Assembly (NCBI GenBank): GCA_050125095.1
Contig: JASFEA010000037.1
Span: 1 to 23,100 of the forward strand
Reading direction: 5' to 3'
DNA: 23,100 nt
DNA from: a bacterium
GTDB taxonomy: Bacteria; Arandabacterota; Arandabacteria; Arandabacterales; JALGWA01
The translations under genes were made by a program, and so were the position numbers. Under the pieces are notes generated by a model. It made no database searches, was not told where the DNA came from, and was given only the letters and a program-made list of their open reading frames with translations. Below, piece by piece: positions 1-23,100 of this stretch; position 1 is the stretch's first letter; every line of letters begins with the position of its first letter.

Positions 1-1
1 C

Positions 2-706
2 AGATTTCTCATAAAGGACGAGGAAGTGGAAGCCGAAGTCTTCAAACCGGTTTATCTGGACCCCGGGGTCCTGGAGACGCCGGCGCTCGCGCTTGGGCAG
101 GCGACCAGGGAGACGCTGCGCATGGCCGACATAGCGTACAGGATGTACTCGCGCTCGATCGACGTCTTCTCGAACGACGACGAGGGCCTGCGCGGGAAAC
201 TCATAGAGGAAGACGACAAGGTGGACGCGCTGGATGAGGCCATTACCCCGTACCTCACACGGATCTCGCAGAGCGAGATGTCGGATGACGAGGCGGAACG
301 GGGGGTCTGCCTGCTCTTCATCGTTCACCGCGTGGAGCTCATCGGCGACATAGTCTCCAAGAGCCTTATGGACCTGGCTCTCAAGAAGATGATGGTCTCG
401 CCGAGGTTCTCGCAGGACGCCCTGGAGAACATAAAGGTCTATCATTCGGAGGTGCAGACGACGTTCCAGATGGCGATCGATTCTTTTGCCTCTCAGAACA
501 GGAGGCTCGCGGAGGACGTTGTCGAGCGCAAGTCGGAGCTCAACAACATGGAGCGCGATCTTCACAAGAACCACCTGCTGTTGCTGACGGGCGACAGGGA
601 GGAAGTGGCGGAGACGAGCACCATCTTCCTTGACGTCCTATACGACCTTAAGAGGATCAATTCCAACGCCTCCGGTATAGCCTACGCGGTCCTGGGAAGA
701 CTGTAA
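2..706 (+). CDS. Na/Pi-cotransporter family protein, C-terminal PhoU-like domains (5' partial)
   Basis: The frame is open from position 2 (RFLIKDEEVEAEV...), so the gene starts upstream of the window. Two PhoU-like helical repeats ('YLDP..LETPALALGQATRETLRMA', 'DDKVDALD', 'RVELIGD', 'ETSTIFLDVLYDLKRINS') match Na/Pi cotransporter C-termini. Confidence 0.8.
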   Translation, partial: RFLIKDEEVEAEVFKPVYLDPGVLETPALALGQATRETLRMADIAYRMYSRSIDVFSNDDEGLRGKLIEEDDKVDALDEAITPYLTRISQSEMSDDEAERGVCLLFIVHRVELIGDIVSKSLMDLALKKMMVSPRFSQDALENIKVYHSEVQTTFQMAIDSFASQNRRLAEDVVERKSELNNMERDLHKNHLLLLTGDREEVAETSTIFLDVLYDLKRINSNASGIAYAVLGRL

Positions 707-724
707 GCGGAAGGAGCAATTCCA

Positions 725-1411
725 ATGCCTTCGAAACGCTTTGGTGTCATAGGTCTTGGGAGATTCGGGTACACTGTGGCCACGACCCTGGCGAACAGCG
801 GCGCGGAGGTCATCGCCATCGATTCGGACTCGAACGTAATCAACGAGGTGAGCGACATCGTATCCGTCGCCGTATGCATGAATTCCGTGGACAAGGAGGG
901 GCTCGTCGCCCACGGCATGGACAAATGCGACGCGGCGGTCGTTGCGATCGGCCAGAACTTCGAGGCCAACGTGCTGACGACGTCCATACTCAAGGACCTC
1001 GGCGTCAAGAAGGTCGTGGCGCGGGCGAGCACCGACGTCCAGAAGAGCATACTCGAGCGAATCGGGGCCGACCAGGTCATCTTCCCGGAGGACGCCATCG
1101 GGGTCCGGGTCGCCCAGAGCCTGTTGAGCTCGAGAATAGTGGACATCACAAGCCTGTTCGAGGGCCTCAGCATCGCCCAGGTGGTGGTGCCCAAGGAGCT
1201 GGTCGGCAAGAAAATCGGCGAGATGAAGTTCCGGCAGAAATACAAGTGCAATATCGTCGTTATCAAGCGGAAGACGGACCAGTCGGACATCTCGAGCGAG
1301 CCCGAGCGCTACAATGTTCTGCCCGAACCCGAAGATCAGATCCAGATGGGGGACATACTTGTCGTGGTGGGCACTGAGAAGGACATAGAGAAACTGGCCA
1401 GCAGCCTCTGA
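725..1411 (+). CDS. ktrA: TrkA/KtrA family potassium uptake regulatory subunit (RCK N and C domains)
   Basis: N-terminal Rossmann motif VIGLGRFG, 'GADQVIFPE', C-terminal RCK_C ending 'GDILVVVG'; RBS AAGGAG upstream. Confidence 0.9.
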
Positions 1412-1424
1412 GGAGTCAATAGAA

Positions 1425-2714
1425 GTGAACTGGGTGTATATAGAAGACATTGGAAAACACGTCGGAGAAGAAATTGCCGTCAGGGGCTGGGTCTATAACC
1501 TGCGTTCCAGCGGCAAGATCAAGTTTCTCATCGTGCGCGACGGCACCGGCGTTATCCAGTGCGTGGTCACGAGGCACGACTCGGAGCAGGCCTTCGGAGA
1601 AATCGACAGGCTGACCCAGGAGTCCTCGGTCATCGTCCACGGCGTGGCGCGGGAGGAAGGGCGCGCGCCGGGGGGCTATGAGCTCACCGTCTCGCGCATC
1701 GAAATCGTGAGTGTAGCGGAGAGCTACCCCATAACGCCCAAGGAGCACGGTGTCGACTTCCTCCTCAATAAGCGGCACCTGTGGCTGAGGTCTTCACGCC
1801 AGCACTCGGTGCTGCGGGTCAGGGCGGAAGTCATGAAGGCATGCCGGGACTACCTCGACGGGCAGGGTTTCATAGAGGTGACTGCGCCGATCTTCACGCC
1901 TTCGGCGAGCGAGGGCACGACGACGCTGTTTGAGACCAGGTACTTCGACGGGAGCGCGTACCTGTCGCAGAGCGGCCAGCTATACAACGAAGCCGCTGCC
2001 ATGGCGTTCGGGCGGGTCTATTGCTTCGGCCCGACATTCAGGGCGGAGAAGTCGAAGACGCGCAGGCATCTAACCGAGTTCTGGATGCTGGAACCCGAGA
2101 TGGCCTATGCCGACCTCGAGACCGTGTTCGAGATCTCGGAAGGGCTCGTCGCTTATGTGGTAGGCCGGGTGCTCGAGAACCGCCGGCGCGAGCTCGAAGT
2201 GCTGGAGAGGGATGTTGCGCTGCTGGAGAGGATCGTGCCGCCATTCGGAAGGATGAGCTACGATGAGGCCCTGGAGAACCTCCGGGCTATGGGTTTCGAC
2301 GTCGATTGGGGAAGCGACCTGGGCGCGGAGGAGGAGACCGTTCTCTCGAAGTCCTTCGACAGGCCCACTTTCATACACGACTACCCGGCGGAGGCCAAGT
2401 CCTTCTACATGGAGCCGACGCCGGGCAATGAGAGGACGGTGCGCTGCACCGACCTCATCGCTCCCGAGGGAGTCGGCGAGATAATCGGGGGCAGCGAGAG
2501 GATAAGCGACCTTGCCCTATTGGAGAAGAGGATCGACCAGCACGGTCTTCCCCGGGAGGCGTTCGAGTGGTATCTGGACCTGCGCAAGTACGGCAGCGTT
2601 CCCCACGCGGGTTTCGGCCTGGGGCTTGAGCGCACCGTGGCGTGGATCTGCGGGATCAAGCATATAAGGGAAGCCATGCCCTTCCCTAGGATGATACACC
2701 GAGTCTATCCTTGA
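1425..2714 (+). CDS. asnS: Asparagine--tRNA ligase
   Basis: OB-fold N-terminus ([22 protein letters not shown]), 'RHLWLRS', 'YLSQSGQLY', motif 2 '[24 protein letters not shown]', motif 3 '[14 protein letters not shown]'; GTG start after AGGAG. Confidence 0.95.
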
Positions 2715-2763
2715 GAAAAAGGGTATCCTTAAAGAGTGCATCCTTAATGAGTGCATCCTTAAT
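2701..2763. repeat. Short tandem repeat (15-bp unit GAGTGCATCCTTAAT x2 plus degenerate copies)
   Basis: Exact copies at 2734-2748 and 2749-2763. Degenerate copies GAGTCTATCCTT (2701-2712, end of asnS) and GGGTATCCTTAAA (2721-2733). Confidence 0.85.
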
Positions 2764-2770
2764 GACAGAG

Positions 2771-2841
2771 AGGGCCGCCCGCTGCCGAGCGGCCCTTTGT
2801 CGTGGTCGGAGGGCGGGAGGCGGTCTGCCCGGCCGCCTCCC
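2771..2841. terminator. Two GC-rich hairpins between convergent asnS and hsp20 (probable terminators)
   Basis: AGGGCCGC (2771-2778)/GCGGCCCT (2789-2796) followed by TTGT, and GGGAGGCGG (2815-2823)/CCGCCTCCC (2833-2841). Confidence 0.6.
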
Positions 2842-2849
2842 CAGCTGTT

Positions 2850-3284
2850 TTAGGAGACCTTGATGGGAATCTCCTTCGGCTTTGCCGACTCATGCTTGGG
2901 CAATCTTACCTCAAGGACGCCGTCCTTGTAGGTCGCCTCGACTTTGTCGCTGTCGACCGAGGGCAAAGTCAGCACGCGCCTGAACGAGCCGTAGGTCCTC
3001 TCCACCCTGTGCCAGTTCTCGCCTTCCTCTCGCTCTTCGCGCTTCTTCTCACCCGAGATCGTCAGCATGTCATCCTTGACGCTGACCTTGATATCTTCCT
3101 TGTTCATGCCGGGGATTTCGGCTTTCACCAGGATCTCACCGTCGAGCTCCGACACGTCCATCGCTGGAGCCCATTCCACCTCACCGCCGTCTCCCCGGCG
3201 CTCGAAGAAGTTATCGAGCATCTTTCCGGTCTCCTCGTGGATGTTCATCAAGTCTCTGAAAGGGGTCCACCTGACTAGTCTCAT
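2850..3284 (-). CDS. Hsp20/alpha-crystallin family small heat shock protein
   Basis: 'WAPAMDVSE...VKAEIPGMNKEDIKVSV..LTISGEK', 'RVERTYGSFRRVLTLP', 'ATYKDGVLEVRLPK', C-terminal IPI motif. Start moved to the ATG at 3284 (MRLVRW), 8 nt after GGAGG. Confidence 0.95.
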   Translation of the reverse strand: MRLVRWTPFRDLMNIHEETGKMLDNFFERRGDGGEVEWAPAMDVSELDGEILVKAEIPGMNKEDIKVSVKDDMLTISGEKKREEREEGENWHRVERTYGSFRRVLTLPSVDSDKVEATYKDGVLEVRLPKHESAKPKEIPIKVS

Positions 3285-3347
3285 TTCATACACCTCCTCT
3301 TTCAAGTTTTACAGCCCCTATTCTCTTTAACTGCCATCCCCTCTAAG

Positions 3348-3363
3348 AGCAACCGGTGTGCCA
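3348..3363 (-). promoter_or_regulatory. Sigma54 (-24/-12) promoter of hsp20
   Basis: The minus strand reads TGGCAC-ACCGG-TTGCT, a perfect match to the TGGCAC-N5-TTGCW consensus, about 65 nt upstream of the hsp20 start. Confidence 0.85.
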
Positions 3364-3402
3364 GACTGCCACGGGTGCATGTGGAGCGTGTAATCTCCTT
3401 AT

Positions 3403-3415
3403 TTTCAATAAGTTA
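3403..3415. promoter_or_regulatory. IHF-like binding site upstream of the hsp20 sigma54 promoter
   Basis: TTTCAATAAGTTA resembles WATCAA-N4-TTR, sits in an AT-rich patch and lies 39 nt upstream of the -24 element, a typical IHF position. Confidence 0.6.
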
Positions 3416-3510
3416 TATTTTCTCTCTTCAATTGCGGATGTTGCATGCGGGTTTGACATCTTGACCTATTCCAGCCAGATGGACCATGTGTCGGGGGCCG
3501 GACTGCCAGA

Positions 3511-3587
3511 TTGACAATGCTCGCGATCACGCGGAATATGCTCTTGTCGAATATTGGCTTGACAAAGCGGGTTTCTTGGAGGAATAT
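3511..3587 (+). promoter_or_regulatory. Tandem sigma70-type promoters upstream of the arginine decarboxylase gene
   Basis: TTGACA-N17-GAATAT occurs twice, at 3511-3539 and 3559-3587. Confidence 0.55.
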
Positions 3588-3612
3588 TCTGCGTTAGCCA
3601 AGGGAGGGCGAT

Positions 3613-4158
3613 ATGGTCCCCAAGAAGGTTTTTCTCACCAAGGGCGTGGGGCGTGACCGGGACAAACTCAAGAGTTTCGAGATGGCTCTCCGGAACGCCG
3701 GAATCGCAAAGCTGAACCTGGTTCGGGTCTCGAGCATCTTCCCGCCGGGCTGCAAGCTCATCCCGAGGTCGCGTGGCCTCGGACTTCTGTCTCACGGCCA
3801 GATCACGCATATAGTCCTCAGCGAGAACGCCTCCAATGAGCCGCACAGGCTGATGGCTGCCTCGGTCGGGGTGGCAATACCGAGAGATACAGAACAGGCG
3901 GGGTACCTGTCCGAGTACCACAGCTTCGGGGAGAAGGAGAAGAAAGCGGGCGACTACGCCGAAGACCTTGCCGCGTCCATGCTCGCGACCATTGTCGGCG
4001 TGGAGTTTGATCCCGAGGAGAGCTGGGACAACAGGCGCGAGATATGGAAGATATCCGGCGAGATCGTGAAAACGACCAATATCACGCAGTCCGCCATTGG
4101 TGATACAAGAGGTATCTGGACGACAGTGCTCGCCGGGGCCGTTTTCATCTTCGAATAA
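3613..4158 (+). CDS. pdaD: Pyruvoyl-dependent arginine decarboxylase
   Basis: 'VPKKVFLTKGVG', 'SFEMALRNAGIAKLNLVRVSSIFPP' with the Ser-Ser self-cleavage site, 'GYLSEYHSFG', 'WTTVLAGAVF'; RBS GGGAGG. Confidence 0.9.
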   Translation: MVPKKVFLTKGVGRDRDKLKSFEMALRNAGIAKLNLVRVSSIFPPGCKLIPRSRGLGLLSHGQITHIVLSENASNEPHRLMAASVGVAIPRDTEQAGYLSEYHSFGEKEKKAGDYAEDLAASMLATIVGVEFDPEESWDNRREIWKISGEIVKTTNITQSAIGDTRGIWTTVLAGAVFIFE

Positions 4159-4182
4159 CCCCTTGGTTGCAGTGGGAGATGC

Positions 4183-5934
4183 GTGAGAGATACCATTGAA
4201 AGGACTCTGACCAGGCTGCTCGTCGTGGCCGCGGTGCTGGCTGCGGCCTCGCTGATAGCCCAGTACGGTTTCTACCTGCCCCAGCGGTATCTCGATTACC
4301 TGATATATGTCGATGTCGGGATCATCATCTTTTTCGTGGCCGAGAACTTCGTAAGGCTCGGCATCAGCCGGGAGAAGCTGGAGTACCTGAGGTCCCACTG
4401 GGTGGACTTCATGTTCATCCTGCTTTTCTTTGCCCAGATCATTCTCATCCGCTTTTTCTCGAGGACGCATACGGTCGAGACATTCCTTGCGAAGCTAAAT
4501 ATAGTCTCGCTCACCAAAGCCTACATAGTCACGGTTCAGGTCTACATGGCTATTGCGCTTTTCATCAAGACGATTGACGCCAACAGGTTCATTGCGAGAT
4601 TCAGGATATCCCCTCCGCAGATGGTGCTCGGGAGTTTCGCAGCGGCGATCATCGCGGGTACTTTCCTGCTGCTGCTGCCCCGCGCCACGTCGACCGGGCA
4701 ATCCATGCCGTTCGTCGACGCGCTGTTCACGGCCGCCTCAGCGACCTGCGTCACGGGTCTTATCGTGGTGGACACGGGTTCGTTCTTCTCGCGCTTCGGC
4801 CAGATGATCATACTTCTTCTCATTCAGCTGGGCGGCATCGGCATCATGAGTCTCGTGGCCTTCTCGGCGGCGGCCATAGGCCGCGGCATTGGAATGCGCG
4901 AGCGCGCAATGCTCAAGGACATTCTCGATTCCAATTTCATCGGCGAGGTCACGCGCCTGCTCCGCAACATCGTGCTCATAACCGTGATATTCGAGACAGC
5001 CGGGGTGCTGCTGTTTTCCAGGATCTGGGCAAGAGATTTCCCGAGCCCCATGACCACCGTATACTACTCCGTGTTCCATTCGATTTCGGCGTTCTGTAAC
5101 GCGGGATTCTCGCTCTTCTCCGACAGCCTGGAGGGATTCAGGGCCAGGCCGGACGTTGTCTTCACCTTCGCCGCCCTGATCATAATAGGGGGGCTCGGCT
5201 TCATAGTGATCTCGAACCTCTTCCGCTACTTCCTCGGAGTACTGGGAAGGGCCAAACCCAGGCCGAGGTTGAACCTGCATACCAAGATAGTGCTGCTCAC
5301 ATCGGCCGCGCTTCTCATCGTGGGGACCGTGGCTTTCTACGCTCTCGAGATCGACGACTCCATGGCCGAATTCACCGGAGGCGAGAGGGCACTGTCGGCC
5401 TTTTTCAGCTCGGTCACGGCCAGGACGGCCGGTTTCAGCACGCTGCCGATGAGCGCCATTGCAGTCCCCACAGCTCTCCTGGTGGTCTTCCTCATGTTCA
5501 TAGGCGCATCATCCGGGGGCACGGGCGGTGGCATCAAGACCAATACATTCGCCGTTCTCATCGCCACCCTGAGGTCGATGCTCAAGGCCAGGCAGGATGT
5601 CGAGGTCTTCCACAGGGCCATACCGAGGGACATCATGGTCAAGGCGATATGCGTGGTGATCCTCTCGGTCGGTCTGGTTTTCGCGACGTCACTGGTGGTG
5701 GCGACCTACGAGCGCATCGGGTTTACGGACATCCTGTTCGAGACGGTGTCGGCTTTCGGAACGGTGGGACTCTCGCGGGGCCTTACCCAGGGCTTGACTA
5801 CCCCCAGCAAGGTGGCGATAATCATAACAATGTTTCTGGGCAGAATCGGCCCGCTCACGCTGGGCCTTGCTATAAGTCAGAGAGTATATGAACAGACCTA
5901 CAGATACCCCACGGAGAGGGTGATGATCGGTTAG
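4183..5934 (+). CDS. ktrB: TrkH/KtrB family potassium uptake membrane subunit with extra N-terminal TM segments
   Basis: Four pore-loop motifs: 'SATCVTGL', 'SAFCNAGF', 'TARTAGF', 'SAFGTVGLS'; also 'GASSGGTGGGIK' and C-terminal 'YRYPTERVMIG'. Confidence 0.92.
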   Translation: MRDTIERTLTRLLVVAAVLAAASLIAQYGFYLPQRYLDYLIYVDVGIIIFFVAENFVRLGISREKLEYLRSHWVDFMFILLFFAQIILIRFFSRTHTVETFLAKLNIVSLTKAYIVTVQVYMAIALFIKTIDANRFIARFRISPPQMVLGSFAAAIIAGTFLLLLPRATSTGQSMPFVDALFTAASATCVTGLIVVDTGSFFSRFGQMIILLLIQLGGIGIMSLVAFSAAAIGRGIGMRERAMLKDILDSNFIGEVTRLLRNIVLITVIFETAGVLLFSRIWARDFPSPMTTVYYSVFHSISAFCNAGFSLFSDSLEGFRARPDVVFTFAALIIIGGLGFIVISNLFRYFLGVLGRAKPRPRLNLHTKIVLLTSAALLIVGTVAFYALEIDDSMAEFTGGERALSAFFSSVTARTAGFSTLPMSAIAVPTALLVVFLMFIGASSGGTGGGIKTNTFAVLIATLRSMLKARQDVEVFHRAIPRDIMVKAICVVILSVGLVFATSLVVATYERIGFTDILFETVSAFGTVGLSRGLTQGLTTPSKVAIIITMFLGRIGPLTLGLAISQRVYEQTYRYPTERVMIG

Positions 5935-5946
5935 GAGGATACATAC

Positions 5947-6585
5947 GTGGCGAGGCAGAGAGGCACCTCAAAACCTGAGAAAAAGACAAAGGTGAAGCGT
6001 TCGGGAGCCGGGCGGACGGGGGCTGCGGCTCGCAAGAAGTCCGCGCGTCCGAAAAAGACGGTTACGCGACGCAAGAAGACCGCCGCAAAGCCGGCCCGCA
6101 AGGCCGCCGCCGGTGTGCGCAGGAAGGCGGCCGGTGCAAAGAAGACAGCCCGCAAGGCCGCGAAGAAAGTGCAGAAGACCGCAGCCAAAAAGGTCGTCAA
6201 GGTCCGCAAGGAAATGTCAAAAGCCGCCAGGGAGAGGATGGAAAGGCTGAGAACCATGCTGGAAGAACGCCGGACCGACATACTGGCCAGCATAAGGAAA
6301 GCCCGCGAGGACAGCGTGGAAGCGCACCGCCGCACGTTCTCCGAGGTGGGGGACCTGGTGTCGGCCTCGCTGGAGAAGGAGATGGCCTTCAAATACGGCG
6401 AATATGGCGTAAATATGCTAAGGGAGATAGACTCAGCGCTCGAAAAGCTTAAAGAGGGGAGTTATGGCGTCTGTGAGGAATGCGGCAAGATGATCGGGGT
6501 CAAGCGGCTCGAGGTCGTGCCGTTCGCCAGGCTCTGCATCAAGTGCAAATCCAAGGAGGAGGAGGGGACAACGGGCAACCGCTAG
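5947..6585 (+). CDS. TraR/DksA C4-type zinc finger protein with long Lys/Arg/Ala-rich N-terminal extension
   Basis: 'IDSALEKLKEGSYGVCEECGKMIGVKRLEVVPFARLCIKCK' C4 zinc finger preceded by a coiled coil; strong RBS AGGAGG; first about 90 aa low-complexity and basic. Confidence 0.88.
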   Translation: MARQRGTSKPEKKTKVKRSGAGRTGAAARKKSARPKKTVTRRKKTAAKPARKAAAGVRRKAAGAKKTARKAAKKVQKTAAKKVVKVRKEMSKAARERMERLRTMLEERRTDILASIRKAREDSVEAHRRTFSEVGDLVSASLEKEMAFKYGEYGVNMLREIDSALEKLKEGSYGVCEECGKMIGVKRLEVVPFARLCIKCKSKEEEGTTGNR

Positions 6586-6601
6586 CCCGAAAGGAAACAT
6601 A

Positions 6602-6630
6602 TTGACGAAATCCACTATCCGCGTTATAGT
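6602..6630 (+). promoter_or_regulatory. Sigma70-type promoter for the small secreted protein/TPR-activator unit
   Basis: TTGACG-N17-TATAGT. Confidence 0.7.
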
Positions 6631-6665
6631 GGAGTATGAGAGGATGTAGTTGGAGGCCATTTGTT

Positions 6666-6959
6666 ATGAGACCTAAATGGCTGGTAGTTCTTGCTGTTCT
6701 CCTTATCCTGTTCAGCTGGTCCGCGGTCTTTGCGGGACCCAAGGGCGAAGTTGGGCACGGTGACGATGACATTCCCGAACTGACGAAGCGCAGGAGTTCG
6801 GTCAGTCTCCAGAGACTTGTCGATGCTCTTGAGGTGGAATCCGTCTGGAATGCTATCTTCCGTGTGGAACCGGAACGGCAGCAGGAACTCGGCAGACGGA
6901 TGGACGCCAGGAGCGTCAGCAAGCCTGCTACACGAAGGTATCCTGTCAAGTCGAAGTAG
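6666..6959 (+). CDS. Small hypothetical secreted protein (97 aa) with Sec signal peptide
   Basis: ATG 6666 follows GGAGG (6653-6657). MRPKWLVVLAVLLILFSWSAVFA has a basic N-region, hydrophobic core and VFA cleavage site. It has its own promoter and fills the intergenic gap. Confidence 0.65.
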   Translation: MRPKWLVVLAVLLILFSWSAVFAGPKGEVGHGDDDIPELTKRRSSVSLQRLVDALEVESVWNAIFRVEPERQQELGRRMDARSVSKPATRRYPVKSK

Positions 6960-7012
6960 GAACAGGTTACTGACGAGGTTTCACCCTTCATGTAGGCGGG
7001 GAAAGGGTGACA

Positions 7013-10000
7013 ATGCCTGGAAAGCGTGAAACCAACCCCTCGGGGCGGGAAGGGTCTAACGACCCTGATGACAGAGTAGGAGTGTCTTTCGAAGAACTCG
7101 GCGAGTTCTGTCTCGCCAGTGGTGAGTTCTCGACCGCCATAGAATACTTCACAAAGGTACTTACCAGTTCAGACCTTCCTCCCGAGCAGTGCGAGCACCG
7201 CGCTTCGGTATTGAGAAAGCTCGCCATGTGCTATATGCAGATCGGCGAGTGCGACCATGCCCTGGAGATTCTCCACAACGCTTTCGGACTTATCTCCGAC
7301 GGTCAGGACCCCGTCGAGCTTTCTCGCATCATAATCTACCGCGCGTGGGCCCACTTCAAGCGGGGCGAATACGATCTGGCGCAGGCCGACTGCGAGGCCG
7401 TGCTTGAGATCCTCATCGATGAGGACAAGGAAAAAGAGCTGGCAAAGACATACAACTGCCTCGGGGCGGTATGCCTGAGGAAGGGCGGCAACGAGAAGGC
7501 TCTCGACTTCTACCGCTCGTCGCTGTCGATGTCGCGCCTCATAGAAGACCGCGACATGGTGGGAACCAGTCTTAATAATATGGGTATCGCCTGCAAGAAC
7601 CTGGGGCGCTGGGAGGAATCCCAGAAGTACCTCGAAGAGGCCCTGCGCATAGCCGAAGACCTCGGGCAGCACATGCAAAAGGGTGTGAGGCTCAATAACC
7701 TCGGCATCATCTACTCCAAGCGGGGGCTATGGAGAAGGGCGTACAAGTGCTGGAGCGAAGCTTTCAGCATTCTCTCCAGAATGGGCAACCGCCGGGAGGC
7801 CTATTCCGCCTGCCGGAACATAGGCCACTACTACATGACGTACCGCAATTTCGACCGGGCCGAGGAGTACTACGTCCGCGCCATGAATGAGAGCGCGGAG
7901 CGCGGCGACATGCGCTGCTGCGCCCTGAGCCTCGAGTTCGTTGGTGACGTTCACATGGCCCGCGGGCGGCTCGACCTGGCATATGAGCGCTATATGGAAG
8001 CCCTCGGAGTAGCCGAGGAGATGGCTCCCAGGGGCGATGTCGTCGTTGAAGTGAAGCGGCGCCTGGCCGACCTTGAAGTGGAAAGGGGTAATTTCGAGGC
8101 CGGGCTCGAGCACGCGTCCTTCGCCGTTGAAGTCGGCGGCGAGATAGAGGACGTGTTTGAGGAGGCCTGCTCGCTGCGCTCCAAGGCGGCCGCCCAGTTC
8201 ATGCTGGGTGAGTGGGAGCGGGCCCGTACGGAGTTCAAGCGGGCCACCGACGTGCTGGAATCGATAGGCGAGAAAAAAGAGCTCGGCCTGACGCTCTTGA
8301 GGGCCGGGACCCTTTACTCGACCCAGCAGTCGAGCCTCGAACTGGCTGTCGAATACCTCAACAGGGCGCTTGCCATATTCGAGGACCTGGGTATGGTTTA
8401 TGAGGCGTCGCTCTGCGTCCTCGAGGCGGCCTGGATTGCAGCCGGGCAGGGAGAGGTCGAGAAGTGCCGCAAGGCGCTCGCGATGGTCGACGAGATTCAT
8501 GGGGGCTACGCGCCCTCCGAGATAAGGGACCGCATGGAAGACATAAAGAGGGAAGCCGACGAGAGACTGTCCTGGCTTTCGGTCAACAAGTCGAGTAATG
8601 TGGTTGACCTGAGCTGGGTGATTGAGAACGTGCTCGCCGAGGGCAGCGGGGGCGGAGGTCTGGGGATAGCCCTGGACGCCTGCCTCAGGAAGACCTCGGC
8701 CGACAGGGGGCTGATTCTCTTCAAACCGGGCGATGTTTCGAAGGTTCTGGTTTCCAGGAACTTCGAGTCTGACGAGTGCGCCGATCTGGTTCCCGTTGTG
8801 GAGGAGATGCTGCTCGTCGCCCGCAACTCTGACATGCCGGTCGTTACGACATGCATCGGCGAGGACAACAGATTCAACTCAAGGCTGCCCGACTCGGCGC
8901 CGCTGTCTGCTCTCTGCGTGCCGCTTGGCGCCGGCGACGACAAGGTGGGCTGCATATACCTGGACGCCTCCGTTGGAGACAAGTTCTTCGAGCGGGCCGA
9001 GGTGGAGTTCGTGGTCGCCCTGAGCGGCATATTGAAAAACGTGCTTTCGGAGGCCGCCGCGGGCGAGGCGCGCGCCTCGGGCAAGTACAGACCCAGCGCG
9101 CCGGGGACGACGTGCCGCTTCCACGGCATAGTGACCCGCAATAAGAAAATGCTCGAGATCCTGGACGCCGTGAAGTTCCTCAAGAACACGTCTGCCACCG
9201 TCCTGATCGAGGGAGAGACGGGGACGGGCAAAGAACTCCTGGCGCAGGCGATTCACAAGTCGAGCGGCAGAAGCAGCAAACCTTTCGTCCGCATAGACTG
9301 CTCGGCGCTCTCGCGCCAGCTGCTGGAGAGCGAGCTTTTCGGCCATGTCAAGGGCGCGTTCACGGACGCGCGCAGCGACAAGGCGGGCCTGTTCGAGATG
9401 GCCGACGGCGGAACGGTATTCCTGGACGAGATCGACAAGACCTCGAGGAAGTTCCAGGAGCGCCTGCTTCAGGTCGTAGACAAGCGTGAATTCAAACGCG
9501 TGGGATCGACCACTTCAAAGCAGGTGGACTTCCGCCTCGTATGCGCCACCAACAGAGACCTGGCTGCCCAGGTCAAGGCCGGCGATTTCCTGGAGGATCT
9601 CTACTACAGGCTGAAGGTCATATCCTTGAGGATACCCGCGCTCAGGAACCGCACCGAGGACATTCCGCTGCTTACCGAGCATTTCGTCAAGGTTCAGAGC
9701 GACAACCTGGGAAAGAGCGTGAGAGGCGTTTCCGGCGAGGCCATGGACATGCTTATGAATGCCGGCTGGCCTGGCAACGTGAGGCAACTGGAGCATGAGG
9801 TGGAGCGGGCCGTGACCTTCGCCCCGGACGGGGCGATCTTAGAGCCCGACCTCTTCTCCGACGAGATGCGCCGCGAGCCCGCCATGGAAGTGGGGGAGGA
9901 AGGCGTGGACATGGCCGAAATGGTGCGGAACCTCGAGAGCAGGATGATAAGGAACGCGCTCAGGCGCTTCAAGGGCAACAAGACCAGGGCCGCCAAGTCC

Positions 10001-10060
10001 CTGGGACTCTCCAGGCGGGGTCTATTGAATAAAATCCAGCGCTACAACATCTCTGTGTAA
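7013..10060 (+). CDS. Sigma54-dependent enhancer-binding protein: N-terminal TPR array, GAF-like domain, AAA+ domain, Fis-type HTH
   Basis: Many TPR repeats ('[26 protein letters not shown]', '[12 protein letters not shown]'), GAF-like 'LSALCVPL...VGCIYLD', Walker A GETGTGKE, '[15 protein letters not shown]', Walker B FLDEI, 'DLYYRL', 'WPGNVRQL', HTH '[14 protein letters not shown]'. Start is ATG 7013 or GTG 7007. Confidence 0.92.
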
Positions 10061-10162
10061 ACCTGCTTCACACCGCTTTTGTAACCCTCTTTCATAGCCC
10101 TGTGGGGCCCTAAGTCCCTATTTTCAAGGGTTTCCGCGAGTCCGCGTGAAAAGGTGTAACAC
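10055..10162. promoter_or_regulatory. Candidate upstream activator sequences (two 17-bp GTG-N11-CAC imperfect palindromes)
   Basis: GTGTAAACCTGCTTCAC (10055-10071; reverse complement GTGAAGCAGGTTTACAC) and GTGAAAAGGTGTAACAC (10146-10162), about 100-200 nt upstream of a sigma54 promoter. Confidence 0.4.
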
Positions 10163-10214
10163 AAGTGTGGCGCTCGCGTAGCTCTTGTTTGACGTTCGCA
10201 AAATGGTCCCGCGC

Positions 10215-10227
10215 TAACTTGTTGAAA
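10215..10227. promoter_or_regulatory. IHF-like binding site
   Basis: TAACTTGTTGAAA (reverse complement TTTCAACAAGTTA), 12/13 identical to the site at the hsp20 promoter and 36 nt upstream of the -24 element. Confidence 0.6.
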
Positions 10228-10263
10228 TGGCGTCAGATAATATGGCATCGCCGCCTTTCTCCC

Positions 10264-10279
10264 GGGCATAGAAATTGCA
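10264..10279 (+). promoter_or_regulatory. Sigma54 (-24/-12) promoter of the sigma factor gene
   Basis: GGGCAT-AGAAA-TTGCA keeps the invariant GG-N10-GC spacing, about 86 nt upstream of ATG 10366. Confidence 0.7.
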
Positions 10280-10365
10280 TTATGCAATGAGTGACTGTTG
10301 GCTCCAATCGGGTGATGTGTCCGGATGAAGTCCCAAGAGAATAGACATCAAAGAGGTGGACTGAC

Positions 10366-11313
10366 ATGCGGTGCCGAAAGATTGTCGTAGACGATGAGAG
10401 CTTCACGCTTCCCACCCGGGAGGACAGGAAGTCGGGCGGCAGAGCGGATGGTGATGTCCCGGCCCTTGGCTCCAGGGCTTCGGCCGAGTCTTTAAGTGTC
10501 TACATGAAGGCCATCAGCCGCATCCCGCTTCTGACCAAGAGGCAGGAGAGGGAACTGGCAGCCCGCGCCAAAAAGGGTGACCGCCATGCGCGCGACATGA
10601 TGATCAAGGCCAATCTCAGGCTCGTGGTGGCCATAGCGCGCAGGTACAGGGGAATGGGCCTTCCCCTGAGCGATCTCATCAGCGAGGGCAATCTGGGCCT
10701 TATCAAGGCCGTGGAACGCTTCAAGCACGAGAAGGGCTTCCGCTTCAGCACCTATGCCTCGAAGTGGATTCGTCAGGCAATCACCAAGGCGCTGGCAGCT
10801 GACAGCAGGACGGTCAGGTTGCCCGCCAATGTAATAGAGCTCATGAGAAAAGCCAGAACCGCAGAGCAGGTTCTCTCCAAGGCCAGGAACGAGACTCCGG
10901 GCAGCGATGAGGTCTGCCGGAGTATCGGCATATCCTCGAAGCGATATGCACAGATTGCCGGGGCATCAACTACGGTCTCGCTCGATTCCCCGTGCACGCC
11001 CGACAGCGAGGTGAGCCTCTATGAGGTCATCGCCGACGCCCATTCACGGCCGCCGGATGAGGTCGTGGGCAGGCGGCTGGACTCGGGGCGGCTCGAAGAG
11101 CTGCTCGAGAGCCTCTCCAAGAGGGAGAGAGTGATTCTGTCCTACAGGTTCGGACTGGAGGACGGGAACCTCAGGTCCCTCGAAGAGACGGGCCGCATGA
11201 TCGGCATCACAAGGGAACGCATCAGGCAGATCGAGAAACGGGCCATCGAGAAGATGCGCAGGATGCTCAAGCGTCGCAAAATGGAAAAGCTCCTCATGAC
11301 AAAAGACGAATAG
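10366..11313 (+). CDS. RpoD/SigA-family sigma70 factor lacking region 1.1 (alternative group 2-like sigma factor)
   Basis: Region 1.2 '[16 protein letters not shown]', region 2 '[52 protein letters not shown]', region 3 'TVSLDSP', region 4 '[29 protein letters not shown]'. Confidence 0.92.
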
Positions 11314-11325
11314 CTTTTGTCTGCC

Positions 11326-11376
11326 GGGATTGCGCTTCCGTTCTCCCCGCAACGGGGGCGCAATCCCTTGCGTTTT
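11326..11376 (+). terminator. Rho-independent terminator-like hairpin after the sigma factor gene
   Basis: GGGATTGCGCTTCCGTT/AACGGGGGCGCAATCCC forms a 17-bp stem with two G-U pairs, followed by TTGCGTTTT. Confidence 0.7.
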
Positions 11377-11377
11377 A

Positions 11378-11406
11378 TTGACATCCCCCTGTGCCACCTT
11401 TAGTAT
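11378..11406 (+). promoter_or_regulatory. Sigma70-type promoter of amrS
   Basis: TTGACA-N17-TAGTAT followed by RBS GGAGGT. Confidence 0.7.
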
Positions 11407-11426
11407 TTAGGTGGAGGTAAAACTCG

Positions 11427-12560
11427 ATGCCTGGCATGGATAGGCGCGCATTCCTGGGAAGAATGGGGCTGGGCGCATGCGCCGTGGCGAGCGGCGGGCT
11501 TGTGCCGGCGACCCTCATTGCGGGTGACAGGTTCCTTGGCTCGCCCTATGTCAAGGAAGCCCTCTTCTACGAGAAACTCGACGACAATTTCGTTCGCTGC
11601 CGCATCTGCCCCAGGGAATGCGTCGTCGGACCGGGGCAGCGCGGTTACTGCCGCGTCAGGGAAAACTACGAAGGCAAGTACTATACCATCGTGCACGGGC
11701 GCGTCTGCGCCTATCATGTCGACCCCATAGAGAAGAAGCCTCTATTCCATTTCCTTCCCGGGACGACGGCGTTCTCCATAGCCACCGTGGGCTGTAACCT
11801 GGAGTGCAAGTTCTGCCAGAACTGGGAGATCTCGCAGGAAGTGCCCGAGAATGTGGGCGCCACCAATATGTCCCCCGAGAGGGTGGCCGCGGCGGCGGAG
11901 AAATACGGCTCGCCCACCATCGCCTACACGTATACGGACCCCAATGTCTTCTACGAGTTCGTACTCGACTGTGCCCGGGCGGGGCATGAAGAGGGCCTTA
12001 GAAGCGTAGTGATCTCGGCGGGTTATCTCAACAGGGAGCCGCTCCTGGGTTTCATCTCCAACCTGGACGCCATGAAGATAGACCTGAAATCATTCAAGGA
12101 CGATTTCTACAGGGACATCTGCGGCGCGAGGCTAAAGCCCGTGCTCGATACCATAACCACAATCCGGGACAAAGGCCTGTGGCTCGAGATAGTGAACCTC
12201 ATGATCCCGACGCTCAATGACGACGAGAAGGAAGTGGACGCGATGTGCAAGTGGATCGTCGAGAACCTCGGCGACGACGTGCCGGTTCACTTCACGCGTT
12301 TCTATCCCAAGTATAAGCTCAAGAACCTTCCGCCCACGCCGGTCTCCACGGTGGAGCGGGCCCGCGAGATAGCGCTTGCCAGGGGCATGAAGTTCCCGTA
12401 CGTCGGCAACGTCCCCACGGGCAATCCGGGCGAGTCGACCTACTGCCCCGGCTGCAATGAAATGGTCATAAAGAGGGCGGGCTACGCCGTGGTCTCGATT
12501 GATCTCATTGACGGCAAGTGCCCCAGGTGCGGCACCGCGATCCCCGGCGTCTGGTCCTAG
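11427..12560 (+). CDS. amrS: AmmeMemoRadiSam system radical SAM enzyme with N-terminal twin-arginine signal
   Basis: 'VRCRICPREC...GYCRVREN', 'VDPIEKKPLFHFLPG', CxxxCxxC 'GCNLECKFCQNWEISQ', 'VPVHFTRFYP', C-terminal 'TYCPGC...GKCPRCG..IPGVW'; N-terminus 'MDRRAFLG' plus a hydrophobic stretch. Confidence 0.9.
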   Translation: MPGMDRRAFLGRMGLGACAVASGGLVPATLIAGDRFLGSPYVKEALFYEKLDDNFVRCRICPRECVVGPGQRGYCRVRENYEGKYYTIVHGRVCAYHVDPIEKKPLFHFLPGTTAFSIATVGCNLECKFCQNWEISQEVPENVGATNMSPERVAAAAEKYGSPTIAYTYTDPNVFYEFVLDCARAGHEEGLRSVVISAGYLNREPLLGFISNLDAMKIDLKSFKDDFYRDICGARLKPVLDTITTIRDKGLWLEIVNLMIPTLNDDEKEVDAMCKWIVENLGDDVPVHFTRFYPKYKLKNLPPTPVSTVERAREIALARGMKFPYVGNVPTGNPGESTYCPGCNEMVIKRAGYAVVSIDLIDGKCPRCGTAIPGVWS

Positions 12561-12583
12561 CCCCCGGCTGTCCGGCGCTTCCA

Positions 12584-12615
12584 TGGCACGTTCTCTCATT
12601 GGCATGTTTTCTCAT
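12584..12615. repeat. 16-bp imperfect tandem duplication
   Basis: TGGCACGTTCTCTCAT (12584-12599) and TGGCATGTTTTCTCAT (12600-12615). Confidence 0.7.
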
Positions 12616-12647
12616 TCACCGCCGTGCCGGCGCTCACGCGGGCGCGC

Positions 12648-12676
12648 TTGACAGCGCCCGGTTGCGGTGATAGCCT
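12648..12676 (+). promoter_or_regulatory. Sigma70-type promoter of moeA-mog-recD2
   Basis: TTGACA-N17-TAGCCT with an extended -10 TG. Confidence 0.6.
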
Positions 12677-12687
12677 CAGGAGCTACG

Positions 12688-13950
12688 ATGAGAGATGAAC
12701 ACCTCTTCGCCACGCCCGATGAGGCGCGGCGCATCATGCTCGATCACGTCCGCCTCATGGACACCGAGCGGGTCCGGCTTGCGGGCGCGCTCGGCAGGGT
12801 GCTCAGGGCCCCCATATTGAGCGACATCGACTATCCCCGCTCGGACGTCTCCTCGATGGACGGCTATTGCCTTGCTTCGGAGGGTACGGCCGGAGCTTCG
12901 GGAGCTAGCCCTCTTCGATTCCCGGTGAGGGGCAAGTCCACGCCTGGCGCCGAGCCGCCTCGCTGCGAGCCCGGAACCTGCGTGCTCATCACCACGGGGG
13001 CGCCGCTCGCGAAAGGCGCCGACGCCGTGGCCCGATACGAGGACGTCACGGAGCACGGGGAAGGTGGGGAAGTAAAAGGGGAAGTCACGAGCATTGATAT
13101 AAGAAAACCTGTCCCGCCCGCGAATTATGTAAGGAGGCAGGGCGAAGTCATTAGAAAAGGGGACGCGGTTCTCGAACCCGGCGCCCTTGTAACCCCGCAG
13201 GCGCTCGGCATCCTGGCTTCATTCGCGGCCGGCCCTTATGAGGTCTCGCGGAGACCGCGCGCGGCGGTGCTCGCCACCGGCGACGAGCTCCTGCCCTCCG
13301 GCGCAGCCCTCGGCCCCTATTCCATAAGGGACTCGAACTCGCCCACGCTGGCCGGAATGCTGGAGAGCGCCGGCTGCGATGTGGCCGTGTCTGAGAGCGC
13401 AGGAGACAACCAGGAAGTTATCACGGGATTTCTCGATGACCGCGGCGACTGCGACGTCGTCATGATATCGGGCGGCGTCTCGGGCGGGCGTTTCGATTTC
13501 GTTCCCGCCTGCCTCGAGCGCATCGGCGCCAGGATCATATTGAGGGGCGTGAAGATGACTCCCGGCAAGCCCGTGCTCTTCGCGCTGAGGGGCGATACGG
13601 CCTATTTCGGAGTCCCCGGCAATCCGGTATCGGCTGTGGTATCGCTTCTGATGCTCATAAGGCCTTTTATTCTGGCCATGTTGGGAAGAACCGACTACCT
13701 TCCGGTTTCGATTGAAGCCAGGTGCTCGGGCGCAATAACCAGGAAAACTCCCTACGTGACTTTCACGCCGGGCCTGCTTACGTCGGACATGGTGGTCACA
13801 CCTATGCGTTTCCTGGGATCGGGTGATATAATGTCACTGGCCGGAGCCAATGCCCTGATCTCTATTCCGGAGGACAGGGATGAGGTGGCCGCGGGCGACG
13901 TGGCCCGCGTATATCCGTTTGACTTGATCAAGCAGGGTGGTGAGGCATGA
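12688..13950 (+). CDS. moeA: Molybdopterin molybdotransferase MoeA (gephyrin E-like)
   Basis: 'ALGRVL', 'SSMDGY', 'ITTGAPL..GADAV', 'VLATGDEL', 'IRDSNS', 'SGGVSGG', 'PGKPV', 'GVPGNPVSA'. Start moved to ATG 12688 after AGGAG and downstream of the promoter. Confidence 0.92.
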   Translation: MRDEHLFATPDEARRIMLDHVRLMDTERVRLAGALGRVLRAPILSDIDYPRSDVSSMDGYCLASEGTAGASGASPLRFPVRGKSTPGAEPPRCEPGTCVLITTGAPLAKGADAVARYEDVTEHGEGGEVKGEVTSIDIRKPVPPANYVRRQGEVIRKGDAVLEPGALVTPQALGILASFAAGPYEVSRRPRAAVLATGDELLPSGAALGPYSIRDSNSPTLAGMLESAGCDVAVSESAGDNQEVITGFLDDRGDCDVVMISGGVSGGRFDFVPACLERIGARIILRGVKMTPGKPVLFALRGDTAYFGVPGNPVSAVVSLLMLIRPFILAMLGRTDYLPVSIEARCSGAITRKTPYVTFTPGLLTSDMVVTPMRFLGSGDIMSLAGANALISIPEDRDEVAAGDVARVYPFDLIKQGGEA

Positions 13951-14441
13951 AACTCAATGTGGTTGTACTGACAATCAGTTCGAGTGCAAGCAAGGGGGAG
14001 AGGAAGGACGCCAGCGGGGCGGCCATTCTGGATTTCGTCAAAGCCCGGAACTGGCAGATAATAAGGCATGATATCGTGGCGGATGACGAGCATCACATCA
14101 GCGAGTACCTCAAGTACATATGCGACACGGGCGTCCCCGACCTCGTGCTCACGACCGGGGGAACTGGGCTCTCGCGGGACGACAGGACTCCTGAGGCGAC
14201 GCGCAAGGCCATCGACCGCGAGGTTCCCGGGATAGCGGAAGCCATGCGCATGGCGGGGCGCGAAACCACGCCGACGGCGATTCTCTCTCGCCAGGTGGCC
14301 GGCATAAGGGGGGAGACCCTCATCGTCAACCTCCCGGGCAGCCCCGTGGCCGTAAGCGAGTGCCTGGAGGTGATAGGAGACATTCTTGGACACGCCTGCG
14401 ATGCCATAAGGGGGGAGGCGCACGACAGTGGGAGTGGATGA
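13947..14441 (+). CDS. mog: MogA/MoaB family molybdopterin adenylyltransferase
   Basis: 'VLTIS', 'DASG', 'LVLTTGGTGLSRDDRTPEAT', 'AILSRQVAGIRG', 'VNLPGSP'; ATGA overlap with moeA. Confidence 0.9.
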   Translation: MKLNVVVLTISSSASKGERKDASGAAILDFVKARNWQIIRHDIVADDEHHISEYLKYICDTGVPDLVLTTGGTGLSRDDRTPEATRKAIDREVPGIAEAMRMAGRETTPTAILSRQVAGIRGETLIVNLPGSPVAVSECLEVIGDILGHACDAIRGEAHDSGSG

Positions 14442-16584
14442 GGGGATCTTCGAGGAGCGGCTCGAAGGCGTCGAAGGTGAAGTAGTAAAGGTGACTTTCC
14501 ATTCCGAAGACGGCTACACCGTCTTGAGGTTCAGGACCCAATCCGATGAGTTCACGTGCACGGGCCACTTCGCGCGCATCGGACCCGGCGACAGGCTGCG
14601 CGTCACCGGCAAGTGGGTGGTGCATCCCCGTTACGGCACCCAGCTCAGTATCGAGTCCTATGAGATAGTGCCGCCGCATACCGTCGACGGGATCGCGCGC
14701 TATCTGGGCTCGGGCCTCATCAAGGGCATCGGAAAGGAATACGCCCAGCGGATTGTCGAGAAGTTCGGGGAGAAAACGCTCGAGATCATAGACAGGCGGC
14801 CCGAGCGGCTCCTGGAGGTCGAGGGCATCGGCCGGTCGCGGCTCAAGGCAGTCAAGAAGGCGTGGCGCGAGGAGCGGGCCATGAGCGAGCTCGTGATGTT
14901 TCTCGAGTCGCACGGGGTGAGGGCCACGAGCGCGCTCAAGATATACAAGCGCTACGGCGGCAAGGCAATCGAGATCGTGCGCGAGAATCCCTACAGGCTG
15001 GCCTCCGACATCTGGGGAATAGGATTCGTAACTGCCGACAAAATCGCCTATAAGCTCGGCATCGACCCCGAGTCGGTCATCCGCATCCGGGCGGGCATCA
15101 CCTATGTGCTGGGGCAGGCCACAGACGAAGGCCATGTCTTCCTGCCGCGGGAGTTCCTCTCCACGCGCTGCGTGTCGCTCCTCGGGGTGGGCGAGGACTC
15201 GTTTGACGACGCTTTAGACGGCCTGCGCCGCGACGGCGAAGTCGTGATAGAGGACGAGAACGTATATCTCCCGCATCTCCATGAGGCGGAGACCTCAATA
15301 GTGGTTGACCTCAAGTCGCGCCTGGACCTCGAGCATCGCCCCGACGTCGATGATGTCGAGTCCACGCTCTTGGCCATAGAGAGGGCCCAGGGCGTCACAT
15401 TCGACGGGAGCCAGCTCAACGCCATAAGCCGGGGCCTGAGGTCGGGCTTCACCGTGATCACGGGGGGCCCCGGGACGGGCAAGACCACAATCGTCCAGGC
15501 CTTCGTCAGGGTATACGAGTCCAACAACCGCGCCATCGCGCTGGCGGCGCCCACGGGCAGGGCCGCCAAGCGCATGAGCGAAGTCACGGGCCGGGAGGCG
15601 AAGACCATACACAGGCTGCTTGAGTTCAATCCCAAGGATAATCTCTTCAGGCGGAATGAGGAGAACCCTATAGAGGCCGACCTCATCGTGGTGGACGAGG
15701 CCTCCATGCTGGACATAATGCTGGCATCGGCGCTCCTCAAGGCCGTCAAGTCCACGACTTCGGTTGTGTTCGTCGGGGACGTGGACCAGCTTCCTCCGGT
15801 GGGGCCGGGGAATTTCCTTAAAGACCTGATCAACTCGGACTGCTTTCCCGTGCACAGGCTCACGCAGATATTCCGGCAGGACGAGACAAGCACCATAGTG
15901 GAAAATGCCCACAGCATAAACAGGGGGGAGTTTCCGGAGTTCAGCCGCGCCGAGGGCGACTTCTTCCTCTTCGACCAGGCCGAACCCGCGGAAGTCGCGA
16001 ATACCATTGTGGACCTCGTGAGCGCGCGCCTGCCCGCCAGGTTCGGTTTCGACAGGTTTGCCGACATACAGGTGCTCTCGCCCATGTACAAGGGCGACGC
16101 GGGGGCCACCAACCTGAACGCCATGCTCCAGCAGGCCCTCAACTCCGGAGGCAAGCGCATGGGCGATCTCCGTTTCCGCGAAGGCGACAAGGTCATGCAG
16201 CTCAGGAACAACTATGAGAAGATGGTATTCAACGGAGATATCGGGAGGGTCCTCGAGTGCGACCCCGAAGAGGGGAAGCTCACGGTGAACTTCGACTTCC
16301 CCGTTGAATACGACCGCTCGGAGCTCGACGAAATCACGCTGGCTTATGCCGTGACGGTTCACAAGAGCCAGGGAAGCGAGTTTCCGTGCATAGTCATGCC
16401 GGTTCTCACCCAGCACTATATCATGCTGTTCAGGAAGCTCCTCTACACGGCCGTCACCAGGGCCAAGAAACTCGTTGTCCTCGTGGGCAGCCGCCGCGCC
16501 GTGGGTATAGCGGTGAGGAACGTGAGGACAGACCGGCGCTATTCGGCGCTCGGCACGCGACTGAAGGCCGCTATTCCCTCCTAG
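14428..16584 (+). CDS. recD2: ATP-dependent RecD2-like DNA helicase
   Basis: N-terminal 'HPRYGTQ', 'YLGSGLIKGIG', 'ENPYRLA..IWGIGFVTADKIA'; SF1 motifs 'ITGGPGTGKTT', 'APTGRAAKR', 'TIHRLL', 'VDEASM', 'GDVDQLPPVGPG', 'AYAVTVHKSQGSEF', 'YTAVTRAK'. Confidence 0.95.
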   Translation: MGVDEGIFEERLEGVEGEVVKVTFHSEDGYTVLRFRTQSDEFTCTGHFARIGPGDRLRVTGKWVVHPRYGTQLSIESYEIVPPHTVDGIARYLGSGLIKGIGKEYAQRIVEKFGEKTLEIIDRRPERLLEVEGIGRSRLKAVKKAWREERAMSELVMFLESHGVRATSALKIYKRYGGKAIEIVRENPYRLASDIWGIGFVTADKIAYKLGIDPESVIRIRAGITYVLGQATDEGHVFLPREFLSTRCVSLLGVGEDSFDDALDGLRRDGEVVIEDENVYLPHLHEAETSIVVDLKSRLDLEHRPDVDDVESTLLAIERAQGVTFDGSQLNAISRGLRSGFTVITGGPGTGKTTIVQAFVRVYESNNRAIALAAPTGRAAKRMSEVTGREAKTIHRLLEFNPKDNLFRRNEENPIEADLIVVDEASMLDIMLASALLKAVKSTTSVVFVGDVDQLPPVGPGNFLKDLINSDCFPVHRLTQIFRQDETSTIVENAHSINRGEFPEFSRAEGDFFLFDQAEPAEVANTIVDLVSARLPARFGFDRFADIQVLSPMYKGDAGATNLNAMLQQALNSGGKRMGDLRFREGDKVMQLRNNYEKMVFNGDIGRVLECDPEEGKLTVNFDFPVEYDRSELDEITLAYAVTVHKSQGSEFPCIVMPVLTQHYIMLFRKLLYTAVTRAKKLVVLVGSRRAVGIAVRNVRTDRRYSALGTRLKAAIPS

Positions 16585-16730
16585 CGCTCCCTCATGGAAG
16601 TCGCGGTATCTTGCAGGCGGCCATTCCCTCACAGACCTGCCATATAGAAGGCGCGATAACTTGCATGCGGCCTCGCCTTGTGATAAACTCGCAGGACTCG
16701 TGAAACGGGGGTGCGGGGATAAAGAAAAAA

Positions 16731-16858
16731 GAGTCAGGACTCCGACCCAGGGGTGTCTCCTCCACTCTAGTGAACCCAGGGGCGAGCTCTCTAGTTGCTC
16801 TCGAGTGCGATCGGTTCAGGGCGTCAGGAGCGCACCGCAAGGGCAGGGTACCTGACCC
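16731..16858 (-). ncRNA. ssrS: 6S-like RNA (short, about 128 nt)
   Basis: The minus strand folds as a rod: GGGUCAGG/CCUGACUC, GGUG/CACC, CUCCU/AGGAG, UGAACC/GGUUCA. It contains CCCUGAACCGAU and GGGUUCA, resembling conserved 6S elements flanking the central bubble. It is followed by a U6 run and preceded by a promoter. The terminal G-U pair favours the minus strand. Confidence 0.6.
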
Positions 16859-16864
16859 AATAAA

Positions 16865-16894
16865 ATACTAACCCCAAAAAGCGCATGTAGTCAA
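16865..16894 (-). promoter_or_regulatory. Sigma70-type promoter of the 6S-like RNA
   Basis: The minus strand reads TTGACT-N18-TAGTAT; the expected start falls at the first G of the terminal stem (16858). Confidence 0.65.
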
Positions 16895-17081
16895 GGAATG
16901 AAAGTCAGGATTTTTGGCGACCAAAATAGCGACGGTGTAATACATATATAACTTAATTACTTATGCGATTTTGCCAGAATCTACTTTAAGTGTCGCGAAG
17001 GTCTCCCGGGCGGGTTGCGCCCGGGAATTCGCCCGCTTATCTTAAGTCCGGAGGCGTGCTGCCGTCCGGCAGGAATCATGA

Positions 17082-19826
17082 ATGGAACGCGGAATCACAG
17101 TCAAAGGCGCCCGGCAACATAATCTCAAGAACATCGACGTCTTCATTCCATACAAGAGCCTAACGGTTGTCACCGGGGTGAGCGGTTCCGGCAAATCCAG
17201 TCTCGCTTTCGACACCATATATGCGGAGGGCCAGCGGCGTTACGTGGAATCGCTGTCGACCTACGCCCGGCAGTTCCTCGAGCGCGTGTCGCGCCCCGAT
17301 ATCGACGACATCAAGGGCATATTGCCGGCGGTCGCCGTCGAGCAGGCCAATCCAACCAAGACCTCGCGCTCGACCGTTGGCACGGCCACCGAGATTTACG
17401 ATCTCCTCAGGCTTCTCTACGCGCGCGTCGGCACCATTTACTGCGAGGACTGCAACGTCCCCGTTGAGAGAACAGGCACGCAGATGGGTACGGACTATGT
17501 CTTCACGCTGGGCGAGGGCAAGCGCGTGATGATCGGTTTCCCCCTCACGGTGTCGGTGCCGGCTGAGATCAAGAAACGGCTCATGTTCCAGGGATTCGCG
17601 CGCATACTCCAGAAGGGTGACGTGAAAGAGGTCTCCAACCTCGAAGCCGGCGACATACATAAGGACGAGACGGTAGATGTGATTGTCGACCGGGTGAGCA
17701 TAAGCCCGTCTGCCAGGGGGCGAGTGGCCGAGGCCCTCGACCTTTCCTTCTCGATGAGCTCCAGCGACGAGGTGCACATAGTCCGGGAGGACGGCGAGAT
17801 GTACAAGGTCTTCCGCGGGCTACGCTGCCCCGAGTGCGGCAGGCGTTATGAGAACCTGTCGCCGCTGCTCTTCTCATTCAACAGCCCTTACGGGGCCTGC
17901 CCCGAGTGCCGGGGATTCGGCAACAAGCTCACGCTGGACCTCAACCTCATCATACCCAATCGCGACCGGACGCTTGCGGGCGACGCCATAGAGCCATGGT
18001 CCAAGAAGCAATTTAACTACTGGAAGAGGTGGATGCTCCGGGTATGCGACAAGGAGGGCATCCCCGCGAACGTCGCCTTCACGCGGCTCTCCGAAGAGCA
18101 TCAGGATATCATACTTCACGGCAAGGGGAGGTTCCCGGGCGTCATAGGATTCCTTGAGCGCCTGAGGAAGAAGGGTTACAAGGCCTACGCCAAGTTCTTC
18201 GTAAGGCGCTACCTCTCGCTTGAAGACTGCCCCGCGTGCAGGGGCACGCGCCTCAAGCCCGAGGCTCTTAACGTGAAACTCGGCGACCTCAATATCGCGG
18301 AGCTCTCGTCCCTGGACATCGGAAAGGCCAGGGCCTTCTTCGAGGCTCTCGAACTCACCGAGAGCCAGAAGACCGTCGCGGCAGATATACTCGGCGAGCT
18401 CGACTCGCGCTTCGCCTATCTCATGGACGTGGGGCTGGATTATCTCACGCTCGACCGCCAGTCCAAGACGCTCTCGGGGGGAGAGGCGCAGCGCATCAAC
18501 CTCTCGACGGCGCTCGGCGCCGGGCTCACAGGCACTCTCTATGTCCTGGACGAGCCCACCATCGGCCTCCATGCAAGGGACACCGACCGCCTGCTCGGGG
18601 TCTTGAAGAAGCTCCGCTCAAGGGGGAACACCGTGCTGGTGGTCGAGCACGACCCGCGCGTTATCCTTGGGAGCGACCACGTCATCGACCTGGGCCCGGG
18701 CGCGGGTGCCCATGGCGGGGAGATACTGTTTAAAGGAAAGCCCTCGGCCCTAAGGCGGGACAGGAAGTCCATAACCGCGAAGTACCTCTCGGGCAAAGCC
18801 AAAATAGAATGCGACCTGCCGTCGGAGGCCGACATCAGGGACAACATCACCGTACTGGCGGCAGCGGAGCACAATCTCAAGCAAATAGACGTTCGCATAC
18901 CGCTTTACAGTTTCGTGTGCGTTACGGGCGTGTCGGGCTCAGGCAAGAGTTCGCTCGTAGAGGACATTATCTACAATGCCGTGAGGTCCCGAACCTCGGC
19001 GGTGGAACATGTCGGAGCCCATGAGAAGATAGAGGGTATAGAGAAGATAAGGGACGTAGTGCTCGTGGACCAGTCCCCCATAGGTAAGACCCCGAGGTCC
19101 AATCCCATCACATACGTTAAGGGCTTCGACGCAATCCGCTCGGCGTTCGCCCAGACAAGGGCCGCCAAGCGCCGCGGCTACACCAGGTCCCACTTCTCGT
19201 TTAACGTGCAGGGCGGCCGATGCGAGATGTGCAAAGGCGAAGGCTCGAACAAGATAGAGATGCACTTCCTCGCCGACATCTACGTCCCCTGCGAGGAGTG
19301 CTTCGGGAGGCGCTATAAGAAAGAGATCCTCGAGGTCTATTACAACGGAAAGAACATCAGCGATGTTCTCAACATGACCGTTGATGAGGCTCTATACTTC
19401 TTCCGGCACGAGCGGGCAGCCCTTCCGGCGCTGAAGCTCCTCAAGGACGTGGGGCTCGGCTACATAACCCTGGGCCAGCCCGCCAACACGCTCTCGGGCG
19501 GCGAGTCGCAGCGCCTCAAGATAGCCCGCGAGATCGGGCGCGCCGACGGGAGCCGGGTGCTCTATCTCATGGACGAGCCCACGACCGGGCTCCATCTAGA
19601 CGACATCGCCAACCTCGTGAACATCATCCGCAAGCTCGTCCGGAACGGCAACACCGTAGTCGTCATTGAGCACAACCTCGAAGTCATCAAATGCGCCGAC
19701 TACATCATCGACCTGGGACCCGAGGGAGGGGACAAGGGAGGCTATATAGTCGCCGAGGGCCCGCCCGAGAGGGTCGCCCGCTTTAAACGCTCCCACACCG
19801 GCCGCCTCCTCCGCAGCGCCAAATAG
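17082..19826 (+). CDS. uvrA: Excinuclease ABC subunit UvrA
   Basis: 'GARQHNLKNI', two Walker A 'TGVSGSGKSSL', 'EGQRRYVESLS', 'FSFNSPYGACPEC', 'TLSGGEAQRI', 'QSPIGKTPRSNP', 'TLSGGESQRLK', 'DLGPEGG'. Confidence 0.96.
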   Translation: MERGITVKGARQHNLKNIDVFIPYKSLTVVTGVSGSGKSSLAFDTIYAEGQRRYVESLSTYARQFLERVSRPDIDDIKGILPAVAVEQANPTKTSRSTVGTATEIYDLLRLLYARVGTIYCEDCNVPVERTGTQMGTDYVFTLGEGKRVMIGFPLTVSVPAEIKKRLMFQGFARILQKGDVKEVSNLEAGDIHKDETVDVIVDRVSISPSARGRVAEALDLSFSMSSSDEVHIVREDGEMYKVFRGLRCPECGRRYENLSPLLFSFNSPYGACPECRGFGNKLTLDLNLIIPNRDRTLAGDAIEPWSKKQFNYWKRWMLRVCDKEGIPANVAFTRLSEEHQDIILHGKGRFPGVIGFLERLRKKGYKAYAKFFVRRYLSLEDCPACRGTRLKPEALNVKLGDLNIAELSSLDIGKARAFFEALELTESQKTVAADILGELDSRFAYLMDVGLDYLTLDRQSKTLSGGEAQRINLSTALGAGLTGTLYVLDEPTIGLHARDTDRLLGVLKKLRSRGNTVLVVEHDPRVILGSDHVIDLGPGAGAHGGEILFKGKPSALRRDRKSITAKYLSGKAKIECDLPSEADIRDNITVLAAAEHNLKQIDVRIPLYSFVCVTGVSGSGKSSLVEDIIYNAVRSRTSAVEHVGAHEKIEGIEKIRDVVLVDQSPIGKTPRSNPITYVKGFDAIRSAFAQTRAAKRRGYTRSHFSFNVQGGRCEMCKGEGSNKIEMHFLADIYVPCEECFGRRYKKEILEVYYNGKNISDVLNMTVDEALYFFRHERAALPALKLLKDVGLGYITLGQPANTLSGGESQRLKIAREIGRADGSRVLYLMDEPTTGLHLDDIANLVNIIRKLVRNGNTVVVIEHNLEVIKCADYIIDLGPEGGDKGGYIVAEGPPERVARFKRSHTGRLLRSAK

Positions 19827-19839
19827 GGGTCATCAAGTA

Positions 19840-19892
19840 GGGGTCAGGTCTCAGAATGCACATCCTCCCGGGGTCAGGTCTTGAAATGCACA
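19840..19892. repeat. 23-bp direct repeat x2 (REP-like)
   Basis: GGGGTCAGGTCTCAGAATGCACA (19840-19862) and GGGGTCAGGTCTTGAAATGCACA (19870-19892), 30-bp period; a partial TAGGGGTCA copy overlaps the uvrA stop codon. Confidence 0.75.
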
Positions 19893-19934
19893 GTCTGCAA
19901 TGCCCCTTCTCAGCGGGCCTTGCGCCCTTTCGTC

Positions 19935-19963
19935 TTGACTGGGCATGGTCGGTTTGTTAATGT
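19935..19963 (+). promoter_or_regulatory. Sigma70-type promoter for tRNA-Trp
   Basis: TTGACT-N17-TAATGT with an extended -10 TG. Confidence 0.6.
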
Positions 19964-20015
19964 CCCTACGCAGTAAGCCGAAATAGACAATAATGCAATC
20001 CAAGTAAATCCAGGT

Positions 20016-20092
20016 AGGCGTGTAGCTCAACTGGCTAGAGCACCGGTCTCCAAAACCGGGGGTTGCGGGTTCAAGTCCTGCCACGCCTGCCA
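20016..20092 (+). tRNA. tRNA-Trp (anticodon CCA)
   Basis: Acceptor stem AGGCGTG/CACGCCT, D arm GCTC..GAGC, anticodon arm CCGGT-CTCCAAA-ACCGG, T loop GGTTCAAGTCC, encoded 3' CCA. Confidence 0.97.
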
Positions 20093-20132
20093 TTCCAACC
20101 GCGCTTGGCTTTCCGCTTCATCTCCCTACGGG

Positions 20133-20176
20133 CCTGTGCTATAATAGGGATCAAGGAGGTGCGAGATGTCAGGACG
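20133..20176 (+). promoter_or_regulatory. Extended -10 promoter + RBS + start block, copy 1
   Basis: CCTGTGCTATAAT-N8-AGGAGGTGCGAG-ATGTCAGGACG. Confidence 0.8.
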
Positions 20177-20723
20177 GTCATACCTGCTGACGGCAGTACT
20201 TGTGTTCATCTGCATTGTCATGGCATGTGGCAGCGATGACCCCGTTACTGGGCCGGGGCCGCCGAAAATAAACGATAACCTAGATTTCACGCGTCAGGAC
20301 GAAACACCTATGAATACGGGAACGGATTACTGGTTTGCCTGTGGGGCTCGGGAAGCCGGTTACGACGATACCTTCGTCCTGAAAGTCCTCTGCTTCGGCG
20401 AGTCGCTCGAAGAGTCATTCTGGACGCTCGATATAGTCGTAGATGACGTTGAGATCGACACTTCTTACACATTTCCCACAGGTGAGGCCAATCCGGCGTG
20501 GTTCTTCATAGTCGATGGGTCAACCTCGAATGAGCTCAACAGCTACACACAGGAATCCTCCGGCACCATAACGTTTACTTTGCTGGACTGCGGCCCACCG
20601 CTAAGAGTCGACTTCACCGTTGACTGTACGGTCGGGAGTGAGTACTGGGATGCACCATCGGTGGATGTGTCTGGCGACTTCAGCTGCACAGTGTACTCCA
20701 CTCAGTTACCCCCCTGGCTGTGA
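20166..20723 (+). CDS. Hypothetical lipoprotein
   Basis: Strong RBS; hydrophobic leader ending in the lipobox-like VMA-C followed by the linker GSDDPVTGPGPP; acidic mature part that looks beta-rich. Confidence 0.75.
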   Translation: MSGRSYLLTAVLVFICIVMACGSDDPVTGPGPPKINDNLDFTRQDETPMNTGTDYWFACGAREAGYDDTFVLKVLCFGESLEESFWTLDIVVDDVEIDTSYTFPTGEANPAWFFIVDGSTSNELNSYTQESSGTITFTLLDCGPPLRVDFTVDCTVGSEYWDAPSVDVSGDFSCTVYSTQLPPWL

Positions 20724-20746
20724 TTTCTTCTGTAAGCCGGCTAAGA

Positions 20747-20790
20747 CCTGTGCTATAATCAGCTCGGAGGAGGTGCGAGATGTCGGGACG
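20747..20790 (+). promoter_or_regulatory. Extended -10 promoter + RBS + start block, copy 2
   Basis: CCTGTGCTATAAT-N8-AGGAGGTGCGAG-ATGTCGGGACG. Confidence 0.8.
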
Positions 20791-22015
20791 CCTGCATTTA
20801 CCATTACTGCTGATATTACTCGCTTTGCCTATGGGGCTTGATGCAAGAACGTGGTATATCGAACCCGGGGGAACCGGCGACGCCCCCACCATTCAGGCCG
20901 GAATCGACTCGGCTGCTGCTGCGGACACCGTACTGCTTGCGAGCGGCACCTTCTCAGGAACGGGTAACGAGATACTCGACTATTGCGGCAAGGCAATCAC
21001 CGTATGCTCGGAGACGGGCGATCCGGAGGATTGCGTTATCGACTGCGTGGGGTATGGCGGGCATATCGAGTTCATGACAGGAGAGGGACCGGGCTCCATT
21101 CTCGACGGCATAACGTTCAGGCATGGCCGGTGTGCTGTTCAGTGCGATCAGTCCACCCCCACGATCAGGAACTGCATTTTCGAGGAGAACAGCCACAGCT
21201 CCCTGGCCGGGGGATTTCTCTACTCTATGGCAGGCGGGATTCTTCGCGGCTGTCTGGTGCGGTCGAATACGGGGTATTACACTGGCGGAATACTCTGCTT
21301 CGATGGATGCTACTCCCCCGACCTCAGGATTGTGGACTGCGTGTTTGAGGGCAATCACCCGGGCGCCATGTCTTGCGAAGGTCACGGATTCGCCATACAT
21401 GTCGACAGTTGCGTGTTTCACGATAACTACTCCGCTTCCGGACCGGGAGCCGTCAGCGTATGCTGCGCCGACTGTGGAGGCGACGAGGTCGTTTTCGCCG
21501 ACTGCACGTTCTGGGGAAACTCGGGTGGCGCTGGTGGGGCCGTCGGCATAGGTTACGCCAGGGCGGACTTCGCCCGCTGCACCTTCTTCGGCAACTCCGC
21601 GGATGTGGGAAGCGCAATAGATGTCGGGGAGGGCGGCGTTTCCTGGCTCTACCGATGCATTATCGCGTATAATCAGGGTGGAGAGGCCATTGCCGCGCCG
21701 GGCCCGGAATTCTGTCCCGTCTTCCCGCACTGCACGGACATTTACGGCAATGAAGGCGGGGACTGGGTGGGCGGCATATCCGAGTGGTTCGGGGTGAACG
21801 GCAATTTCTCAGCCTGCCCGTCTTTCTGCAACGCCGATGTCGAACCCTATGACTTCAGGCTCTGCGATACCTCCCCGTGCGCGCCGGGGAATCACCCCGA
21901 CGGCGCTGACTGCGGCCTCATCGGGGCCTGGCCCGTGGGGTGCACCTGTGAGCCTTCGAGCGTAGAGCCTGCATCGTCATCCACGTGGGGCGCGATAAAG
22001 GGCATGTACAGGTAG
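20780..22015 (+). CDS. Secreted right-handed parallel beta-helix repeat protein with C-terminal TWGxIK motif
   Basis: Signal peptide; 'GTGDAPTIQAGIDSA...DTVLLASGTF'; repeats 'IRNCIFEEN', 'IVDCVFEGN', 'VDSCVFHDN', 'FADCTFWGN', 'FARCTFFGN' with GGA spacers; 'GNFSACPSFC', 'SPC', 'LIGAWPVGC'; ends 'SSTWGAIKGMYR'. Confidence 0.85.
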   Translation: MSGRLHLPLLLILLALPMGLDARTWYIEPGGTGDAPTIQAGIDSAAAADTVLLASGTFSGTGNEILDYCGKAITVCSETGDPEDCVIDCVGYGGHIEFMTGEGPGSILDGITFRHGRCAVQCDQSTPTIRNCIFEENSHSSLAGGFLYSMAGGILRGCLVRSNTGYYTGGILCFDGCYSPDLRIVDCVFEGNHPGAMSCEGHGFAIHVDSCVFHDNYSASGPGAVSVCCADCGGDEVVFADCTFWGNSGGAGGAVGIGYARADFARCTFFGNSADVGSAIDVGEGGVSWLYRCIIAYNQGGEAIAAPGPEFCPVFPHCTDIYGNEGGDWVGGISEWFGVNGNFSACPSFCNADVEPYDFRLCDTSPCAPGNHPDGADCGLIGAWPVGCTCEPSSVEPASSSTWGAIKGMYR

Positions 22016-22200
22016 CAAAGGGTGCGCCGTGAACGCAGGCGCAGACACTCTCAGGATGGCGAGCAAATCCCTCCAGCAGGATTCTCCTTGACTTAGGCCC
22101 GCGACATGCGTCACACTTGTATTAAGAGAGGGCTACGAGAATTACCCTCCCTGCGAGAAGTCGTTTTTGCGAGTAAACGGCAAGGGAGGAGGTGAGAACC

Positions 22201-22749
22201 TTGCGTAAGGCTATAGCCTTGGGCTCCGTTTTTGTTCTGCTTGTGCTGGTTTCGGTCTGTCTCCACGCGCCCGAGTCGGACGCGCCGGACGGGTCTCCGG
22301 CATTCCGGTCGATGCTGAATCAGGCGATTGACCGTCTCGAGAAGACGTCTCAGCGCATCACGGCCGCTACCGTTCCGGTGGCGCATGCATTGACCCCGAC
22401 GGTCGATGAGTACACCTGCTCGGGATTCCGGACATGCGACGCGATGCAGACATGCGACGGCACTATCACATGTGACGGCGAGATTACTTGCTGGGCGTCC
22501 ACCTGCCTGGAGAATACGACTTGCCAGACCACATGCGAGCTCTATACCAGGGACCAGAGCGAGACATGCGAAGGCGGCCCGACTTGTGAAGAGGCGTGCC
22601 CGGGATGGCCGACCTATTTTCCGGGATTACAGACATGTGACGGTGCTCCCACATGCGAACTGACCTGTCCGGGTTTCATTACCTGTTCGGGCTGTGTGGC
22701 AACCGAGCGCACTACCTGGGGCTCGATTAAGGCGGATTTCGCGCACTAA
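22201..22749 (+). CDS. Secreted Thr-Cys repeat protein with C-terminal TWGxIK motif
   Basis: Hydrophobic N-terminal leader, 14 TC dipeptides with mostly 4-6 aa period, ends 'TERTTWGSIKADFAH'. TTG 22201 is better spaced from GGAGGT (22188-22193) than GTG 22192. Confidence 0.8.
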   Translation: MRKAIALGSVFVLLVLVSVCLHAPESDAPDGSPAFRSMLNQAIDRLEKTSQRITAATVPVAHALTPTVDEYTCSGFRTCDAMQTCDGTITCDGEITCWASTCLENTTCQTTCELYTRDQSETCEGGPTCEEACPGWPTYFPGLQTCDGAPTCELTCPGFITCSGCVATERTTWGSIKADFAH

Positions 22750-22773
22750 ACTCGGAGATGTGGTTGCCTCAAA

Positions 22774-22798
22774 GATTGCCCGTGCCTGGCGGGCAATC
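22774..22798. terminator. Hairpin between convergent genes
   Basis: GATTGCCCG/CGGGCAATC, a 9-bp perfect stem followed by TTT on the minus strand. Confidence 0.55.
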
Positions 22799-22883
22799 AG
22801 CCGGGGTAGCTATGCGGTATATCCGGACGCTCCGGGACTCCCCTTAAGACGCAATCCTCCCGACTGAACCAGTCTGCCGCCGT

Positions 22884-23099
22884 CTACTTCAGCAATACCA
22901 TCTTCCTTGCCAGTACCGTCCCGGCGGTCTCAAGCCGGCAAAGGTAGATGCCCGGAGCGACATGGTTGCCGCCGGAGTCGGTACCGTCCCATCTCACGTT
23001 ATGGGTTCCGGCCTCCACCTTTCCGGATACAAGAGTCAGCACCAGCCGCCCTTCGACGTCATAGACCTTGAGCGAGACGGGGGCGTCGCTGCCGATGGA
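22884..23099 (-). CDS. C-terminal FlgD-Ig/T9SS type A sorting-like domain of a secreted protein (5' partial; absent from the ORF track)
   Basis: Minus-strand translation: SIGSDAPVSLKVYDVEGRLVLTLVSGKVEAGTHNVRWDGTDSGGNHVAPGIYLCRLETAGTVLARKMVLLK*, with the typical 'VYDVxGRLV', 'WDGTD', 'GIY' and 'KMVLLK' motifs. Confidence 0.9.
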   Translation of the reverse strand, partial: SIGSDAPVSLKVYDVEGRLVLTLVSGKVEAGTHNVRWDGTDSGGNHVAPGIYLCRLETAGTVLARKMVLLK

Positions 23100-23100
23100 A

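Follow-up and report, generated by a model that had tools for sequence, protein, structure and literature searches.

A candidate regulatory cassette of Candidatus Eisenbacteria that joins a small exported protein, a TPR-GAF sigma54 activator and a second sigma factor

In a 23,100-nucleotide stretch of DNA from an uncultured member of the candidate phylum Eisenbacteria (hereafter the window), a gene for a small protein with a predicted signal peptide lies next to genes for a sigma54 enhancer-binding protein and a sigma70-family factor. The arrangement raises two questions, namely whether the small protein serves as input to the activator and whether the activator controls the sigma gene. An earlier note had proposed a peptide-sensing cascade of this kind, and all of the elements that it listed between 6602 and 11376 were found in the sequence, at or near where it had placed them (Table 1). 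Judged by sequence, the locus is a conserved cassette in which genes for a sensor-activator of the cytoplasm and for a second sigma factor follow that of the small exported protein. The chances appear about even that it represents a lineage-specific, three-step Candidatus Eisenbacteria cassette, in which the TPR sensor has the exported protein as its cognate partner and most likely as its input signal.

Table 1. Positions of the features of the cassette within the window.
Feature	Position	Strand	Remarks
Sigma70-type promoter, TTGACG-17-TATAGT	6602-6630	+	Serves small ORF/activator operon; 10/12 matches
Shine-Dalgarno GGAGG of small ORF	6652-6656	+	Conserved in aligned loci
Small exported protein, 97 aa	6666-6959	+	Predicted Sec signal peptide and conserved motif
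Inverted repeat TCACCCTT-N14-AAGGGTGA	6981-7010	+	3' arm overlaps ribosome-binding region and activator gene start
Sigma54 enhancer-binding protein	7007/7013-10060	+	Domain scans and fold models
Distal upstream activator site candidate UAS1, TTCAC-N9-GTAAC	10067-10085	+	Right after activator stop codon
Weak terminator-like hairpin with T-rich tail	10104-10128	+	5-pair stem, 3' of activator gene
Proximal upstream activator site candidate UAS2, GTGAA-N6-TAAC	10146-10160	+	About 120 nt 5' of -24 element
IHF-like site, TAAC-N3-TTGA	10215-10225	+	Between UAS2 and promoter
Sigma54 promoter GGGCAT-AGAAA-TTGCA	10264-10279	+	GG 10265-10266, GC 10277-10278
Alternative sigma70-family factor, 315 aa	10366-11313	+	Regions 1.2, 2, 3, 4
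Intrinsic terminator of sigma gene	11326-11376	+	17-pair stem (11326-11367), T-rich tail

The proposed mechanism, for which we infer export, processing, binding, direction of control and regulon, would run in three steps. In the first, a strong sigma70-type promoter would express an operon of the Sec-exported protein and the cytoplasmic activator, whose input region would consist of a GAF domain preceded by an extended TPR superhelix. In the second, the activator would bind two repeats just 3' of its own gene (TTCAC, GTGAA and GTAAC half-sites) and, aided by an IHF-type bend, remodel sigma54-RNA polymerase at the -24/-12 promoter. In the third, this promoter would express a dedicated RpoS-like sigma70-family factor that redirects RNA polymerase to a regulon. 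The recognised or processed part of the small protein may be the motif A↓GP-x5/6-GD[P/D/H]D-I just past the cleavage site. It might reach the sensor as a processed fragment that re-enters the cell (RRNPP-like logic); alternatively, the un-exported precursor might be sensed.

The activator begins with a disordered N-terminus (residues 1-27), followed by about 12-13 TPR-like hairpins (28-522, with TPR_12 matched in five stretches), a GAF domain (532-690), a Sigma54_activat (AAA+) domain (708-874; Walker A GETGTGK, loop GAFTDA), an AAA_lid_14 lid (880-958) and HTH_8 (973-1013). The TPR-GAF sigma54 architecture described in the earlier note was thus recovered. The GAF domain was weak when the whole protein was scanned and matched PF01590 when scanned alone (23.8 bits; cut-off 22.4); in orthologues, this region matches GAF_2 in 14/14 and GAF in 13/14. 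When its model was compared with PDB folds, GAF domains ranked at the top, among them those of the sigma54 regulators 3k2n, 4g3v and 4g3k. The AF2 model of residues 1-700 has a pLDDT of 84.9, and the highest-ranking folds for the TPR part belong to peptide-binding superhelices, for example LGN/Pins, OGT and APPBP2. In the loop that contacts sigma54, 14/14 orthologues have GAFTDA where GAFTGA is canonical; this substitution was counted against the main reading. Domain scans agree with the earlier note in placing no receiver domain in the activator and no kinase among the neighbouring genes. The best NCBIfam match is NifA, at 323 bits and under the cut-off of 528.85. As for the start codon, the ATG at 7013 given previously aligns with the starts of orthologues, but the GTG at 7007 may be used instead according to a 1017-aa database record.

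Downstream of the activator gene, a check suggested earlier, whether a sigma54 promoter consistently follows the homologues, has a positive answer. A -24/-12 match of at least 8/11 occurs at the homologous position in 16/16 loci that include the sigma gene, and of at least 9 in 12/16, with genome-wide rates per 300 nt of one strand of 0.086 and 0.011, respectively; these 16 loci are mutually related and so not independent. A loose regex for UAS2 matches in all 16 loci, 85-108 nt past the stop codon, and in sister genera the site is the palindrome GTGAA-N6-TTCAC. At equal offsets, UAS1 is matched in 13/16 and the IHF-like site, so named for its likeness to the IHF consensus, in 11/16. The genome encodes rpoN (459 bits, above the cut-off). 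The sigma factor is RpoS/RpoD-like, yet under every NCBIfam equivalog cut-off, and lacks region 1.1 as previously noted. It is probably not the primary sigma factor, because a 595-aa open frame on contig C3 is likely RpoD. RNA-library contigs cover parts of the sigma gene in 3/4 runs (contigs only, with DNA carry-over possible). Given the promoter at the homologous place in every locus and the recurring repeats, the sigma54-to-sigma cascade is well supported, and the second and third steps of the mechanism are very probably correct. Before the LarA-like gene downstream of the paralogous activators, no -24/-12 promoter was found, which limits control of the next gene by the activator to this copy.

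Upstream, one explanation takes the activator gene to be an ordinary one, flanked by a small ORF and intergenic motifs that are due to chance or faulty annotation. Neither Pfam nor NCBIfam has a family that matches the small protein, and its predicted fold is poor (Atlas pLDDT 0.59), as this explanation would have it. However, its promoter, Shine-Dalgarno sequence, frame, length and motif are all conserved. The promoter is the top-scoring hit in 5900-11700 and is invariant as ATTGACAA-N17-TATAGT across 13 aligned upstream regions, and GGAGGCG is kept 7-10 nt 5' of the ATG in 13/13 aligned loci. An identical 97-aa protein is on record in a protein collection (P0138), and 32 of 36 database clusters have lengths of 95-99 aa, the other four being fragments of 76 and 80 aa or 95-aa proteins counted within the range. 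By hand rules, the predicted signal peptide spans residues 1-23 (6666-6734) and signal peptidase I would cut at VFA↓GP; the motif GDDDIPE follows at G32-E38 (6759-6779). Among the 36 database proteins, A23, P25, G32, D33 and D35 are invariant, which may be summarised as A↓GP...GDxD. A blind scan of the same genome with the motif regex gave two hits in 26,725 frames of at least 60 aa, which speaks against chance. RNA-library contigs identical to the window span the small ORF in 4/4 runs, and one (X7, 6649-7095) extends into the activator; as for the sigma gene, the evidence consists of contigs, which could stem from DNA carry-over. Contigs from two studies both start at 6649, just 3' of the promoter, a weak hint only. 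The explanation by chance or artefact is already contradicted by the comparative data and is extremely improbable.

Comparison across genomes establishes the gene order, motifs, promoter, candidate binding sites and pairing in paralogues. The presence of a small signal-peptide ORF directly 5' of the homologues, also raised earlier as a check, is consistent in orthologues and paralogues alike. It was found in 18/18 phylum genomes examined, which amount to a few independent lineages and include one with the ORF split across two contig ends (G001) and one missed by the profile (E 0.1) in which ORF and motif are nevertheless seen (G016). The order of activator and then sigma gene is kept in 16/16 loci that extend far enough, including two class-level genomes (42% identity), in which the query used gave no upstream DksA match. 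Within the order, synteny extends over the whole region from the DksA-like gene through the radical SAM gene, and the adjacency in orthologues is therefore partly inherited. Accordingly, the argument for pairing rests on paralogues and the blind scan. Of the 20 assessable paralogous TPR-protein loci, 19 have a small ORF directly 5' that encodes a signal peptide and a GDxD-type motif, the sole exception without one being G003:C31; the paralogous proteins checked are sigma54 activators. Both blind-scan hits are immediately 5' of TPR activators (one on C37, one on C3), and five of six weaker profile hits in the phylum are directly 5' of a TPR hit. The motif variants follow paralogue groups (GDPDI[VWF]E, GDDDIPE, GDHDIPQ, GDPDE[FVY]Q, GDHDIYQ and GGDELES).

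These pairing patterns argue for a signal/receptor-type pair, and it is likely that the small protein and the TPR activator are functionally coupled in some way. That the TPR domain directly binds the small protein, or part of it, is rather less likely than not. Alternatively, the cascade may be real and the small protein not sensed by the activator; it would then be transcribed with the activator but belong to the envelope, be secreted or act together with another component, while the TPR-GAF region would answer to some other protein of the cytoplasm or to a small molecule. In other sigma54 activators, GAF domains sense small molecules or redox state, and the GAF domain adjoins the AAA+ core here; TPR superhelices accept many kinds of protein partner; and duplication of the operon could by itself have given each paralogue its small ORF. 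In addition, the mature protein is long (74 aa after cleavage) and conserved over its full length within the genus. However, the pair stays intact in 19 of 20 assessable loci down to about 30% paralogue identity while flanking genes have changed, both hits of the motif family in the genome are beside TPR activators with none elsewhere, and differing motif variants among paralogue groups fit specificity better than a shared envelope role. This alternative is rather unlikely, whereas under the preferred reading the cassette resembles a signal-receptor pair that would turn on a global regulator.

The small ORF might also be a regulatory leader. SecM, MifM and VemP are secretion-monitoring leader peptides, in which an export-signal ORF lies upstream and a structure covers the downstream ribosome-binding site. 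By this explanation, export status, sensed as the leader is translated, would control translation of the activator by opening a hairpin over its ribosome-binding site, and the cassette would report export or envelope stress. The small ORF, with its predicted N-terminal signal peptide, is directly upstream in the same operon, with no terminator-like site found between 6959 and 7007, and its product ends in a conserved basic tail that contains proline (RRYPV, RLPxxS). The core of the inverted repeat, GCGGGGAAAGGGTG, is invariant in 15/15 loci of the order that include the region and occurs once in the genome; variant copies, read by eye, would retain G-U pairs. The repeat is a candidate RNA hairpin or DNA operator. 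However, its 5' arm begins 21 nt past the stop codon, which is beyond a terminating ribosome, and the minimum-free-energy fold of 6940-7040 leaves it unused, with ordinary stability (z 0.08). Its core was not found in the two class-level loci (L017, L018), and the gap in the one paralogue module checked, on C3, is only 26 nt and has no room for such a repeat. Furthermore, SecM, MifM and VemP carry a C-terminal arrest motif and control a Sec or YidC component, whereas here the strongest conservation adjoins the signal peptide and the downstream gene encodes a transcription activator. A leader function is thus quite improbable, and a cognate partner of the TPR sensor is preferred.

Among known systems, the RRNPP pairs of Bacillota and their phages and plasmids (Rap-Phr, NprR-NprX, PlcR-PapR, Rgg-SHP and AimR-AimP) likewise place a small Sec-signal propeptide gene beside a cytoplasmic TPR regulator. 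Several paralogous pairs per genome, each with its own motif variant, are a further common trait. By analogy, we infer that an RRNPP-like logic may apply to the cassette. Membership in the family was rejected on receptor size, which is 1015-1017 aa here and 250-500 aa in a five-criterion signature (PMC10075063). Among the best 50 PDB fold matches of the TPR part, there is no RRNPP receptor; the matches are generic peptide-binding TPR superhelices. The output also differs, with a sigma54 AAA+ ATPase here in place of an HTH or phosphatase. Whereas RRNPP peptides are short and tail-derived, the conserved motif here is at the N-terminus of a long mature part, and it is conserved rather than hypervariable, which was counted against the main reading. 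In addition, the host is diderm, unlike those of RRNPP systems, so a re-imported signal would need either to stay within the envelope or to pass through it. The genome encodes Omp85 homologues (10 matches), and export would therefore deliver the small protein to the periplasm; one SBP_bac_5 peptide-type binding protein is also encoded.

The order GAF-AAA+-HTH_8 is common to NifA, Aquifex Nlh1/Nlh2, the Chlorobium regulator 3k2n and this activator, which differs from NifA-type GAF activators in the extra TPR superhelix of about 500 aa ahead of the GAF domain and from NifA in targets other than nif genes. For the output, the closest parallel is the Rrp2-RpoN-RpoS cascade of Borrelia burgdorferi, in which, according to PMC2940757 and PMC3037356, an enhancer-binding protein acts at a sigma54 promoter to express an RpoS-like alternative sigma factor. 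The view in the earlier note that the arrangement is not a characterised one is therefore half right, since such a sigma54-to-RpoS cascade is well known. Rrp2 is an NtrC-like response regulator, whereas the activator here has TPR and GAF input. Moreover, unlike in Borrelia, which belongs to a different phylum, the activator gene, candidate binding sites and sigma gene adjoin one another and are accompanied by a gene for a small exported protein. Taken together, the sigma54-to-sigma cascade is of a known kind, and the small exported protein is the newer part of the cassette.

The genome that carries the cassette is a 3.35-Mb draft and is 91% complete; the window corresponds to its contig C37. 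All of the elements that the earlier note had named as parts of a candidate peptide-sensing cascade, from a small secreted peptide through a TPR-GAF sigma54 activator and a sigma54 promoter to an alternative sigma factor, were found within 6602-11376, and housekeeping genes surround them on both sides. A domain scan of the activator and inspection of the gene neighbourhood found neither a receiver domain nor a neighbouring kinase gene. The DksA/TraR zinc-finger protein encoded next to the cassette has a long N-terminal extension and adjoins the cassette upstream throughout the order. On the other side, synteny across the order places the radical SAM gene 3' of the sigma gene; it has its own promoter (TTGACA-17-TAGTAT), and the N-terminus of its product resembles a twin-arginine signal (RRAFLGRMG).

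Features of the cassette and its surroundings (positions in the window)
Feature	Position	Description
Genes for PhoU, TrkA, class II aminoacyl-tRNA synthetase, TrkH		Upstream; housekeeping surroundings
DksA/TraR zinc-finger protein gene	5947-6585	212 aa; upstream; housekeeping surroundings
Sigma70-type promoter	6602-6630	TTGACG-17-TATAGT; best match of the region
Small ORF	6666-6959	97 aa; typical signal peptide
Invariant repeat	6981-7010	TCACCCTT-N14-AAGGGTGA; between small-ORF stop and activator start
Activator gene	7007/7013-10060	1015/1017 aa; domain scan: five TPR_12 stretches, Sigma54_activat, AAA_lid_14, HTH_8
Activator-sigma gene spacer		305 nt
Candidate upstream activator repeat 1	10067-10085	
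Candidate upstream activator repeat 2	10146-10160	
Candidate -24/-12 promoter	10264-10279	
Sigma gene	10366-11313	Sigma70-family protein, 315 aa; regions 1.2, 2, 3, 4
Terminator	11326-11367	17 pairs
Radical SAM protein gene	11378-12560	Downstream; housekeeping surroundings
Genes for MoeA, MoCF_biosynth-domain (molybdopterin-binding) protein, RecD2, UvrA		Downstream; housekeeping surroundings

The pairing of a small exported protein with a TPR-fronted activator is well supported by comparative sequence evidence. Each of the 17 other Candidatus Eisenbacteria genomes examined encodes a full-length relative of the activator, with identities of 82-87% within the genus, 53-56% within the order, and 42-43% in two class-level genomes. 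The earlier note had asked whether a small ORF consistently lies upstream of such homologues, and this was the case for the orthologous activator in all 18 genomes. In one of them (G001) the small ORF is cut by two contig ends, and in another (G016) the profile search missed it (E 0.1), although an ORF with AAGP...GGDHDIPQ is present. However, the whole neighbourhood is syntenic in the order, so this adjacency alone would prove little, and the argument for the pairing rests on paralogues, a blind scan, and weak profile hits.

Paralogues of the activator in genomes of the phylum are about 1000 aa long, share the same kind of TPR domain, and have about 30% identity to the activator where measured; those checked for the AAA+ domain, a subset, are sigma54 activators. 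Among the 21 paralogue loci, one begins at a contig end and was left out. In 19 of the remaining 20, the position directly upstream holds a small ORF that combines a signal peptide with a GDxD-type motif; the sole exception is a locus on contig C31 of genome G003. In the blind scan, all 26,725 stop-to-stop frames of at least 60 aa in the window's own genome were searched for GD[PDH]D preceded by a signal-like segment. It returned two matches, namely the small ORF of the window and a frame on contig C3, 26 nt downstream of which a 977-aa TPR activator begins; the corresponding gap in the window is 47-53 nt. Elsewhere in the phylum, five of six weak profile matches are located just upstream of a TPR match. 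The lineages behind these counts are few and non-independent.

The module on contig C3 (9687-5018, minus strand) consists of a 91-aa signal-peptide ORF with GDPDEVQ, the 977-aa activator, and a 435-aa gene that appears LarA-like by eye. No -24/-12 element precedes this last gene, which is instead equipped with a separate sigma70-like promoter. Orthologues of the module are found in most genomes of the phylum.

Relatives of the small exported protein form 36 database clusters, of which 32 have lengths of 95-99 aa and the shortest has 76 aa. Apart from one evident misannotation, these clusters are unnamed or 'hypothetical', and no Pfam family was found for any of the 36. Judged by hand rules, the predicted signal peptide has a basic n-region and a hydrophobic core of 15-18 residues; position -1 is an invariant Ala, and Gly-Pro occupies +1/+2. 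A G-D-x-D-I motif follows six to eight residues past the Gly-Pro, and A23, P25, G32, D33, and D35 are invariant in the 36 sequences. The motif differs by group, with the variants GDPDI[VWF]E, GDDDIPE (in the window's genus), GDHDIPQ, GDPDE[FVY]Q, GDHDIYQ, and GGDELES. Since the genome encodes Omp85-family proteins, the product should reach the periplasm. In the ESM Atlas, the nearest named clusters to this protein (P0138) are animal neuropeptide and prohormone precursors (0.85-0.91), a range that shuffled proteins also reach, and the resemblance to a secreted pro-peptide is therefore a curiosity and a lead at most.

The promoter and Shine-Dalgarno sequence of the small ORF are invariant in 13 aligned loci. 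In four of four runs, the small ORF is covered by contigs from RNA libraries with sequence identical to the window, and one of these contigs continues into the activator gene. Contigs of two coded studies start 19 nt past the -10 hexamer, at 6649. These contigs show presence only, and their depths were not used for ranking genes; stretches without contig cover (e.g., 9991-10318) have no bearing on the start site either way. The small protein could be an envelope product that is co-transcribed with the activator and not sensed by it, an explanation that we consider rather unlikely.

According to a second alternative, the small ORF is an export-monitoring leader that acts through the invariant repeat between its stop codon and the activator start, the 3' arm of which overlaps the ribosome-binding region. 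This repeat is unique in the genome and was found in all 15 order-level loci that include the region; it is better conserved than the flanking coding sequence, and its variant copies, read by eye, would retain G-U pairs. However, it is missing in the two class-level loci (L017 and L018), the intergenic gap of the C3 paralogue (the one checked) is too short at 26 nt, and the predicted RNA fold of 6940-7040 leaves the repeat unpaired with its partner arm and has only ordinary stability (z 0.08). In the known secretion-monitor leaders SecM, MifM, and VemP, the downstream gene encodes an export component and the arrest motif is C-terminal. Here, a sigma54 activator follows instead, and conservation in the small protein peaks near the signal peptide, opposite to the end expected of an arrest peptide. 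A leader role thus appears improbable. The repeat could act in the RNA as a hairpin or in the DNA as an operator; as it contains TTCAC, a half-site of the upstream repeats, an autoregulatory operator is conceivable.

For the activator, the Sigma54_activat domain (PF00158; E 1.1e-64) spans residues 708-874, with a GETGTGK Walker A motif and an FLDE-type Walker B motif. The C-terminal HTH_8 domain (residues 973-1013) and the candidate sites upstream of the sigma gene are features expected of a DNA-binding AAA+ enhancer-binding protein. The predicted sigma54-contact loop (residues 783-788) reads GAFTDA rather than GAFTGA in all 14 orthologues compared; two other activators of the same genome (on contigs C46 and C212) also have this variant, whereas the paralogues mostly have GAFTGA. 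In the N-terminal part, matches to TPR_12, TPR_1, TPR_2, and TPR_MalT were found, and a model of residues 1-700 (pLDDT 84.9) has about 12-13 helical hairpins (28-522) followed by a GAF fold. The GAF domain is weak when the whole protein is scanned, and a sequence search of this region against solved structures gave two chance-level rows only. The assignment is instead based on domain scans of segments, in which the segment alone matches PF01590 (23.8 bits, with the cut-off at 22.4) and the orthologous segments match GAF_2 in 14 of 14 and GAF in 13 of 14 cases, and on the GAF-segment model (pLDDT 78.6), for which the first fold matches are GAF domains, including those of other sigma54 regulators. 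Among the Foldseek matches listed, those nearest to the TPR part are superhelices with a groove that accommodates peptides in extended form (LGN/Pins, OGT, and APPBP2). Because the 700-residue model retrieves only generic TPR superhelices, peptide-sensor families are not separable by this comparison.

Very long activators also occur in the phylum. These are represented by contig C67 of the same genome (7502-9202) and by similar frames in genomes G002-G012, with open frames of 1650-1680 aa. From about residue 400-450 onward, the window's activator aligns with their C-terminal part. In a 1744-aa database relative (P0113), protein-kinase, GAF, and Sigma54_activat families occur together.

The sigma gene is the next gene on the same strand in all 16 loci that reach far enough (the window included). 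The spacer contains candidate activator sites about 120 and 200 nt upstream of the putative -24/-12 promoter: TTCAC-N9-GTAAC follows the activator stop codon in 13 of the 16 loci, and a second repeat, the loose pattern GTGAA-N6-TTCAC or -TAAC, lies 85-108 nt past the stop in all 16. A TAAC-N3-TTGA element, which we take to fit the IHF consensus, is present in 11 of the 16. The sigma54 promoter that the earlier note expected downstream of the activator was recovered consistently, as a GG-N10-GC element 206-257 nt past the activator stop in 16/16 loci. Scored as matches out of 11 to TGGCAC-N5-TTGCA, it reaches at least 8 in all 16 loci and at least 9 in 12 of them; the rates in the window's own genome per 300 nt of one strand are 0.086 and 0.011, respectively. 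The same genome encodes rpoN (459 bits, above the cut-off). The two class-level loci retain the activator, the promoter, and the sigma gene, and a DksA gene upstream of them gave no match with the query used, which argues that the link is not only frozen synteny. Taken together, expression of the sigma gene is very probably sigma54-dependent. Between four paralogous activators and their LarA-like downstream genes, no -24/-12 promoter with a score of at least 8/11 was found, and sigma70-like promoters are present instead.

The sigma protein is RpoS/RpoD-like in regions 1.2-4 and falls under all equivalog cut-offs. Its scores against the RpoS models (TIGR02394, 262.9 bits versus 378.7; NF004207, 253.2 versus 394) do not allow it to be filed as RpoS. 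The primary sigma factor of this genome is likely a 595-aa open frame on contig C3. In loci L004-L012, L014, and L015, a conserved leader block, AGCCYCTCGTCTC, lies about 25-40 nt 3' of the -12 element. In these loci, which represent the sister family f2, it forms part of the sigma gene's 5' untranslated region; it is missing in the window's genus and may be a regulatory RNA element. A second sigma54-to-sigma arrangement is present on contig C46 (about 4240-6540; 1411-3711 of locus L078, minus strand). Here, a shorter sigma54 activator with the loop GAFTDA is followed by AGGCACACCCATTGCA (10/11 against the consensus) and, after about 55 nt, by the gene for a sigma factor (297 aa; regions 2-4). 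The next gene encodes a hybrid histidine kinase/receiver.

In the working proposed here, the operon promoter would co-produce the exported protein and the activator. With a permissive TPR-GAF input, the activator would assemble on the two repeats beside its own gene and open the sigma54 promoter that precedes the sigma gene, and the sigma factor would then shift the transcription programme. Some functional coupling, with the exported protein as a cognate partner of the TPR sensor, is probable. Direct binding of the protein or a fragment of it to this sensor is possible but rather doubtful. A complex prediction with sensor residues 1-700 and the mature small protein (24-97), which scored 0.00 without controls and with partner pLDDT below 50, has no bearing on this in either direction. 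The acidic motif would suit the peptide groove of a TPR superhelix. The signal might reach the cytoplasmic sensor through re-uptake of a fragment (the genome encodes one SBP_bac_5 binding protein), or the precursor may be sensed before export.

The observation is real, and the cascade, ordinary on its own, adds a member to a known kind of circuit. The pairing goes beyond this as a well-supported new variant. Enhancer-binding proteins are known to receive input through receiver, GAF, PAS, V4R, and similar domains, and a conserved pairing of an exported protein with a TPR-fronted activator would add a new type of input to sigma54 control. The pairing, which is repeated in paralogues and in this genome occurs only there, would make a candidate system of signalling by peptides or proteins for a diderm phylum without cultured members. 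Genetically encoded peptide signalling via cytoplasmic TPR receptors is regarded in PMC10075063 as a trait of Bacillota and their mobile elements. As a tentative and rather unlikely generalization, candidate phyla of the FCB group with diderm envelopes may use an undescribed class of genetically encoded signal and receptor, in which a cytoplasmic TPR-GAF sigma54 activator senses a Sec-exported pro-protein through its short acidic GDxD-type motif, with an origin independent of RRNPP systems and several private paralogous channels per genome, here gating an RpoS-like sigma factor. If so, a global transcription programme would come under the control of an exported signal that the cell itself produces and that reflects cell density, confinement, or retention in the envelope. 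As the compact cassette holds promoter, signal gene, putative receptor, binding-site candidates, and output promoter within about 4.8 kb, it could feasibly be rebuilt in E. coli, and the question is thus testable without culturing the organism.

In the literature searched, no description of a TPR-GAF sigma54 activator, or of its pairing with an exported protein, was found, although the supplements of PMC10075063 might list candidates beyond the stated size range. Among the literature matches listed, there was nothing relevant on bacterial enhancer-binding proteins with a TPR sensory domain and no account of regulation in Eisenbacteria. For the RRNPP systems to which the earlier note had likened the cassette, a five-point signature is given in PMC10075063, namely a propeptide of 10-100 aa, Sec export as predicted by SignalP, a receptor of 250-500 aa, TPRs, and adjacent genes. 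The cassette resembles these systems in four points: the small propeptide (97 aa; 76-99 aa in relatives), a putative export signal judged by hand rules, the TPRs, and the adjacency. However, the activator has 1015-1017 aa, the cassette further differs from these systems in output domain, motif position, and host envelope, and no RRNPP receptor was among the 50 best Foldseek PDB matches listed. On these grounds, the cassette was not classed as an RRNPP system. A parallel to the cascade is Rrp2-RpoN-RpoS of Borrelia, the textbook case of two sigma factors in series (PMC2940757; PMC3037356). Both have a sigma54 promoter directly before an RpoS-like sigma gene and a dedicated activator; whereas the Borrelia activator is a response regulator, the activator described here lacks a Response_reg domain and carries TPR repeats and a GAF domain in the place of the receiver.
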